Positions 1-64,000 of a DNA stretch of 64,000 bases are shown here, piece by piece; position 1 is the stretch's first letter, and every line of letters begins with the position of its first letter. Under the pieces are notes generated by a model. The model saw only the letters and a program-made list of their open reading frames with translations. It had not been told where the DNA came from and made no database searches. The position numbers were made by a program, and so were the translations under genes. The DNA is from a virus. Its lineage: Duplodnaviria > Caudoviricetes. Where the stretch lies: positions 32,001-96,000 of the IMG/VR virus record IMGVR_UViG_3300033068_001957; one strand, written 5' to 3'.

Positions 1-522
1 AGCCGATAAGCTAGCCTTTACTTTCCTATCTCTATGGTTCAACCAGCAATACTGCCACGCCAGTAAATCATCTCGCGGAGGAGATTTTGCGCCCGCTTGA
101 ATAGCCCTAAATGTCGCTAAAATATCAATATGCCGATTCATCCAAGAATAATCAGTCTTGCGGCCCAAAACTTTTCTCCAATTATTGTGTAAAAAACAAT
201 CAAAACCCATTCCATTCATCGTCACAACAATATACTCTGGGTTGTATAGATAGCTTTCAAATTCACCCAGAACTTCGGCGGGATCGCGGGCTTCTCTTTC
301 GTATGTTTGCCTGTTAAAATGATTGAGCATGGCGATTTCTGGCTCAATCTCGTATGAAGGCCACCAGATTTTGCGTTCGAATTCGTTGATTATGTTTTTA
401 CCCTTAGCTGTAGCAAATGCGATTTGCCATGGAAGGGTGGTAATCAAATTGAGCGCGTTTGATTCGCAATCCCAAATTAAATATTTTTGGTTGAAATTAT
501 ATCTCAGCAAATCTTCAACCAT
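1..522 (-). CDS. DnaQ/DEDD-like 3'-5' exonuclease (Pol III epsilon-like), truncated by window edge
   Basis: Not in the ORF track. Read manually from ATG at 522: MVEDLLRYNFNQKYLIWDCESNALNL..PWQIAF..MNGMGFDCF..HIDILA (ExoI DxE and ExoII NxxxFD motifs); open to position 1. Confidence 0.75.
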   Translation of the reverse strand, partial: MVEDLLRYNFNQKYLIWDCESNALNLITTLPWQIAFATAKGKNIINEFERKIWWPSYEIEPEIAMLNHFNRQTYEREARDPAEVLGEFESYLYNPEYIVVTMNGMGFDCFLHNNWRKVLGRKTDYSWMNRHIDILATFRAIQAGAKSPPRDDLLAWQYCWLNHRDRKVKASLSA

Positions 523-524
523 AA

Positions 525-734
525 TTATTTGATTGTTAGTGGCCGAACGCAATGATAATAAGCTCGATGGGTTGCATCCCCACATGATCCGCCGAGTCTT
601 TTTGCTTCATTTTCTGCCTCTTCTTTATCTGCGTAAATATTAATTTCGCGCTCGAAGTCTCCCGAACTATCATCCCAGTCTGGATGACTTGAAACTATTT
701 TGAGTAGTCTGTATAATTGTTTTTCTTTATTCAT
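525..734 (-). CDS. hypothetical protein
   Basis: Tightly packed between neighbouring genes of the same operon. Confidence 0.6.
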   Translation of the reverse strand: MNKEKQLYRLLKIVSSHPDWDDSSGDFEREINIYADKEEAENEAKRLGGSCGDATHRAYYHCVRPLTIK

Positions 735-923
735 AGAATTTTATTTTCGGGCGTCACTATTCTAATCCATTTTTCCCTGACCGTCCACACTAAACTACTT
801 GCCAACAAACACGCATCTTCTAAAGAATCTACGTAGTCATGATCCATCCAGACTCCACATTCCAAGAGATCCGCTCCCCAAGGTTGTTTGCATTGATTCA
901 TGTCGGAACATCCGTCGCAAAGT

Positions 924-1703
924 TCAGGTATTAGAATTTGAATTTTCCATCTTTTCGACATAACATTCCCAACTAAAATTATCACTACCAAATCCATCAA
1001 GCTCTGGTCTGTCTAAGGTTTGAGCCTTGCCGCCTTTTCTATTTGTTAGAATCTTGAGAACCTGCATTGATTCGACATCGGAAGATTTTTCATAATATAC
1101 ATGATGAGTTTCTTCGACACCATAGCCGTTATCACGGGCAAAAGCAAGCGCTTTCTCTCTTAGAATATCATCAAATGGCAACCCATGATCTGCCACCCAA
1201 ATAATCGGGCGGCAAAAACTTAACTCGGGTAAACATTTTTTACCGTAAAACGCATTCTTGTGGATAAACGAATCGTAGAATTGAATAACTACCAATAGAT
1301 CGTCAACATACTTCTCTTTCAATAGCTGATAATCGAGAAACCCGCCGCATTTTGTTTGAACGTGCGAGTATAATTTCATCAACGCCTTGCATCCTTCGCT
1401 ATTTTTGGCGAAAATAGAAATCTTATGGGCAGATTCTACGCGAACTTTTTCTTCGTCCAACCTATTGTTGCAGATGTCGAAGCGAATGCCGTAAATTAAT
1501 TGGCAATCAAGTTTGTCTAGAACCTCGGATGCTTTTTTGAAGCAAATGAAATTGTCCTCTAGGAGAAGCAACGTCTTTAAGTTGTTATTCTTGACTATGG
1601 ACAGAATCGAGGGCGCGGATTCTGGTTTTGTTTTTTCGGGGGATTCGAATGTAAAAATCGACCTCCCGATTGAAAAGCTCGAAGAGAAGACAGCGTGGAT
1701 CAT
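924..1703 (-). CDS. stand-alone PHP domain resembling the DnaE (Pol III alpha) N-terminus
   Basis: SSFSIGRS, LIYGIRF, IFAKNSEGCKALMKLYS and THHVYY match the DnaE-PHP pattern; the N-terminal metal-binding His residues are missing. Confidence 0.7.
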   Translation of the reverse strand: MIHAVFSSSFSIGRSIFTFESPEKTKPESAPSILSIVKNNNLKTLLLLEDNFICFKKASEVLDKLDCQLIYGIRFDICNNRLDEEKVRVESAHKISIFAKNSEGCKALMKLYSHVQTKCGGFLDYQLLKEKYVDDLLVVIQFYDSFIHKNAFYGKKCLPELSFCRPIIWVADHGLPFDDILREKALAFARDNGYGVEETHHVYYEKSSDVESMQVLKILTNRKGGKAQTLDRPELDGFGSDNFSWECYVEKMENSNSNT

Positions 1704-1733
1704 TGATTAACTTTACCTCAGAAATTTGATCTG

Positions 1734-2915
1734 TCAATCTTTATTGCCCATTTTCTGAATCTCTTCTCTGTATGCGGCGAAATCTATTAGTTCTAAAACA
1801 TGATGTTTCCAGCGATCCTCAAAAATATATACGTCCAACCCCTCGATAGTCCATCCGTGTTTCTTCAAAATCGAGGCATAAAAGCTCAACTGCAACGCAT
1901 ACTTCGTTAGTTTATTCGCGGGAAGATGAGAAAATGGGTGCTTGGGCTTGCTATGGGATTCTTCTTTTTCGGCCCCAATGTTTACCTTGTAGTCTTGGAT
2001 TCGGGCAATCTTTTTTTCTTTGTCCAGAATGGCTAGGCGGTCAATTAATCCGCCCCAGCCTGTAGCAGAATCGGTGACAAGGGCTTCGGCTACTACTTCT
2101 TGGACTTTGTATTTTTTGTCTAGTTTATTTGTTAAACGATTGAGGGATTCGATAGTTTTCTTCAAGAACGGATGTTTGGGCATGGCGTAATTGCCGTTAA
2201 CATCTTTTCCTGATTTTTTTCTTGTTTCAGTAATGGTGTGACCAATATGTCTGAAATTAATGTAATGCTCTAGGGCTAAGTGTATGGCTGTACCAAGTAG
2301 CCCCGCTACAGAGCCATTTGAGGCCCACATTTCTTCAATATCTGTTGCGCTGACTCCCCAATATTTTGCACATTGGCGGGCGATTTTGGGCGCATCAAAT
2401 GGATCATAGAATCTTTTGATATAAGTCGTGCCGCCCTTTAAAACTTTCGTTTTGCCGTTCCAACGCATGTTGTAAATATGCTTGGTATCATTAAAGTCAA
2501 CAATAACGTCTGGCTCCGAAAATGAGTGTTTTGTAATGATTTTGTCGTATTCAGATTCATCTTTAATTGGAATCTCAAACTTGACATAAATACCAACCAA
2601 CTCGCAACCCTCGGAATATTCGAAGGTAGTTTCGCCGTCTTTCTTGTACCAGACTTGATCTATTTTGGCCGAAACAGAATCAAGATGATCGCTGCACCAT
2701 GATTGGACGCTAAATTCCAGTCCTTCTTTTTTTCGCGGGACGTAGCCGATTTTCATCCCATTGTATTCCAAGCGAACGGCCTTGGGGTCAAATGCATTTT
2801 CTGGCTCGGGAATAACAGAAAGATTTTCGCCCTCTTTTAGTTCGGAAGTTTTCAGAACGGGGTTATCTTTTAAGGCAAAAGAAATGCCCGCTACGCTAGC
2901 AGTGATTTTATTCAT
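1734..2915 (-). CDS. HIRAN domain + PD-(D/E)XK exonuclease fusion
   Basis: N-terminal VAGISF..PEPENAFDPKAV..KIGYVPR (HIRAN); C-terminal GTAIH, GLIDRL, IQDYK, QLSFYA (RecB-family nuclease). Confidence 0.8.
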   Translation of the reverse strand: MNKITASVAGISFALKDNPVLKTSELKEGENLSVIPEPENAFDPKAVRLEYNGMKIGYVPRKKEGLEFSVQSWCSDHLDSVSAKIDQVWYKKDGETTFEYSEGCELVGIYVKFEIPIKDESEYDKIITKHSFSEPDVIVDFNDTKHIYNMRWNGKTKVLKGGTTYIKRFYDPFDAPKIARQCAKYWGVSATDIEEMWASNGSVAGLLGTAIHLALEHYINFRHIGHTITETRKKSGKDVNGNYAMPKHPFLKKTIESLNRLTNKLDKKYKVQEVVAEALVTDSATGWGGLIDRLAILDKEKKIARIQDYKVNIGAEKEESHSKPKHPFSHLPANKLTKYALQLSFYASILKKHGWTIEGLDVYIFEDRWKHHVLELIDFAAYREEIQKMGNKD

Positions 2916-3093
2916 TAATTATAAGCGGAAAATAAATTGCGATTTGGTCCGTCTTCTAAATTTATCGTTAGTGTAAATCGCCTATCCATAGGGTTCTTTG
3001 CCAACTCATCATCAAAAGATAGGTCTATATGAAACATAACCATATCATCAGCCACGCCAGCGTCTTCTATTTGGTCCTTAATTTCTTTCCAAG

Positions 3094-3495
3094 TCATGGG
3101 CGCAAATCTCTAACCGATTCGTCCAACAAATATCTACACTCTTCATTCTTCCAATCAAAGATATGGCCAATCACTTCAACATCTTCGGCCAAAAAACTTT
3201 CGCCACCGACTTTTCCAATTTCTTCGGGCGTCTTAAAGAGACGATAACCCAAAGCTCTTGGGTTCCAACCTACGATTTTCTTTTGGCGGGTTGTATAAGA
3301 ATCAAAAGGATCTTCTGTATCCCATAAAACAACATCATTTTCCCAAATATTTTTACCTTCTTTATCTTGGACTCCAGTGAATTGCATAGGTTCTAAACCG
3401 TCTGCGCCGTCTAAAAGATAGCCATAATCTTCCTCGTTAAGGTATTCCATCATGTTAGAATGGAAGGAATAAGCTCTAAATTTATAACGACTCAT
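3094..3495 (-). CDS. YopX family protein
   Basis: YKFRAY..MQFTGVQDKEGKNIWENDVV..EVIGHIFD. Confidence 0.85.
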   Translation of the reverse strand: MSRYKFRAYSFHSNMMEYLNEEDYGYLLDGADGLEPMQFTGVQDKEGKNIWENDVVLWDTEDPFDSYTTRQKKIVGWNPRALGYRLFKTPEEIGKVGGESFLAEDVEVIGHIFDWKNEECRYLLDESVRDLRP

Positions 3496-4552
3496 ATTTC
3501 TTAAGGAATTTAGCTAGTTTATCGGCCTGAAATTTTTCGCGGTGCAAGTTAATTGTTTCTAGAATTTCAGATTTCGGCAGTATAGCACCATTCTTACTCC
3601 AGTCAACTATATTTTTGTTTTCTTTTTGCATATCGCCCAAGTCATTTAGCGTAGGAAGTTTAATTCTCAGCATTTCTACGGGGAAAACCGAAGATAATTT
3701 AATCATGTTTTTAATGGCGGCGATTTTGCCAGTATTTTGTTCCTTTGATGAATCATTATTAGTGGAAATAGTAATCATCGACGGATCAATGCTTAACAGA
3801 AATGCCAGCAGTTTCGCCGAACAGTCTAGGCCAAAGTTTACCAAGTGATTAAATATCTTGTTTTCACATAAGGCCATGCTATCGCCAATACTCTCCACTA
3901 GAATAACTTCTGGAGCATCGACAAAATACTCCTTACACTGGCTGATTGTATAGTAAGGAAAAACAAACGTATCCTTGCGGCCAATGTGTTTCCATTTTGG
4001 GGTGTTGGGTTTGTCTTCATGGTAAATGTGCCGTCCTGAGAAGCCAATGATTTGTTCGTGTTCGTCAAAGATCGGAAACGTCATACGCTGAAACATCTGA
4101 TCTTTGGTTGCGTAGCCCATCTTATACATCTTCTGAGTAGTGGCGGAAATCCCGCGTTTCTCGTAGAATGAGTAATTTGGCAGCAATCTTTCCAAACAGG
4201 CTTTGTCGTAAGTTTTGGGCATGAGGTATTTGGCTTTTGGGGTGGCGATATATTCTCGCCGTTCTGCGTTGATTAGGGATAGTATGTTTTGCCGATTCTG
4301 AGTCCCGAGAGTTTTTGCCACTAAATCATAAAGAGAAAATCCTTTTTTATCTTCGCCGAAATCAACTGTCCAGCCCGAGTTTTTCCATACTTTGAGGGCG
4401 TTAAAAGTATCGCCGCCTCTGTAAATGGCTCTCGTTCTAACGAAATCGCCGCAATCCTGAATGGGGTATCCAAGATTAGATAAGATTTCAACTACCTTAC
4501 CTGACTCATAATGTTGGAATTTTTTCGGCCCATCAGAAGGAGTCGGGTTCAT
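3482..4552 (-). CDS. DNA primase (Toprim)
   Basis: RMTFPIFD..IIGFSGR, PKWKH, ILVESIGDSMAL; adjacent to the helicase. Confidence 0.85.
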   Translation of the reverse strand: MNPTPSDGPKKFQHYESGKVVEILSNLGYPIQDCGDFVRTRAIYRGGDTFNALKVWKNSGWTVDFGEDKKGFSLYDLVAKTLGTQNRQNILSLINAERREYIATPKAKYLMPKTYDKACLERLLPNYSFYEKRGISATTQKMYKMGYATKDQMFQRMTFPIFDEHEQIIGFSGRHIYHEDKPNTPKWKHIGRKDTFVFPYYTISQCKEYFVDAPEVILVESIGDSMALCENKIFNHLVNFGLDCSAKLLAFLLSIDPSMITISTNNDSSKEQNTGKIAAIKNMIKLSSVFPVEMLRIKLPTLNDLGDMQKENKNIVDWSKNGAILPKSEILETINLHREKFQADKLAKFLKKYESL

Positions 4553-6041
4553 GATGTGATGAAGATTTTTCTAGGGCGGGATTGATATTTTTTCGATTAG
4601 CAAGATCGCGCAAGTCTCCCCGTTCCTCGATTTGGAAATTTTTGAATGAGAGGAAAATGCAGTTTTTTTCTAAATTGTCTCCCATTTTAACTGGCTCCAA
4701 TTCCCCAGCTACATCTTCCCCCAAGTGTCGGGCGGCGAAACAAATAAATTTGTGTGTTCCAAATTCTTCGCCGTCTTCTAGGATTTCGTCTAACGTCTTT
4801 TTGCGTAGAAGAAACATATGAGAACAATATTGAATAATACGGTCTGACAAACTTACAACGCTTTCATCGTCAACGATGTGCTCTTTCTTTTTATTTGTTA
4901 CAATGCCAGCGCGATTACTCTGAACGCTGGTGAATAGGCTTACCATCGGCTTTCCATCGAAAAGAATTTCTTTAGCGATTAGCTTCTTAAATTTATTGAC
5001 GATTTCTCCAATTACCTGCCATTCCGTTGACTGTCCATTAGGAAGTCCTGGGGGTTTAAGATAGTCAAATGAGATAATCATTTCCTTACCCCTGCCGACC
5101 TTGCTATAATAGAATCTTTTTGTATAAGAAACCATTTCATCGGCGCTCATTCCTCCGACACAATAATAGAAGAATTTAAGCTTTTTAATTCTGGGCCAAA
5201 CAGAGCGAACCTTAGCTACAGTTTCGGGTCCAGCATTTCGCCATTTCCCCGTTTCCAAAAGAAAGAGAGGAACGCCAGAAAGTGCGGCGGCTTGGCGGAA
5301 AATCAACTCTTCCTCGCTCATTTCCCCGTTATCAAGATGAAGAACGGTAATATCATATTTATCTGCTACATAAGTAGTGTATTTCATTGCTAGAGAGCTT
5401 TTCCCGCCCTTAGCTCTAGCACACACCACTGTTGCGTTTCCTGGCCTTACCAACGAACCATAGATTTTATTGACGGTAGGGAACGGCCCAAGCATTCCAA
5501 AATCAGTAATTGGATTATTCCCGCGTTCTTCGATTACTTCTTCCATCCTTTCGTAGATGTTGGAAGCGATAGCATCTCCACTATCGAATAGGTTCATTTG
5601 GCTGTTTACCTCTTTATCCACCATCTCTTCAAGATCGGAAAGAGAGGCGGAACGATCTGCGGCCTTAAGCTTCTGTCCCGCACGTTCCATTGCTTCCAGC
5701 AATTTGCGCCGCAAACTAAGCTTCTTTAGCTCAATGGCGGTTTTATACACGGCGTCCTCTGGAACCTTCCTAAGAGCCAAGGATTCAACGAATTCGCCCA
5801 CTGGTACTTCTTCGTCAAACTTAACTCCAATAGATTCAAGACGTTGGGCAAGAATGGTGGCGTTAATGTTTTCGCCCTTCTCTACTGCTTGCTTTAGAAG
5901 GCTAAAAATTGATCGCCGCAAAAGACTGTCTTCCGCGTAAATATCAGCCTCCGAAAAGAACGATTGAATCTTTAAATACTCATCTGGCTTGCGTAGAAGT
6001 CCAGAGAGAAGATGGTATTCTAGTTTTTGGTCGAAAATCAT
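4533..6041 (-). CDS. dnaB: replicative DnaB-like helicase
   Basis: DnaB N-terminal domain, Walker A ARAKGGKS, GEMS, FDYLK, QSNR. Confidence 0.9.
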   Translation of the reverse strand: MIFDQKLEYHLLSGLLRKPDEYLKIQSFFSEADIYAEDSLLRRSIFSLLKQAVEKGENINATILAQRLESIGVKFDEEVPVGEFVESLALRKVPEDAVYKTAIELKKLSLRRKLLEAMERAGQKLKAADRSASLSDLEEMVDKEVNSQMNLFDSGDAIASNIYERMEEVIEERGNNPITDFGMLGPFPTVNKIYGSLVRPGNATVVCARAKGGKSSLAMKYTTYVADKYDITVLHLDNGEMSEEELIFRQAAALSGVPLFLLETGKWRNAGPETVAKVRSVWPRIKKLKFFYYCVGGMSADEMVSYTKRFYYSKVGRGKEMIISFDYLKPPGLPNGQSTEWQVIGEIVNKFKKLIAKEILFDGKPMVSLFTSVQSNRAGIVTNKKKEHIVDDESVVSLSDRIIQYCSHMFLLRKKTLDEILEDGEEFGTHKFICFAARHLGEDVAGELEPVKMGDNLEKNCIFLSFKNFQIEERGDLRDLANRKNINPALEKSSSHHEPDSF

Positions 6042-6044
6042 AGT

Positions 6045-6284
6045 TTATTCGCTTAAATCAAATCCTTCGCCGCCAATACTTTCTTGTTCGTCCATTGCCC
6101 GCAGAAATGTTTCCGCCCTTTTCCGTAACGCCGAAAGCGTTACATCGTTTTGTCGGGTGACAACTTGCCGCACATTTGCATCTGCGTCAATGTAAAAAAG
6201 CATAAACCCTTTGTTGTTTTTGCCGTCACCAGTGAGTTCATATAGCTTCTCAAGAAAAGATTTGGGAATTGTAAATTTTGGCAT
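6045..6284 (-). CDS. hypothetical protein
   Basis: Preceded by the CGTTAATAT promoter-like motif. Confidence 0.7.
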   Translation of the reverse strand: MPKFTIPKSFLEKLYELTGDGKNNKGFMLFYIDADANVRQVVTRQNDVTLSALRKRAETFLRAMDEQESIGGEGFDLSE

Positions 6285-6320
6285 GCACTATATTAACGAA
6301 CGCAAGGTTAGGATTCTTGC

Positions 6321-6731
6321 TCACAATTCTATGCCTTTGCTTAAAAAGTACTCGTAGGTTAGCTCTTTTTCAGAATTGATCCTAATGAGAGAATAATTAT
6401 TGATTTCGGCCCAATCTTCCTTTTTTAAGTCTCTTTTTACTTGACCAAGAAATTTTGAAACCCTTGATCCGTGAAAATGCTCGATATACCGATGATGCAT
6501 TGCGCCGTCAAATTCAATGCATATCTTTTTGGTATAGTTTACAATATCAAATGTCATGCGACTGCCGACTAGAGGCATTTCCTCTAAGATGCAGTCGTGT
6601 TGCCAATAAGGGTAAAGAAACTTCTTTAATGCAGTCTGGCCCTTGCTTCGAGTCCCACCGCACCAATCAACTAGATAGCGGCGGTAATTTTTTAGATTTT
6701 TTTCGCGCCCATTTAAATCAAAGAATTTCAT
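6321..6731 (-). CDS. Vsr/DUF559-like endonuclease
   Basis: FDIV..ICIEFDGAMH..RDLKKEDWA..LIRI. Confidence 0.75.
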   Translation of the reverse strand: MKFFDLNGREKNLKNYRRYLVDWCGGTRSKGQTALKKFLYPYWQHDCILEEMPLVGSRMTFDIVNYTKKICIEFDGAMHHRYIEHFHGSRVSKFLGQVKRDLKKEDWAEINNYSLIRINSEKELTYEYFLSKGIEL

Positions 6732-7941
6732 CTGTTTCGACAGTATTTGGGATATCGAAGGTTTCTAGACCAATTATTTTCTTAAAGTGATTAAATAAAA
6801 AGTTTTTGACGCTCTCATTTGCTTCAATTTGTCTATAAACTTCTGGTAAACCGTGCATTTTATCGGGTAAAATACCACCGAGTCCTGCCTCATTCAGCAA
6901 CTCAATCATGTCTTCGCTCTGTTTAAACCAAGAACTACTATCGTCTAGTAATTCATAAGAAATAAGCATGTCAACTATTTCTTTCTCGATCCAGATGCTT
7001 TTACCGCCAGTTCGGCCATAACAAATTGGATAGCGCAGAGTAAGATTTGTTTTCTCGTTGGGAGATTTCTTAATCATTACCTTTGCCCAATGCCCTAGAG
7101 CGGGGTTTTTATCGGCATCAATTTTTTTATTTTTGGGGTCTTTTAAAATAAGATCGTCTGCATTGGGAAAGCGCGGAAGAAATTCGAGAATCCAATTTGC
7201 AAAGTGTAGAAGAGCATTTCCTCCTGTTGCAGATGTTTGTCGAATCGGAGCCTTTGAATAAGGGTCAAGTTTAATATCCGCTCTTACTTGAGACACAAAA
7301 ATCGCCATATGCCCACGCTTTGCTAAGGCAATAGACATCCTTTTCATAAAGTTAGCCGCAATTACTGCTCCGCCAGCAACCTTGTTGCTATCCTCAAAGG
7401 ACTTTTCTTCGTCATTCTTGCTAAGAAGTCCGTCAACAGAGTCAAGAATAAAACAATACTTGGTCTTCTCTGGATTATTGATTACAAGTTGGCGCATCGC
7501 ATCAACACATGTTTCATAGATATTACTTTCGAAAACAAATGACGTTCCATTTTCCCATTCTTCGGCAGAAAAAACAAAATTTATGCCACTCCGATCTTTC
7601 ATATCGGGAGAAAGGCGACCTTCCGCTTTAATATAGAAGCCTTTAGAATTCGGAATTGTTAAGAGGAAGTTCTTCATCACCTCCAATGCTTCTGATGTTT
7701 TTCCGCCCTCATTAATTCCACAAAAACGGTGAAGCCCAGGGTTTAGTCCGCCATCCATTTGCGAATCTAAAAGGAGAGAGCCTGTTGATACTTTGTAATA
7801 GAAGTCTTCTTCAAAGTTGTAGTGGTCTGTCTTGTTGTCTTTGAGAAATTTACCTAGAAGCTCTTTCGAGCCTTGGGGAATTTTTTTAGAGGAAGTTTCT
7901 TCATCTGTTTTTTTTGATAGGATTTTTTTGATTTGGGCCAT
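6718..7941 (-). CDS. recA: RecA/UvsX-like recombinase
   Basis: VSTGSLLLD..GG, GINEGGKTS, ILDSVDGL, SQVR, TGGNALLHFA. Confidence 0.9.
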   Translation of the reverse strand: MAQIKKILSKKTDEETSSKKIPQGSKELLGKFLKDNKTDHYNFEEDFYYKVSTGSLLLDSQMDGGLNPGLHRFCGINEGGKTSEALEVMKNFLLTIPNSKGFYIKAEGRLSPDMKDRSGINFVFSAEEWENGTSFVFESNIYETCVDAMRQLVINNPEKTKYCFILDSVDGLLSKNDEEKSFEDSNKVAGGAVIAANFMKRMSIALAKRGHMAIFVSQVRADIKLDPYSKAPIRQTSATGGNALLHFANWILEFLPRFPNADDLILKDPKNKKIDADKNPALGHWAKVMIKKSPNEKTNLTLRYPICYGRTGGKSIWIEKEIVDMLISYELLDDSSSWFKQSEDMIELLNEAGLGGILPDKMHGLPEVYRQIEANESVKNFLFNHFKKIIGLETFDIPNTVETDEIL

Positions 7942-7944
7942 AAA

Positions 7945-8319
7945 TTATTTAAGTAAATCTCTCAATGTTGGTCTTTTTTGTATCTGATAGTCTTCACCCG
8001 CCTTATCTCCTAGAATTATTTCTTCTTTTTGCGGCGGGACATAGAGATATGCGCGGTATTTCCTAGTCAATTCTAGCATCAGGTTGTCACAGAATAATAC
8101 GGCCAGACTGGCGAATTTCTTGCTGTATTTGAGTTGATTTAGGAATTCAAGAGGGAAAAGCGCCGAAAGCTTTTTGAGGATTACATATTCGCGCATCAAC
8201 CATTCTCGCAGCCCATGAGACGGTTTCTCAACAAGGCGCTCGACTAGGTGTTTTTTGTTGATTGGAGGTGGTTTGGGAAGTTTGGGCTTTTTAGGGCGGG
8301 CCATGATTAATAAAACCAC
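7945..8319 (-). CDS. hypothetical protein
   Basis: Operon packing. Confidence 0.6.
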   Translation of the reverse strand: MVLLIMARPKKPKLPKPPPINKKHLVERLVEKPSHGLREWLMREYVILKKLSALFPLEFLNQLKYSKKFASLAVLFCDNLMLELTRKYRAYLYVPPQKEEIILGDKAGEDYQIQKRPTLRDLLK

Positions 8320-8535
8320 TCGTTTTCAAGTTTTTCCAAAGTATTCCACGCCGTATCATCTCCATCAAGAGGGCTATTAGCGTGGATAGCCTCTAGAGCT
8401 TCAATGGTAGAAAGAAGTGCCCCTCGATATGTGTAAATATCGAAATCATCGTCGATAGGCTTCATCTTGCTAGAACAACGGATTTTAATTTCTTGAATTT
8501 TCATTTCCTCATTTTAGTCGAGGAATTGTTGGATG

Positions 8536-9663
8536 TCAAGGATTATTTAGATCGTTTTCCACCATCATGGATACTAGGGTGGAAAAATCAATTCGCGGTT
8601 CCCAGCCAAGCTCTTTTCTGGCTTTTGACGAATCTCCGTGCAAATAGGTCACATCCATTGGGCGGAAAAAGTCAGGATTAATTCTTACAAGATCGAACGA
8701 CTTTAACTCCGCCATTTCACAGAAATGCTCTGGCAAAGTATATCTTTCATTGATGCCTTCCCCGTCCCAAATACCCCCAGAGATTCCAGCTTTTTCAAAG
8801 GCCAGACCGATAAATTCTTTAATAGAATGAGTGTTGTTTTCTGAGAGAATATAGGGTTTAATTTTGTCGGCCCAAAAAGAAGATGGCTTTGCCTCCCTCA
8901 TAATATTAAAACCCGCCAAATCTTCTCTGAACTTTTCTTGGTTTAGAATCCTCCAAAGTCCATCTGCTACGTCACCAGCGAATTGCCATGAGCGATAGCT
9001 ATTAATATTTCCAAGCTCAATTGGTTCGAAACGTTTCACCTCCTTAATGGCCTTGGCGATTCTTGCCACACCCTTTGTAATTTTACGGGTAACAAAACGT
9101 TCTCCACGCAAAGGAGATTCGAAATTATATGTCCACGGTTGGATGGCATAAATACCAAAACTCTCTCTCCAAATATCTACATAATTGCGAGCACAAATCT
9201 TGCTGGCGGCATATGGACTACGGGGGCACAAACGGGTCGTTTCGTCTTGCGCTCCATTCGCATTTTCGAGGGTGATTGCAAATTCTTCGCTGCTTCCCAT
9301 GTTTAAAAACCTTGATTCGGGCGATAATTTCCGAATTGCCTCAAGGATATGAAGTACGCCAAGAGCGTTCGTAGAGAGGTGTTGTTGGGCAAGCGCCCAC
9401 GAATCCCAGACCGCTGAATTTGCGCCTGTGTTGAAAATGTAGTCTGGCTTATGTTTGCCGATAGATCGTTCAACTGAAATGCTATCTGTCAGATCGAGAG
9501 ATTCGATTTCAACTCCTGCTTCGTCATAGATTTTTGGCTGTTTGTCGTAGCTTTTATGGCGCGTGGTTCCAACGAGTGCAAAATCAGGGTGGTTGTCTTG
9601 GAAGTGTTTAACGAGATACTGTCCCAATTGACCATTTGCACCAATGATGAGAATTTTATTCAT
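8536..9663 (-). CDS. gmd: GDP-mannose 4,6-dehydratase-like SDR
   Basis: GANGQLG, SSEEF, PRSPYAASK, ESPLRGERFVTRKIT, FRPMDV, LGWEP. Confidence 0.88.
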   Translation of the reverse strand: MNKILIIGANGQLGQYLVKHFQDNHPDFALVGTTRHKSYDKQPKIYDEAGVEIESLDLTDSISVERSIGKHKPDYIFNTGANSAVWDSWALAQQHLSTNALGVLHILEAIRKLSPESRFLNMGSSEEFAITLENANGAQDETTRLCPRSPYAASKICARNYVDIWRESFGIYAIQPWTYNFESPLRGERFVTRKITKGVARIAKAIKEVKRFEPIELGNINSYRSWQFAGDVADGLWRILNQEKFREDLAGFNIMREAKPSSFWADKIKPYILSENNTHSIKEFIGLAFEKAGISGGIWDGEGINERYTLPEHFCEMAELKSFDLVRINPDFFRPMDVTYLHGDSSKARKELGWEPRIDFSTLVSMMVENDLNNP

Positions 9664-9731
9664 AGTTTGAATATATTAACCAATAAAGAAGATTAATTTT
9701 TGAATTGTGTGTAATTCTTACTACAATCCAA

Positions 9732-11027
9732 ATGATCATCTACAAGATAACGAATATCGTAAGCGGGAAATGCTATATAGGACAAACAATTCATTCTTTC
9801 AACAAAAGATATCGCGGAGGAAAATGGTGGCAATATACTGACAACCCCATGCTAAGGAATTCTTATAATAAGCATGGCCCAGAACGTTTTGTGGTTGAAA
9901 TCCTAGAAACAAACGTTCCTTCAATAGAAGAATTAAATAGACTAGAAGCTTTTTATGCTGAAAAATATAACGCTTATAGCCCAAATGGATATAATTTAAG
10001 AGGATGCGGGGATAATAAATTTTCTTTGCCAGAGACGGTTGAAAAATCTCGCCTTGGGAGCTTAAAAACCAGATATGCACGGGATATGAATACGTGGGAG
10101 GTTGTTGAAATAAAGGATTTAGTTAGATTTTGTCAAGAAAAAAATCTTAGTTATCACTCCATGTATAGTTTAATTAAGGGAGGGAGAGATATTATAACGT
10201 GTGGGAATTACTGCTCTATCCATAAGACCAAGGAAGAAATTGACGGCAGACAGAAAATTAAATTTAAAAACGAACCAGTTCATCTCGTCGATTCAGAGGG
10301 TCAGACTCTTTACGTCGAAAACCCAAGAGATTTTGCAGAAAAAAATAATTTGGAAAAAGGATCATTTTACAAACTCCTTCATGGAGAAATGCTTTATTAC
10401 AGAGGGTATCGACTCCCAGAAAATGTTGGAAAATATCCGAAAAGCATGCGTAAAATCGTAATGTGTAAAAACTTTGGAGAGCCAGAAGAATTCGTCTCTA
10501 TCATTTCCTTTTGTAACGAAAAAAATCTTAGCAAGTCTTCTATAGCTAAGGTTCTGAAGGGAACGCTCAAAATGCATCGAGGCTGGCATCTTCCAACTCT
10601 TACCGAAGAAGAATTGTTCATGGTGAAGAAACGCTCGAAAATTACAACAGAACTCCTTGATCCAGATGGAAGATTGGTTAGAATTGATAATTTGGCATTC
10701 TTTTGCCATAAGAATAATTTTAATTATGACTCGTTCTATTGTTTAAATAAGGGCGTAAGTCGATCATGCTTCGGATGGACAAGGAAAGGAATGGATCATT
10801 TATACGATACTTACATTTCTCCCGAAGGCGTTGCTTATAAAAGTATAGACGCAGCTAGAATCGCAAAAGAATTTAATTTAAACAAAAGCTGCTTAATGAA
10901 TGCTCGAAATCCGAATTCTAGCACTAGAAGCCATTTAGGTTGGACCGTATTGAGATTCGAAATGGCATCACAAAAAACTTTTGATCCTGAAAAGCTTGGA
11001 TTTTTTTCTGAATATATTTTACCTTAA
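9732..11027 (+). CDS. free-standing GIY-YIG homing endonuclease with repeated NUMOD-like DNA-binding modules, inverted relative to the operon
   Basis: IIYKITN..CYIGQT..PNGYN; about 5 repeats of FCxExNL...GW; own GTGTAA promoter at 9709. Confidence 0.85.
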   Translation: MIIYKITNIVSGKCYIGQTIHSFNKRYRGGKWWQYTDNPMLRNSYNKHGPERFVVEILETNVPSIEELNRLEAFYAEKYNAYSPNGYNLRGCGDNKFSLPETVEKSRLGSLKTRYARDMNTWEVVEIKDLVRFCQEKNLSYHSMYSLIKGGRDIITCGNYCSIHKTKEEIDGRQKIKFKNEPVHLVDSEGQTLYVENPRDFAEKNNLEKGSFYKLLHGEMLYYRGYRLPENVGKYPKSMRKIVMCKNFGEPEEFVSIISFCNEKNLSKSSIAKVLKGTLKMHRGWHLPTLTEEELFMVKKRSKITTELLDPDGRLVRIDNLAFFCHKNNFNYDSFYCLNKGVSRSCFGWTRKGMDHLYDTYISPEGVAYKSIDAARIAKEFNLNKSCLMNARNPNSSTRSHLGWTVLRFEMASQKTFDPEKLGFFSEYILP

Positions 11028-11374
11028 TACCCAATCTTCTGTTCCATAATTTCTCCTCCAAAAAATTTAACTTGTATTTCCTGCTTTAATCGAAAACGAT
11101 TATGATTCAATACATCAATAACTGATCCTGGGATGGAATCGTCCTTCACGGCGTCTACTGCTTCAAAGCAAGACCAATTTGATTGAAACAAATCCTTATA
11201 CTCCTGAGAATTTAACACGCGGAAAAATAGTTGTCCGCCCACTTGAGACTTAATCTCTTCAAGGCAATCGAAATAATTGGAAACGTTTTTTGAGTTTGGC
11301 AATTTCTTCGCTTTAACTTGTAGGATGCTAAGGATGTCAAAGGCGCTGCCTTCTGAGGTAGATAGTTGAATCAT
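11024..11374 (-). CDS. hypothetical protein of the glycosylation island
   Basis: Probable start MIQLSTSEG overlaps the upstream stop codon. Confidence 0.65.
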   Translation of the reverse strand: MIQLSTSEGSAFDILSILQVKAKKLPNSKNVSNYFDCLEEIKSQVGGQLFFRVLNSQEYKDLFQSNWSCFEAVDAVKDDSIPGSVIDVLNHNRFRLKQEIQVKFFGGEIMEQKIGY

Positions 11375-12138
11375 AATTCTGCCCAATATTCTTGATAAGA
11401 TTGCGCACAAGATTCGTATGGATATGCGCTTAACCCATGTTTTGGCCACTCCATTTCAATGCGGGGAAAGGGCGTAAAATATTTTGGCATTAGTTCGTTG
11501 CTTAATTCTTTTGCTTCTTCCCAACGCGGCGCAAAATCGTAGAGATATTCTTTTGGCCACTCGACCATTCTTTTAACGCGCTTGTCTTTTTTAGCTAAAT
11601 AATTACTAGCAATATAGCATTCTGCTCTTGTATTCGCAGCGTAAAACCCTGGGTTCGGCCAAGAATCGTGCGGATTTGGGATATGATGCTTTGCGTTGTC
11701 GGCGGGAATATCAAAAAGATTGACTAATTCACTTGTTCTGCCCCAAAAGGAATGATCGCGAGGATGAAATGGAAACGGGCGATACAGACCTAAAACAGAA
11801 ATCTTATCTTGGTTTTCAAACATGCGCTCGTACATAAGGTTCATGCTGTCGAGAGAAATCTTTTGATCTGAGCGAAGTTTCGCCGCAAAATCTGTAACTA
11901 CTCCACACAATCCGCGATGAGAAGTAACGATTTGGGCGTTTCTATTTCCTATGCCATTATTGGATAAAGGTAGCGAGCGGTAAATACTATGCAAAACATT
12001 AATCAGTTTAACCTCTGGATCGTCTCGCCAACAAGAAATGATGATATTGTTGACCCACTTTAGTTTTGAATAGTGTCGGCAAATTTCCTGCGTGTAGGCA
12101 TCGGCTTTGCCTTGAATTACGATGTCAATTTCTTCCAT
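11371..12138 (-). CDS. WavE-like polysaccharide synthesis protein
   Basis: IDIVIQG, IIISCW, NRNAQIVTSHRGL, KLRSDQ, FHPRDHSFWG. Confidence 0.7.
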   Translation of the reverse strand: MEEIDIVIQGKADAYTQEICRHYSKLKWVNNIIISCWRDDPEVKLINVLHSIYRSLPLSNNGIGNRNAQIVTSHRGLCGVVTDFAAKLRSDQKISLDSMNLMYERMFENQDKISVLGLYRPFPFHPRDHSFWGRTSELVNLFDIPADNAKHHIPNPHDSWPNPGFYAANTRAECYIASNYLAKKDKRVKRMVEWPKEYLYDFAPRWEEAKELSNELMPKYFTPFPRIEMEWPKHGLSAYPYESCAQSYQEYWAEL

Positions 12139-12769
12139 ACAGTTTTCTATTAAAAAAGATCAAATCGGCCTCTGGACAAGAAACGGCGGAATGATCCCAT
12201 TCGTCGAATAATTCGAAACCTTTCGATAGCATATATTCTATATCAGAATCTCGGGTGTTTTGGTTCTCGTACATGAGCGTGTCGGATGTTTTTGCCACGC
12301 AGGTTTCCATTTGCACGAACAGAATACTATCCAACCACTCTTTTCCGCTCTTGATTACGTCAAGGTCATTTCCTTGTACGTCAATTTTTAAATAATGGAT
12401 AATCTCTGGCTGTAGAAAATTCAATACGTTGGTAAGAGTATCGCATTCGACTTCAATTTCGCCCGTCTTATTGATTTCTTGAGGGCGCTGAAATTTGTTG
12501 TCCAGAATCATCTCGTTGAGTGAATTACATCCAGGTTCGCTGTAGGTATTGAATTTGCGCGTCCCAACTTCCGTAGAAATAGCCTTCTGAATGAAGAAAT
12601 TGCAGGCTCCAGTATTATAATCTATTGGATCAATGCCCACGCAGTAAATGAATTTATTGAGTGACGCAATCTTTTGGGAGAAATCGTGGGACCAATCGCC
12701 TTTGTGATGGCCCAAATCTAAAATGTATAGACTATCATACTTCTCTAGGAATGGCAGAATATCACGCAT
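12125..12769 (-). CDS. FkbM family methyltransferase
   Basis: LDLGHHKG, YLKIDVQGNDLDVIKSG. Confidence 0.85.
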   Translation of the reverse strand: MRDILPFLEKYDSLYILDLGHHKGDWSHDFSQKIASLNKFIYCVGIDPIDYNTGACNFFIQKAISTEVGTRKFNTYSEPGCNSLNEMILDNKFQRPQEINKTGEIEVECDTLTNVLNFLQPEIIHYLKIDVQGNDLDVIKSGKEWLDSILFVQMETCVAKTSDTLMYENQNTRDSDIEYMLSKGFELFDEWDHSAVSCPEADLIFFNRKLYGRN

Positions 12770-13073
12770 AATACTTATCTCCTTTTGTCGCTGGAGATTT
12801 AATCACCAATAATTTTGTATCTTGCATATATTCTACGGTAGACTTCTCAAATGGTTCAAAAATAAAAATATCGCCTTCAAAATACAAATTCTTACCTATT
12901 TTTGCCGCGCCAGATAGGATAAGATTGAATTCTTCATGCTTTTCATGCCAATGACCGTCTCCTTTATCGCCTGCTTTTAGGTCCAAGATACCGATTTCTA
13001 GTTCGGTGGTTTTAATAATTGATGGTTCAAAGTTACCAATGATCCAGCCTCGGGTGAAGTCTTCTAATTTCAT
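12762..13073 (-). CDS. cupin (RmlC-like) protein
   Basis: RGWIIGNFEPS, HWHEKHEEFNLILSG. Confidence 0.75.
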   Translation of the reverse strand: MKLEDFTRGWIIGNFEPSIIKTTELEIGILDLKAGDKGDGHWHEKHEEFNLILSGAAKIGKNLYFEGDIFIFEPFEKSTVEYMQDTKLLVIKSPATKGDKYYA

Positions 13074-14227
13074 TCGGTGCTGTTCATAAGTCTTGTTTGA
13101 TGTCTTCCCCCTTGGAAGCTGCTAGACATCACTTTTTCTAAAATTGCTTCCATTTCGTTTTCGCCACAAAACTTTTCCGAGATAGCAAAGAAATTAGCGC
13201 AACTGTGTTTAACAGCAAACTCAGCCGCCCATTCATTATAACAAAGGGCAGAGCGTATCCCTTTAACCTTGTTGGCAGCAATATTAACCCCTTGGCCAGA
13301 ACGGCAGAATCCAAATCCAAAGTCTGAAACCCCTTTTAGGATTGAATCGCAGGCCGCTCTGACAAAAATTGAATAATCGCAATCGTGAGTATTATACGTA
13401 CCAAAATCAAGAACATGGAGTCCTCTTTTTTCGGCCAATGTTTTAAAAACTTCTTTTGCCGCAAATCCAGAATGATCAGAGCAGACAGCAACAACCCTCT
13501 TGTTTTCGGGGAAGGACTTAAGTATGTTTTTCTTGAAGAAATCAAATTCTTCGGGAGTGCCAAATATTCCGATGGAATCAACGTCAAGGATTGAGATTTT
13601 CTTTTTATCTTCTATTAGGTGATTATAGACTAATGCGATATGCAGTTCCGTTCCATTATAGGAAGAAATCATTCTTTTTGCGGCGCGAATAAAATCTTCG
13701 CCCCTTTTAAACCAATAAAGACCAGCCGAAGCGTGTTCGCTGATTACTTTCTTCTCTGCGACTTTGGTTACGAAGCCGTCTTGACTAACTTGTGAATAGC
13801 TATAATTGCTAGAATTACTCTTGAATGTTAAAATACACCCGTCGTCTTGGCTTTGGAATTCTGCCGCCGCAAATTTGGGCGTAAAAAATACGTCTGAGCA
13901 ATGAATGATTAATGGACAGTCTGAACGGATGAACTTTTTCGCGGCCATGCAAGTTTCTACCGCGCCTCTTGTTGATTCTGAAATAGAGATAATATTCACA
14001 TGCTCTCCAAATTTCTTTTTAAGAAAAGAATCAATAGAAAAGTCCTTAATATCTGCCTCTCTAACAATAAATACTAAATCGCAATCTGCTAAATCAATAC
14101 AATCCATCGTCCATTCAATAATGGAGCGATGATCAATACGAATTAACGGTTTTGGAAATAGCCACTTTTCTCTTGGAAAACGAGAGCCTAAACCTGCGAT
14201 GGGAACAACGACAACAGAGCGCATCAA
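13070..14227 (-). CDS. sugar nucleotidyltransferase fused to RpiB/LacAB sugar-phosphate isomerase
   Basis: N-terminal PIAGLGSRF..PKPLI, GTPEE; C-terminal SDHSGF, DFGT, CRSGQGVNIAANKVKGIR, FQGGRH. Confidence 0.88.
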   Translation of the reverse strand: MMRSVVVVPIAGLGSRFPREKWLFPKPLIRIDHRSIIEWTMDCIDLADCDLVFIVREADIKDFSIDSFLKKKFGEHVNIISISESTRGAVETCMAAKKFIRSDCPLIIHCSDVFFTPKFAAAEFQSQDDGCILTFKSNSSNYSYSQVSQDGFVTKVAEKKVISEHASAGLYWFKRGEDFIRAAKRMISSYNGTELHIALVYNHLIEDKKKISILDVDSIGIFGTPEEFDFFKKNILKSFPENKRVVAVCSDHSGFAAKEVFKTLAEKRGLHVLDFGTYNTHDCDYSIFVRAACDSILKGVSDFGFGFCRSGQGVNIAANKVKGIRSALCYNEWAAEFAVKHSCANFFAISEKFCGENEMEAILEKVMSSSFQGGRHQTRLMNSTE

Positions 14228-14913
14228 TTGTATAGTAAATAATCTCTACACCTTGCTATAGCAAAATTTGCAGCATCTTCATCTTTTGCTCCATTATATA
14301 ATTTATCGACAATAAAAGATGCCGCAAAGTGATCCCCCACTCCTAATACGCAGGTATCCTTAATTTGTTCGATAGGCTTCGATTGCCAAAGTTTTTGGCC
14401 GTTTTCCCAGATTTCCACCCTTTCGGGAGAATGAGCGATGAAAATTACATCTTCGACACCTTTAGACTGAGATTCTGGATCATGTTCATCACTAGATAGA
14501 AAAATATAATCAAAATATTTATAATGAAATCTATTCGCCCATCCTTTGCATAAGTCTGCCGATACAATTCCAACCTTTTGAGCTAAAATATCAAAATTTT
14601 CTAATTGATTTAGATAGCAGTAATGCGTCCACTCGCTAGAATGTAAAGTTGGTTTCCTCGACTTATCATTTAAACTTGCGCAGACATCTTTGGTAGCATT
14701 CTGCCTATCAATTTTGACGAACGCATGACCATATGCAGATGGTTCAATGGCAATTTTTGGCGGCGGATATCCCCAATAACCCGTGGTTACTTTTTTAAAA
14801 CTTCTTGCTACATTATAAATGCCGCCAAACTGTTGGCGCGGCTCTTTATCATCTTCAAAAATCCAATCTTCTACGGCATGACCCACCAACAATAAATCTA
14901 TTTCTGGTTGCAT
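14224..14913 (-). CDS. PfkB/ribokinase-like carbohydrate kinase
   Basis: FGGIYNVA and the C-terminal anion-hole motif VLGVGDHFAASF. Confidence 0.7.
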   Translation of the reverse strand: MQPEIDLLLVGHAVEDWIFEDDKEPRQQFGGIYNVARSFKKVTTGYWGYPPPKIAIEPSAYGHAFVKIDRQNATKDVCASLNDKSRKPTLHSSEWTHYCYLNQLENFDILAQKVGIVSADLCKGWANRFHYKYFDYIFLSSDEHDPESQSKGVEDVIFIAHSPERVEIWENGQKLWQSKPIEQIKDTCVLGVGDHFAASFIVDKLYNGAKDEDAANFAIARCRDYLLYN

Positions 14914-14914
14914 A

Positions 14915-15466
14915 TTAGAATTTTTCTTCTCTATCTAATTCGAGCATTTTTGGGAAGATTTGCCAGAAAGGAACGAATGGGATTCGTTTATTGGCCTCTA
15001 GCATATCAAAAAGATTGGCAATACACCCACCCTCCATTTGAATAGGATATTTATCATTGCAGTACTCTTTTACTGCTCGTGGTGAATTAATGGGACAAAA
15101 GGAATTCTCGCGGCCCAAGTATTTCATAATAGAAATATCAAAAAGGTCATCTCCAATATAAATTGTTTCCTCTAGAGAGACGCCAAACTTTTCTACTATT
15201 TCTGGCAAAAATTCTTCTTTGGAAATGTGCCTGTCATCACATCTGCTAATAAAATAGGGAATTTTACGCTTTTGCAAGAACCCTTCGTTCCATGGGTCAC
15301 CCGTAATAGCTACGACTGGAATACCTAGCGCCCGAAACCTCTTGATGCTAGTAAAATCCGTATCCGCGAAGGACTTGCTAATGCACTCTCCATTCTTATT
15401 ATAAGATTTCCTATTACACAGGATACCGTCTATATCCGTGACTAATAATTTTACTTGATTACTCAT
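14915..15466 (-). CDS. KdsC-like HAD phosphatase
   Basis: TDIDGIL, AITG, IYIGDDLFD. Confidence 0.85.
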   Translation of the reverse strand: MSNQVKLLVTDIDGILCNRKSYNKNGECISKSFADTDFTSIKRFRALGIPVVAITGDPWNEGFLQKRKIPYFISRCDDRHISKEEFLPEIVEKFGVSLEETIYIGDDLFDISIMKYLGRENSFCPINSPRAVKEYCNDKYPIQMEGGCIANLFDMLEANKRIPFVPFWQIFPKMLELDREEKF

Positions 15467-15945
15467 TTATAAAAGCTAATAATGTCAGAACAAACGCCCG
15501 CACAGTTTTTCAATACATCTTTCGAAATGCCGAATTTCTCAGGAAGCATACAAATACTCCCATCTAAATTTTTATCGTTATTAAAAGCAATCAAATCTGC
15601 CACCCTAGAATGAGCGATGAGCCACATATAAGAGGAAATCGCAAAATCATCTCGATCATGGTAAAAATAATTGAGCGGCGAAAGATTCGAGGCGGCGCAA
15701 AAAAGAACAGATTCTCGGTCTTTGCAATGAATTAGGAGCTTTTGGCAATTTACACTTAGAAAATGAGGATCAACATTCCCTTTGGTGCCTCCCCATTCGT
15801 GGCCGTGAAGAAATTCACCACCATGATGCAAAATATCCATCTCGACGTGATAGCCCGCGTCTAGAGCTTCTTGGATATAGTCTTGAGAGTTTTCGCGCTT
15901 GTAGTTTTTGCCCGAAATATTGCCCCTGTGAGAAATAAGAATCAT
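15463..15945 (-). CDS. glycerophosphodiester phosphodiesterase-like protein
   Basis: MILISHRGN..ENS..VEMDI..LHGH..IHCK..GVCSD. Confidence 0.75.
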   Translation of the reverse strand: MILISHRGNISGKNYKRENSQDYIQEALDAGYHVEMDILHHGGEFLHGHEWGGTKGNVDPHFLSVNCQKLLIHCKDRESVLFCAASNLSPLNYFYHDRDDFAISSYMWLIAHSRVADLIAFNNDKNLDGSICMLPEKFGISKDVLKNCAGVCSDIISFYK

Positions 15946-16214
15946 TTTTCGTATGTGTCTAAAATGTACTGGTGAAGGGCTTCGATATCTGTTTTTGCTT
16001 TTTCTAAGGATGTCCAAGAATCTTCTTCGTCTTGGAGTTCTGGGTCGTGATCGGAATACCACCAAAGCTGGTTGTTCGATAATTTTTGGCGTAATCGCCA
16101 ACTACCTAGGCATCCACCCTCCTCATCTCCATAGGGGCCAGATGCTTCCCAGATAGAATTATCGTCGTCGTCAAAGGATTCTTCCCATCGAAGGGTATGA
16201 TTAGTTGCTTTCAT
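15942..16214 (-). CDS. hypothetical protein
   Basis: Overlapping start/stop with both neighbours. Confidence 0.6.
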   Translation of the reverse strand: MKATNHTLRWEESFDDDDNSIWEASGPYGDEEGGCLGSWRLRQKLSNNQLWWYSDHDPELQDEEDSWTSLEKAKTDIEALHQYILDTYEK

Positions 16215-17122
16215 GTCAATTTGTTAACGATTTTATCTACGCAATCTATCAGATTCTTTTCTGAATGTTCGGCCCAAAACGGTTCGATGTGTTCTGCGCC
16301 GAAACTAATGATATCATCTAACGCATAATGTGTCAACAGAAACTTTTGCTCATGATTGATATGACGGTACATGGTTGAATCACTAATTGCAAACGGTTTG
16401 CGGGAAGCTAGGGCTTTATCAATTGTACTGCTAATTCCCCGCGCTTCTCCTTCAAATGGCGGATACAAAAAGATATTGGCCGTATTAGCAGAAAGAAATG
16501 CCACCAAATCTTCATCGGTTAGAAAGTCTGTCGATATTTCGATGTCAATCTTTGGTTTGCCGAGTTTCCAGAGTTGTTCTTGAATTGTTCTTTCGATATC
16601 GGCGATACTATTGCCGTGAGGATGTTGGCCGATATGCAAGCAAATTAACGCATCATCATATGATTGTGCGACTACAGTTGCGACATGCTGGAAGTTCTTA
16701 CTGTAGAAATTAAACCCACAAGACCCGATAGTCACTCGTTCGGGGTTTGGGAGCGGCAAAAACTCTCGCACAGGGCGCGGGATAGGTGTGCTGCGACTTG
16801 TGGCTGGATTGCAGCTTGTAGCGTCTAAAATGTGGGCCTGATTGGCAAATGAGGGGTAGCAATCATGTCCGCCGATAAAAGCCACGGGGATTTTTAGTGA
16901 CGCAATCAAATCATCGTCCAGCCACGGGAAAAGTTTTTCGTGCCAATTAATGATAAAGGCATCATAGTAATTAGCCGCTTCGATTAGGGTTCGAACGTCT
17001 TTGAAAACATGATAGTGATAGCTATTCTCGCGAGATTTCTTTAAAATTCCATAGGTGGACAATAGATATTGATGAACGCCGCATTTTTCTTCGGGCGGAT
17101 TGATTAGGAGGATACGGGCCAT
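16211..17122 (-). CDS. glycosyltransferase (GT-B-like)
   Basis: CGVHQY, IGSCGF..KNF, RGISSTIDKALASRKPFAIS. Confidence 0.65.
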   Translation of the reverse strand: MARILLINPPEEKCGVHQYLLSTYGILKKSRENSYHYHVFKDVRTLIEAANYYDAFIINWHEKLFPWLDDDLIASLKIPVAFIGGHDCYPSFANQAHILDATSCNPATSRSTPIPRPVREFLPLPNPERVTIGSCGFNFYSKNFQHVATVVAQSYDDALICLHIGQHPHGNSIADIERTIQEQLWKLGKPKIDIEISTDFLTDEDLVAFLSANTANIFLYPPFEGEARGISSTIDKALASRKPFAISDSTMYRHINHEQKFLLTHYALDDIISFGAEHIEPFWAEHSEKNLIDCVDKIVNKLT

Positions 17123-17123
17123 T

Positions 17124-17420
17124 TTAGTATTTAATTAAAACTTGTTGATAATACGGAGCACTTTCATACTCTTCGCTAGAGTTTGTAATGGTTAGACATT
17201 CTTGGCCACATCCGTAATAAACAGTATCAATTGACCAACTAGCTTTCCAGTTTTTTGGCAAGAGAGGTTCTATAATAGCATGAATATCTGATACGCTATA
17301 ATTTTTAGAATACCATAATGCATCGCCATCTCCGCCAGCACTTTGAACGTCTCGAATTAACCATTCGGCGAGTTTAGTTAAATGAAGTTTGTCGTCTTCA
17401 TCTATTATGCAATAGGCCAT
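17124..17420 (-). CDS. hypothetical protein
   Basis: Operon packing. Confidence 0.6.
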   Translation of the reverse strand: MAYCIIDEDDKLHLTKLAEWLIRDVQSAGGDGDALWYSKNYSVSDIHAIIEPLLPKNWKASWSIDTVYYGCGQECLTITNSSEEYESAPYYQQVLIKY

Positions 17421-18100
17421 GTGTAGTAAGTATTATTTGGGTGATTAAAATTCCACTGCCAACCTTGGAACCATTGATGATCTTGTGGCTGATAGCAGGT
17501 GACATTACAACCAAGTGCTGTCGCGAGAGTTTCATCTCCAGTATTAGCAGTATGGACGATTTTTACTCGCCGCATTAAGCAAATATAAGAACGTAAATCC
17601 AAATCTGTCAACTGGTGTTCTCCAATGTCTAAAAAGTTTGCAGACGATTGACAGACGATTGGGGTATAACCTTGTTCGACTAAGCTATTGTAAATTTGTC
17701 TAGCTAGAACGGGAACAATATTCCGAACTCTTTTCCAAAATGGAGAACATGTGGGAACAAAGATTACGGGTTTTTTCTTTCCCTTGAGATATTCATCAGC
17801 AAATTTTTCGCTATCGAGGTCGGAATACAGACATAGTGGTCGATTGTCCATTCTGTCAGCAATTTCTCCGAAGAAATTTCGCAATTTCATTGTTGCATAA
17901 TGGGCTGGTTCTCCAATATCTGGTATCTGAATGATGTCTTTTTCTTCAACAATTTCTACCTCGGCCAAACCTTGAAATAAACAGGCGAATCGCTCTTTCC
18001 CCTTGGGTAATTGGATAGTAAACTTGTTGGGGAAATATCGACAACAGGAAGATAATAAGAGGGTATCTCCAAGGCCCGAAGTTTTAGAGCCGAATTTCAT
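17405..18100 (-). CDS. GT9 (heptosyltransferase-like) glycosyltransferase
   Basis: GLGDTLLLS..ANTGDETLATALG resembles GT9 GIGD / DSGxxHLAxALG. Confidence 0.65.
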   Translation of the reverse strand: MKFGSKTSGLGDTLLLSSCCRYFPNKFTIQLPKGKERFACLFQGLAEVEIVEEKDIIQIPDIGEPAHYATMKLRNFFGEIADRMDNRPLCLYSDLDSEKFADEYLKGKKKPVIFVPTCSPFWKRVRNIVPVLARQIYNSLVEQGYTPIVCQSSANFLDIGEHQLTDLDLRSYICLMRRVKIVHTANTGDETLATALGCNVTCYQPQDHQWFQGWQWNFNHPNNTYYTWPIA

Positions 18101-18870
18101 GCTAGTTTTAGATTATGCTTTTTTGCTTGATAGCAATTAAAGGATTCCATATTTTTATGGATCACATGTGCTGGCAATCTTCCGCCTCCAGTAATAATCC
18201 AGTGTTCATTCCAGAACGCGGCCCCACGATTCAAGCGACTATCCAAAAATTTGTAACCTTCGTGGACAACATAGGGAGTATTCCCACCCTCAAGTTCACA
18301 TAATTCGGTAGTCATGGCAATAGACTCAACCATATTACTATTCTCATCAATAACTTCTGTGCCGTCTGAAATCTGAGTGTTTGCCGTGCCATCTGGATTT
18401 CGCGCCTGATTAGAAATCCCGCGATAGACTCCTTTTTTAGTAATATATTGCTTTAGGTTTATGCTTTTGTAAAATTCGTCACTGCCAAATAGATCAACCG
18501 AGGGCAGCATCATGCATTTCTGCGGCGCAAACTTAAATTGGAAAAGCAAGTTATCAACTAATGGGCGCATCCATTTCTGCATATACTCATCTCCGTCGAT
18601 CAAAAGTTGGAACTCATTGGAACAAGCCTGCATGCCAGCGTTCTTGATTTGGCCGTCCATAGGAGCTTCTTTAGGAAAAGCCGTATTGATAATCTTCCAA
18701 TTACTATATGGGGCCAAAATCTTTCGCACTTCTTCTTCTGTATTATCTGTAGAGGTATTGATTACAACTACTAATTCATCTGCGAACTCTGCGGAAAGAG
18801 AAATAGATTTTTGCCATCCACGAATATCGTTTTGGATAACATTGAAAAGAGGCGTGAAAATTGATAGCAT
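18097..18870 (-). CDS. GT2 family glycosyltransferase
   Basis: LSIFTPLFN, DELVVV..STDNT, KNAGMQAC, LIDGDE. Confidence 0.8.
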   Translation of the reverse strand: MLSIFTPLFNVIQNDIRGWQKSISLSAEFADELVVVINTSTDNTEEEVRKILAPYSNWKIINTAFPKEAPMDGQIKNAGMQACSNEFQLLIDGDEYMQKWMRPLVDNLLFQFKFAPQKCMMLPSVDLFGSDEFYKSINLKQYITKKGVYRGISNQARNPDGTANTQISDGTEVIDENSNMVESIAMTTELCELEGGNTPYVVHEGYKFLDSRLNRGAAFWNEHWIITGGGRLPAHVIHKNMESFNCYQAKKHNLKLA

Positions 18871-18871
18871 A

Positions 18872-19324
18872 CTATTCTTTCTGTCCGCAGCTACTACAAC
18901 CTTCTTCTGGCTCTCTAAACGTAAAAGTAAATTCCTTTGGCCCATTAACGATTACTAACGGGCCGTCTTTCGTCCCAAAACATGAGCCATTAACAAAATA
19001 TGCCTTAATGCTTTCGAAAGGCTCTTCAATAAATTCGTTGCGAATCCACTGATTTTTAAGAGTAGTCTCAAATGGTAATACTGGATTTACGGCAAATCCA
19101 AAAATAATCTTTACCTTTTCGCCTAATTCAATATCTTGAATAATGCCCATCCCGCGATGGAATGGGTGCCACTTTGGCGTTGAAAACGACGATGTTTGAA
19201 TGAAGGGTTTGCCTTCGGATTCTACCTTAACTGGTCCGATGAGTTCTTTAAACTTTTCGGGCGAAGAAAAAAGTTCTGAGTGTTCGATTTGCTTATATGA
19301 GTCTGTAGTATTAGTATCGTTCAT
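18872..19324 (-). CDS. hypothetical protein
   Basis: Preceded by the CGTTAGTAT motif. Confidence 0.65.
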   Translation of the reverse strand: MNDTNTTDSYKQIEHSELFSSPEKFKELIGPVKVESEGKPFIQTSSFSTPKWHPFHRGMGIIQDIELGEKVKIIFGFAVNPVLPFETTLKNQWIRNEFIEEPFESIKAYFVNGSCFGTKDGPLVIVNGPKEFTFTFREPEEGCSSCGQKE

Positions 19325-19385
19325 GACGTTATACTAACGCCCTAACACTTACTTGTCTAGCAAGATTTCTTTGCTTTTGCGGGTT

Positions 19386-20387
19386 TTAAAAACCATTCTG
19401 TGGAAATTTCTCATACGGAATATTTCTTAATTCCATGCATTTTTCAAATTTTTCTTTTTTTCTCTTTAAAAAGATAGATGCATTTGCATATAAATAATCG
19501 TACATGCTCTTAAAGCCCGCTTTTGATCCACATGAGATTTCAAAACATTTTTTACTATTGACCTTGCTTCCAAAATATCTATGACCTTGAACATTCTCCT
19601 TCAAGAAGGATTCTAGATTAGAAATAAAGCCTTCATTTCCAACAAAATTATAGTTTATATTTGGATAGCCTGTTTTTGAAAAGCTAAGGGTAACTCCTCC
19701 ATCTCCGTCAAAATATCCGCGAATAAAATGATGAAATAAATATTCTGGAACTATTTTGTAACATGGAAATTTCAAAGTAAAACTTTTATTTTCAGATACG
19801 CCGAGCTTTTCAAGAGAAGTCCTTAGTTTTTTGCCATTTAGTAAAATTTTACAGGATTTTGTTTTTTCATCAAAGAAGGTTTTAGACGAAGGGGATATTA
19901 GACTTTTAATCTTCTCTAATATCCCAATGTCTTTTATTGACAAACCTATTGCGAGCCTATTTTCTTTGACTCTTAAACATCCATCTGCGTATATAAATCC
20001 AAGAATATAAGCTTTCTCTTCCGAGTCTATTTTTTCAAAATAGTCCTGATCTGTATTACACTTTGAGTAAAATTTATCATCTTGTGATCTTATCTTTACA
20101 CCCTCCTTTTTAAGGGCGTTGAAAATCTTTGTTATTCCTAATCCTAGTTTTTGTTTTATTTGAACTGAGGAAAAACCATCTCGATATAGATTGGCTATTT
20201 CTTCCCTTGTATCTTTCCCTGTTTTATAAGAAGGTCTAAGATTTTCTATTCCGAATCCTTTTCTTTTTCTTGAAATTGTAGTTAGATTTAAACCAGTTAT
20301 TTTAGCAACATCTTTTGAACTTAAGTCTTGTGATTTCCAAAGAATAAAATTTTCCCTTGTCAATAGGGATATTGACTCATCGTTCAT
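19386..20387 (-). CDS. free-standing LAGLIDADG homing endonuclease with N-terminal HTH
   Basis: YILGFIYADG and FIRGYFDGDG, FLKRK. Confidence 0.9.
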   Translation of the reverse strand: MNDESISLLTRENFILWKSQDLSSKDVAKITGLNLTTISRKRKGFGIENLRPSYKTGKDTREEIANLYRDGFSSVQIKQKLGLGITKIFNALKKEGVKIRSQDDKFYSKCNTDQDYFEKIDSEEKAYILGFIYADGCLRVKENRLAIGLSIKDIGILEKIKSLISPSSKTFFDEKTKSCKILLNGKKLRTSLEKLGVSENKSFTLKFPCYKIVPEYLFHHFIRGYFDGDGGVTLSFSKTGYPNINYNFVGNEGFISNLESFLKENVQGHRYFGSKVNSKKCFEISCGSKAGFKSMYDYLYANASIFLKRKKEKFEKCMELRNIPYEKFPQNGF

Positions 20388-20895
20388 TTTTTATCAATTT
20401 AGAACACTTTGAACACATCTTTTTACCATCCACTTCTTCCATTTCTGGTTCTTCACAATCGCAAGTGTCACCCTCTTCATCCTCGTCTTCGATTTCAATC
20501 TCGATAGAAGCTTTGAAGTCTCCTTCTGTGAGTTTGTTTTGAGCGATATTTACAGATGCGACAGAATATTCCAAATCCAGAAGATCAATCGCCTCGTTGG
20601 TTAAGAGCTTGGCATCGCCGTATTTTAGATAGCGATTTAGACGAGCAACAGCCATTTGAAGGTCTGAAACTCCTGGGCGCAAAAAGTTTTTGGCGGCTTC
20701 AAATCCATTCTGCATTACAGATGCTAGGATTTCGGGAGTAGTTTCTTTATTTGCGTCGTCATTAAAAGCGCTCGCCTTGGCCTCAAGAAAAGTTTTCGCC
20801 CGCTCAGATAGAGCAAATTCCCCGAACTTTTTAGTCGGCGGGGCGAAATTAAAGTTTTTTTCTTTGATTTGGGCGGAAAAATCAATCTCAGGCAT
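20377..20895 (-). CDS. hypothetical protein (acidic, Cys-rich C-terminus)
   Basis: ATG at 20895 follows the GTGTAA motif at 20904-20909. Confidence 0.65.
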   Translation of the reverse strand: MPEIDFSAQIKEKNFNFAPPTKKFGEFALSERAKTFLEAKASAFNDDANKETTPEILASVMQNGFEAAKNFLRPGVSDLQMAVARLNRYLKYGDAKLLTNEAIDLLDLEYSVASVNIAQNKLTEGDFKASIEIEIEDEDEEGDTCDCEEPEMEEVDGKKMCSKCSKLIKNER

Positions 20896-20935
20896 ATTAG
20901 GAATTACACGTCTTGCTATAAAATAGTCAAAAATA

Positions 20936-20984
20936 AAAACCTCCAACCAGATCGTTTGCAACCGATTGCCTGATTAGAGGTTTT
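20936..20984 (-). terminator. 15-bp stem intrinsic terminator downstream of nrdB / 3' end of a candidate small RNA
   Basis: AAAACCTCTAATCAG/CTGGTTGGAGGTTTT on the minus strand with two G.U pairs, followed by a T-tract. Confidence 0.7.
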
Positions 20985-21105
20985 ACCTTACGCCGTTTTG
21001 TTTATTTGTATCGGTTTCAGGCTTTTATGAATCGACTGGTGCGCGTTATCAAGAGGCGTTTCGATTACTATTAACTTATATTACATGTTGGCGGGAGAAA
21101 GTCAA

Positions 21106-22116
21106 TCAAAATTCATCAATTTCTCCTTCTAACGCCGAAGCTGCCCTATACCCTTGCTCTCTTTGCTCGAAAAATGCCGTTAAAACAGGAGCCTCAATAA
21201 TTTCTTCCACCCAAGAAAAAGGATTACTAGTTGATTCAAAGATTGGAGACAGATCAACGCTTCCCAACCTAATATTCCCGATAAACTTAGTAAAATCAAT
21301 AAACATTTCTGCCGTCATTCCGAGCATTGGATTTGGCAACGCCTCCTTTGCGTACTGGATTTCTAGCCCCGAAGCTTCCTTCATTAAATTAGACAGTAGA
21401 GTTTTGAATTCCGCCGTCCAAATTTCGGGATAGTCAGTCTTGATAAGATTAATCAACCAAGTCCCAAAAGACAAGTGATTCCCCTCATCTCTCAATGAAT
21501 AACGAATCTGACTATTTAGGCCGCTTAAAATACCACGCCGACAAACAGAAAGAAGCATTACAAAGTTAGACCAAAAGAAAGTCCCTTCGCAAATAATGTA
21601 ATAACAAAACAAGTTCTTGACAAACTCTTGTTTTCCAGCCGTAGTTTTAATATCAAAGTTTTTATCCTGTAAAAGATCGGATGTATTTCTCATCAGGAAG
21701 TCCGTCTTGCTCTTGACGGAGGGAACGTTCAAGTATGCTTCTGCCACTTCTTCTTGAGTTAAGCCGAAACTTTCGACACACACAGAGACAGTTTCATTAT
21801 GAACCTCTTCTTCTTGACCTTTACGGGCCATAAAACGACGACAAGCGCCATCTGTTACATATCGGTATTCAGACAGATAGATATTGTTGTTCACTAAACT
21901 TTCGCCCGCAGAAAAGAATCCAAGGGCACGTTTAATGATTAGTTTTTCATCTTCCGAAACCCTCTCTTTCCAGTCGAGAATATCTTGCCCCATGATAACT
22001 TCGCGGGGATTCCATGTATTTTCGACGCCCTTCTTGTAAAGCTCAAGCGGGTACTGATGTTTTGCCCCGATAATTTGATTTACGCCAACTTGATTTCCGT
22101 CTAGTATTTTACTCAT
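21106..22116 (-). CDS. nrdB: ribonucleotide reductase beta subunit, class Ic (R2c)-type
   Basis: FFSAGESLV, EEVHNETV, EGTFF, DEGNH, FFEQREQGY. Confidence 0.9.
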   Translation of the reverse strand: MSKILDGNQVGVNQIIGAKHQYPLELYKKGVENTWNPREVIMGQDILDWKERVSEDEKLIIKRALGFFSAGESLVNNNIYLSEYRYVTDGACRRFMARKGQEEEVHNETVSVCVESFGLTQEEVAEAYLNVPSVKSKTDFLMRNTSDLLQDKNFDIKTTAGKQEFVKNLFCYYIICEGTFFWSNFVMLLSVCRRGILSGLNSQIRYSLRDEGNHLSFGTWLINLIKTDYPEIWTAEFKTLLSNLMKEASGLEIQYAKEALPNPMLGMTAEMFIDFTKFIGNIRLGSVDLSPIFESTSNPFSWVEEIIEAPVLTAFFEQREQGYRAASALEGEIDEF

Positions 22117-22119
22117 ATA

Positions 22120-24546
22120 TTATTCGCAGACTACGCATCCTTCTTCTTTTCGGCAAACTGCACCTTCTTTATATTCTGGTTCTTTTTCTTCAATTTTTTT
22201 GATGCCAGAAGCTTCTTTATTCCGAAGATAATATGTGGATTTAAGTCCAAGCTCCCATGCGAGTTTGTAAATATTGCTGATTTCCTTAATGTCAGAGCCA
22301 GCGTAGTAGATATTTAGTGATTGACCCATATCAATCCAAACCTGCCGTGCGGCAGCAGCGCGAATCAAAGTCTTCATATCTCTATCCCAACATGAAGCAT
22401 AGAGTTCTTTTACTTCTTGTGGAATGTTTAGATATTTGATGTTGCCCTCGTTCTTCAAAAGGGCGCTACCAATTTGATGGCTCCAAAGGCCGCGTTTCTT
22501 AAGTTCGAGTTTCAACCATTGAAAGGCGTTGATATTATAGTTTGTTCCTGCGTCATTTTTGTAAACGGCCAAACACTCGTAAGTCGGCTCGATGCTCTGC
22601 TCGCAATTATGGATATAAGAAATTCCAGCCGTTGGAGCGATAGCTTGGGTATTGCTGTGGCGCATCCCGTGTTCTGCCACATGGGAGCGCACGATTGACC
22701 AATCTAATGTTTCTAACTCTGAAAGAGTGGGGGTCTTCGAACCGCGATATTCCATTAAGTTTCTATATGTATCTTGGGGTAGGAGTCCCTTACTCCAGAG
22801 ACTTCCCTCGTATGTAGAATACTTACCACGCTCTTTAGCTAATTCTGAGGACGCTAGAATTGCATGATATGAGATAAATTCTTGAATCTTCGATGCAAGT
22901 TTAACCCCCTCTTCTGAATCGTATTTGATTCCAAGGGCATAGCAAACATCTTGGAAACCCATAAATCCGAGAGCAATCGGACGATGTTTTAGATGAGCGA
23001 GCGTTTCGTGTGTCGGATAAAAATTAATGTCGATAGCATTATCAATTGCCCGAACTGTAGTTTTTACCGTTTTCGCGAGCTTATCCCAAAGAATAACGCC
23101 GTTCTCTACGTGATATTTTCCATTCACAGATGAAAGTTGGCAAACGTAAGTCTCGCCATGCTCAATAATATCCCCTAACTCAGATAACTTAGTCTTCTTA
23201 TTATGAAGAAAAATCTCCGTGCAAAGTTGCGTATTATGAATAATACCTTGATGAATATTAGAATATCTAATATTTGCGGGGTCTTTAAAGGTTATCCATG
23301 GATGACTAGTTGAAAACAAAAGTTTAAGATGCTCCGTCCAGAAATCAATGGCTTTAATTTTTTCAAATTTAATTTCGCCCGCTTCTGCTTTTTCTACATA
23401 TTGGCGATATTTTTCGTTAAATTCCTTGCCGTAGATTTCGTGCAATTCAGGAACATCTTTTGGATCAAAGAGATACCAATAGTCTTTATTCTTTAGGCGA
23501 TTAAAAAATTCGTCTGGATACCAAGCGGCAGTATTAAGTTTGTGGGTGCGTTCCCATTCTTCGCCAGTAGCCTTTCGAAGTTCCATAAAGCGTTTGAAAT
23601 CCATATGCCAAGTTTCCATATAGACGCAAGCCGAACCTGCTCTTTTGCCACCCTGATTGAAAGCCTTAATCATAGATTCAACCATTTTAATAAAGGGGAT
23701 TGGGCCGCTGGAAACGCCATTTGTACTTTTAATATGGGAGCCAGAGGCGCGAAGGCTTGTAACATCAATCCCAAGACCGCCCGCATATTTACTCATTCGC
23801 GAATTTTGCCACAACATGTAACCAATACTATTAGCGTCGTCACTAATAGTAGAACCGAAACAGGATGCCGTCTGAGAATGAAGAGTCCCCGAGTTAAAAA
23901 GAGTGGGGGTGGAGGCGCTGGCTAGAAAATTTGAATAATTATTATAAAACTCTATTGCCACATCTTCTTTATTTTCTTCCAGAAGGCAAAGGCCCATCGC
24001 TACGCGCATCCAAAAAGCTTGGGGCGTTTCGATAATCTTTTTGTCGATTTTAAAGAGGTATTTTTGGCGAAGATTTTTCATGCCTGCAAGAGAAAGAAAT
24101 TCATCTCTTTGGGGCGAAATTGCTTGCGAAATCTTTTTAAGATCAAATTCTAGCAAACGTGGGTCAAAAAATCCTTCTTTGACTCCTTTTTTCAAACCCT
24201 TAATGAAGGCTGAACGGTAATCATCTACGAATGTAACGTCTGTAATTGAATCTTTGAAGATTTCTTTATAGAGACAATTCAGGGAAAGTCTTGCCGCAAC
24301 GTATGACCAATTGGGGTCTTTTGGAATTTTTGCCGCCGCAGCTTCAATCAGAGCTTCGTCGATGCTTTCTGTCGGGACTTTATCGTAAAGTTTAATTTGC
24401 GCATCAATAACAAGCTCTGAGGGTGAAACATCTTCAAGATTTTGGCACGCTCGTTCTGCTACTTTATTTACTTTGTCTGGATTAAATTGTTCGATTCTGC
24501 CATTCCGTTTCTTTACCGAGAGTTTTCCGCGTTCCATTTTTTCCAT
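22120..24546 (-). CDS. nrdA: ribonucleotide reductase alpha subunit with ATP cone
   Basis: VKKRNG ATP cone, STPTLFNSG, QGGKRAGS, QLCTEI, APTA, KSTYYLR, C-terminal CxxCE. Confidence 0.95.
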   Translation of the reverse strand: MEKMERGKLSVKKRNGRIEQFNPDKVNKVAERACQNLEDVSPSELVIDAQIKLYDKVPTESIDEALIEAAAAKIPKDPNWSYVAARLSLNCLYKEIFKDSITDVTFVDDYRSAFIKGLKKGVKEGFFDPRLLEFDLKKISQAISPQRDEFLSLAGMKNLRQKYLFKIDKKIIETPQAFWMRVAMGLCLLEENKEDVAIEFYNNYSNFLASASTPTLFNSGTLHSQTASCFGSTISDDANSIGYMLWQNSRMSKYAGGLGIDVTSLRASGSHIKSTNGVSSGPIPFIKMVESMIKAFNQGGKRAGSACVYMETWHMDFKRFMELRKATGEEWERTHKLNTAAWYPDEFFNRLKNKDYWYLFDPKDVPELHEIYGKEFNEKYRQYVEKAEAGEIKFEKIKAIDFWTEHLKLLFSTSHPWITFKDPANIRYSNIHQGIIHNTQLCTEIFLHNKKTKLSELGDIIEHGETYVCQLSSVNGKYHVENGVILWDKLAKTVKTTVRAIDNAIDINFYPTHETLAHLKHRPIALGFMGFQDVCYALGIKYDSEEGVKLASKIQEFISYHAILASSELAKERGKYSTYEGSLWSKGLLPQDTYRNLMEYRGSKTPTLSELETLDWSIVRSHVAEHGMRHSNTQAIAPTAGISYIHNCEQSIEPTYECLAVYKNDAGTNYNINAFQWLKLELKKRGLWSHQIGSALLKNEGNIKYLNIPQEVKELYASCWDRDMKTLIRAAAARQVWIDMGQSLNIYYAGSDIKEISNIYKLAWELGLKSTYYLRNKEASGIKKIEEKEPEYKEGAVCRKEEGCVVCE

Positions 24547-24649
24547 AGTCTAAAAGTTACACGACAAGAACGCTTTGGGCAAGTTGTTTTTTGCAGTGTT
24601 TTGGATTATTTTTGGCGCGAAAACTAGATTCTCAAATTTGCGAGTTTCA

Positions 24650-25075
24650 GTTTTCGCCGAAAGTTTAATGGACACTTTTTGTCCATTTCGCTAAAATCGT
24701 GGACACTTTTTGTCCATTTGGCAACTTTTTTAAAATAGTTTGAAAGATTGTGTGAAAGAAAGTGTAAGTATTGGGGAAACCTAAGAGGATGGGGCCAAGC
24801 GAAGCGGCAAGTAGGAGAAAAAGCTGAAAGCATCAGCGAAGCGATTAAAACGATAGCAATGATAAACGCTTAAACTCCTTGATAACATAAACAATGAATA
24901 GCTTGAAACGAGGAACGAGTTGAAAGCTTAAAGGAGTTTGAGGATTAATCCTCATTCAAAGCTGGAATGAGGAACGAATGGAAGCGGTTATAATGTGCGA
25001 AGCACCTAATGTACCAGAGAACATACGCTATCGTATGTAGTACGCGATTCCAGAAAAGCCCTTCGGGCGAAGCAA
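24650..25075. other. non-coding strand-switch region; candidate replication origin / ssDNA hairpin cluster
   Basis: Divergence point of the two arms; iteron-like repeats, 4x GCGAAGC, tandem-GA hairpins, 16-bp palindrome TGAGGATTAATCCTCA. Confidence 0.55.
24669..24719. repeat. two 20-bp direct repeats TGGACACTTTTTGTCCATTT, each internally palindromic, period 31 bp
   Basis: Copies at 24669-24688 and 24700-24719. Confidence 0.9.
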
Positions 25076-25203
25076 AATATTAGAATCTTCTGTAGGTCCG
25101 CCGATTGTTAAAGGCTCACATCTATCTTTTCGGCGCAAAATATTTTTGGCCGCTCTCATTATTTTCTTGCAAGAAAACTAATCTAGTGTACGTTTGTACC
25201 TCG

Positions 25204-25557
25204 ATGAACCTATACAGACTCATAGTACTCCACGGCGGGCCGAAAAGCTCTTGCACAGCAACGTTTGGTTATATGCTCGCGGAAAATGATGAGCAAGTTT
25301 ATAATCGCCTGAATGATGAAGCGTTTTGGAACGAAGCAGATGAATCTTACATTCTAGAGCGAGAAGAATACCCAGATATGTTTGATCCTGCCCGTCCTAC
25401 GCCCAAAGAACAGATTATGAAGGATTGCGGTGATTTAAAAGACGATAACTGGGACGACGCCTACTACGGTATTTGGAAATACGGCTGGGAAAATCTTGGC
25501 CCAATTACCAACGAAGAGTCTGATGTGTTGGCGAAATTTAAAATGTTAATTGCATGA
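25204..25557 (+). CDS. hypothetical protein (first gene of the right arm)
   Basis: ATG at 25204 follows TTGCAA-N16-TACGTT. Confidence 0.65.
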   Translation: MNLYRLIVLHGGPKSSCTATFGYMLAENDEQVYNRLNDEAFWNEADESYILEREEYPDMFDPARPTPKEQIMKDCGDLKDDNWDDAYYGIWKYGWENLGPITNEESDVLAKFKMLIA

Positions 25558-25760
25558 ATAGTACACTTGCCGAACTTGAAAAAATAGCCTCGCTACACTA
25601 TTGGGCTTATCATAACATCGTGGATAAAGTTCGTGAGATTTACCCCTGCGAAGATTCTGAGCGCTGGGATTTCGACGAGGAAACAGAATCTTTCCGCAAA
25701 ATTAATCTGCCGTCTTTGGAGTGGCAACCCTTCGAAGAAGCAAATGAGCCATTTTAATAT

Positions 25761-25988
25761 ATGCAACTAATTGAATTCCCTCAACAAACCGTTATCATCG
25801 CCAAAGACCAGCCCGAATATTTGCCGCTTCCCGCACATATTTCTAATGAGGGAATCGTCACATGCTGTTGGGAGCTATCTGATGATGATATTGCTCAAAT
25901 CATTAAAACGCGCAAAATCTGGCACCAAATTTGGGCGTTCAGAAAACCTTTGCAGCCACAATTGTTATTAACAGAATGTCCGCTATGA
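25761..25988 (+). CDS. conserved phage hypothetical protein
   Basis: AKDQPEYLPLPAH..CCWEL..KPLQP. Confidence 0.65.
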   Translation: MQLIEFPQQTVIIAKDQPEYLPLPAHISNEGIVTCCWELSDDDIAQIIKTRKIWHQIWAFRKPLQPQLLLTECPL

Positions 25989-26342
25989 ATAGTCCATACC
26001 CTACAACCACCATTGATTCCGTTATCGCTTTGCTCCAAAAAGCAAGAGAAGAATTAGGCGGCGATCATTATTGTCAAATGCACAACGGCGCGGGGGATTT
26101 GATTGATCCTAGTGATTATGATATCCAAGCCGTATGCAGAGGTTCGGCATGCTGGGAAACAATGTATTTGGTGGGTTAAATATATGGACAAAGAACCCGC
26201 GCAAAAGATAATCGCCGCCTTAATTGATCATCGAGGATGCAATTCTTGGTGGTCGCAACTAAAGAAGGATCAACGTAACGAAGTGATTGAAGAAATCGCC
26301 GCGATTATTGATGAGTATATAGAATTCAACTATCGATAATTT

Positions 26343-26891
26343 ATGATAAAGATAATTCTCGCGGACCTCGACGGAACGCTAAATGACTTCTTCGGTTACG
26401 CATTTCAAATTTTAGACGATAAATTCCCAAATAGAATAACAAAAGAAGAATATCTGGCCAATCCATCTTTTAATATGGCCGAAAAGTTTAAGATTTCAGA
26501 CAAAGAATTTTGGGCGACAATAGATAAGGGAAGATTTTGGTATAATATTCCTCAACTTCCATGGACAAGACAGCTATACGAATTTATTGGTAGATTTGCT
26601 CCTGTAGTAATTGCGAGTTCTCCATCCGAAAATCCAGATTGTATTGCTCAAAAGCTAGATTGGCTGGATAAGCATTTGGGCGTTTCTACAAAAGATTGCA
26701 TGTTTGGCTCGAAGAAACATCTGATGGCAAACTCAGAAACTCTTCTTATTGATGATTATCCTAGCAATTGTGACAAATTTATTGCTGCGGGCGGACACGC
26801 TATTTGCGTTCCCTCTACTTGGAATACAAAAAATCTGCAATACAACGACATCTTAGAAAGAATCGTTAGACATCCAGCGTTCAATAAGTAG
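26343..26891 (+). CDS. 5'(3')-deoxyribonucleotidase (NT5C, HAD)
   Basis: ADLDGTLNDF, KLDWL, LLIDDYPSN. Confidence 0.85.
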   Translation: MIKIILADLDGTLNDFFGYAFQILDDKFPNRITKEEYLANPSFNMAEKFKISDKEFWATIDKGRFWYNIPQLPWTRQLYEFIGRFAPVVIASSPSENPDCIAQKLDWLDKHLGVSTKDCMFGSKKHLMANSETLLIDDYPSNCDKFIAAGGHAICVPSTWNTKNLQYNDILERIVRHPAFNK

Positions 26892-27500
26892 ATGCATTCA
26901 TATACTATCTTAGTCGGAGGTTGCGCAAGAACGGGGAAAAGTTTAATGGGCCGCTGTATTCTCAGATTTCTTGCTGAAAATAATATTTGTGCCAAAGAAT
27001 ATGCATTTGCCAACGAATTAAAAAAAGAATGTAACCCATTCACTCTGTTAAATCTTGGAATCTCTAGTTTCACGGAGGATGATGATGAGAAACCCATTAT
27101 TAGAAGCTTATTGCGTTGCTGGGGCACTGATATATGGCGCAAATTAGATAAAGATCATTGGATTAAAAAGGTAGAATTGGCAATTAAAAACGATTCGACG
27201 CCGCATATTGCCGTAATTAATGACGGTCGATTTGAGAATGAGGTTCTATGGGCGCAGAAAAGTGGTTTTGTTATTCATCTCGAAAGAACTATCGGCGGAG
27301 AAATTTTGCCGCCGAATAATAAAGACGAGCAAGAAAATGACCCAATTGTTAAAGAATTAGCAAATTATCGTCATGTTTGGCCAACTTTTGGTGATGATCA
27401 TGCTAATCTTGGTTATTATAACGTGAGCGAATTGATGAGAATGTTATTCGCGGACCAAATAAACACATGGCAAAAAGATTTTCCTCCGATCAAGATTTAA
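26892..27500 (+). CDS. deoxynucleoside monophosphate kinase-like P-loop kinase
   Basis: GCARTGKS, FANELK, WGTDIWR, INDGRFENE. Confidence 0.8.
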   Translation: MHSYTILVGGCARTGKSLMGRCILRFLAENNICAKEYAFANELKKECNPFTLLNLGISSFTEDDDEKPIIRSLLRCWGTDIWRKLDKDHWIKKVELAIKNDSTPHIAVINDGRFENEVLWAQKSGFVIHLERTIGGEILPPNNKDEQENDPIVKELANYRHVWPTFGDDHANLGYYNVSELMRMLFADQINTWQKDFPPIKI

Positions 27501-28036
27501 AGCTCATTGAGGCTGTAAAAGAAACGGGCGACAGTGCTGCAATGACTCAACTCATACAGTTGCACAGCGGTTTATACTCAGAAGTGCTGGCTAACAGCCT
27601 GTCTTCCGATTATGAAGTATTTAAGCAAGAATTGCGCGAAGATAAAGACTATTTGATGTATAAGTACACCATGGATTACGATCCTTCCAAAAACATGAAA
27701 TACCCTACTTACGTAGGCCAGCGTGTCAAATGGATGTGTATGAATATCGTTAATCGCTCTAAACCTTGGCAATCCCTAGAAGAAGGCTCATTCGATTGCT
27801 CTTACGAGCAAGAATTCGAAGATTTAGATCAAAAAAGACTTGACGAAATAAAATCCCTCGCCGATACTTATCCAGACAAGCGAATCATCCAAATCATCAA
27901 CGAGAGATACTTCTTCAAAACCCCTACAAGCTGGAAAGACCTGTCAGCCAAAATGGCTAATGGCCAGCAAGCTCTAATGAGCCTACATAAGAAATTCTTA
28001 ATTTGGGCAAAACCAAAGATGAGCAAGTATATTTGA
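27467..28036 (+). CDS. phage sigma-70-like transcription factor
   Basis: LIQLHSGL, MDYDPSKNMKYPTYV (region 2 YDPxxxxKFxTY), C-terminal HTH-like RYF..SWKDLS. Confidence 0.7.
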   Translation: MAKRFSSDQDLKLIEAVKETGDSAAMTQLIQLHSGLYSEVLANSLSSDYEVFKQELREDKDYLMYKYTMDYDPSKNMKYPTYVGQRVKWMCMNIVNRSKPWQSLEEGSFDCSYEQEFEDLDQKRLDEIKSLADTYPDKRIIQIINERYFFKTPTSWKDLSAKMANGQQALMSLHKKFLIWAKPKMSKYI

Positions 28037-28038
28037 TT

Positions 28039-28224
28039 ATGAATACTGACACAGGAGAAATTCTCCCTTATGAAGATATTCCAGCAGAACTGGCACACAA
28101 ATTTGTGCCAATAAATCGCTCTCTTTCGATGAAGGAAAAGATGAAAATGCAAATCGCACTCTATTCCCCATGCGGATGTGGGAGCGGAAAGAAATTTAAA
28201 TTTTGCTGCAAAACAAATAAATAA
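28039..28224 (+). CDS. SEC-C motif protein
   Basis: PCGCGSGKKFKFCC. Confidence 0.85.
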   Translation: MNTDTGEILPYEDIPAELAHKFVPINRSLSMKEKMKMQIALYSPCGCGSGKKFKFCCKTNK

Positions 28225-28225
28225 T

Positions 28226-28549
28226 ATGACAAAGGAACAATCAATCATCGCCGCCAAACAATTCCGTAAAGATGCGGATGAACTTCTTCAACGAATGAAG
28301 GAGCATACGCAAATCTTGTGTGAAACACGCCAAGATATGAATAAGGGCGGCATTCTCCCTTTCGATGAAAGATTTGAGAATATTAACGAGGTTATTGCTC
28401 AGCACATTATTAGTACCCGCGATCTTGAATCTTGCATTATGCGTCAAGGTATGGTTTTGAAATATATTGGAACGCCAAATCCTTATCCTGACAGCAAAAA
28501 TCCAGATAATACTATCGTCAATCCTACTGCGGATGGACTAAAGATGTAA
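28226..28549 (+). CDS. helical-hairpin phage protein, possibly Acb2/Tad1-like
   Basis: Two-helix pattern, IISTRDLESCIMRQGMVLK, tail PNPYPDSKNP..PTADGLK. Confidence 0.35.
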   Translation: MTKEQSIIAAKQFRKDADELLQRMKEHTQILCETRQDMNKGGILPFDERFENINEVIAQHIISTRDLESCIMRQGMVLKYIGTPNPYPDSKNPDNTIVNPTADGLKM

Positions 28550-28558
28550 TTTAAGTTT

Positions 28559-29428
28559 ATGGGTGAAGAAAATGGGAAATGTAGCGTAGTGTGCGGTATT
28601 TACAAAATCACGAATAAAAAAACGAAGAAAGTTTACATTGGAAGCTCCGAAAATCTAAAGAAAAGATTTTACGATCATAGAAGTGACTTAGAGAATAATA
28701 GGCATAAAAATTTTAAACTCCAAAATTCTTGGAATAAACATGGAAGCTCTGAATTTGCATTTGAAATAATTCTATTTTGTAGAGAAGATGATTTAATACA
28801 AAACGAACAAATGTTTATTGATTTTCATAGCACTGAAAGCATGTATAACATATGTCTAATCGCGGGGAATACAAAGGGCTATAAACACACAGAAGAATCG
28901 AAAATAAAAATTGGGAAAAATAGTTTGGGCAATAAACACTCTTTGGGAAGGAAGCTTTCTGACGATCATAAAAAAATAATAAAAGAATCGCTTAAAGCGA
29001 GAGTCATTACCAAAGAAACGAGAGAAAAGCTCTCAAAAATTCACAAAGGAAAGCCAAAGTCGGAAGACCATAAAAGAAAAATAGCCGAAACTTTAAAAGG
29101 AGTTCCCTTGCCAGAAAAGGCTCGGATCAATTCACAGACGCCCGAAGCTATAGAAAAAAGAAGACAAAAATTATTAGGAAGACCTCTTAGCGAAGACCAT
29201 AAGAAAAAATTAAAAGGCTCTAGAACAGAAGAAGGAACTAAGGCGTGGAGAGAAAAAATGGTTGGAAGAAAACAAACTGAAAGTCATATGATTAATGCAA
29301 GAGAGGGGCGTAGAAAACGTAGGGAAAAAGACCTTGCAGAAAAACTCCAAAAAGAATTTAATCTCGGAAAAAATGAAACCACTGTTAGTATAGTGGTGGA
29401 AGATATAAAACAACAAACAACAAAGTAA
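28559..29428 (+). CDS. GIY-YIG homing endonuclease with NUMOD3 repeats
   Basis: GIYKITN..VYIGSS; HTEESKIKI, LSDDHKKII, KSEDHKRKI repeats. Confidence 0.9.
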   Translation: MGEENGKCSVVCGIYKITNKKTKKVYIGSSENLKKRFYDHRSDLENNRHKNFKLQNSWNKHGSSEFAFEIILFCREDDLIQNEQMFIDFHSTESMYNICLIAGNTKGYKHTEESKIKIGKNSLGNKHSLGRKLSDDHKKIIKESLKARVITKETREKLSKIHKGKPKSEDHKRKIAETLKGVPLPEKARINSQTPEAIEKRRQKLLGRPLSEDHKKKLKGSRTEEGTKAWREKMVGRKQTESHMINAREGRRKRREKDLAEKLQKEFNLGKNETTVSIVVEDIKQQTTK

Positions 29429-29434
29429 ATAGAC

Positions 29435-29827
29435 ATGACATCATTAACAATCGTAGGGAACGTGTGTGCGGAGCCAGAGGTCCGCCAAACAAATAGTGGA
29501 ATGCAAATCGTCGAACTTCGTATCGCTTCCAACGAAGGAAAAGACAAAACCGTATTCTGGACAACAAAATTCCTAGGAAATAAAGCTGGGGAAGTGGCGG
29601 CCAAATATGTAAAGAAAGGCTCTCTCGTTGCCGTTACTGGTAGCGTTGACGAGGAAACGTGGGAATCTAATGGTCAAAAGAAAAGCAAAATGATTTGCCT
29701 CGCCAATAGTTTTAACTTTGTCGGCGGGAAACCAGATGGTGCCTCGCAGACTACAGGAACAGCGAAAACAAAAGCTTCTGCGCCAAAAGAACAAGAACAG
29801 GGAAATGAAGATTTTGTTCCATTTTAA
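29435..29827 (+). CDS. ssb: single-stranded DNA-binding protein
   Basis: IVGNVCAEPEVR, KKGSLVAVTGS, acidic C-terminus DFVPF. Confidence 0.92.
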   Translation: MTSLTIVGNVCAEPEVRQTNSGMQIVELRIASNEGKDKTVFWTTKFLGNKAGEVAAKYVKKGSLVAVTGSVDEETWESNGQKKSKMICLANSFNFVGGKPDGASQTTGTAKTKASAPKEQEQGNEDFVPF

Positions 29828-30570
29828 TGAGTTTGGAATCTAAAATTTTAGAAGTCGCAAACGAACTAGGTCATATGCCATCTCGCTATGACCTAGAATT
29901 TCGTAATCTTGGTTTTCTATCAAGCCAGATTCAAAGAAATGGGGGATTTAAACACTGGGCTAAAGTTTTACAGCTAGACTCTAAAAAACCCACAATTTCA
30001 TGGACGGAAGAAAAATTAGTTAATGAATTATCATTAATATGCAATGCTATTGGTAAATTCCCTTCTTCATCCTGTTTAAAAGAAATGGGAAGAAATGATA
30101 TTTCCTCTCAAGTGAGCAGGAGAGGAGGATTTCAATTTTGGGCTCAAAAGGTTGGATTTAAAAGAGAGCATAGCGATTCTGATACTGGCTGGGATGGCGA
30201 AAGATCATTGGCAAACATTCTGGTTGAAAAGGGTTTTTCATGCGAGTCAGCATCTTATGTTAAATGTCCTTATGATCTTAAAGTAAATTCTTTAGTTAGA
30301 ATTGATGTAAAATCAGCAAACTATGCTGAATATGGAGCGTCTAGAGGATGGTTTTTCCGAATTGCAAAAGATGCGCAAGCTGATATTTTGGCGTTGTATC
30401 AAATAGACACTCAAGATGTCTATTTTATTCCTTGGAATATCTGCCCCAAAACAAATATTACAATTTCTCGCGGCGGAGGAAAATATGCCGAATTCAAAAA
30501 TAGATTTGACATTCTCGAAAAACTTATTAAATTGAAGGATGAAGAACAAAAAATCTGGCCTGTAATATAA
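29827..30570 (+). CDS. putative PD-(D/E)XK homing endonuclease with N-terminal repeat modules
   Basis: Two LGHMPS/IGKFPS..GGF..WA repeats; GWDGE..PYDL..IDVKSA. Confidence 0.7.
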   Translation: MSLESKILEVANELGHMPSRYDLEFRNLGFLSSQIQRNGGFKHWAKVLQLDSKKPTISWTEEKLVNELSLICNAIGKFPSSSCLKEMGRNDISSQVSRRGGFQFWAQKVGFKREHSDSDTGWDGERSLANILVEKGFSCESASYVKCPYDLKVNSLVRIDVKSANYAEYGASRGWFFRIAKDAQADILALYQIDTQDVYFIPWNICPKTNITISRGGGKYAEFKNRFDILEKLIKLKDEEQKIWPVI

Positions 30571-30573
30571 GAT

Positions 30574-30849
30574 ATGAAAACCCTCTTACTTTTCCTATTC
30601 TTCTCGTTTTCGCTTCTGGCAGGCGATACAGCAACGACGGTTAATCGCCCTCAGTACTTGGGTGGAGGCTCTGTAACTACAGTCCAGAGCGGCGGAAACA
30701 CTACTAACGTAGTCGTCACGGCGCGGCCCAGCTATTTGGGTGGCGGAAGTAATGTCAAAGTTTCTTCGGGCGGTAAAACTATGGGTTCTGCGACAATCGT
30801 TGCTAAGCCAGTATATCTTGGCGGTGGATCGACAATTAAATCAAAGTGA
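30574..30849 (+). CDS. secreted small protein with three (R/K)PxYLGGGS repeats
   Basis: Signal peptide MKTLLLFLFFSFSLLA; repeats visible in the translation. Confidence 0.7.
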   Translation: MKTLLLFLFFSFSLLAGDTATTVNRPQYLGGGSVTTVQSGGNTTNVVVTARPSYLGGGSNVKVSSGGKTMGSATIVAKPVYLGGGSTIKSK

Positions 30850-30959
30850 AAAAATATTTGTTAATTTGCCTACTTCTAAATTCTTGTTCTGGAATTTGGA
30901 CTCCGCCTTGGCAGAAAAATAGTCCGCAACAGACTCATTATCATTGGCCGTGGAGTTAG
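30846..30959 (+). CDS. small lipoprotein (37 aa; not in ORF track)
   Basis: GTG overlaps the upstream stop; MKKYLLICLLLNSCSGIWTPPWQ..HWPWS, lipobox LNSC. Confidence 0.6.
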   Translation: MKKYLLICLLLNSCSGIWTPPWQKNSPQQTHYHWPWS

Positions 30960-30968
30960 TATTTAAAT

Positions 30969-32066
30969 ATGGAAAAACTAATTTTAAACGCGCCGATTTC
31001 TAGTCTTTCGCTAGGCCAAGTCTCTTATAACATTATCAGAGAATGTTGGAAACGAAACATAGACCTTGCCTATTTTCCCATTGGAGAAGTTCAATTAGAT
31101 GCTTTTCAGCCGCCAAAAGAATTAGTTGCATATATTCAAGACGCCCTGAATAAAAGACTTTCTCATCTTGGCCGCGATGTTAAGACTCTAAAAATTTGGC
31201 ATATTCAATCACAGGAACCGAAAGACCCATTCCGAGTTCTTCTTACGCCCGATCAAACTTTATGCACGTTTCATGAGACAGATTTTTCGACCGAATTTGA
31301 AAAAACTTTGGTAAATTTAAACAGAAAGACCTTATTCTGCGGCAATTACTCAGAAAATATCTTTCTCGCTGCTGGATGCCCTAACGTAGGATCGTTTAAT
31401 GTAGGATGGGATGAAGATTTCAAGGTCGCAGGTAAAAAATATCTAGAAGGGCGAAAACATTTCTTATTGGTGGGAAAGCGTGAAGTCAGAAAAAACACTA
31501 GCCAAATTATCAAAACGTGGATAAAAAAATATGGCAATAACAAAGACTACGCTTTAACTTGCGTAATCAACAATCCATTCTTTAGTCCAGAAGACAACCA
31601 GAGACTCATTCAGGAAGACTTGGGAGGAAAACGCATTTGGAATCTGAATCTCCTACCTCACCTGAAAACTAACGACGAAATGAATGAGGTTTATAATTCT
31701 TGCGACATCGACTTGAGCGGCGCAAGTTTTTCTGAATCATATGGGATTCCAGCTTTTACATCATGCGGGCTAGGCAAAATATGTGTAGTAAATAATTTCG
31801 GCGGTCATAAAGCTTGGGCTACGGCAGAAAACAGTATTCTTATTGAACCAGATGGGATGCAAGATTGTTATGATGGCGTGTTCTTCAATAAGGGCGGGAA
31901 TTTTAGTCAGGGTCAATATTCCCATTATAGCGAAGATGCTCTTGTAGATGCGATGGAACGCGCCGAACAAAAAGTCGGCCAACCAAATACCGCAGGTTTG
32001 GCGCTTCAAAATACACATAGCTGGAAAAATTCTCTTGACCATATCTTGTCTCAAGTGTATAATTAA
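30969..32066 (+). CDS. GT4-like glycosyltransferase
   Basis: FLLVGKREVRKN, YNSCDI..SESYGIP. Confidence 0.8.
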   Translation: MEKLILNAPISSLSLGQVSYNIIRECWKRNIDLAYFPIGEVQLDAFQPPKELVAYIQDALNKRLSHLGRDVKTLKIWHIQSQEPKDPFRVLLTPDQTLCTFHETDFSTEFEKTLVNLNRKTLFCGNYSENIFLAAGCPNVGSFNVGWDEDFKVAGKKYLEGRKHFLLVGKREVRKNTSQIIKTWIKKYGNNKDYALTCVINNPFFSPEDNQRLIQEDLGGKRIWNLNLLPHLKTNDEMNEVYNSCDIDLSGASFSESYGIPAFTSCGLGKICVVNNFGGHKAWATAENSILIEPDGMQDCYDGVFFNKGGNFSQGQYSHYSEDALVDAMERAEQKVGQPNTAGLALQNTHSWKNSLDHILSQVYN

Positions 32067-32070
32067 AAAC

Positions 32071-32637
32071 ATGAACTCTTTTGATAACCTATATGTCCCC
32101 GATCCTTATTCTGGATCAATTTTGAAGCCGCAAGCGATTTGGATGGTTGACCCTTATACTTGGCCGAATAAACGATTCATTGGAGGCGCTTGGATTGATG
32201 ATAAGTGGCCGTTTGATGCTACGCCAACTACAGCGCCGAATATTCCAAAAGTTCCATGGTCAGACGAAGAGCGTCGGCGAAAATCCCAATACGACAAAGA
32301 CTATTATGATCTTTTTGAACAAATTAAAAACGCCCAGAAGTCCCGCTTTGGCTTTGAAGCTCCAAAAAGTCCATGGACAAATACTTTAGACGGCGATGTT
32401 AAGTTTACTCTCGAATTAGCTGGTTGGTCGAAAGAAAATATTTTTGTTGAAATCAAAGATGATAAACAACTTCTTGTCATTCAAAAAAGTGGCAAAAAGC
32501 TTACGCAAACGTTTGATATCCCCAATCCAGAACGGCTAAATCTCGAATCCGCCCAATTAACAATGGAGCACGGTCTATTAGCAATCATCTTTCCGCCAAA
32601 AAAGGTAGAGGAGAAAAAGACAATTAAATTGTTATGA
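32071..32637 (+). CDS. Hsp20/alpha-crystallin small heat-shock protein
   Basis: LELAGWSKENI..AQLTMEHGLLAI..KTIKL. Confidence 0.75.
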   Translation: MNSFDNLYVPDPYSGSILKPQAIWMVDPYTWPNKRFIGGAWIDDKWPFDATPTTAPNIPKVPWSDEERRRKSQYDKDYYDLFEQIKNAQKSRFGFEAPKSPWTNTLDGDVKFTLELAGWSKENIFVEIKDDKQLLVIQKSGKKLTQTFDIPNPERLNLESAQLTMEHGLLAIIFPPKKVEEKKTIKLL

Positions 32638-33322
32638 CCATCGAAGAGTTAATCACAGCTCTGGAAGAAAATCCAGACTCCAATATCTTTCAAATTAGCA
32701 AGGGTGCAATTTCTGGCAATGGAGATTTGGCCGAAATGGTCGTTGGACAACCTCAAGAAGTTAAAGACAGACTAAGAAAAGCCTTAAATAAGGGAAACTC
32801 TTCAATAGTTAAAGAATAATAATATGAATCAAAAATTCCAAAAACTCTACGAAAAACTCGCCCCCAAAAAGCAAGAAATGATGATTGAAATGTTTGATCT
32901 TGTCTTTGAATATGCCGCCAAATTTGGTTACGAAGGAGATGATGAAGAGGGTCCATCGCTATTAACCAGCGAGTCTCTTTTTCAAAGAGATGATCCGCAA
33001 ATAGAAGGTCTAGAATTGGCGGGCAAACTGGTTGATATTTTGAATGGAGAAAATAATCTATAACACCCGAAAATATTGATAACCTAATCAACGTTTTAGG
33101 ATTTTGTTTTATTATGTGGATTATTTGGAGAGATTAATGTCCACCGTCGAAATCACTAAAGAACAGGCTGACGCTTTCCTAAAAGAGCGCTACGGCTTTT
33201 TCGGCGATAAAAACTTCAAAGGCTCCTACAATGGCGGCAAATACGTAGCAAACAAGAAAAACAAATACTATGAATGCTCAAAATTATCGGAGGCGGCGAA
33301 AGCTTTAGGGTTAATATAGGTC

Positions 33323-33712
33323 ATGCCCCTTTTCGATTTCCAACATTCTGAAACGCTAGAAGTTCATGAAGTATTCTTCCATATGAACGACAACAAAGTT
33401 TATAAAGGAAAAAATGGCGATGAAGAGGGTAAATGGGTGCGTTTATATCATGTTCCATTAGCTAGTATAGACACTAAACTAGACCCTCACGACAAAAAGC
33501 AGTTTATTCGCCGCGCCGAAAAATATACTACTATTGGTGATCTTGTCGATAAGTCAAAAGAATTATCTATTAAAAGAGAAGGCCAATCTGGTAACGACGA
33601 AATTAAACGCAAATTCTTCGATGAGTACAAAAATGCCCGTGGAGGAAAGAAACACGTCCAAGACCGTCCTAGTGTTATCGAAAACGCCCGAGTTAAAATT
33701 GAGCTAGACTAA
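33323..33712 (+). CDS. FmdB-like hypothetical protein
   Basis: MPLFDFQH..EVFFHMND N-terminus. Confidence 0.5.
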   Translation: MPLFDFQHSETLEVHEVFFHMNDNKVYKGKNGDEEGKWVRLYHVPLASIDTKLDPHDKKQFIRRAEKYTTIGDLVDKSKELSIKREGQSGNDEIKRKFFDEYKNARGGKKHVQDRPSVIENARVKIELD

Positions 33713-33713
33713 C

Positions 33714-34115
33714 TCACTCTTGAATTAGTCCAAATCGTTCAAGCACTCCCAACACATCGGCGGACACTGGATTCTTATCGTCGATAAGCTCTAAAAGCGG
33801 AATCTTCAAAAACGAGCATTCTTCTTGGGTTTCTGATGATAGCTTGTTTGCCTGATTGACGAATTCAATATAAGAATCATCGTCTTGTTTTGTGTGAGGC
33901 TTGATGGAAAATTGTTCTTTTAGACCTTCCAGAACTTTTGGCCAAGGTTTTACTGCGTCTTCACAGATTCTTATGTTTTTGCTGATGTTCCAGCGAGTTT
34001 TGCCCGTAAAGTTAAAAGGAGTAACTACGGTTTGGTCTTTTACTACCTGTTGGTAGTTGGTTAGACGATTGAGGGCCGCTTGAATGCCGAAGATTTCAGA
34101 CAGAGTATATTTCAT
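33714..34115 (-). CDS. hypothetical protein
   Basis: Preceded by CGTTAGTAT. Confidence 0.65.
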   Translation of the reverse strand: MKYTLSEIFGIQAALNRLTNYQQVVKDQTVVTPFNFTGKTRWNISKNIRICEDAVKPWPKVLEGLKEQFSIKPHTKQDDDSYIEFVNQANKLSSETQEECSFLKIPLLELIDDKNPVSADVLGVLERFGLIQE

Positions 34116-34138
34116 TCAATATACTAACGAGCGTTTCT

Positions 34139-34420
34139 CTATTTCGAAAGAATATTTTGAACGGCTTTTTCAATTTCGTCCAGTTTGTCGGGGCGAGCTT
34201 GAACAGCAATACCTAATGCCATTAATCTCTCATTTTCGGCCATAGCGGTTTTTTGCGCTGAGTCATAGTCCTTTATGTATTTTGCCGTCTCTTCTTCGCG
34301 GAATATCTGCGCAAACTGCTCAATAGTGACAGTAGGCTCGCCGCTACCCACGTTGAACTTGTCAACGACGGCTTGCCACGCTGGGATTGAGTCGTCGGGG
34401 ATGATGGTGGTGATGTTCAT
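34139..34420 (-). CDS. hypothetical protein (possible fibre chaperone)
   Basis: Directly downstream of the fibre-like gene. Confidence 0.5.
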   Translation of the reverse strand: MNITTIIPDDSIPAWQAVVDKFNVGSGEPTVTIEQFAQIFREEETAKYIKDYDSAQKTAMAENERLMALGIAVQARPDKLDEIEKAVQNILSK

Positions 34421-34423
34421 GGG

Positions 34424-35278
34424 TTACGGCTCGATTGCAATCTGTTGAGCGGCTCCGCTTGAAAACAGAGCCATGAGTTGAGTTTTCCCTGCGCCGTTGT
34501 CCACGGCATAAATTCGGACCTGATTGGCGGCTGGCGCGGCAGGCGCGGTCTGTTCTGCCATCTGAAACGCGGCTCCAGCAGAGCCATCAGCAGAAAGGAA
34601 CAACACTCCCGCAGAGGCCCGCGTTAGAAAAATGTCAGGCGTCCCAGCGGTGCCGTCATTTGTCCAGCGGACTGCTGAGTTTTTACCAAGGCTGACACCT
34701 GGAAGATATGCCTCCCCGCCGATGGCCGTGCCTGACTGGCCACCAAATCCGTTAATGTCCAAGAAACCTATATCGGCTCGGAAGGCCAGTGTGTTCCCAA
34801 CTGAGGTGCCGTTAATTCTCACCGCGCCAGAGGATGAAACTGAGAATTTGCTCGCACCATTGAGTTGCAGGTCAGCCAGTATCCCAACGAACCCACTCGG
34901 TGCATTCACCCCAAGCATCGTTCCGCCCGTATCCCAACCCGTGCTGGCGGTCCCCGCAGGCTCAATCAAGAGCAGCGGCTTTGTCGTTGTCGCGCTTCCG
35001 CCTGTGAACGGAGTTCCCGTGATCGACATTGCAGGCGTGGATGCAGCACCGTTGACCGTGAACACATTCGCCACTCCCAACAACGCCGCCGTTCCCGTAG
35101 CCCCCACAGTTAGAGTAAACCCACCTAATGAGATGGTTCCCCCTCCAGTTATAGAAGTATCACCAATAGTTGTCGTAAACGATCCGCCCAAAGTAATATT
35201 TAGAGCAGCAAGCATTGCCGTTTGACTGGCGGCTTGCATAAATGTGTCAACTGCGGATGATACTGTAAGGTCTGGCAT
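34424..35278 (-). CDS. Gly/Ala/Thr-rich fibre- or decoration-like virion protein on a GC-rich patch
   Basis: Beta-rich low-complexity sequence; C-terminus RIYAVDNGAGKTQLMALFSSGA. Confidence 0.55.
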   Translation of the reverse strand: MPDLTVSSAVDTFMQAASQTAMLAALNITLGGSFTTTIGDTSITGGGTISLGGFTLTVGATGTAALLGVANVFTVNGAASTPAMSITGTPFTGGSATTTKPLLLIEPAGTASTGWDTGGTMLGVNAPSGFVGILADLQLNGASKFSVSSSGAVRINGTSVGNTLAFRADIGFLDINGFGGQSGTAIGGEAYLPGVSLGKNSAVRWTNDGTAGTPDIFLTRASAGVLFLSADGSAGAAFQMAEQTAPAAPAANQVRIYAVDNGAGKTQLMALFSSGAAQQIAIEP

Positions 35279-35283
35279 ATTAT

Positions 35284-35427
35284 TTAAGGGCGAATATAGT
35301 TACTTATGCCATCTGGGCGCTTATAGGTAGAAATGCCGTCTGGGCGGAAGTAATTATTGATTAAATTTAAAGGATTCCCTACTGCTAGGAAAAATCGTTT
35401 TCCAAGTCTAAGTCCGAATCCAAGCAT
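35284..35427 (-). CDS. 47-aa protein with YxRPDGIS repeats (not in ORF track)
   Basis: MLGFGLRLG...YFRPDGISTYKRPDGISNYIRP; fills the gap between neighbours. Confidence 0.6.
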   Translation of the reverse strand: MLGFGLRLGKRFFLAVGNPLNLINNYFRPDGISTYKRPDGISNYIRP

Positions 35428-35428
35428 A

Positions 35429-35701
35429 TTAGTAGAAAAGTTGAATAGCTGCCGAACCAGTATTTAGAGAAATATTTGTGATTGGACCGAGGATTTCCGT
35501 AGGATTCGTTAGACTTCTACCGACAAGATAAGAAATGCCGCTCATATTTATACCAGTAATTCCTCCAAGGATAACGGTTCCGTCAATAGAGCGAAAACCT
35601 ACGAAGCCGTTTGTGTTAGTTGCTGTTTGTCCACCCGTGATGAGAAGACAACCCTTTCCACCCAAAGAAGAAATCGCCGTAGATTGAATAGAATAGTCCA
35701 T
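35429..35701 (-). CDS. small putative virion protein
   Basis: GTGTAA motif at 35712-35717; Gly/Thr-rich. Confidence 0.55.
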   Translation of the reverse strand: MDYSIQSTAISSLGGKGCLLITGGQTATNTNGFVGFRSIDGTVILGGITGINMSGISYLVGRSLTNPTEILGPITNISLNTGSAAIQLFY

Positions 35702-35730
35702 ATAAAACAGATTACACGAAAGACCAACAA

Positions 35731-35874
35731 TTAAACCAAAAAGTCCACCCACCCTTTAATTAGGGCATAATCTACTTCTGGCATCTTGACCTTTTGGGCG
35801 CAACCGCTTAAAAACAGAATGGCGGTGAAAATAATCACCCTAAATGCGTACCCGATTGATTGAATTTTGTTCAT
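35731..35874 (-). CDS. small lipoprotein (47 aa; not in ORF track)
   Basis: MNKIQSIGYAFRVIIFTAILFLSGC, lipobox LSGC. Confidence 0.55.
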   Translation of the reverse strand: MNKIQSIGYAFRVIIFTAILFLSGCAQKVKMPEVDYALIKGWVDFLV

Positions 35875-36265
35875 TTTTTGAGAGTTTTAGGGGTTTTCCT
35901 GATTGTGGTTCGATATATATTACGCCGACATTGGTAAATGCTACGTTAATTGAATGATATTCGCCACTGTCTTTGGTGTAGTCAATGGCTCCAACGGCTA
36001 ATCCATCCTGTGTCCCGCGACTATTAAAGTGGCAAACTTGAGAAAGAATCTTATACATGGCCGAAAAGTCTTCACAGTCGAATTTCTTGGACCAATCAAT
36101 GATTCCAAGACGCTCTAGTTCGCTGCAAAAATAAGGGTAAAACTTATTTATTAGCCAATCCTCGGTTGGACAATTGTATGAATCGTCTCCAAATGTTGTG
36201 CCCGATGGGTAGATTTTCGCCACAAAGGGAAATTGCAAAAACCACGCGACGGGGACACTTTTCAT
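35840..36265 (-). CDS. transglutaminase-like cysteine protease fold protein
   Basis: FDCEDFS..HSIN..YIEPQ (Cys-His-Glu). Confidence 0.6.
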   Translation of the reverse strand: MKSVPVAWFLQFPFVAKIYPSGTTFGDDSYNCPTEDWLINKFYPYFCSELERLGIIDWSKKFDCEDFSAMYKILSQVCHFNSRGTQDGLAVGAIDYTKDSGEYHSINVAFTNVGVIYIEPQSGKPLKLSKNEQNSINRVRI

Positions 36266-36296
36266 GTATTAAATTACACTTATTTGTTTGAGGGGC

Positions 36297-36307
36297 GTTA
36301 GTATAAT
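36297..36307 (+). promoter_or_regulatory. second phage promoter motif GTTA(G/A)TAT (representative copy)
   Basis: Also shortly before gene starts near 6290, 9673, 19331, 30955, 34121, 37583, 39516, 44482. Confidence 0.6.
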
Positions 36308-36330
36308 GTGTAAAAAAAATACATATATCT

Positions 36331-36846
36331 ATGACTCTATCCTTCTGGAAACCTTCCCCCTTCGAAAAAGATGGCCAATATACTGGCGCAGCATTTTCAT
36401 TTAAACTAATGAAAACTCCAGACGGCCCAAAATTCATAATGTCAGGGGTCAAGCAAAAATCTTACGACCCAGTAAAGAAGCTTGGTTCTTTTTACAACAA
36501 CAAAGATCATCTAGAGCATAGCGTTTCTGTCAAATTTAATGAAATCGAACTTGGCAACCTAATCCATTCGATCAAAAATTACAAAGACTTTTCTGCCTTT
36601 CATAGTTTTAAGGACGATAAAACTACGATTACCTTCAAACCCTATACCAAAAAGCCGAAACAGGGGGAAGTTGAGGGCGTAAAGGCTTTTTCTCTTACCG
36701 TTAAGAAGAATGGAAGTTTACAGATTGGTCTTGGCATCGAACTTGGAGAAGCAGAAGCATTATTAGTTTTTGTCCAAACGGCGCTTATCGAGATGTTTTA
36801 TGCTAGTGGGCAACAGCCACAGAAAGAAGAACGTTCGGGAGAATAA
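36331..36846 (+). CDS. hypothetical protein (possible PC4/Whirly-like ssDNA binder)
   Basis: Repeated beta-strand + helix pattern; CGTTAGTATAAT upstream. Confidence 0.45.
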   Translation: MTLSFWKPSPFEKDGQYTGAAFSFKLMKTPDGPKFIMSGVKQKSYDPVKKLGSFYNNKDHLEHSVSVKFNEIELGNLIHSIKNYKDFSAFHSFKDDKTTITFKPYTKKPKQGEVEGVKAFSLTVKKNGSLQIGLGIELGEAEALLVFVQTALIEMFYASGQQPQKEERSGE

Positions 36847-36847
36847 T

Positions 36848-37579
36848 ATGCTCGTCTGCTATTTCGGGAAAAATAGTTTAAATAATTCTGGAATCTATAA
36901 AATATCTAATTCTATAGATGATAGAATATATATTGGATCGTCCAAAAGTTTTCGCGCCCGTTTTAAAAAGCATGAATTTGATTTGGCGGAAGGAAGGCAT
37001 CACTCTATCCATATGGAAAGGTTTTGCTCTAAATATTTCGAAGATGTCATTTTTTATTTTGAGATTTTAGAGATTACAGAAAAAGACCAACTCATAAATC
37101 GAGAACAATATTATTTAGATACCTTGCTACCATTTGGCGAAAAGGGCTTTAATATGAGAAAGAAGGCAATTTCTTCGGCTGGGACACAAAAGGTCAAAAG
37201 GTCATTTTATCAATACGATAAGGATGGAAATGAGATTTCTTTTTTAAATATAGAGGAAATGGCGTCTTCGACTGGACTAAATAAAAACACAATGAGAGGA
37301 GCCTTGACGGGGCAATTTAAAACGTGTGGAGGTTTCATTTTTTCCTATGATAAACTTTCAAAAGAAGAAGTAAATAATATTTTGGCAGACAAAAGAAAAA
37401 CGAGATACACTAGACCAAATCTAAATCGTAGAGTTACGGCAATTTCCCTTGAACACGGCAAACATGAGTATGAAACTGCATTGAAAGCATCCCAAGAGCT
37501 TGGCATATGTGATATTTCTATTAGAAAAGCTTGTAGGAAAGGCCATTATTATAAAGGCTATAAGTGGAGTTATTCTTAA
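36848..37579 (+). CDS. GIY-YIG homing endonuclease with NUMOD1 modules
   Basis: SGIYKISN..IYIGSS; YQYDKDG..; C-terminus GYKWSY. Confidence 0.88.
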   Translation: MLVCYFGKNSLNNSGIYKISNSIDDRIYIGSSKSFRARFKKHEFDLAEGRHHSIHMERFCSKYFEDVIFYFEILEITEKDQLINREQYYLDTLLPFGEKGFNMRKKAISSAGTQKVKRSFYQYDKDGNEISFLNIEEMASSTGLNKNTMRGALTGQFKTCGGFIFSYDKLSKEEVNNILADKRKTRYTRPNLNRRVTAISLEHGKHEYETALKASQELGICDISIRKACRKGHYYKGYKWSYS

Positions 37580-37597
37580 TGAGTTAATATATACTCG

Positions 37598-39520
37598 ATG
37601 AACAAAAAGAAAATTCTATTCCAAGGTAATGCCTCCTTCCTAAATACTGGCTTCGGCGGAGTAAAAAAAAGAATCATGCGCTGGTTTTTTAAGCGCGGCT
37701 GGGAAGTAATTGAGTGTTTGAATGGAGTTGAATGGGATGATCCTCAGTTAAAAAGACTGCCGTGGAAGGCGTACGGCATGAATCCATCCGCCGAACAAAG
37801 AAATCAGATTCAGTCTATTCAAGACGCTGGACAAAGAGATGGCGCAATGCGTTCTGCCAGTTACGGTCTCTATCGCATTGACGAAGTAATGAGGTTGGAA
37901 AAGCCGCAAATTCAATATTTTCTAGAAGATTCGTGGGGATTTGGAGATATTTATAAAAAACCTTGGGCGCAAAAAACTAATCCATATTTTCATTGCACCA
38001 TAGATTCAAAACCGTTGCTCGATTCTCAAATAGAATTAGGATTACATGCTAAAAATCTTCTAGTATGGGCATCATTTGCAGAACAGCTTTATTATGAGAA
38101 GGGATACACTCACGTAAGAACTTTGCCAGGATGTATTGACCCCGAAGAATTTTATCCAATTCCAGAAGATTGGCGTAATGAGTTAAGAAAGAAATTTAAT
38201 TTACAAGATCAATTTGTTACATTATTTCTCGGAAGATCGCAGTTACGAAAGCAGTTCCCTAATTTATTGGATGGATTTAAGCTTTTTAAAGAAAAGAATC
38301 CTGATATTAAAGCTAAGTTGATATTTCACTGTTCATGGGTTGAGGGATGGCCGCTGCCACAGTTGATTCAAGAAAAGAGTATCGATCCTAATGATGTATT
38401 AACGACTTATTATTGTCGCGCCTGTCGTGGATATGAGATTCGCCCGTTTACTGGTCAACCTCTAGACTGTCCTCTTTGTGGCGCGAAACAGAGTTTTAAT
38501 ACTACTGACATTATGCATGGAGTAGGTGAATCTGACCTATGTGATATCTATGGATTGTCTGATCTAGTAGTTAATCCAATTTCCAGCGGCGGTTTTGAGC
38601 TAAGTAGCTTTCAAGCTAAGATGTGCGGTAAAATATTAGCAACGACATCTTATTCTTGTGGATTGGACGCATGTTCAGAAGAAAGTGCTGGTATTCCTCT
38701 CGATTGGGAAGCATATACGGAACCAAACACGGTTTTTACGAAAAGCACAACAAGGCCATCATCAATTTGTGACGCTATGGAAAAAGTCTATTCCATGCCT
38801 AAAAATGAAAAACTAGCGATGGAAAAGAAGACTAGAGATTTCGCCGTGAACTATTGTTCTACAGATGCAGTTTGCGAAAGGCTAGAAAAAATGTTTCTAG
38901 AACATCCAGACGTAGAACTTTTAGACAGTGATTTCGACCCCCAACCCAAAAACCCCCATTATATCCCGCCAAATGGGTTAAGCCCAGAATCCTTCGCCAT
39001 CGACATCCTTACCAATATGATGCTCGAAAAAGTGGACGCTAACACTTCTCATGTGAAAAATTGGGCCGCGCATCTTCGCAAGTCCAACGATTATCAGGGC
39101 GTTTACAATCATTTCCAAAAGCTGGCGCTGCAATTCAACGCCAATCTTGATAACAAACCAATAGATTTAGGCGACCTACTAGACAAAGATGACGCGCACA
39201 AACGGCTGGCAATCGTAATCCCTGAGAGCGCGGGCGACATCATCATTATTAATTCTTTGCTGAAAAAGTTTAAGGCGCTCTACCCAGAGCAAAACCTTTA
39301 CTTCTTCACGCGGCCCGAATTTTTCCCTCTCCTCGAAGGACATCCCTCTATCTATAAACTTATGGAGTATTCTCCAATTTTAGAAAACATGTTTTTTATG
39401 ACGGGCAATAATGGACATTCTGGTTACTTCACCCATGTCTTCTATCCCCATGCTCTTACTCAAAAAACAATGAGCTATCAAAATGGAAATACCGAAGCGC
39501 GTGCGGAATGGTTAAGTTAA
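37598..39520 (+). CDS. GT4-like glycosyltransferase with Zn-ribbon insert and GT9-like C-terminal domain
   Basis: TGFG, GRSQLRKQFP, CRAC..CPLC, SGGFELS; C-terminal SAGDIII. Confidence 0.75.
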   Translation: MNKKKILFQGNASFLNTGFGGVKKRIMRWFFKRGWEVIECLNGVEWDDPQLKRLPWKAYGMNPSAEQRNQIQSIQDAGQRDGAMRSASYGLYRIDEVMRLEKPQIQYFLEDSWGFGDIYKKPWAQKTNPYFHCTIDSKPLLDSQIELGLHAKNLLVWASFAEQLYYEKGYTHVRTLPGCIDPEEFYPIPEDWRNELRKKFNLQDQFVTLFLGRSQLRKQFPNLLDGFKLFKEKNPDIKAKLIFHCSWVEGWPLPQLIQEKSIDPNDVLTTYYCRACRGYEIRPFTGQPLDCPLCGAKQSFNTTDIMHGVGESDLCDIYGLSDLVVNPISSGGFELSSFQAKMCGKILATTSYSCGLDACSEESAGIPLDWEAYTEPNTVFTKSTTRPSSICDAMEKVYSMPKNEKLAMEKKTRDFAVNYCSTDAVCERLEKMFLEHPDVELLDSDFDPQPKNPHYIPPNGLSPESFAIDILTNMMLEKVDANTSHVKNWAAHLRKSNDYQGVYNHFQKLALQFNANLDNKPIDLGDLLDKDDAHKRLAIVIPESAGDIIIINSLLKKFKALYPEQNLYFFTRPEFFPLLEGHPSIYKLMEYSPILENMFFMTGNNGHSGYFTHVFYPHALTQKTMSYQNGNTEARAEWLS

Positions 39521-39528
39521 TATAATGC

Positions 39529-40683
39529 ATGAATTTAGCCCATGCTTATAGCAACTACCTCGGAGTCGTACCGACTGAACGGCCAATATTAAACGAACAA
39601 TTTTTTCCCCTCAAAGACGAAAAGTTCATTACGATTCACAATGATAGGAAATTAGAATCAAAATTCTTCGAGTATTTTCCAGAAGTTATTTCGCTACTAA
39701 AACCCATTCTTTCTCAACTTGGATATAAGATTTATCAAATCGGCGGGCCAAATGATCCAATTTTAGATGGGACGGATTCTCAGTTTTTGGGTCTATCATG
39801 GCCACAAAGCGTTTATATCCTTAAGCGCAGCAGTCTTCACATAGGTATTGATAGTGCTCCTGTACACATTTCGAGCGCATATGATGTGCCAACGATTATT
39901 TTATATAGTCACATATATAGCCAACAAGCTCGCCCGATTTGGGCCGACCCGAAAAAGACAATCATTCTAGAACCAGACTGGGGCGATAAAAAACCCTCCT
40001 ATTCCCCCGTCGAAAACCCAAAAATGATTCGCACAATCAAAGTCGAATCAATCGTCCAATCGGCATTCAAGCTTCTCGATATTGATGTAAAGCTGGACAT
40101 GAAAACCCTCCGTGTCGGTAATGATTACCACGAAGCGGTTATGGAAATTATACCAGACTTTTTCGCCGAAAATCCCGCGTTAAAGAATGGGCTTTTACAT
40201 TTTAGAATGGATTTAACCCACAATGAGCCATGTCTCTTTCATTGGTTGAAAAGCGGTTATCGGGCGAATATTATTACCAGCAAACCAATTGATGTTGCCG
40301 CGCTAAAACAATTCAAGTCGCAAATTCATCGCATTACTTTAATCGCCGAAAATACAGACTCTTACACGCTCGATTACGTAAAAAACGTAAAAAGTCTTGG
40401 CCTAGATGTTTTGATGATGGGGCCGAATAAAGAAACCCTTCCTTGGGTGCGCGAGAAGTTTTTCGATTATTCTGTTGAAAGTTTGGACTATCCAGAACGT
40501 TCTCTTGTTGACAAGATTCCGCCGTATGCTAAATTCTTCTCCAAGAAACAAGTCCATAGCAACGGCAAAATCTTTCCTAGCATCGCCCATTATAAGCAAA
40601 ATTTGTGTTTTGCAAAATCGAATAGGATTATAGATTCGCAAGAATTCTGGTTAGATATAGAATATTTTTATTTTTACCTATAA
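39529..40683 (+). CDS. GT9-like glycosyltransferase; last 29 codons apparently supplied by the tnpB cassette
   Basis: IYQIGG, LHIGIDSAPVHISSAYDVPTIILY. Confidence 0.8.
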   Translation: MNLAHAYSNYLGVVPTERPILNEQFFPLKDEKFITIHNDRKLESKFFEYFPEVISLLKPILSQLGYKIYQIGGPNDPILDGTDSQFLGLSWPQSVYILKRSSLHIGIDSAPVHISSAYDVPTIILYSHIYSQQARPIWADPKKTIILEPDWGDKKPSYSPVENPKMIRTIKVESIVQSAFKLLDIDVKLDMKTLRVGNDYHEAVMEIIPDFFAENPALKNGLLHFRMDLTHNEPCLFHWLKSGYRANIITSKPIDVAALKQFKSQIHRITLIAENTDSYTLDYVKNVKSLGLDVLMMGPNKETLPWVREKFFDYSVESLDYPERSLVDKIPPYAKFFSKKQVHSNGKIFPSIAHYKQNLCFAKSNRIIDSQEFWLDIEYFYFYL

Positions 40684-40725
40684 AGGGAGAATTTTAGTAA
40701 AAATAAGTAATTTTTCTAAAATCAA

Positions 40726-40731
40726 GTGTAA
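40726..40731 (+). promoter_or_regulatory. phage-specific GTGTAA promoter motif (representative copy, in front of tnpB)
   Basis: Same motif 8-30 nt before starts at 9709, 20904, 24557, 35712, 36274, 52550, 53722, and also at 57451. Confidence 0.65.
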
Positions 40732-40741
40732 TATACTATGA

Positions 40742-41908
40742 GTGACACATCGCGCATATAAATTCCGAATCTATCCGACTTCAGAACAGGAAGTTCTTTT
40801 ACGAAGGACTATTGGTAGCTGCCGCTATATTTATAATTGGGCGCTGAATATGAAAAGGGAGGAATGGGTTCAAAATAAAAAAAATCTATCTTATGCTAAA
40901 GTATGCAAATCCTTGACGGAAACGAAAAAGGTGCTGGATTATAATTGGCTTAATAATGTATCAAGTGTTTGCTTGCAGCAGTCATTGAGAAACTTAGATG
41001 TTGCATTTGTTAATTTCTTTAAAAAACGCGCTTCTTATCCAAGTTTTAAATGTCGTAAAAATGGCGGTTCTGCGCGCTTCCTTCAAAATGCATTTCGGAT
41101 TAATGGAGATAATTTATTTCTTGCAAAGATTGAATCTCCGATTAAAGTCTCTTGGACGCGAAAGTTAAATGGGAAATCTAACCAATGTGTTGTCTCTCAA
41201 AACGCTGCTGGCCAATGGTTCGCCTCATTTCTTTATGAAGAAGAGATTGAAAAATTAGCGCCGCTAGATAAAGATGTCGGTATTGACTTGGGGATCGAAA
41301 CGTTCGCGTCAACCTCAGACGGGCAAAAGTATGGACAGCCTAAGCGCATTCGTCGATTGAGAAAGAAGTTGGCGCGTTTGCAACGCCAGCATTCTCGCAA
41401 GATTAAGGGTTCAAAGAACCGTGAAAAGGCTCGCCTCAAGGTTGCCCGTTTGCACCAGCACATTTCAGATGTGCGCAAAGATTTTCTTCATAAGCTTTCC
41501 ACAAAACTCATTCGTGAAAACCAAACGATTGCGTTGGAGGATTTGGCCGTTAAAAACATGGTTAAGAATCGTAAACTTTCTCGCTGTATCAGCGAACAAG
41601 GCTGGCGAATATTCCGAAATATGTTAAAGTATAAGGCTGAGTGGTATGGGCGAGAATTGGTCATCATTGACCGATTCTACCCGAGCAGCAAGACGTGCTC
41701 TTGCTGCGGAAGAAAAACAAATCTTTCGCTTGACAAACGAAAGTGGACATGCGAATGTGGTGTTACGCATGACCGAGACATTAACGCCGCCAAGAATATT
41801 CTCGCCGCTGGACAAGCGGTGCCATTTGCCTGTGGAGCAGACACAAGACCATCGAAGAACTACGTTCTTCGGGGCAGTCCGCGACGAAGCAGGAAACCTA
41901 AAGCGTGA
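40742..41908 (+). CDS. tnpB: TnpB RNA-guided endonuclease, RuvC triad intact
   Basis: AYKFRIYPT, GIDLG (D), ALEDL (E), PSSKTCSCCG..CECG..HDRDINAAKNI (D). Confidence 0.95.
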   Translation: MTHRAYKFRIYPTSEQEVLLRRTIGSCRYIYNWALNMKREEWVQNKKNLSYAKVCKSLTETKKVLDYNWLNNVSSVCLQQSLRNLDVAFVNFFKKRASYPSFKCRKNGGSARFLQNAFRINGDNLFLAKIESPIKVSWTRKLNGKSNQCVVSQNAAGQWFASFLYEEEIEKLAPLDKDVGIDLGIETFASTSDGQKYGQPKRIRRLRKKLARLQRQHSRKIKGSKNREKARLKVARLHQHISDVRKDFLHKLSTKLIRENQTIALEDLAVKNMVKNRKLSRCISEQGWRIFRNMLKYKAEWYGRELVIIDRFYPSSKTCSCCGRKTNLSLDKRKWTCECGVTHDRDINAAKNILAAGQAVPFACGADTRPSKNYVLRGSPRRSRKPKA

Positions 41909-41968
41909 GCTAAAGAATCTTTGTCATTCGTGGCAAAGAGAATGTCAAAAGCAAAACATTCCATTCTC
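41790..41968 (+). ncRNA. predicted omegaRNA (reRNA) scaffold overlapping the tnpB 3' end, plus ~20-nt guide AAGCAAAACATTCCATTCTC (41949-41968); 5' boundary approximate
   Basis: Right-end hairpin CTTTGTCA-TTCG-TGGCAAAG followed by AGAATGTCAA, the typical IS605 right-end layout. Confidence 0.7.
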
Positions 41969-42038
41969 GAAAGCCAATAGAATAATTGATAGTGATGATT
42001 TTTGGCTTGATATTGAGTATTATTACTTCTATCTTTAA
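41949..42038 (+). pseudogene. displaced original 3' end (29 codons + TAA) of the GT9-like gene
   Basis: KQNIPFSKANRIIDSDDFWLDIEYYYFYL* vs KQNLCFAKSNRIIDSQEFWLDIEYFYFYL* at 40594-40683. Confidence 0.85.
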
Positions 42039-42041
42039 TTT

Positions 42042-42884
42042 ATGACCGATACGACATCTGCCACTCCCGAGCAAGAAACAACCGCATTTCCAATTAGCAA
42101 TCCAAAATACAAAGATGGCCCAGAAAAACTTCGCCGTAATGAATATGGGTTGTTTGAGAATGTTGATTACAAATATACTCCAGATGGATTCGTTGACTGG
42201 AAATCCATGATCAATCCAAAGTTCCTCTACCCCAACAAGGCGTGGTTTGAGCGAAACAATAAACCAATCCCAGATTCCATTGATGGCCTACAGGATCATC
42301 AAATCATTTGCAAACTTGGCGGGTATAAAGAATTGGCGCGGCTTCGCGGGTTTTCCAACGTAGAATATAAGCTGGAATACCTTGAAAACGGCGTATCATG
42401 TATTTGCACTATTACATGGATTCCGAACTACGAAACAGCGGTTCATTCCGAAAACAAATATTCGTTTGCTGACACTGTAACATTTTCATCTATTGCTAAT
42501 TCTACCTCAGAGAATTGCGGCGATTCTTCGTCTTCGTTCTCCATGGCGATCTTTAAGGAAACGCAAGCCGAAAATCGTTCGTTTGTTCGCTGTGTTCGCA
42601 ATTTCTTAAACGTCAATGTCGTAGGAGAAGATGAAATTAGCAAAGGCGAAGATTCTACGGCAAAAGCCAATCAGGCTCAAACAAGCGGCCCAGACGCCCT
42701 GAATCCGCGCAAAAATCTAGAATCTCAAGCCCTTAAGAGAGGATACAAGACATTGGCCGATCTAAAAGCCTTCTTGAAGACAAAAAATTATACACCCAAA
42801 GAAAAAACCCCGACCCCATGGGCAAGTTATGACGACATTCCAGTTAGCGAATGCTGGAAAATTAGCCAATTGATTAACGAATAG
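42042..42884 (+). CDS. conserved phage protein (possible ssDNA-annealing protein)
   Basis: Long ORF; AENRSFVRCVRNFL resembles the AExRAxxRA motif of annealing proteins. Confidence 0.45.
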   Translation: MTDTTSATPEQETTAFPISNPKYKDGPEKLRRNEYGLFENVDYKYTPDGFVDWKSMINPKFLYPNKAWFERNNKPIPDSIDGLQDHQIICKLGGYKELARLRGFSNVEYKLEYLENGVSCICTITWIPNYETAVHSENKYSFADTVTFSSIANSTSENCGDSSSSFSMAIFKETQAENRSFVRCVRNFLNVNVVGEDEISKGEDSTAKANQAQTSGPDALNPRKNLESQALKRGYKTLADLKAFLKTKNYTPKEKTPTPWASYDDIPVSECWKISQLINE

Positions 42885-43195
42885 TATGGATACTAGACTT
42901 TTTAACATGCGGAAGATGGTATTTTGGGTTGGGTTTTTTACGTTTTTATGCTTTTTGTCCCATGATTATCATGCCTTGGAAATGAAGAAATTAGATGCCC
43001 CGAAACAAGACGCGCCTAGTATTTTCGAGAATCTTTATCCCCTGCCAGAACTTGATTTGAAGCCTTGGATTCTGCCCGAATCTCCGCCGAAATTAGACCC
43101 TCACGATAAAAATTCGGCATGATCTATTTACTATGTATTATGATGGCGCTGATTGGTCTTGGGTTGTTGATTAATGGTTGGCATTCTGATTAAAT

Positions 43196-43639
43196 GTGAA
43201 TGTTCATAAAATTACCAATCCCGCTGATTATCTTAAGTTACTCGATAATTTGGAACAACTTTGGGATTTTGAAAATGAAAATCTTGGTCACATCTTTAAA
43301 ATCGACAAAGCAAGTCTCGCCCAAATAGCAAACGCGCAACTTCTTACTTGGGAATATCATGTTTGGTCCAACGAAAAACTTGATTCAATTATTATGTTTC
43401 AAGGCGGATGGAACCTACTACACGGGAAAAAGTCATTCCAAGAGATAATCTGGCTATCTAAATCAAATTGCGGCCTAAAATTATTGAACGCCGCCCTTGA
43501 CTTTGCTAAGAATCAACGGTATGATATTGTTGTGATGGGATCGGTGGTCAAAGCCCACAATCCAAAATTAGACAAATTATACCAAAAACTAAAACTCCAG
43601 AAAGACGGCGAAATATGGGTGGGGAAAATTGGTATATGA
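43196..43639 (+). CDS. GNAT-fold-like protein
   Basis: EIIWLS..GLKLLNAALDFAK..KLYQKL. Confidence 0.5.
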   Translation: MNVHKITNPADYLKLLDNLEQLWDFENENLGHIFKIDKASLAQIANAQLLTWEYHVWSNEKLDSIIMFQGGWNLLHGKKSFQEIIWLSKSNCGLKLLNAALDFAKNQRYDIVVMGSVVKAHNPKLDKLYQKLKLQKDGEIWVGKIGI

Positions 43640-43807
43640 CTCTCGAACAATTCAAAGAAGATTTCGACGCCAAAATGACTGGTCTGACTGACGAAGAACT
43701 CATGGATAGGCTCCGAGCAGTTGGTTGTAAATTTGAAGGCGACGAAGATTTAGAAAAAAAAGACAGTCAAGAACAATACAAAGAAAGTCTAAAACACGAC
43801 TATTAAC

Positions 43808-44485
43808 ATGATTAAATTAATTTCCATTACAAAACCGCTCGTTGAAGGAATCGAAACGGCTAACAGCCTTATTGCTTATTGCGCTCGAATTAGTTCTCCC
43901 CAAAATCAATTAAATGTTGATACTGCTGATAAGCTTCTTAGATATTGTCTAAAACATAAGCACTTTTCGATCTTTGAGCAAGTATCGTGTGGTTTCGAGA
44001 TTGAGACGACGAGAGATATTGGACGGCAGATTTTGCGGCACAAATCCTTTTCATTTCAAGAATTTAGTCAAAGATATGCGCAAGCTGCGGAAGAGCCAAT
44101 CTTTAGAGAATGTAGAACTCAAGACTCTAAAAATCGTCAATCAAGCAACCCATCTACAGATTTTGGATTAATTGACTGGTGGACAGATACTCAGGACAAG
44201 GTTTTTGCGGATGCATACGCTGAATATGAGAGAGCTTTAGAAAAAGGAATCGCAAAAGAACAAGCTCGTGCTTTACTTCCAGAAGGGATGATTAAAACTA
44301 GGATGTTTGTTACTGGAAATCTAAGATCATTTATTACTTGGATCATGGTTCGGGCTGGAAAAGAAACACAAAAAGAACATCGTGATATTGCAAAATCTGC
44401 CGCCAAAATTCTTGAAGAACACTTCCCGTTTCTAAAAGAAGTATTTTTAGAAATCTACAGCGACGAATATTCAGCAGAAAGTTAG
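43808..44485 (+). CDS. thyX: flavin-dependent thymidylate synthase
   Basis: HFSIFE, RQILRHKSFSFQEFSQRYA, EQARALLP, QKEHR. Confidence 0.95.
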   Translation: MIKLISITKPLVEGIETANSLIAYCARISSPQNQLNVDTADKLLRYCLKHKHFSIFEQVSCGFEIETTRDIGRQILRHKSFSFQEFSQRYAQAAEEPIFRECRTQDSKNRQSSNPSTDFGLIDWWTDTQDKVFADAYAEYERALEKGIAKEQARALLPEGMIKTRMFVTGNLRSFITWIMVRAGKETQKEHRDIAKSAAKILEEHFPFLKEVFLEIYSDEYSAES

Positions 44486-44493
44486 TATAAAAC

Positions 44494-44661
44494 ATGAGAA
44501 AATCTACCGCCAAGAAAATCCGCGCCATTGTTAAGCCAGTTGATTCTATTACGCGCCGAGTTTATCGGCGGCTGAAAAAATCCTACGTCAGTCTTTCCAA
44601 GGAAGAAAAGAAGCGTTTCTTTGAAAGTGCTGGAAAAGTTTTCTCTAATACTGAGTCATAG
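44494..44661 (+). CDS. 55-aa basic protein (not in ORF track)
   Basis: MRKSTAKKIR..RRVYRRLKKSY; preceded by AGTTAGTATAA. Confidence 0.6.
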   Translation: MRKSTAKKIRAIVKPVDSITRRVYRRLKKSYVSLSKEEKKRFFESAGKVFSNTES

Positions 44662-45271
44662 TAGCCCAAGAACCGCTGCATAGCGCAACAGTATTAATAC
44701 CGCTGCTCTCCTTGCCAGCATAGAGAGAGATAGAATTCGTTGTTGGAGAATTCACAAGAAGAACATTGAGCGTAATCAATCTTCTATCCGTTGCTCCATG
44801 GAAGTGTCCATGTAAATCATATCCAGAAATAATAAAACCCTCTGGACTATTATTGAAATCATCAATAATGCCATTCCCAGCGAAAAATGGGCAAGGGTTT
44901 GCACCGCTTAATGCAACACTAATTCCTTCTGAGGTGGAAGATCCGCTATATTGCAGGCGATATTCTAATTTATAAGTTTTATTTGCGGCTAAAGGAAAAG
45001 TTAGACCAGTGACAAGCCCAGTAATATATTGAACTGGGAAATCGCCAGTTAAATAATTAGCTATAAATCTTCCAGTAACTTCTGCGCGAGTAATTACCTC
45101 TTCCGATCTTCCATTGTAGATGACTTCTTGGGAATATCCATAACCCGTGCCAGTAAGATAGATATTCCTAAACGATTGGGCAGATGATCCCAAATTTCCA
45201 GTATTAGTAGAAAAGAAATCGCCCGAAACATATTCAGGCCCGATAACGAAAAAAGTTGATTGCGCGTTCAT
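44645..45271 (-). CDS. putative tail/virion protein
   Basis: Downstream of the tail-tip operon; TG/SG-rich. Confidence 0.6.
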   Translation of the reverse strand: MNAQSTFFVIGPEYVSGDFFSTNTGNLGSSAQSFRNIYLTGTGYGYSQEVIYNGRSEEVITRAEVTGRFIANYLTGDFPVQYITGLVTGLTFPLAANKTYKLEYRLQYSGSSTSEGISVALSGANPCPFFAGNGIIDDFNNSPEGFIISGYDLHGHFHGATDRRLITLNVLLVNSPTTNSISLYAGKESSGINTVALCSGSWATMTQY

Positions 45272-46503
45272 TAGAGAATAGTGCGTAGAAGTTTAAAAGT
45301 TCCAGTTGGATAATTTACTCTTGCCAACAAGCAAAGAGCGCCGCTGCCACTAATATAACCAGAGCCAGAGACAATGAACTGAGCCGTTTGCGCATTGTCA
45401 CTAACAGCATATTCTGAATATCTAATTCCCGTTAAGGCAGTACCAGTTCTAGATGTGCTATTATCCGTGATTAATATTTCTCGGCTAGAAACATTCCCTG
45501 TTCCATCTGTTATTTGGGCTAAATATTTAACAGTTCTGAATGGATAAGTTTGATTTTGGGTGAAGTCACCACTGGCATCCACATTATACCATCCATGCAA
45601 ATTAACGTTCCCAGAGGTATTTAGCAGCCCATCAATAATAGTATATCCAGTGCCAGTGATATTGCCGTAGTGATATGTCTCGATGCAGTAGTTGCCGTCA
45701 TTCAATAAAATGATGTTTTTCCCCGTCACATTGTTAACCGTAAATGCAGGAGCTACAACAGAATACATTTTACCGCTGATCGGCGGCGAAGAATAAAGCG
45801 TCCCAGAACCAAAGTTGTCGTAGGGAAGAATCTTATAAAAATAAAACCTATCATCGAACGGTTGTTCGCCATCATTAATTGTGAGAGTATATTTTTGCTT
45901 TTGCTCAAAGATTGAGATGCTTTTCATTCTATTTGCGCCAGCACCAGTACCAGTCACGACGGCAAAATTAGAGGCATTACCAGTATAAATTTCAAACTTT
46001 GATACAGAATAGTAAGAACTATTTGCCATCGTAAGATTAATATCAATAGTGCCAGTCCTGTTCCTAGTGGTGCCGCTAATCAATCTTCCATCTAAAACTC
46101 CAGATATTCCAGAGACTTGAGCTTCATTATGATAAACATTAAATCGACCTGATGAAGTTGTCGCTGGAGATTCTTCCGACAACTTGAATACTAAAGAATA
46201 TTGTCGTTGAGGAACACCGCTAAAAGCCAAAAGATTGTCTTCGTAGGTGAATGTATAGTTTGGGTCTTTTTTGCCTGTGTCGAAATTAAGCCCATATGGA
46301 GCGATGGTTCCATTAGAATAGCGAACATCGACATTATAGGATAGATTATTTTGATTAGAGTATTGATCTCTACTAGAGACATTTAATCCATATTTATCTA
46401 TAGCAAGAATATTAAATTTTGGTGAAGAGCTTAAGGAGTAGCCAGCGCCAGTCCCAAGCGCTGGTGGAGTTGCGTATTTAAATGTTTGAGCGGCAGAATA
46501 CAT
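45271..46503 (-). CDS. putative tail-associated protein
   Basis: Follows gpJ; beta-rich, contains FYKILPYDNFGSG. Confidence 0.65.
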   Translation of the reverse strand: MYSAAQTFKYATPPALGTGAGYSLSSSPKFNILAIDKYGLNVSSRDQYSNQNNLSYNVDVRYSNGTIAPYGLNFDTGKKDPNYTFTYEDNLLAFSGVPQRQYSLVFKLSEESPATTSSGRFNVYHNEAQVSGISGVLDGRLISGTTRNRTGTIDINLTMANSSYYSVSKFEIYTGNASNFAVVTGTGAGANRMKSISIFEQKQKYTLTINDGEQPFDDRFYFYKILPYDNFGSGTLYSSPPISGKMYSVVAPAFTVNNVTGKNIILLNDGNYCIETYHYGNITGTGYTIIDGLLNTSGNVNLHGWYNVDASGDFTQNQTYPFRTVKYLAQITDGTGNVSSREILITDNSTSRTGTALTGIRYSEYAVSDNAQTAQFIVSGSGYISGSGALCLLARVNYPTGTFKLLRTIL

Positions 46504-49500
46504 TTAGTTAATTGTTATATTTTTAATATACGGCGTAATATATGTAGTCGTGGAGAATACGTTGATTCCGCTAGATGAAGTCTTTGATGTATATCCGAGA
46601 GATGGGTTTTTCGCCGTCACAAGAAGACGGTAGAAGCCAAGTTGAGTTTGATCGTTCAGGATGTAACTGTTTCCAGTAATTGATTCGGTTGTTTTTCTAC
46701 CATTTGGGGCGATTATATTAACGAGATAATTTGACGCGCCATCAATTAATGACCAGCTTCCAGAAATATCCAGACTATCATTTTGACCATCGTAGTTTCC
46801 AGTTTGGAATGAATTGATTGTGGGTGGGTCTAGTTGATATGTATTAACTGACTCAACAGTCGGAGTTGTCGCACTCTGAGTTCCAATGAAAGAGAATGTA
46901 TTGTAAAAATCATCTAAGTTTTGAGTGCTTTCAATTTGAGCAAACTTACCACTATTAAATTTAATGGCGGACATTTCGTATTCATTGACATTTGATTCTC
47001 TAATAGACGATATTTTATAAGTTTCTTTTTCCAGTCCAGACATCGTGATGCCAAACGGAAAACCCTGCTTTACGCGGGACAAAAATTCAATATTAGAGTT
47101 GTCAAACGATGGCGTGTATAAAGCTCCGCCAGTAATCCATGATCCAGAATAAGGTTCTAATTGATTAGGTTCTCCAGTGCTTAGCCTGTTGCCAGATGTA
47201 TAATTTCTTAGCGACCAAAATATCTGAATTCCAGAAATGTCGGAATCTATTGCTATATAATAACCAGTATCAGTAATCCCAGAATACGTAGTATAACCAC
47301 TGATTGATCCATTGCCAGAATATAGCCCAGTAATTGCGCCACCAGTAAAAGTGATTAAGTTGTATTCTGTCTTTGGTTGGACGTAAATATTGGAGCCGTA
47401 ATCAATTGTATTATCGTATCCAGTTATTTTAAACGTCTGGATTTGAGGGATGTCGCTTTCGTAAATATCTCTGTAAGAAACTCCGCCACTGGCTTTGGCC
47501 ATACCAAGCATTTCATCGAAACTTTTCGTTCCTGTCGGAGCGAGTAGAGTAATTTCATTAAGGGCATATCCAGATGGGAATTTCTCATTAATATAAACTT
47601 TGCCATCTAGAGGATTAATGTCTAAAACGCGCCCGAAATTTCTTTGTTGAGTTTTTAATTCATCATTGATATTAATCAAATCTCCAGGTTTCAGAAAGAG
47701 GCATTCCACGCCGCCCACAAAGCTTACGGCTTGGTTTTCATTCGTAGTAGCATAGATAACATGCTGGCCTATTCTATTCGCTAAAGCATAAGATGTGATT
47801 CCAAAAGAATCTATCCGAGTGCTTAAGACGCCCCTTCTTCTGATATCGTCTGAGTTTTCAATATACGCGACTTTGGCATTGAAGTTATCGTTTTCGTCGA
47901 GATAAGACACTTCGGCGACATTGAATTCTTCATCAATTCTCGAATTTGTATAAGAAAACGTTCCTTCTTTAACGTTTGCATTATTGAATTCCATCATCGG
48001 GATCTTCAATCGGTCATCCGTGAAATCTATATAAGAATTACTGTAAAAGATATTTCCGCGAAAAACAGTCGCGACAGCATTCAACGTATCGAAGATACTA
48101 ATCTTATCGGCTAAAATAATATTAATCGCATAACGCGGTTCTTTCCCGCCGTAAGAGTTATCGACCCCTTGGAAAACGCCATTTTTATCCACAGCATCAG
48201 AGAATCTTCCAATTTTATAAAGCTCCCAAATATTCACCTGAGACGCCGTTATAGAGGAACCGAGTCCATACTGAGGATCAATCAAAAGATCAAAAAGAAC
48301 CCAAGCTGGATTATCCGTCCAGCCTTCTTTGAAAGTCCCGTCCCAATTTCCATTGTAAATTTGCAAATCAGTCGATGTTGCGGCGGCAAAATCTGTTGCT
48401 GTTTTATAGCGACGCTTATCTCTGCCGTCTGGAGCAAGAGGGAAATAGTTACTTGGAATAAGAACCCTCTTGAGTCTTAAATCGAAGCTTCGCGGCGGAA
48501 TAGCAGATAGATTTCTTGAATCAAGCTTCGTGCCAATAATGGCGGAACCTGGATATGAAAAACGGGTATTAATTACTTCAGTTATCTTTTCCAAAGAAAT
48601 TTCACGCTTTAGAAGGACGCTTGAAGTTTCATAGGTTGTTCGGGTAATCCTAATAAATCTTTTAGAGTCTCCCGTGACTGCGGGCAAAAGTAGTTCCGTA
48701 GAAGCATTGATTTCAGAATTTCCACGGGTAGCTTGAAGAAATTTATAATTATTTAATATAGAAGAAACTTCGCCTCTTCCAATATCGACAAGAGATGCTG
48801 AATCGGCCATCCCGACTATCTGATAGATCCTTTCCTCGACAGAAGATTGAACATCTTTACCCGTATGGTCTTGGAGGCCAATTTCCACCTTGAACCTTAC
48901 TACGGCTGGAATTCTACTGCCAGCTTGAACGGAGCCAATCCCAGGTAAGTAAGTATCTACTTGATTCGTATCGTTCAACGCTCTAACGCCCAAGGTAATA
49001 TAAACCTGATCAACATTTGGATTTTCAATTATATGAGTAATTGGAGATGCACTTTCAATGAACTGAGTTCGATTATTACCAGCGTAAGAAGAGAAACTTT
49101 GACCGTTTCTAGTATCCGATGATCCCTCATTTGTAATATTTGCTCCCAAAGGAAATTCATAAACTCCTTTAATTCTATAACCAGTATCGTCATTAAAATT
49201 CGTGACCTTTAATACTTGATTGGATACATCAAATGGTCCAGTGAGTCTAACGCCGTATTCTTTATCTACATGAACCTTCTTAAAATAGGAGAGCGGCGTT
49301 TGAAGATCGTTACCCTCTCGGATTTCGGCCAGCACATTGCTATAGTTGTATTTTTCGTTGTCGGGGCGAACGATAAGCAATGATTGAATGTGCTTCTTAA
49401 TCGCGTCGATACTTTCCCTTGTCGGAGCGCTTGCGCCGTTTTTATATCCAAAAGCGATAACACAACCAGCCATGTCAATATTCGTCGAAGTTGTTTTCGC

Positions 49501-50568
49501 CGCATAAGTAAGATCAATGTATTTGATTGGTTGGATTACTCTTTTGACATTTACGTCTTCAATTTCAATTCTCTCAAACACTTGGTTAAAGATGTCATCT
49601 TTCAAAAGAAAGCTCGTGTTCTTATCTAGAACGAAATCAGAATCTACGGTTGCCTGTTTTTCATTAACATCAAAATATACAAGAGGATTGCCACAATCAG
49701 AATAAAGCGTTTCTCTAAATGGCGAACCAATTTCAAATTTGATGGCAAAAATAGGATAATCGTCATCGCTTTGGTCGAGATAGTAAGGAAGCAGGGCTTC
49801 TTTTACGTCGCTCCAATTCTGATAATTATAACGCAGGATTTTCGTTCCCGCAATATTAGAGGCATCTTCGCCATATACAGAGGGCGCGGAAGAAACTGTT
49901 TTCAATAAGTCAATACCCTTGTAAATGCTTTTGGCTATGTCATTTCTTGTCCAAGTAATTTCCATCTGCTTGTCGCGAACATAGGGGTCGGGGCAATTAA
50001 AAAGATTCCCAGAATTACCCGTATGAACAATCGGCGCATAGGTCAAAGAAAGATATGGATCATTAACAGAAGTATCATCGGCGAAATATGTTGTATTTTT
50101 AATTATCGCCGCTCTTGTCCCCGAAACAGAATTGCCAATCGAATCGCCCGTAGCAATAGAAGCTCTTACGTCTGTGAAATTGTTTGGGATGTATTGACCG
50201 CTTCTATACCACAGCCCAGAAATTTTAGAGCATAAAGGAGCCAGAGAATAACCCGTTACTTCAACAAAGTTTGAACCAGTATAATTTACATCGAAACTTT
50301 TCTTGACTGGTGTATTATCAAAATAGATGCTTTCAAAAATTCTTTCGCCGTAAACATATTGGCCGTTTTGATTTACAAGACCTTCGATTGGGCCGTCTGA
50401 TACAAGATCAATAATCTCAGCATACGAATAAGATGCGAGAGTTTGAAGCTTGCCTAGTTTCGGTGGTTGAAGTTGGGATGGTGGTGGACCGCCTCCGCCT
50501 CCCCCACCGCCTCCGCCCCCACCAGCGCCTTGTAGGTTATTTATGTTCTTGGTTAAAAAGTGCTTCAT
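46504..50568 (-). CDS. tail tip / host specificity protein (lambda gpJ-like)
   Basis: IIDLVSDGPIEGL, YPGSAIIG, WDGTFK..WTDNPAWVLFDLL..YGLG, EPRY, LKPGDLI. Confidence 0.9.
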   Translation of the reverse strand: MKHFLTKNINNLQGAGGGGGGGGGGGGPPPSQLQPPKLGKLQTLASYSYAEIIDLVSDGPIEGLVNQNGQYVYGERIFESIYFDNTPVKKSFDVNYTGSNFVEVTGYSLAPLCSKISGLWYRSGQYIPNNFTDVRASIATGDSIGNSVSGTRAAIIKNTTYFADDTSVNDPYLSLTYAPIVHTGNSGNLFNCPDPYVRDKQMEITWTRNDIAKSIYKGIDLLKTVSSAPSVYGEDASNIAGTKILRYNYQNWSDVKEALLPYYLDQSDDDYPIFAIKFEIGSPFRETLYSDCGNPLVYFDVNEKQATVDSDFVLDKNTSFLLKDDIFNQVFERIEIEDVNVKRVIQPIKYIDLTYAAKTTSTNIDMAGCVIAFGYKNGASAPTRESIDAIKKHIQSLLIVRPDNEKYNYSNVLAEIREGNDLQTPLSYFKKVHVDKEYGVRLTGPFDVSNQVLKVTNFNDDTGYRIKGVYEFPLGANITNEGSSDTRNGQSFSSYAGNNRTQFIESASPITHIIENPNVDQVYITLGVRALNDTNQVDTYLPGIGSVQAGSRIPAVVRFKVEIGLQDHTGKDVQSSVEERIYQIVGMADSASLVDIGRGEVSSILNNYKFLQATRGNSEINASTELLLPAVTGDSKRFIRITRTTYETSSVLLKREISLEKITEVINTRFSYPGSAIIGTKLDSRNLSAIPPRSFDLRLKRVLIPSNYFPLAPDGRDKRRYKTATDFAAATSTDLQIYNGNWDGTFKEGWTDNPAWVLFDLLIDPQYGLGSSITASQVNIWELYKIGRFSDAVDKNGVFQGVDNSYGGKEPRYAINIILADKISIFDTLNAVATVFRGNIFYSNSYIDFTDDRLKIPMMEFNNANVKEGTFSYTNSRIDEEFNVAEVSYLDENDNFNAKVAYIENSDDIRRRGVLSTRIDSFGITSYALANRIGQHVIYATTNENQAVSFVGGVECLFLKPGDLININDELKTQQRNFGRVLDINPLDGKVYINEKFPSGYALNEITLLAPTGTKSFDEMLGMAKASGGVSYRDIYESDIPQIQTFKITGYDNTIDYGSNIYVQPKTEYNLITFTGGAITGLYSGNGSISGYTTYSGITDTGYYIAIDSDISGIQIFWSLRNYTSGNRLSTGEPNQLEPYSGSWITGGALYTPSFDNSNIEFLSRVKQGFPFGITMSGLEKETYKISSIRESNVNEYEMSAIKFNSGKFAQIESTQNLDDFYNTFSFIGTQSATTPTVESVNTYQLDPPTINSFQTGNYDGQNDSLDISGSWSLIDGASNYLVNIIAPNGRKTTESITGNSYILNDQTQLGFYRLLVTAKNPSLGYTSKTSSSGINVFSTTTYITPYIKNITIN

Positions 50569-51221
50569 TAAATTTCTTGATTATTAAGGACCGCCATGGA
50601 AGCTTGGCCCTCTTGAGTTGCTTGGTTAGTGAATTCGTCGAATGTGGAGATGCTGTTGGGATAGTTTTTAATAGAATGCTGAATGACGGCACTGCCAATT
50701 CTTAGACGGCCATATCCGAGAGGAACGGGGTTCCCTTGGGCCGTGATGTTTTCTCGATTTCCAAAGAGAAAGCTTTTTGAAGTGGCGTTCGTTGTACCTG
50801 TCGCTCCTGGAATATTTGACGATGGAGGTTTTGCTAGAAGCGATGTAACGCCGTAAGAGATGGCCGCAAATGCCACGGCAACTAATACGGCAGCAAGCAC
50901 GCCTGTTGCATAATAAGAAGCTCCAAGGGCTACTACGCCGACAACAATAGCTCCGATAGCCCCAGCACCAAAAATAGTGGGAATAAAAAACACCTCCTTA
51001 ATCTTTCGCTTTCCAACAAAATCATCAACCGATCCAATGATTTGATCATCTGCAATCAAGGTATAATGAGCGCCATCTTTTGCAAGTTCAGCAATTCGTT
51101 TCACAAAGCCCTCTTGATTTGCGTCGATAGCAGCAACAACATCTTTTGGAGCGGAAATGCTAAAATCAAATTCTTCGCCAAATTCCTTTCCTAGTAGGCC
51201 ATAAACGTGTACTTTTGTCAT
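50568..51221 (-). CDS. tail assembly protein (lambda gpI-like)
   Basis: VHVYGLLGKEFG, SFLFG..NITAQGNPVPLGYGRLRIGS. Confidence 0.88.
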   Translation of the reverse strand: MTKVHVYGLLGKEFGEEFDFSISAPKDVVAAIDANQEGFVKRIAELAKDGAHYTLIADDQIIGSVDDFVGKRKIKEVFFIPTIFGAGAIGAIVVGVVALGASYYATGVLAAVLVAVAFAAISYGVTSLLAKPPSSNIPGATGTTNATSKSFLFGNRENITAQGNPVPLGYGRLRIGSAVIQHSIKNYPNSISTFDEFTNQATQEGQASMAVLNNQEI

Positions 51222-51589
51222 AGTTTGTCTTTTAATTCAATAACATCGCATTTATGATCTGGCGGTTCATAAAGACCAAATTTTTCTTGCGCCAAAGAAT
51301 AAATAAGAAATGGATAAAGCGTATTATCAGAATTAACCTTGTCAAAACTGCTCGGCGAACAATCACCCACAATATGAGAATGAAAAACTGCTACCATGTT
51401 GTGAGAGCGCGAAAATCTTAACGATTCCATCGGATCAATAGAGAAGTATTCTTTGGGGTTTTGGTGTTTGTTTTTTACAATTTTGCAAGAATATTCGCCG
51501 CCCTTCTCTCCCAAAAAGCCGCAAATTTCCATCGCCCTACAAAGCATGGACTGTTCCTTAAAATAAGATAGACACTCTTGAATAGTCAT
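51218..51589 (-). CDS. JAB/MPN domain tail assembly protein (gpK N-terminal part)
   Basis: EICGFL..VFHSH..PSSFD. Confidence 0.85.
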   Translation of the reverse strand: MTIQECLSYFKEQSMLCRAMEICGFLGEKGGEYSCKIVKNKHQNPKEYFSIDPMESLRFSRSHNMVAVFHSHIVGDCSPSSFDKVNSDNTLYPFLIYSLAQEKFGLYEPPDHKCDVIELKDKL

Positions 51590-52521
51590 TGGGAAAATCT
51601 ATATCTTTCTGTGCCGCAGTATCCGCCAAATCGAATATGTCCCAAATAGGCGGGATTAGTTATATCATCGACAAACCGTTTCTTGCATCCTGTAATTGTT
51701 TTGGAGCACTCGTCTTTTTCCCAATAGGCCGCGCCGTCCAATTTGTTTGGGCTGTTTAGGGCGGTAGCAATGTGGGCAACCTTGCAGACGAAGACGGTTC
51801 TAGGCGGGTCAACTCTGTTTTCCACATACACAATATTACCAGCAGAATAAGTTGTTCCTTCAGTCCATAGATTTTGGGCGGAAGATATGCTGTAATTCTC
51901 GTCTGGAGTCACGGTAAAAGCGGTATCGTCTTTTTTCACTATTGGTTTGCCGCAGTAATTGCAGCCCTTGCCGCGATACTGAAATGGGCAATAACGACTC
52001 AATACAATGCGTCCTGGCGTCGTCTGATTCGCCAAATCAAATGGAGCAGAAAGAGATAGCGACACATAGATTTTATTTTCGGCCAGCTTTTGATAAACGA
52101 TAAATGTTTCGCGGGAAATTTCTGCGTTTGGGTCGGGAACTCCATATGGATTTTCGCCCGAATCAAAGTTTACATCGTCAATATATTTTAGCAGCGTTTG
52201 GATTCTTACCAGTTTGGCGTTTTTGAAATCATTTTTGCGCCGCATTAATTGGCTTATTTGTTGATTCTTGTTGGAGATTTTAATCTCGGGGCGGTTCATT
52301 CGTCCTAGAGAGTTCTTTTCAATGGGGTCAACCTCACAAGGAATTGGTGTATAAGCGACACCGCCGAAAATAATCGGCATATCTAATCCATTCGTTGACG
52401 CGGAAAAACTGAAAAAGTTTTCGGGTTCATCTATGACATTAAAATACAAGCGCCATAACTGTAAAACAGTATTCCCGTTGATAGGGTCGATAGATTGGGC
52501 GATTTTATCAGATAACCTCAT
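51586..52521 (-). CDS. minor tail protein L (lambda gpL-like)
   Basis: YCPFQYRGKGCNY, DECSKTITGCKKRF, FGGY. Confidence 0.88.
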   Translation of the reverse strand: MRLSDKIAQSIDPINGNTVLQLWRLYFNVIDEPENFFSFSASTNGLDMPIIFGGVAYTPIPCEVDPIEKNSLGRMNRPEIKISNKNQQISQLMRRKNDFKNAKLVRIQTLLKYIDDVNFDSGENPYGVPDPNAEISRETFIVYQKLAENKIYVSLSLSAPFDLANQTTPGRIVLSRYCPFQYRGKGCNYCGKPIVKKDDTAFTVTPDENYSISSAQNLWTEGTTYSAGNIVYVENRVDPPRTVFVCKVAHIATALNSPNKLDGAAYWEKDECSKTITGCKKRFVDDITNPAYLGHIRFGGYCGTERYRFSQ

Positions 52522-52561
52522 TTTTTAGTCCTTGGGCCTTTAGTATAGGTTACACATTGCT

Positions 52562-53047
52562 ATGCCAGAAGAATACTATATTAACGGGAGCAATCCTGAA
52601 CTCGAAAAAGATTTGCTGAGTTTATTCGCCAAGTTTTGCTTTAAGAGTGAGCCTTTACCAATTTTCGGCGAAGGAAGGACTGTTTCTCAAAAGTTTTCGG
52701 CCATTTATAGGTATTTTGATGAGAATTTTAGGGGTGGTATTTGTTTTTATGAGGGAAACAAGGCTTTTGTCATGTATCAAGAAGGCCAAAAATGGCTTGA
52801 CAATGAAATCCCCGAATTCTACGGCAAAAAAGTCGCAGTAATGATAATGGGAGCGAGTCTCAATAACGACATGGAAGAAATGATCTGGTGCGTTCGGGCC
52901 GTAAAAGAAAGTCTCAAAAAATTGAAAGACCACTACAAATTCGACGTTGTTGCTTGGAACATCAACAGAGTTCGTAATAAAAAACCCTTCGAGCGTATAA
53001 TGGAAATTCTTGGCGGCAAAAAATTAAGAGATTGCTATTATGTCTAA
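52562..53047 (+). CDS. hypothetical protein
   Basis: Long ORF divergent from the tail module. Confidence 0.6.
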   Translation: MPEEYYINGSNPELEKDLLSLFAKFCFKSEPLPIFGEGRTVSQKFSAIYRYFDENFRGGICFYEGNKAFVMYQEGQKWLDNEIPEFYGKKVAVMIMGASLNNDMEEMIWCVRAVKESLKKLKDHYKFDVVAWNINRVRNKKPFERIMEILGGKKLRDCYYV

Positions 53048-53216
53048 ACCAGAATTGAGAAATTTGCCCATGTCGGCGTATAGTCTTTTGGACAAGCTCG
53101 GGATGCTATATGAGTTATATCCAGAAGCCACGGGTGAATGGGACATCGACTGTCCTGCGCCGAGAATTTCAGCTAAAGAAAAAATCCTAAATATTATAAA
53201 TGGCTTACCAAAATAA
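53040..53216 (+). CDS. 58-aa hypothetical protein (not in ORF track)
   Basis: MSKPELRN..GMLYELYPEATGEW..; overlaps both neighbours. Confidence 0.55.
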   Translation: MSKPELRNLPMSAYSLLDKLGMLYELYPEATGEWDIDCPAPRISAKEKILNIINGLPK

Positions 53217-53712
53217 ACACGATGTCTCAGGAGTTAATTCTAGAGATGGGAATAATGCCGAGGAACTTTTTCGACAACTCGCTGAAAACCAAGGATATAC
53301 CGTTACCGACGCTACAAAAACAGAGCAATTTGCCCACATTGATTTCTGGCTAGAAAAAGATGGGAATAGATGGAGCTTTGACTGCAAAGCAAGAAAGAAG
53401 ATTCGGCGAGAAGATAAGGATTTTTCTGATGAGTTCTGTTGGTTGGAATTCGTGTCAGTTAATAATTCGGCTGGCTGGTTAAGAGGGTTAGCTCGATATA
53501 TCGTTTTCGAAAGGGAGAATGATTTTCTCATTGTTGATAGAAAACTTTTGCTAGAATTGGCCGAAAAGATCGTAGATTTTGATACAATTGTGGATCGTCC
53601 GCATAAAGCATTGCGCAAAATTTATCGCCGCTTCAAGAGAAAAGATCAAATTAGTTACGTAGAGTTCGCAGAAATAGAAAAGCTAGAGCATAAGATTTGG
53701 AAAAAATTCTAG
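53200..53712 (+). CDS. PD-(D/E)XK nuclease-like protein; last ~24 codons duplicated beyond the following endonuclease
   Basis: GNNAEELF, HIDFW, FDCKARK, WLEF, GWLRG. Confidence 0.7.
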   Translation: MAYQNKHDVSGVNSRDGNNAEELFRQLAENQGYTVTDATKTEQFAHIDFWLEKDGNRWSFDCKARKKIRREDKDFSDEFCWLEFVSVNNSAGWLRGLARYIVFERENDFLIVDRKLLLELAEKIVDFDTIVDRPHKALRKIYRRFKRKDQISYVEFAEIEKLEHKIWKKF

Positions 53713-53736
53713 AGCTATTTGGTGTAATTCTCTTAT

Positions 53737-54735
53737 ATGGAAAATATACATCGGTGCATACCAAATGGTTTTTATGTCTATATTTTATTAGATCCAAGGT
53801 ATGAAGGCTTATTTAAATACGGAGAAGATTTAGAATTTTGCTTTCGCCCCTATTACGTAGGCAAGGGTGTAGGCAGAAGATATTTAAGACATTTTCATGA
53901 GTCTGAGTTTAAGAGGACGTACAATCAGCATAAAAATAATATTACGAAAAAGATAATGTTAGAAGGCTATGATCCTATTGATTTTGTTGTTTTCTTTAGG
54001 GATGGAATGGAAGAGAGTAGTGCTTTAGAATTAGAAAAGGAGATTATTTCTAAAATTGGTTGTACGTCATTAAAAAATGGTCCTCTTTCCAATAAAACTT
54101 CTGGGGGAGAAAGCCCAGGCTCATTTTTGAGAGGGCTTACATGGGAGCAAAGATATGGCGAAGATAAGGCGAAAGAGATGAAGATTAAAGCATCTAAGAT
54201 ACAAAAAACAATAAAAAAACCAGATCAAAGCGGCGAAAAAAACGCTTTCTTTGGGAAAAAACATTCAGAAGAAACAAAATTAAAATTAAGAAATTGCTTT
54301 TTGAAGCCTATTGTCAGGATAAGTGAATTTTTGGATATAAAAGAATATTCATCTCCCTGTGTTGCCGCCGAAGAAATGAAAAATTGTTTATCGACTTCAA
54401 TCAGTCACTCAGCGACTCAAACATCCAAAGGGATTCATTGCACGTCAGCTAATTTTGTATGGATATATAAAAAAGCTTTTGAGAATTTTTCTCAAGAAGA
54501 ATTAAAGGAATTTGTGAAAAGATCTTTTTTGCGTAAAAATCACGATAAAAAGAAGATTTGTCAATTAGACAGGAATACGAAAAAAGTAATCAAGGTTTGG
54601 GAGTCTATTTCGGATGCTGCTGAAAATATTTTTGGGAGTAGAAAAAGAACGGGAGATATTTCTGCCGCAATTACGCATGACCGACAATGCATGGGTTTCA
54701 GGTGGGAGAACGCGACAGCGGATGACGTTCCATAA
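53737..54735 (+). CDS. GIY-YIG-like homing endonuclease with NUMOD3 and NUMOD1 modules
   Basis: YVYILLDPR..YYVGKG..R; NAFFGKKHSEETK; WESISDAA..GFRW; GTGTAA promoter at 53722. Confidence 0.85.
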   Translation: MENIHRCIPNGFYVYILLDPRYEGLFKYGEDLEFCFRPYYVGKGVGRRYLRHFHESEFKRTYNQHKNNITKKIMLEGYDPIDFVVFFRDGMEESSALELEKEIISKIGCTSLKNGPLSNKTSGGESPGSFLRGLTWEQRYGEDKAKEMKIKASKIQKTIKKPDQSGEKNAFFGKKHSEETKLKLRNCFLKPIVRISEFLDIKEYSSPCVAAEEMKNCLSTSISHSATQTSKGIHCTSANFVWIYKKAFENFSQEELKEFVKRSFLRKNHDKKKICQLDRNTKKVIKVWESISDAAENIFGSRKRTGDISAAITHDRQCMGFRWENATADDVP

Positions 54736-54742
54736 AAAACAA

Positions 54743-54838
54743 AGAAAAGACTTGCTTTCTATTGTTGAAACGGCTAAAGTGAGGGAAATAGCACAAAAAA
54801 TATGGCCCAAACACAACGCCCCTATCACGTCCTCCTAG
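54743..54838 (+). pseudogene. displaced paralogous 3' end of the 53200-53712 gene
   Basis: RKDLLSIVETAKVREIAQKIWPK vs RKDQISYVEFAEIEKLEHKIWKK (11/23 identical, ungapped). Confidence 0.65.
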
Positions 54839-54994
54839 AAAAGGCTGGACATATCCTAAAGAGAGAAAGCGACGGAGATGTTGACATCTTTGTTCTCGAT
54901 AATGGTTATCACAATGGGCCAGGATGTGAGCTTTGTGGCGAAAGCTGGTGCCATCACTGTGAAGAAGAAATCGAACCCTGCACTGGCAAAAAAG

Positions 54995-55216
54995 ATGAAT
55001 AAATACCGCGTCTATATCTCTCAAGTAAATCAAACCTACGTCGAAGTTTCGGCCAAAAACGAAGAAGACGCGAGAGAAAAAGGCTACCGCAAGTGGAGAA
55101 AAGAATACGCCCATAGCAATGTCATGTCTGTAGAGGAAATTGATGACCCAAAAGGCGAATATGGATGCCAACCCGAATTTCATCAAAGAAAGGCTTGCAT
55201 GCGAAGATTACAGTAG
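54995..55216 (+). CDS. small DpnD/PcfM-like protein
   Basis: KYRVYI..VEVSAKNEEDAREK. Confidence 0.5.
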   Translation: MNKYRVYISQVNQTYVEVSAKNEEDAREKGYRKWRKEYAHSNVMSVEEIDDPKGEYGCQPEFHQRKACMRRLQ

Positions 55217-55393
55217 TAGATTGAACATATGAACATAACAATCCCCAAATCCTTCCTCGAAGAAATCCAGCAATGGATGATGGCTAATGATTACGAATGC
55301 GGCCCGCAAGGGTCTGAAATTTATGACAAAATTTCAAAATACCTTGACGCCGCAGAACAATCCGCTATCATTGATTCCACAACACTCTAAATC

Positions 55394-55954
55394 ATGCACC
55401 CAGACCTAAAAATCGGCCAAATCATTATCGGCCCGCAGCAAAAAGATGCTACGCATATTGCGTTAATGCCTGTTGTCGCGGCAGAAAACATGCCTCCTGG
55501 CGCTCATATTGGGTTATCAAATAAAGGAGAAGCCTGCCAAGGGACCAAACATATTGGTATCGTTGACCCTTTTTTGAAAACAAAAGTTTTGCGCGGCGAT
55601 ACTTTCTGGATGTTTATGTATCCAAATACAGTAGCAAATTTGCGCCACGATTGGGATCATCCCGCGCTCGCCAAAATTGAAAAAATCAGACAAAAAGAAA
55701 ATTCTTCAACTTCTAGAGAATGGTTGGTAAGTTATGCCTTAAGAAATATTTATAGCGATACTTCTTATACTGCTGACGAAGCTTACGAAGCTCTTATTGA
55801 TCAAGTAAAGGGCGGCGATTTAACTTTTTATGGCACTGATTGCCATGGTTTGGGAGATGTCCCAGATTCGACAGAATTGTTTCGTCATTTATCCGTGGTT
55901 TTAGACAGAGAAATTACTGAGAAGAGTTTTGATTATTTTGGATGTTCTTGCTAA
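55394..55954 (+). CDS. conserved phage hypothetical protein
   Basis: DATHIA..GIVDPFL..LRHDWDHP..FGCSC; sigma70-like promoter upstream. Confidence 0.7.
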   Translation: MHPDLKIGQIIIGPQQKDATHIALMPVVAAENMPPGAHIGLSNKGEACQGTKHIGIVDPFLKTKVLRGDTFWMFMYPNTVANLRHDWDHPALAKIEKIRQKENSSTSREWLVSYALRNIYSDTSYTADEAYEALIDQVKGGDLTFYGTDCHGLGDVPDSTELFRHLSVVLDREITEKSFDYFGCSC

Positions 55955-56435
55955 TATGAATAAAGCCGCCGAAATCCTTTTTGACCGCGAAAATGTTCGC
56001 AATTGGCAATGTGATTATACCCATGAGAATGGTAATTATGTCAATACCTGCGATTCTTGCCTGCGCAAATTTGTCGGCCACAAAAGAAGATTCACATGCC
56101 GCGAGTGCTATTTAGTTGCCGACTGCTTTAACCCAAATGAGACAGATGAACAGTACTTTCTCCGCCGCAAGAAAGAGTTGGGATTAGACGCATACTACAA
56201 ACACCTAGAATAAAAACAACCATGGACTTAACAAATTTTACTATTGGCAAATCCCACAGAGAGGGGCCAGTTTTTCTCGGCAAACTATCTAAAGATAGAA
56301 AACGCTGGCTTTCCAGAAAGGAAATCACTGATGAGTTTTTAGAACTTATTATCGCCTACGTAGGAGAAGACAGAACCATTGATATAGAAGACGGAAGTGG
56401 CAAAAAACTCTATGAAATTACAGTAAAGAAAATCA

Positions 56436-57104
56436 ATGTTTGACGCTCTGCCCACATCCAAGTATAAATGGGTTCACAGCATGATTGCATTGCAGATTCC
56501 AAAAACGGGATCAACATCGCTCTCATCCGTAATCGGCCAAAGAAATTTAATACAAAAACACAAACAGCTTTTCATCAACAAATTCCAAAACCATCCATTA
56601 TACAGGGGAACTTTCGACACACGTCACGCCGTTCCAGCACATGTTTATGAGGTTTTTTCTGATAAAGTGAGGGGATTTTTTTCTTTCGCCGTAAAAAGAG
56701 AGCCATTCTCAAGAATTGAAAGCGCTTTTGCCTTCGGGAAAAAGAAGAAGTTTGGCGGGCTCTATGGATTAAAAGACGATTGTTCTTTCGAGGATTTTGT
56801 TAATTTTCTTTTCGAGAGGTGGCAGCAAAATGCCCAAGACATCTTAATTTTAAAGAGAGAAACCGAGTGGACTCACAGCAGTTACTTTCACCCCAACAGA
56901 ATTCTTTCTTTTGAAAATCTTAGTGTAGATTGGCGTAAAATGCTGGAAGATTATCATATTGAGGGTTTGCCGATTGAATTGCCGAGAGAAAATGTTTCAG
57001 ACAGAGCATCTATAAATTTTTCTTGGACGCCCGAATTAAGGGATAAAGTTTACAAGATATACGAGCCAGACTTCGATTTATTGGGGTACTCATATAAATA
57101 CTAA
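56436..57104 (+). CDS. sulfotransferase family 2 protein
   Basis: IPKTGSTS (5'-PSB), REPFSRIESAF (3'-PB), IYEPDFDLLGY. Confidence 0.85.
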   Translation: MFDALPTSKYKWVHSMIALQIPKTGSTSLSSVIGQRNLIQKHKQLFINKFQNHPLYRGTFDTRHAVPAHVYEVFSDKVRGFFSFAVKREPFSRIESAFAFGKKKKFGGLYGLKDDCSFEDFVNFLFERWQQNAQDILILKRETEWTHSSYFHPNRILSFENLSVDWRKMLEDYHIEGLPIELPRENVSDRASINFSWTPELRDKVYKIYEPDFDLLGYSYKY

Positions 57105-57339
57105 GGAAAGTATTCGCCGCCAATTAAAAAACAATTAGAGTTTAATTGAAAGAGTCTCGGACAATGCTCCCCCTCCCCTCATAGAAACAAGGGTTAGGAG
57201 AGTGCTGTATTAGATTTGTTTTGCTTCGCCCTAATATATAAACCCCCAGCGAATTTTCCATTTTATAAAGCGACGGAGCTTGGGTTCTCACTCCCAGCCA
57301 TAACCGCATACAACCGTGTTTGAAGCTAAACTTACGATT

Positions 57340-57456
57340 AGAAAAAGCAAAAGGCTACCGATCTGTAGGGGATTCACGGTAGCCTTCGCTGGTGTCTAAT
57401 CAGGGGAGGATTGATCTTCCCCTACAGAAGACAACCTTATCATAACAATATTACAC
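57340..57456 (-). ncRNA. candidate structured RNA (terminator-like hairpin whose loop pairs upstream)
   Basis: GTGTAA at 57451-57456; 10-bp stem 57351-60/57377-86; loop 57362-72 is complementary to 57418-28. Confidence 0.45.
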
Positions 57457-57483
57457 GTCTAAAACGATTTTTCAAAGAAATCC

Positions 57484-57512
57484 TTGACATTTGTTGTCTT
57501 TTGTTCTAATAT
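57484..57512 (+). promoter_or_regulatory. sigma70-like early promoter
   Basis: TTGACA-N17-TAATAT before the small-gene cluster; related sites at 25167, 55195, 55344, 61282, 62826. Confidence 0.6.
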
Positions 57513-58730
57513 AACACGTGAAGTCCCACACCATCATTCGCATTTCCCAAAACCAAGGCATCGAACAAGAAATCACACCCACATGTTCCTGCGGTTGGAA
57601 AGGTTGGACAGAATACGCCCACAATGATCATATGTATTCTAATTTAAAAGAACAGGAAGAAAAACATCTAAAAGATTCCGCCGAAGAGGATAAAAAACAT
57701 CTTGCCGAACAATCAAAACAGTAGTAAGTTGTCAACATGACTGACCACGACCTAAATCTCCGCGAACACGCCTACGCAATGACTATCGCTGTTCAAACGA
57801 TGGTAGAAGCAATGGGTATGCAAGCCGAAAACCAATTCCGCCTAGGAAACGGCGATTCGATTCTCTATGGGAAAGAATCGTTCGACGACCTTATTAACAA
57901 AAACGGATGCTGCCACAATGGCGTGTTGTCTTTACTATGGGCTTATTAATATGAAACTTTCTCAAAATGAAAAACGCCTAAAGATTGCAGAGACCTTGGG
58001 TTTTACTGGAATTTTTCAAGAAAAGAATGGCCAATTTTATGGTCATTTTTCTGGCGATATAGATTATATCATTGACGAACATCGAGAGTTGGTTAATTTT
58101 TATCATCTACCGTTTTATTTTGACGATTTAAACGCTTGTATGGATTTTAAGAAATTTCTGAGCGGCGATCAGATTGTGGATTTTATTAATATTTTATATA
58201 ATTTAACTTTTATTCCCAATTCTCTCGATAGGGACTATGGAATCGTCTTTGCCGAAGCAAAACATTATTGTGAGGCTTTCGGGCGGGCTCTAAAACTCTG
58301 GAAAGAAAACGAATAAATAATATGCAAAAAACATATAAAGTAGTCGGGTCAAATGGGGCGCACAGTAATTTGCTCAATACAGTCATTACTGGCGAACAAA
58401 CCCCTATCGTAGGATATGATCAATTTTATTCTTTTGTTATGGGCGAAATCGACTACGATCTAGAAATCCAGATGGTCGATATAGTTGACGGGCAAGAATA
58501 TCTCTTTTGCTGGTTGACAAGCGAAGAAAATTGTGGTAGAGTTGCCCTACAGGAGGTCGAAACGCCATGAAATTAAACAAGTCAAAAGAAAAAACAAAAA
58601 CCCAAAAAGAACAACTTCGGGCGATGTTTCCCGATCTATTTTTCGGCGCGAAAAAGAAAGAAGTCGAAGACTCCAGAAATGAGTTATTTGATTCGCCCGC
58701 GTTCTTGTTTAGAGAGAAAACAAATTTTAA

Positions 58731-59084
58731 ATGAGCCATTCTTATTATCATGCTAAATCGTCTGCCAAAATTCACGGCGGGAAATGGGAAGATTTCATGC
58801 CACTACATTCATGGTTTGATGAAACTAAGGCTCATTTTTGTGATAATCGGCATAGAATTTTACGTCACCATAGCGAAGGAATTTTTTTAGCGGAGAAAAT
58901 TTTTGGCCCCACAATTAAAAATTCAAACAATAAGGACATTCCCACTAGAGTGCTAGGAGAGCAGCATATGATTGAAGATTTCGGCTGGATTCCGAATGTG
59001 GCAGACTGGTTAAACGAACTGCCCATGCAGAAATGGATGTATAAGAAAAGCAAAAAATTAAGCAAAAACCCTACCCTACAATAA
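58731..59084 (+). CDS. DUF6915-like conserved protein
   Basis: HAKSSAK..GG..HSWFDETK..RHRILRHHSEGIF..EQHMIEDFG. Confidence 0.7.
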   Translation: MSHSYYHAKSSAKIHGGKWEDFMPLHSWFDETKAHFCDNRHRILRHHSEGIFLAEKIFGPTIKNSNNKDIPTRVLGEQHMIEDFGWIPNVADWLNELPMQKWMYKKSKKLSKNPTLQ

Positions 59085-59085
59085 T

Positions 59086-59490
59086 ATGACCCTAAACCAA
59101 GCCGTAAAAAACCACAACGCTCGCCAACAATCCCTAGAGGATGATTTCTTTAAAGATTTGTCTGTCTGGATCAAAAAGATCAAGCCAGACGCCACAAGTT
59201 TTGAATTCGACGGCAATCAAGAATCAGATGATGAGGGCGGATCGACTTATTACTTTTCGAGCTTGACAATTAACGGCGAAAGCTTGGAAGAATCTATTGC
59301 GGCGCTTCCTTTTCAGGATTTGAAGGAAAAATTGCCCGACATTTTCGGCGATCTAGAAGAATCTGAATTTAATGAATACGAAGACGCCGACGAACGTATG
59401 GAAGTTTTGATAGACAGTATGAGAGATGCAATGTATGGTCTTCCAGAATTCATTTATGAGCACGGCGAACATAAGATTAAGATTAAATGA
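59086..59490 (+). CDS. acidic hypothetical protein
   Basis: Follows the DUF6915-like gene. Confidence 0.6.
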   Translation: MTLNQAVKNHNARQQSLEDDFFKDLSVWIKKIKPDATSFEFDGNQESDDEGGSTYYFSSLTINGESLEESIAALPFQDLKEKLPDIFGDLEESEFNEYEDADERMEVLIDSMRDAMYGLPEFIYEHGEHKIKIK

Positions 59491-60132
59491 ACAAACCAAA
59501 ATTCCCACTCTGGGACCAATTCGTAGAAGATAAATCAAGCTGGATCGGCGGACTTCTTACAGACCACGATTCAATGATGGGCGATCATTCTACAATTATT
59601 AAAGATATTTGTTTAGAAGAAATCGGCGGCGGATGGGCCTTTTGTGTAGAAGGACATGATTTTGGGTGTTCTTTTAATGTAGAAAATGGCGGCATTTCTG
59701 GCCGTCCCATTGAAGATCAGAGCGGAAAGTCTTTGAACTTTTGGGTTTACGGAGGGTTGAGTTTTACCATCGAAAAGCCATGAAGCCATTACTCATCTCA
59801 ACAACTTTCGCCGTCATGCTAGTTTGTAGCATGCTATATATTTCCCACGCCAAAATCCCAGTAAAATACTCCCAATATTTTGCCGACAAGAAAATCACTC
59901 TTGTTGAACATATGACTTACGCCCAAAAATTGAGTCTGCCGCGAAAGAATGGGTTTGTGAAGTTGGAAGACTAAATGATTTCGGCAATCAAAAGATTTTT
60001 AAGTATTTTTCGCCACAAGTGCGACTTTCTCATTTTTGAGAGAGAAGACCGACAAATAGTAATCAAACGATGCAAATCGTGCAACAAAACAATTTTTCTT
60101 TATAAATAATGGGCTGCTTAAAACAACAGAAT

Positions 60133-60798
60133 ATGATCAAAAAAACAAAAATACAGCAAATAGTAAATTGTTTCGAAACGGGGAGCGCGGAAGGTAATTA
60201 TGGAGCAGTTGATATGTTCTTCGACGGCCCAAATAAGGTCAAACAGCTAACCGCAGGACGAAGTGGTGCGACTCAGTATGGTAATCTGCCAGAGCTTTTT
60301 AAACGCTATGTGCAAGCAAATGGGCAATACGCGCAACAAATCTCTCGATGCTTAAAATGGAGTGTTTCAAATCCAAATTGGACAAGCGATAAAGAATTTC
60401 ATGATTTTATTCGTAAGGCAGGGAACGATCCCATTATGCGAGAAGTTCAAGACAAGCTATTTGACGATAAATACTGGAACCCAGCAATGCTTTGGGCCGA
60501 TAATAATAGCTTCAAAGAAAACTTATCGCTACTCGTAATCTACGATTCTTATATTCACAGCGGCGGAATCCTCTCATTTTTGAGAAAACGCTTCCCTGCC
60601 ATGACGCCAAAAACTGGTGGCGATGAAAAACAGTGGATTACCCAATATCTTGACACGCGCCATCAGTGGTTGAAATATCATAGCAATCCTATTCTTAGGA
60701 ATACCATCTACCGTACCGCAGATATGAAGCGGGCGATTTCTGCTAATGATTGGAATCTTGATTTGACATTTGTTGCTAACTCTGTTAAAGTAGCATAA
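60133..60798 (+). CDS. GH46 (chitosanase-like) endolysin
   Basis: IVNCFETGS..YG..DG..LTAGRSG, DPIMREVQDKLFDDKYWNPA, IYDSYIHSG, YLDTR. Confidence 0.75.
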   Translation: MIKKTKIQQIVNCFETGSAEGNYGAVDMFFDGPNKVKQLTAGRSGATQYGNLPELFKRYVQANGQYAQQISRCLKWSVSNPNWTSDKEFHDFIRKAGNDPIMREVQDKLFDDKYWNPAMLWADNNSFKENLSLLVIYDSYIHSGGILSFLRKRFPAMTPKTGGDEKQWITQYLDTRHQWLKYHSNPILRNTIYRTADMKRAISANDWNLDLTFVANSVKVA

Positions 60799-60799
60799 T

Positions 60800-61048
60800 A
60801 TGACCTTTCTTTATACTTTTCAAGCTCTCTGTCAGGCTGCAACAGCATACTTTACACTAAGGAACAAGCTTGCGTTCTTCGATATTGAAGAGAGAGTAGA
60901 TGCCAGACTAGATAAGATGGAAAAAGAACGCGCCAGACTTAGGCTAATCGCAACACAAGAAACCCAAGCTCAAGCAGATTTAGTGATCAATGAAATAACC
61001 GAAGAAAAACGAAAATTCGCCGCCCTTAAGAAAGAATTTAATCTGTAA
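60800..61048 (+). CDS. putative i-spanin
   Basis: Hydrophobic N-terminus plus coiled coil, located after the endolysin. Confidence 0.5.
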   Translation: MTFLYTFQALCQAATAYFTLRNKLAFFDIEERVDARLDKMEKERARLRLIATQETQAQADLVINEITEEKRKFAALKKEFNL

Positions 61049-61049
61049 T

Positions 61050-61277
61050 ATGAAAATCCTACTAGCAACAACCCTTCTTTTAATTTCTTGCGCCGCTAAG
61101 AAAGAACAAATGACGGCAGTTCAACGTATTTACCAGCCGAAAGTCTTAATTCTTGCACCAGCCACTACTGTAAAAACTATCGACGGCGATTATATCTCTA
61201 ACCCTATCCAGCGAGAAATTTGGCATAGTGCTCAAACAGTTGAAGATTTGGAACAAACACTTTCGAGCTTTAAATAG
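61050..61277 (+). CDS. putative o-spanin lipoprotein
   Basis: MKILLATTLLLISC lipobox, after the putative i-spanin. Confidence 0.6.
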   Translation: MKILLATTLLLISCAAKKEQMTAVQRIYQPKVLILAPATTVKTIDGDYISNPIQREIWHSAQTVEDLEQTLSSFK

Positions 61278-62235
61278 TAGGTTGACAACAATCAAATCAC
61301 GCCCATAGTTACTCCCACTAAATAAAACACATGACTAGTTACTTCCACCTTCCAAAACAACATCCCTTGGCCGTAAAAATGTTCGCCCTCCTTGAAGATC
61401 AAAAAGTTACTAGAGAAGTTTGGTTGGCGTTTATCGCCGAAATTGGAGCTAAGGATGCAACAGGAAACGGAGTCTTCTTTTTCGCCGAAAATAAAAAACC
61501 AAATAAGCTTTGGATCAAGGCTAAAAAACAAAAATGGGATGAAACAGGTTTCATCGTTTCGAAGAAAACAGAAGAGGGAAAAGCTCTTTACAACAAAATA
61601 TGCGATCTTCCAGAGCGAATTGGCGCAGGCACTTCATTGATGCTCAGACTTTTTGGCGATGAACCAAGTCTTAATATTGTCACAGAAGATAGCTCGCAGT
61701 GTCTTATTTTTGATGCTATCCGAGAGCATGGATATATTGGTCTCAAGAAAAAAGACGATGAAATTTATATGGAAGGATCGTCCTTCTGGCTCTTTGGAAA
61801 CAACGATGGCGTGAAAGAACTTATGGCATCTGAATATTTGAATAAATAGTCATGTGGCCCTTCTCATCTAAACCCGAACCAATCTGGGAACAAGTCGAAA
61901 AAAAGTTCCTCCGCCAAAAGACAGATGTTCCATTGCATGTTTGGGATACTATGGATGTATTTAATGTCTACGCTATCACCTACAAAGATGTTTTGACGGG
62001 TAAAAAGAAAATCGAAGAAATTCACGAATTAGTATGGTAAATTATTATACAGACAGCGCCCGAAAGTCTTTGTGGGTATTATCAAATCCAATGGACGGAA
62101 ATTATAAATCCATTATATGTTTCGCGGCGGAAGAAGATTCGGGCTTTCATGTGGGTCAGCGAGCAAATAATCCCAAGCTTGACAACTCCAACTGGCAACC
62201 CCTCGAAGGCGAGATTTCAATTTCAGATATTCTGT

Positions 62236-62763
62236 ATGTTTAATTTTGACCCCTTCTATAAAGAGCATTTTCCGAAGATCAGAGATTACGCCCGCATTCA
62301 TGGTCTGCAACTTGCAGACTGCGAAGACATTTCTCAAGACATCCTTCATGGTTTTTGGCGGAAAATCCAAGATGGGCGGGCGAATCCAAACGATCAGGGA
62401 GTCTTGAAGTATTTATACAAGCTCGCCAAGTGGCGAATCATAGATAAAGCACGAAAAAATATCACCCACAACAAAAACTACGATCAAGTCGGCCCAGAAA
62501 ATGATCTTGACGAGCTAATTAAGGATGAGGACGAAAACCAAGGCTGGAAACGCGAAATCCTCTGGCGGGCAACAAAACAAATTAAACCATTAGTAACAAC
62601 AAAATATTACAACTGCTTTGTGGCCCAAGTTTTTGAAGATAAACACCCAAGCGAAATGCTCAATCTTTACGGAGTTAAAATCGCCAATGCTTATCTGGCG
62701 CGTCATAGGGTCGGCCAAAAAGTAATCGCCGCCGCAAAAGAACTAATCAAGGATGGAATTTAG
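62236..62763 (+). CDS. ECF-type sigma factor
   Basis: HGLQLADCEDISQDI..YLYKLAKWRIIDKARK (region 2); AYLARHRV (region 4). Confidence 0.8.
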   Translation: MFNFDPFYKEHFPKIRDYARIHGLQLADCEDISQDILHGFWRKIQDGRANPNDQGVLKYLYKLAKWRIIDKARKNITHNKNYDQVGPENDLDELIKDEDENQGWKREILWRATKQIKPLVTTKYYNCFVAQVFEDKHPSEMLNLYGVKIANAYLARHRVGQKVIAAAKELIKDGI

Positions 62764-63208
62764 CTTTTTTAACTTCTATCGCTGCTCCAAAGGCTGGCAA
62801 ATTACCATCGGCGAGTTCAAATATTTTGACACCCGCAAAAGCTGGTGTATCTTTCTGTTGAACAAAAGAAAAAACCAACCATTTTACCATAAATTCTGTG
62901 TCTGAACAGCCCAAAAAAGAAACCTTTGCAATAACCTTGGCGAAAGCCCATTTAGAATCTGAGATGACCGATTATATTATCTTTGGAGTCGATAGGAAGA
63001 AAGAGCCGCTAGAACTTATCGAATATTATAATGTTGGTTCGGAAGAAACGCTGGCAAAACTATATAAACTATTTTTGGCGAGGACAGAAAAACATGACTA
63101 ATTCAAATGGCAAGGGCGATAAACCCAGAAGCGGCGCAAATTACTCCGCCTATTGGAATAACTGGCATAAAATGAAAATCGTGGGAAACATCTTCGAAAC
63201 GAAATAAT

Positions 63209-63676
63209 ATGAAACTACTCGGATATCATAACGGCAAACAAGTAGTAGCCTCAATGGCTCGTCATGACTATAACGCTATCGAAGGCGCTATGGCCGATGG
63301 TGGACAACCATCTACACTACAATATGGTGGATATAATCGTTGGAACGGAAAATCTATCTGGTTCCAAGTACCTCAGTCTTTTGCAGAACTCTATAACGAC
63401 TATAGAGACAACGCCGCTAATCGTAAATATGGAATTTGGGATCTTAAAGACGTAAAAATTCTTTCTCCCGAAGAAATTCCAGATACAGAATCTTTTGAAT
63501 GGCGAGCAGAAAATGCAATCTGGGGAACCAAGGGTATCGACGGCACACAGCGAACAAAATACGTCCATTTAAAAGACTGTTCAAAAGAACACCTAGAAAA
63601 GATAGTCGAATTGTGTAAGGCGCGGAATGCAAAAGACGTTCTTCAATACGCCGAATACTGGCTTAATCAAAAATGA
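63209..63676 (+). CDS. conserved phage hypothetical protein
   Basis: SMARHDY..DGG..WGTKGIDGTQ..YVHLKDCSKEHL. Confidence 0.65.
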   Translation: MKLLGYHNGKQVVASMARHDYNAIEGAMADGGQPSTLQYGGYNRWNGKSIWFQVPQSFAELYNDYRDNAANRKYGIWDLKDVKILSPEEIPDTESFEWRAENAIWGTKGIDGTQRTKYVHLKDCSKEHLEKIVELCKARNAKDVLQYAEYWLNQK

Positions 63677-64000
63677 AAACAGACGACGAAATCATTGGCA
63701 CCCAAGATTGGGAACTAGAAGGCTGCGAAGATTAACAAATACACATATGCTGAACGACCTAAAATCACTCTACACGGAAATCTGCGACAGTTGGTCACAC
63801 ATCATTAATCCAATTTTGCTTAAATATCTGAATTTTGCGGATTCTGTTGAAGAAACGCTATTAGTTGCTCTACTACTTCTTGATGACGATTGAACTTTGC
63901 CACGAATAGAGCGCGGCATTCATCTTTTGTCGGGCGTTCTTGATTTTTTCCATCCTAAGACGAAGTTTCCAAGCCTCGCGACTCAGTTTTACTCTTTCGC

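Follow-up and report, generated by a model that had tools for sequence, protein, structure and literature searches.

Many tnpB genes occur without a transposase, and what retains them in genomes, those of phages included, is an open question. The locus described here lies in a 64,000-nt stretch of phage DNA (the window, to which all coordinates refer) and offers a concrete answer that can be put to the test. Sequence suffices to read the guide and the TAM, to predict the target and the immune allele, and to name a near-isogenic empty allele (contig L056). On balance we are inclined to think, with modest confidence, that the locus is a transposase-independent tnpB-omegaRNA cassette of the IS605 family, which is seated in the last 29 codons of a glycosyltransferase gene and homes by guided cutting.

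The inserted block comprises 1355 nt (40594-41948) and is located directly 3' of the tetranucleotide TTAT inside a GT9-like gene. Its parts are, in this order, a 90-nt tail in frame with the gene, a left end without hairpin, an intact tnpB and an omegaRNA/right-end segment ending in TCAA. The features of the locus are as follows:

39529-40593, plus strand: body of the GT9-like glycosyltransferase gene, through the His-Tyr codons (weak Glyco_transf_9 match; 72 homologues)
40590-40593, plus strand: TTAT, the presumed TAM, adjoining the 5' side of the block (TTAT, TCAT, TTAC or CTAC in related elements)
40594-40683, plus strand: replacement tail, 29 codons and a stop codon, in frame, the copy now used (tail comparison with relatives)
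40684-40741, plus strand: remnant of the IS left end, from which the conserved core and the left half of the hairpin are missing (alignment with six relatives)
40742-41908, plus strand: tnpB, 388 codons, GTG start, RuvC motifs intact (Pfam, PDB entries of ISDra2 TnpB, motifs)
41790-41948, plus strand: omegaRNA scaffold together with the right end of the IS; terminal hairpin at 41918-41939, TCAA at 41945-41948 (covariation, fold)
41949-41968, plus strand: presumed guide, formed by the opening 16-20 nt of the native tail (position next to the right end)
41949-42038, plus strand: native gene tail, displaced and detached from the gene (72-81 of 90 nt shared with the tails of relatives, 68 with that of L052)
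42042-42884, plus strand: next phage gene, 280 aa (homologues 3' of the glycosyltransferase gene in L029, L052 and L054)

The ORF at 39529-40683 encodes 384 aa and is equal in length to its homologues (384-385 aa), and the displaced native tail directly abuts the next gene, as it does in the relatives. The hand counts of the preliminary description proved correct: the two 90-nt tails (40594-40683 and 41949-42038) have 60 of 90 nt and 22 of 29 residues plus the stop codon in common, and 14 of the common residues are specified by different codons. Outside both tails the flanks are unrelated (14/60 and 19/60 nt), and a six-frame comparison of the flanks returned the tail pair with E = 6.5e-13. 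Joining 40593 to 41949 gives an uninterrupted gene, and such cassette-free alleles were indeed found in relatives. Therefore, the block is an insertion. The gene is kept whole at the DNA level by the substitute tail, and an Rfam scan of 40400-42300 (E up to 1) returned no group I or other intron family, in agreement with the earlier statement that the locus has no intron.

The nuclease gene of the cassette is intact and under purifying selection (pN 0.15 and pS 0.62 in comparison with L031). Pfam identified the domains HTH_OrfB_IS605, OrfB_IS605 and Cas12f1-like TNB (E of 1e-31, 1.5e-26 and 1.7e-19, respectively), and ISDra2 TnpB structures in the PDB were matched at E 6e-69. The D-E-D triad, described as intact from the letters alone, is so at the level of motifs, since GIDLG, ALEDL and HDRD align with the solved homologue; the RuvC motifs occupy residues 180-186, 264-268 and 343-350. 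Features of a nuclease-dead regulator of the TldR type were not found in this protein, which is of full length and keeps the motifs and the zinc ribbon. The genome possesses three tnpB copies, the other two being 71% and 53% identical in protein. Both of these sister copies (c2 and c3) are inserted in the ordinary way: their left ends are complete, and their flanks are not duplicated. Pfam did not confirm the ORFs flanking c3 as halves of an HNH gene.

Comparison with related elements also bore out the proposed boundaries. A TAM of about TTAT is present in five of eight independent related elements, the others having TCAT, TTAC and CTAC, and in these elements it sits 6-9 nt before the conserved core of the left end. 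The right end, placed at the TCAA of 41945-41948, falls at the same point as the TGTCAA of c3, L031/L033, L034, L035 and L036, and c2 likewise ends in TCAA. The consensus fold of the omegaRNA contains 14 covarying pairs, the terminal stem of the present copy is fully compensated, and the fold has a z-score of -2.96. Rfam matches to RAGATH-18 and HgcC were weak, both under the gathering scores. It is a rule of this family that the guide lies directly after the right end (PMC8612924), and the comparison supports the proposed guide start at 41949. In the carrier this guide site is preceded by TCAA and not by a TAM, and among the genome matches listed it is the sole one with at most 3 mismatches to the first 16 nt. 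As had been reported, 12 of the 20 positions of the presumed guide agree with the upstream copy, and the first mismatch is at position 9. The mismatches of the replacement tail are at positions 9, 10, 12-15, 18 and 19, i.e. 6 within the first 16 positions and 8 within 20.

The suggestion that the guide targets the empty allele of related phages was borne out in part. Empty alleles exist. Contig L056 is 95.4% identical over the last 630 nt of the gene body, has the TTAT, and at its left junction the gene continues without a break into the native tail. In contigs of the runs X1, X2 and X4, precisely the 1355 nt of the block are missing; X1 is also the run with the window's own sequence, so cassette-free relatives co-occur there. 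However, none of the sampled empty alleles is a perfect target. The best is that of L056, with TTAT and 18 of 20 guide positions; guide position 3 is A and not G in all of them, most have CTAC (among them L052 and L028) or TTAC in place of TTAT, and the allele of L054 differs by four changes.

No second carrier of the cassette was present among the sampled contigs, and the nearest TnpB proteins, which are 83% identical, are located at other loci. Duplicated tails around other phage tnpB genes, for which a survey had been suggested, were absent from 28 other tnpB loci of the family, L039 aside, and the flanks of L039 are two deaminase-like paralogues of 28% identity. The cassette could therefore be a one-off. 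Nothing in the GenBank phage collection resembles the glycosyltransferase gene or the locus: at the DNA level there were only weak matches to tnpB, and at the protein level there were none. The IMG/VR relatives of the glycosyltransferase gene are 29-44% identical, which is too distant to tell the native tail; closer relatives were drawn from a protein collection.

By comparison with relatives, the two tails can be told apart. The downstream copy agrees with seven of eight distinct natural tails at 72-81 of 90 nt, the upstream copy at 53-59 of 90; L052 scores both copies alike over the whole tail (native 68/90, replacement 67/90). The tail of the closest relative (P0002, 86% aa identity) agrees with the native copy in 28 of 29 residues and with the upstream copy in 21 of 29. 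These comparisons show the downstream copy to be the native tail. The relatives do not point to an ancestral upstream tail, and none of them has two tails, so that the duplication without tnpB that the preliminary description had allowed for was not encountered.

Where the replacement tail came from is a different matter. It had been taken for the phage's own tail in recoded form, which does not hold: its last 45 nt match L052 at 39 of 45 positions and the own tail at only 32 of 45. Judged by these matches, the replacement tail is at least partly foreign, and its 3' half is another natural haplotype, that of L052. A metagenome scan for the upstream-tail pattern returned a single contig, again L052, and degenerate pattern scans of IMG/VR returned no match to the upstream-tail peptide. 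The replacement tail also contains 14 private bases, which occur in no natural tail, and 10 of them fall in nt 1-33, the guide-pairing part (Fisher p = 0.0056, with boundaries set after inspection). This cluster could derive from an unsampled third haplotype or from selection for a small hairpin at 40596-40613. Two other sources were considered and rejected. A 5' part derived from left-end sequence shows similarity at chance level (9/27, hand count on the alignment), and an origin via TnpA cutting at an alternative upstream TTAT requires a left hairpin that is absent. The acquisition of the tail by the cassette is a first step that has no explanation in the homing model.

Every conserved residue of the family tail is present in the replacement tail. 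Even homologues of only about 40% identity conserve the tail motif. A gene that lost its tail would thus probably pay a cost, and we infer that the gene needs it. The native remnant, as the agreement with P0002 shows, is undecayed, so the event must be recent unless the remnant is being maintained.

The left end is the reduced part of the element. Six relatives have a conserved core and a left hairpin arm that are missing here, and homology to these relatives begins near the stop codon that closes the replacement tail. The absence of tnpA, stated in the preliminary description, extends to the whole genome, as the Y1 transposase domain PF01797 was not found in the 160-kb record and positive controls were matched. 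Since the genome has no tnpA and the left end has no hairpin, TnpA-type transposition is unlikely, although the host could encode a TnpA. GTGTAA, read earlier as a phage promoter, is a real motif before gene starts; of its 58 sites in the phage, 23 lie in front of an ORF. In the cassette it is located at 40726-40731, within the left-end remnant, and it is found in the left end of all relatives, so that this TnpB family may be adapted to its phages.

Taken together, these features are compatible with the following mechanism. The omegaRNA would read its guide from the displaced native tail just past the right end, and by the established mechanism of TnpB the ribonucleoprotein would cut the cassette-free alleles of co-infecting relatives, in which a TAM is joined to the beginning of the native tail. 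The cut allele would next be repaired by recombination with the carrier genome and would thereby receive the replacement tail together with tnpB, with the gene body as the homology arm on the left and the native tail and the next gene as that on the right, and the carrier's in-frame tail would be spared through its mismatches to the guide. It is from the arrangement of the locus that we infer cleavage, immunity, homing and super-Mendelian spread. TnpB-driven spread of an insertion sequence without TnpA has been shown in plasmids (PMC11870625), and homing into co-infecting phages has been proposed (PMC13565253).

It is also conceivable, though we think it less likely, that the locus is a stranded insertion. 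A TnpA acting in trans would have put an IS605-type element into TTAT in the gene tail, only a derivative with a tail captured from a co-infecting relative would have survived, and the left end would have decayed, so that TnpB has no present role in spreading and the layout reflects selection at the level of the phage and not an adaptation of the element. The missing left-end hairpin, the single carrier and the ordinary copies c2 and c3, whose flanks are not duplicated, would all be expected from such a history, as would a replacement tail whose 3' half is a natural haplotype of another lineage at a locus that is a hot spot of recombination and nucleases. With its left end decayed and a GTG start, the element could also be a dying one. 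However, TnpB and the omegaRNA fold are intact, with stem changes compensated, and the undecayed native remnant speaks for a recent event or for maintenance. Moreover, the patch begins at the TAM and ends at the stop codon exactly, the private changes fall in the stretch that matches the guide, and an active TnpB equipped with this guide would cut empty alleles that match it even if it had not been selected to do so.

Much less probable is a TnpB that acts as a weapon or regulator without homing, i.e. one that cuts or binds the glycosyltransferase alleles of relatives, or another target, and is inherited vertically. An intact nuclease and guide would serve this purpose equally, phage homing endonucleases are known to kill competitors (PMC13565253, section 3.2), and beyond the 630-nt block the divergence of the sampled relatives is too great for gene conversion to be easy. 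On the other hand, phages like L056 offer long and close homology arms, so that a cut is expected to be repaired from the carrier, and the guide's first 16 nt have no other site with at most 3 mismatches among the matches listed. We give still less credence to a tandem duplication of the own tail in place, followed by recoding. Codon 1 is AAG in both copies and AAA in all sampled relatives, as such a duplication would leave it, but the last 45 nt of the replacement tail are nearer to L052 than to the own tail, the undecayed native remnant leaves no time for 30 substitutions in place, and two tails occur in no relative. An assembly chimera of two strains across the tnpB repeat, for which a metagenome assembly with a co-occurring related strain and three tnpB copies in the genome might give occasion, is hardly credible, since Logan contigs of run X1 (40545-41326 and 41867-42338) reproduce both junctions with no differences and at similar depth (161 and 141; the assembly of these contigs is a separate one from that of the IMG/VR record, though the sample may be the same), and the tnpB copies are too different in protein to merge.

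The arrangement has a precedent among protein homing endonucleases, of which the cassette would be the RNA-guided counterpart. The closest are the 'gene hybrids' formed by mobile endonuclease ORFs (mORFs) in fungal mitochondria, found in atp6, atp9, cox2 and nad3 of Glomus (Beaudet et al. 2013, PMC3630166) and in atp6 of Allomyces macrogynus (Paquin et al. 1994, as cited in PMC3630166). In both cases a conserved gene houses a nuclease gene in its 3' part, the conserved gene is completed by an in-frame C-terminus that has been inserted, and the native C-terminus follows downstream. The native copy is also the one closer to relatives, at 91-98% versus 64-81% in Glomus and at 80-90% versus 59-66% here. 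However, the mORF nucleases are protein-only enzymes of the LAGLIDADG or GIY-YIG type in organelles, whereas the cassette carries TnpB with an omegaRNA in a phage, and in the cassette the displaced native end itself would set the target specificity. No LAGLIDADG, GIY-YIG or HNH endonuclease was found in the block, where tnpB is the sole gene.

With ISDra2-type elements (PMC8612924; 10.1101/2023.03.14.532601; PMC11870625) the cassette shares the TnpB domains, the RuvC motifs, the right-end hairpin and TCAA, and as in IS200/IS605 TnpB elements in general, among which it would belong to the tnpB-only (IS1341) type, the guide is read from the flank, the TAM lies 5' of the insertion and the guide matches the empty site. 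It differs from them in that tnpA is absent from the genome, the left hairpin is lost and the insertion lies within a gene and carries coding sequence that repairs it. Homing of the cassette would link co-infecting genomes, whereas IS605 homing restores the element after excision. IStrons, in which a group I intron is fused to an IS605/IS607 tnpB (PMC10690162), are likewise tnpB elements in genes whose function is spared, but they restore the gene via RNA splicing and not via a substitute tail in the DNA. SegF, SegG and MobE, free-standing homing endonucleases of T-even phages with intronless homing (PMC13565253, section 3.2; PMC10448857), are comparable in behavior, as these phage nucleases cut the allele of a co-infecting relative and are copied with flanking markers, and their own allele is protected by sequence differences. 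They are intergenic and recognize their target by protein, whereas the cassette is intragenic and is predicted to recognize it by guide RNA.

The comparison can be extended to engineered systems. Synthetic home-and-rescue or cleave-and-rescue drives in insects direct a guided nuclease against a needed gene and carry a linked, cleavage-resistant rescue copy. As they rely on engineered Cas9 in diploid animals, the likeness to the cassette is one of analogy only.

We would tentatively go one step further and propose, with less than even confidence, that the locus is a working member of an undescribed class of selfish TnpB-omegaRNA cassettes, which need no transposase, pass between co-infecting phages by homing into coding sequence, bring a cleavage-immune replacement end with them and turn the displaced end automatically into a new guide. 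Protein-only nucleases of the same genome may use the same trick. If this is true, RNA-guided nucleases can live as free-standing homing elements in essential coding sequence by means of a carried rescue fragment, a logic so far found in nature only in protein homing endonucleases and otherwise in engineered drives. It would also explain the mosaic gene ends and the local recombination hot spots of phage genomes.

The window belongs to a 160,188-bp IMG/VR virus record that is estimated to be complete. At the locus in question, a tnpB gene lies between two versions of one gene tail:

39529-40683: ORF for a 384-aa protein with a weak Glyco_transf_9 match (GT gene)
40594-40683: replacement (upstream) tail, the last 90 nt of this ORF
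40742-41908: tnpB with a GTG start, between the two tail copies
41949-42038: native (downstream) tail, a repeat of the last 90 nt of the ORF

The two tails have 60/90 nt and 22/29 residues plus the stop in common, and 14 of these 22 residues are encoded by different codons. Outside the two 90-nt copies the flanking sequences are unrelated, and a six-frame comparison of the tnpB flanks gave E = 6.5e-13 for the tail pair. On recomputation, all counts and coordinates of the preliminary description for this locus proved to be correct. The frame of the native tail is open for 130 codons back into tnpB (41646-42038, +1 frame of tnpB), across the whole omegaRNA region, which could be chance or could keep translation reaching the next gene. 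The latter starts at 42042, 3 nt beyond the native-tail stop and without an obvious ribosome-binding site.

The protein collection contains 72 homologues of the GT gene, twelve of them 72-87% identical, and the C-terminal ends of all twelve resemble the downstream copy. The tail of one homologous protein, P0002, agrees with the downstream copy in 28/29 residues and with the upstream copy in 21/29, and none of the 72 homologues has the upstream-tail motif LCFAKS. On the DNA level, seven of eight distinct natural tails match the downstream copy at 72-81 of 90 positions and the upstream copy at only 53-59; the eighth, from contig L052, matches them at 68 and 67, respectively. In distant as well as close relatives the GT tail directly adjoins the next gene, just like the downstream copy in the window. 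Across the 630 nt preceding the junction, contig L056 and the window are 95.4% identical; the contig continues with TTAT and an uninterrupted native-type tail (81/90) and represents a near-isogenic cassette-free allele. Moreover, Logan contigs from three sequencing runs omit exactly the 1355 nt of the cassette. One of these runs, X1, also contains the window's own sequence, with a depth of 59 for the cassette-omitting contig and of approximately 150 for the carrier. Since the tails of the relatives match the downstream copy and cassette-free alleles exist in L056 and the Logan contigs, the block 40594-41948 is an insertion, the downstream tail is ancestral, and the upstream tail arrived with or after the insertion.

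The GT gene is also mosaic: its identity to L056 is 95% in the last 630 nt and only 67% in the first part. Two genes upstream there is a GIY-YIG/NUMOD1 gene (36770-37579), and relatives (L028, L053) carry a GIY-YIG or LAGLIDADG gene near the corresponding position; the genes following the GT gene vary. The GT locus is a nuclease and recombination hot spot.

The TnpB of the cassette (c1) possesses all three TnpB Pfam domains and the motifs GIDLG, ALEDL and HDRD, and matches the solved ISDra2 TnpB with an E-value of 6e-69. Compared with the related locus L031, its gene shows a pN of 0.15 and a pS of 0.62. The genome contains two further tnpB copies, c2 and c3, with 71% and 53% amino acid identity to c1. 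An alignment of the left ends of c1, c2, c3 and elements of other phage contigs (71-82% protein identity) revealed a conserved order of TAM, six to nine variable nt, a conserved core and a hairpin. Five elements have TTAT as their TAM; TCAT, TTAC and CTAC each occur once. In c1, no homology is seen before approximately the stop codon of the replacement tail, and the conserved core and the left hairpin arm are missing. Since, in addition, no Y1 transposase was found in the genome, classical peel-and-paste movement of c1 is unlikely. The right end, in contrast to the left, is intact, and its TCAA terminus aligns with the ends of the relatives. A consensus fold built from seven elements contains 14 covarying pairs, and the differences of c1 from its relatives in the terminal stem are fully compensated. 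Rfam returned sub-threshold matches to RAGATH-18 and HgcC and no intron at the locus.

The copies c2 (genome positions 95988-97142, overrunning the window end) and c3 (156429-157544) both retain a complete left-end hairpin, and their flanks are not duplicated. The gene next to c2 seems to take its stop codon from the right end of this copy. Copy c3 is flanked by two ORFs on the opposite strand that resemble the two parts of a single gene; an HNH-like motif can be made out there by eye, with no Pfam match.

The cassette contains the hexamer GTGTAA at 40726-40731, which had been described as a phage promoter. It is indeed a real phage motif before ORF starts, since 23 of its 58 occurrences in the genome precede the start of a long same-strand ORF by 4-30 nt, compared with a mean of 5% for 90 permutations of the hexamer, among which it ranks first. 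We regard it as a candidate expression signal of the phage that the element family carries along. Because GTGTAA is kept in the left end of every aligned related element from other phage contigs, this tnpB family appears to be adapted to this phage group.

TnpB derives its guide from the sequence flanking the right end and cleaves matching sites next to a TAM (PMC8612924). Here, the presumed TAM is TTAT at 40590-40593 and the presumed guide is the start of the native tail (41949-41968). The replacement tail had been interpreted as a recoded copy of the phage's own tail, which is not borne out: its last 45 nt agree at 39 positions with L052, a cassette-free contig from another metagenome, but at only 32 with the native tail and at 28-29 with other relatives. 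Two haplotypes of the GT-gene 3' end therefore circulate, and the replacement tail carries the non-native one. By hand count, ten of its last 20 codons differ from L052, nine synonymously and one as Q/P, which is the usual pattern of diverging orthologues.

The first 33 nt behave otherwise. Natural tails agree there at 23-33 positions among themselves, and the replacement tail agrees with them at only 16-21. Fourteen of its bases are absent from all natural tails, ten of them in nt 1-33 and seven in nt 10-19 (Fisher p = 0.0056 for the clustering in nt 1-33, with boundaries set after inspecting the data). Four of the first ten codons are altered in the protein, including a proline conserved in nearly all homologues of at least 60% identity. 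By position, this stretch coincides with where the guide would pair; the replacement tail mismatches the guide at positions 9, 10, 12-15, 18 and 19. We prefer to read the private changes as an escape from the guide. Alternatively, they might stem from an unsampled third haplotype or from selection for a 7-bp hairpin (40596-40613) that the same changes create two bases after the TAM; this hairpin is weak (z = -2.1) and absent from the native tail and all natural tails compared. Since the first codon is AAG in both copies and AAA in every relative, the first eight bases of the replacement tail may be recipient-derived or homogenised.

The search for empty alleles yielded cassette-free alleles, none of them a full match: all sampled ones mismatch guide position 3, and most have CTAC or TTAC instead of TTAT. 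The best, L056, combines TTAT with 18/20 matches to the guide. A cassette-free allele in L054 and L055 has four extra changes in the guide-matched stretch (positions 9, 12, 14 and 15), including Pro to Gln, and may be naturally resistant. No second carrier was found among the contigs sampled, the nearest TnpB proteins (80-83%) are located at other loci, and 28 other loci of this tnpB family lack duplicated flanks. A tnpB 80% identical to c1 (L064-L067, 2501-3667), with a GTG start and without the left-end hairpin, is found at a single locus shared by at least ten contigs from several samples; no duplicated flank was detected there. A 42% identical tnpB (L039, 3001-4083) has a deaminase-like ORF on each side, 28% identical to each other over 103 residues; these ORFs may simply be paralogues, or else represent the replacement principle at the scale of a whole gene.

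We found no paper describing this layout for TnpB. A similar architecture is known from mORF 'gene hybrids' in fungal mitochondria, where an endonuclease ORF brings a foreign C-terminus and the native one stays downstream, with the same contrast in identity between native and inserted ends (PMC3630166; for Allomyces, Paquin et al. 1994, as cited there). Region 53200-54838 of the window may be a protein-only version:

53737-54735: GIY-YIG-like gene, preceded by a 170-aa gene with its in-frame tail (end at 53712) and followed by an orphan tail
54743-54838: orphan second tail, identical to the in-frame tail in 11/21 residues

Both tail types are present in natural homologues, the closest having the in-frame type and more distant ones the orphan type.

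From established TnpB behaviour, applied to this locus, we infer the target, the repair route, the homology arms and the need for the tail. The target would be a TTAT-type TAM followed by the native-tail start, i.e. the cassette-free allele. The guide's own site is preceded by TCAA and not by a TAM, and its first 16 nt have no other match with up to three mismatches in the genome, among the matches listed. If repaired from the carrier genome, the cut allele would receive the replacement tail together with tnpB, with the GT-gene body as left homology arm and the native tail plus next gene as right arm. Since homologues down to approximately 40% identity keep the tail motif (FW.D.E, then aromatic residues), a truncated GT gene would probably be defective and the carried tail would matter.

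The limits of the replacement patch coincide exactly with the TAM and the stop codon, a fit that speaks for selection on function without revealing the route of joining. The main rival explanation, a stranded insertion that was compensated by tail capture, is possible but rather doubtful in our view. Guide-directed cutting by TnpB is known to bias element inheritance (10.1101/2023.03.14.532601), an IS can expand in a plasmid population through TnpB even when TnpA is lacking (PMC11870625), and homing into co-infecting phages has been proposed (PMC13565253). The observation in the preliminary description is confirmed, and its interpretation as a home-and-rescue gene drive is partly supported. 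With guarded confidence, leaning towards probable, the locus is best read as an RNA-guided, transposase-independent homing cassette that carries a replacement tail for the gene it enters.

Follow-up and report, generated by a model that had tools for sequence, protein, structure and literature searches.

Why should the 3' end of a phage gene lie on both sides of a homing endonuclease gene, once as the working end of the gene and once more as an orphan frame? The question is raised by a locus in the 160-kb genome of a freshwater phage, which we analysed within a stretch of 64,000 nucleotides (the window, meaning this whole stretch). On the plus strand, a 170-aa gene with its working tail is followed by the motif GTGTAA, the endonuclease gene and the orphan old tail. 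The coordinates and sequences that the first-pass annotation gave for the gene, the endonuclease and the orphan frame were borne out when the DNA was re-read. The features of the locus are given below in window positions; the letters A and B denote tail classes found among relatives, and L numbers denote related loci.

53200..53712, plus strand: host gene, 170 aa, PD-(D/E)xK-fold nuclease-like by prediction; mosaic, with codons 1-60 of B-type and codons 61-170 of A-type
53403..53712, plus strand: A-type island, read as a probable co-conversion tract; homology to L056 is lost at 53402
53638-53712, plus strand: working 'new' tail, RKDQISYVEFAEIEKLEHKIWKKF followed by the stop codon, within the A-type island; C-terminal end of the 170-aa protein
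53722..53727, plus strand: GTGTAA motif, 9 nt 5' of the endonuclease ATG
53711..53772, plus strand: RNA hairpin predicted from folding energy, containing GTGTAA and the endonuclease start codon
53737..54735, plus strand: gene of a GIY-YIG and NUMOD3 homing endonuclease, 332 aa, free-standing, ORF intact
54712..54742, no strand assigned: zone of the right junction, where the 3' end of the endonuclease gene gives way to the B-type remnant, with the endonuclease stop (54733-54735) inside
54743..54838, plus strand: orphan 'old' tail, B-type, RKDLLSIVETAKVREIAQKIWPKHNAPITSS followed by the stop codon; opens 8 bases past the endonuclease stop
54802..55002, plus strand: Cys-rich 66-aa downstream gene, with its ATG inside ATATGG, the 'IW' codons of the old tail

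The working and the orphan tail are identical at 11 of 23 residues without gaps, as had been counted from the letters alone. This pairwise identity is modest by itself, and chance similarity, an assembly chimera or a self-splicing intron that joins the gene body to the old tail might be invoked to account for the layout; we hold all three to be extremely improbable. Against chance stands a profile of the tail (the last ~45 residues of 15 homologues), which matched window positions 54719-54817 with an E value of 6.5e-12 over profile positions 12-44, so that the alignment once named as a possible refutation of homology favours it. In a genome-wide scan, each of the 239 ORFs of at least 90 aa in the 160-kb genome was searched for its own tail downstream, and this locus scored 66 and a tnpB cassette 129, whereas controls reached 50 at most. 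Against an assembly chimera stands an unbranched contig of 1700 nt from the source run, which covers 53352-55051 with zero differences, together with independent assemblies from other studies that have the same layout. The source sample contains a related strain as well, at roughly a third of the depth. A contig from another study's run fuses the 3' end of an HNH gene to the same remnant, from 54741 on. A DNA search of a phage collection with 52500-55400 as query returned no match. As to an intron, the group I and group II families gave no match in 52500-55500 at E values up to 1, and the ribozyme core expected of a group I intron-encoded endonuclease appears to be absent; an Rfam scan of the same interval returned only a sub-threshold match to a miRNA model, reflecting the hairpin at the endonuclease start. 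Nothing is missing, moreover, from the upstream tail, which matches working tails in phages that have no endonuclease, and the stop codon at 53710-53712 terminates the protein of the 170-aa gene upstream of the remnant.

The orphan is thus a true homologue of the tail, and its closest counterparts are found in other phages: it shares 21 of 23 residues with the working tail of the endonuclease-free P0010/L056, and its DNA is 86% identical to L056 over 71 nt and 83-91% identical to L004 (91% over 68 nt). Only part of what had been said of its start holds, since the frame does open at 54743 but homology probably begins some 20 nt earlier (~54719-54730) and would therefore overlap the last codons of the endonuclease in another frame. 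At the DNA level, the working and the orphan tail of the window are ~50% identical, and an in-register comparison of the new with the old tail in each of five loci gave identities of 45-59%. A search for a direct DNA repeat between the two tails of the window came out negative. The window orphan differs from L056 by 6 synonymous and 2 non-synonymous codon changes; comparisons of orphan with working tails are rich in synonymous changes, as are those among working tails, which suggests that orphan tails are young or regularly renewed. The orphan frame of L009 carries a stop codon where the overlapping downstream gene shows a missense change only, which fits an orphan frame free of selection.

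The 332-aa ORF between the tails matches PF22945 (E value 2.3e-8, 34.6 bits at a cut-off of 27 bits), NUMOD3 (PF07460, 1.4e-6, residues 165-185) and the PHROG family phrog_314 'homing endonuclease', with a weak match to solved GIY-YIG proteins. Its homologues at the same locus in L005-7 and L033 are 43-44% identical to it, and VYI, YVG, R47/48, E100/102 and N119 are invariant across three GIY-YIG lineages that stand at 43-44% identity. Endonuclease genes are present sporadically at this conserved locus (11 bearing and 27 free loci), outside any intron or intein. Domain, NUMOD module and sporadic presence together point to a free-standing GIY-YIG homing endonuclease. No relative of the window endonuclease above 44% identity was found, and the donor genome is therefore hypothetical. 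Over its C-terminal 60 aa the enzyme is similar to the NUMOD1 region of HNH endonucleases from the same locus (40% identity, E value 3e-10); this module shared by GIY-YIG and HNH enzymes was considered as proof of a common target and rejected, as it is a generic NUMOD1-like motif.

The GTGTAA motif ahead of the endonuclease gene had been called a promoter, of which the association with gene starts stands and the promoter role is putative. For 25 of the 58 copies in the genome an ORF starts 4-30 nt further on, while hexamers of the same composition average 4.5%, and the motif is conserved 5' of the GIY-YIG genes in L005, L006 and L033. Since its total count in the window is not enriched (23 versus 17.6 +/- 4.3), the signal emerged from the positional test. 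The hairpin that encloses it has a predicted folding energy of -17.2 kcal/mol (z -2.1), with 6 of 200 shuffles folding equally well; small, analogous stems occur at the endonuclease start in L005, L006 and L033, at energies that are not significant.

To which lineages, then, do the two tails belong? The 15 homologues fall into two tail classes, A (RKDQISYIEFAEIEKLEHKIW) and B (RKDLLSIIETAKVREIxxKIWPK), and further classes appear across more loci. In the window the working tail is of class A and the orphan of class B, and each class serves as a working tail in endonuclease-free phages. Comparison with such relatives, proposed at the outset as a check, found that the gene of L004, L056, L058 and L059 ends in a tail of the orphan type, B, and that class A is a working tail in L001-3, L029 and L031/32. 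Because class A also occurs where there is no endonuclease, the 'new' tail is a natural allele, and the idea of a purpose-made recoding is discarded. In endonuclease-free L004 and L058, for example, the ATG of the next gene lies inside the 'IW' codons (ATATGG), and the intact tail likewise overlaps the start of the downstream gene in L004 (a 74-aa homologue) and also in L006/L007. Directly after the conserved Asp codon, GAY TTG CTN is present in all orphan tails and in most endonuclease-free B and C alleles, and every new tail differs at this position.

The host protein of 170 aa has a weak Mrr_cat match, and a profile search against solved structures gave insignificant matches only. Its AlphaFold model (pLDDT 91.7) adopts a PD-(D/E)xK fold whose best solved match is I-Ssp6803I, followed by Hjc, RecU and SPARDA nuclease domains, all of them weak. 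On this model we take the gene to be, in all likelihood, a phage PD-(D/E)xK-like nuclease gene. In the model the tail folds into two beta-strands and a short helix (pLDDT 96-98), and since it belongs to the predicted fold the host gene needs a tail.

The gene itself is chimeric. Codons 1-60 match the B-type L056 at 78, 69, 93 and 96% nucleotide identity in successive blocks, and codons 61-170 are nearest to the A-type L001 (mostly 82-89%), with L056 at only ~45-65%. Identity to L001 is 82-89% in this island and only 73-77% in its flanks; the nearest neighbours are L001/L029 for the A-type island and L056 for the remaining locus. BLAST against L056 aligned window 52333-53402 at 85% and, after a gap, 54741-54811 at 86%, window 53403-54740 standing in for 233 bp of the B-type gene. 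Because the island is nearer to L001 than its flanks are, it appears to have entered a B-type backbone along with the endonuclease gene, which it directly abuts. The gene breaks where its DNA is most conserved, in the part encoding QFxHIDFWLEKDG of the PD-(D/E)xK motif. What was imported is not the tail alone, as had been supposed, but a tract of ~310 bp (codons 61-170) whose left end is not fixed. Such a tract would match the expectation for co-conversion, so far as sequence comparison can tell; the flanking markers seem to have been co-converted, and the inserted C-terminus seems to have arrived horizontally from a different lineage.

On the other side of the endonuclease gene, B-type homology restarts at 54741 both in the BLAST alignment and in the contig carrying the HNH fusion, and the profile match runs from 54719. 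The window endonuclease has 5 extra C-terminal residues relative to L005 and L006, and its stop codon lies within remnant-derived sequence, so that the right junction is placed at ~54712-54742. A break near the RKD codons, as anticipated in the first-pass annotation, would fit the resumption of B-type homology at 54741, and the putative target site of the endonuclease is positioned by this restart point only.

Is the duplication tied to the endonuclease, or did it arise apart from it? About 60 related loci were gathered from contigs that encode the homologues, from IMG/VR and from JGI metagenomes. An endonuclease gene comes right after the host gene in 11 loci including the window, of the GIY-YIG type in the window, L005, L006/7 and L033 and of the HNH type (phrog_374/3377, with NUMOD1) in L009, L011, L012, L030 and L034/35; L008 holds an HNH stub with 27 codons left, truncated by an IS200/605-like element. 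The profile detects a second tail in 7 of the 11 (the window, L005, L006, L007, L009, L012 and L030), while that of L011 is short (~12 codons, the last ones) and that of L033 is decayed, with indels. The second tail is absent from L034/35, so that the duplication is not obligatory. Of the endonuclease-free loci, 27 extend 400 bp or more past the gene, and none of these has a second tail. The order of tail, GTGTAA, nuclease and old tail is accordingly real, and it recurs in relatives with GIY-YIG as well as HNH endonucleases.

These loci bear on a reading in which the layout is the fossil scar of a single illegitimate exchange between A-type and B-type phages at a module boundary, with the endonuclease not its cause, now or ever. 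The phages are indeed highly mosaic, and the locus is a module junction at which unrelated downstream genes all start in the 'IW' codons of the tail. Such a scar would, however, hardly be expected in 7-9 of the 11 endonuclease-bearing loci and in none of the 27 without an endonuclease, nor across two nuclease families and different tail classes. The A-type island also ends exactly where the endonuclease gene begins, and the endonuclease ORFs are intact and conserved; we therefore regard the scar as unlikely. The tails are paired as follows.

Window: new tail A, old tail B
L009: new tail A, old tail B
L012: new tail C, old tail B
L030: new tail A, old tail C
L005-7: new tail D, old tail C

Because the pairs of working and orphan classes differ between loci, several events are required, and since class C appears as the new tail in L012 but as the old one in L030, sensitivity must vary with the endonuclease lineage. 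Chimeric endonuclease-bearing genes elsewhere also break near residue 60: the L009 gene is E-type in the N-terminus (90% to L010) and A-type beyond it, the L008 and L030 genes are 84% identical in the N-terminus and 100% thereafter, and the L005 gene has an N-terminus 94% identical to L014 and is L006-like from there on. As the left edges of the orphans vary by locus, from ~46 aa down to ~12 aa or none, the position of the break is not pinned, and several events or later erosion are assumed. The remnants of the window and L012 have in common the ending 'WKK' and a CAA codon, pointers toward a reading in which the GIY-YIG gene of the window displaced an HNH gene in an older A/B cassette. That reading was rejected as unsupported, because the A-type island is nearer to the endonuclease-free L001 than to HNH-linked alleles in most blocks.

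We consider it probable that the locus is a free-standing GIY-YIG homing endonuclease in a cassette of the mobile-ORF type, set at the 3' end of a PD-(D/E)xK-like gene. In a mixed infection, the endonuclease would break the sensitive, endonuclease-free allele (B-type, and C-type in relatives) near the RKD codons. The left end would then be resected to the conserved catalytic-motif DNA at ~codon 60 and invade the endonuclease-bearing genome, and repair would copy the A-type 3' two-thirds of the donor gene, the GTGTAA motif and the endonuclease gene, while the right end would retain the recipient's own tail from ~RKD on. What is seen in the sequence is the outcome, an intact chimeric gene with a divergent tail, an endonuclease gene and an orphan old tail. 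Genes downstream of the locus differ between phage lineages, and the first junction is therefore attributed to illegitimate or one-sided repair, in which homologous repair would act on the left side only and the right side would be joined illegitimately, keeping the recipient tail. Once formed, the cassette would have homology on both sides and could spread further into B-type genomes. The A-type tail, lacking GAYTTGCT, would shield the carrier from its own enzyme, and the low DNA identity of the two tails would leave no direct repeat able to delete the endonuclease gene. The enzyme may still be homing at the present day.

The old tail, for its part, may persist since the next gene has its start codon there, since later homing could use it as a homology arm on the right, and since it is presumably young. 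Alternatively, it may have been retained as an element in its own right, either as a translation-initiation or coupling signal of the 66-aa gene or as an operator for autoregulation of the endonuclease, for which the I-TevI operator offers a precedent (PMC2988022). At every locus the downstream gene takes its ATG from the 'IW' codons of the old tail, the remnant kept in L011 consists of just those last ~12 codons, and the stop in the L009 remnant coincides with a missense change in the overlapping gene. A retained signal of this kind would nevertheless account for the last 30-40 nt only and not for the 5' part (RKDLLSIVETAKV...), and it would leave the origin of the duplication unexplained; it is compatible with homing rather than exclusive of it, and as the explanation of the locus we judge it decidedly unlikely.

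One-sided homing would explain how an endonuclease can colonise the end of a gene that overlaps the start of the next one with neither gene killed, and likewise the sharply distinct allele classes of neighbouring genes in mosaic phages. The dozen or so loci form a natural series, with two nuclease families and several tail classes, in which the steps of invasion can be followed: the break, the resection that stops at a conserved motif, the co-conversion and the joining on one side. For the target it predicts GAYTTGCT just after the RKD codons. The locus also provides a protein-guided comparison by which the tnpB cassette of the same genome can be judged.

40594-42038: tnpB cassette, with the tail of the upstream 384-aa gene on both sides of tnpB

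The 384-aa gene ends with ...NRIIDSQEFWLDIEYFYFYL and a stop codon at 40683, and the second copy of its tail, ...NRIIDSDDFWLDIEYYYFYL and a stop codon, ends at 42038, directly 5' of the next gene. The match to the tnpB cassette claimed for the GIY-YIG locus is thus real as a layout, and the two loci are the only tail duplications that the scan of 239 ORFs found in the 160-kb genome. As at the GIY-YIG locus, GTGTAA precedes the nuclease gene (10 nt 5' of the ATG) and the old tail abuts the next gene. Unlike it, the tnpB cassette has an RNA-guided nuclease and IS200/605-type ends, and its two tails resemble each other much more closely (22/29 aa). In more distant relatives the next gene comes directly after the tail, with no tnpB, and tnpB is present in L001 and L003 and missing from L002, a clean IS insertion with no tail duplication. 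The first-pass annotation had TnpB adopting a lifestyle already used by 'this phage's homing endonucleases', a plural that overstates the case, as one endonuclease in the genome has the layout. That TnpB took up this lifestyle is a statement about direction; given the clean insertion in L001/L003 and no other endonuclease tail duplication in the genome, it is put forward as a hypothesis and not as a result. Tentatively, and with more doubt than confidence, the cassettes may follow one 'cut-and-rescue' grammar put to convergent use with an exchangeable nuclease (GIY-YIG, HNH or TnpB), and the tnpB cassette at 40594-42038 might then spread by homing and not by TnpA transposition. The grammar would consist of a resistant divergent tail, GTGTAA, the nuclease and a sensitive old tail that acts as homology arm on the right and contains the next gene's start.

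Among known systems, intronless homing by the free-standing SegF, SegG, SegB and MobE of phage T4 proceeds with co-conversion (PMC2988022, PMC13565253), and the locus is consistent with homing of the T4 Seg/Mob type plus one-sided joining. Both have free-standing GIY-YIG or HNH genes beside a conserved gene, with the target, here a putative one, in the endonuclease-free allele of the neighbour gene and sequence differences telling self from non-self (PMC2988022, PMC13565253). Flanking markers are co-converted in both, here as judged by sequence comparison. The start of the endonuclease ORF overlaps the upstream gene in T4 as in the phage loci, the HNH genes of L009, L012 and L030 starting inside the 'IW' codons of the tail. 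The T4 endonuclease genes, however, sit cleanly between two genes common to both phages (PMC2988022), whereas in the phage locus the downstream gene is lineage-specific and part of the recipient gene stays behind. The word 'duplication' is absent from the review of T4 mobile elements (PMC2988022), and our literature searches found no description of the C-terminus-replacement layout in phages. Genes split by endonucleases, such as Aeh1 nrdA/mobE, and fractured genes with split inteins are also known (PMC2677866). As in Aeh1 nrdA/mobE, the endonuclease here lies within the span of the host gene and a compensating arrangement preserves function, but the phage gene, unlike fractured genes, does not consist of two working parts, its 3' end being fully replaced and the downstream piece redundant.

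The same layout is found in fungal mitochondria, to which the first-pass annotation had correctly pointed. Mobile ORFs with C-terminus replacement are described from Allomyces macrogynus atp6, Glomus atp6, atp9, cox2 and nad3, Rhizopus atp9 and Mortierella cox2 (PMC3630166). They share with the phage locus a divergent in-frame C-terminus, a LAGLIDADG or GIY-YIG ORF and a remnant of the native C*-terminus, and in both the inserted part apparently comes from another lineage (PMC3630166). In Glomus the native remnant is far closer to the genes of relatives than to the inserted copy (PMC3630166), and the phage remnant is likewise 83-91% identical in nucleotides to the genes of relatives and ~50% to the inserted tail. 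To judge from these comparisons, the phage locus would thus qualify as a mobile ORF of this type, with a complete inserted in-frame C-terminus and a downstream native remnant closer to relatives. The two differ in host (an organelle there, a phage here) and in the endonuclease, which is fused in frame in atp6 and nad3 and stands in the phage as an ORF of its own, preceded by its own motif. In the phage, moreover, the next gene starts inside the remnant, a single site is occupied by one or the other of two nuclease families, and the co-converted tract clearly exceeds the duplicated part in length. Architecture and mitochondrial parallel alike support the view that the locus is a known kind of element in a new type of host, the C-terminus-replacement layout of mitochondrial mobile ORFs being now found in bacteriophages.

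The nuclease-like gene at window 53200-53712, which lies directly before the GIY-YIG homing endonuclease gene (53737-54735), carries no family annotation. Structure prediction gave a confident model (pLDDT 91.7) in which its product would adopt a PD-(D/E)xK nuclease fold, and residues H46, D48, K63 and E83 are invariant. Among solved structures, I-Ssp6803I, a homing endonuclease, matched best, and Holliday-junction resolvases ranked next.

Among related loci from other phages and metagenomes (designated by L numbers), genes downstream of the nuclease-like gene are mutually unrelated, and they all begin at an ATG embedded in the "IW" codons (ATATGG) of its tail:

ATG within the "IW" codons of the tail
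L004, 2362: ATG in related locus
L010, 4492: ATG in related locus
L016, 4238: ATG in related locus
L017, 4459: ATG in related locus
L021, 4477: ATG in related locus
Window, 54802: ATG within the old tail, the orphan copy of the gene's 3' end (54743-54838)

The HNH endonuclease genes of three relatives (L009, L012 and L030) start at the identical ATG position, there within the new tail, i.e. the working end of the gene. The ATG in the "IW" codons looks like a conserved module junction.

In one relative (L008, 4470-6170), only the first 27 codons of the HNH endonuclease gene remain; it is truncated by a GC-rich element that bears a hairpin and an IS200-like TnpA ORF at 5792-6166; therefore, one selfish element displaced another at the same hotspot. 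In addition, genes of the Gad2 family (PF26128) were observed a few genes downstream of the locus in two relatives (L006 6253-7257; L058 2893-3696).

Tail duplication was also found at the tnpB cassette (window 39529-42038), where the duplicated tail of the 384-aa gene upstream of tnpB gave the highest score in the genome (129); in relatives 40-44% identical, tnpB is missing and the downstream gene follows directly after the tail. Another tnpB element, positioned between genes for 160-aa and 57-aa proteins, is present in L001 (2561-3841) and L003 and missing from L002 (at 1592). It is a clean insertion 3' of TTATTAC that contributes a new last codon and stop to the gene upstream, and there is no tail duplication at this insertion.

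The source sample (run X1) also contained another strain, related to the first and present at roughly one third of its depth (window 52600-53230 and 55470-55600). This strain departs from the window sequence within the nuclease-like gene and 5' of it; mixed-infection partners therefore coexist.

GTGTAA is a motif associated with ORF starts: genome-wide, 25 of its 58 copies lie 4-30 nt before the point where an ORF at least 60 aa long has its first ATG, versus a mean of 4.5% for the 90 same-letter permutations. The hexamers ranking next in this positional test are GTGTAA in shifted register.

Example copies of GTGTAA and the predicted RNA hairpin (window positions)
53722-53727: GTGTAA
40726-40731: GTGTAA
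24557-24562, minus strand: GTGTAA
9709-9714: GTGTAA
53711-53772: predicted hairpin (-17.2 kcal/mol, z -2.1) that spans both GTGTAA and the start codon of the endonuclease gene

Smaller stems at the endonuclease starts of L005 and L006 were not significant. The hairpin predicted in the window is reminiscent of those T4 endonuclease genes in which early transcripts hide the start and late transcripts expose it.
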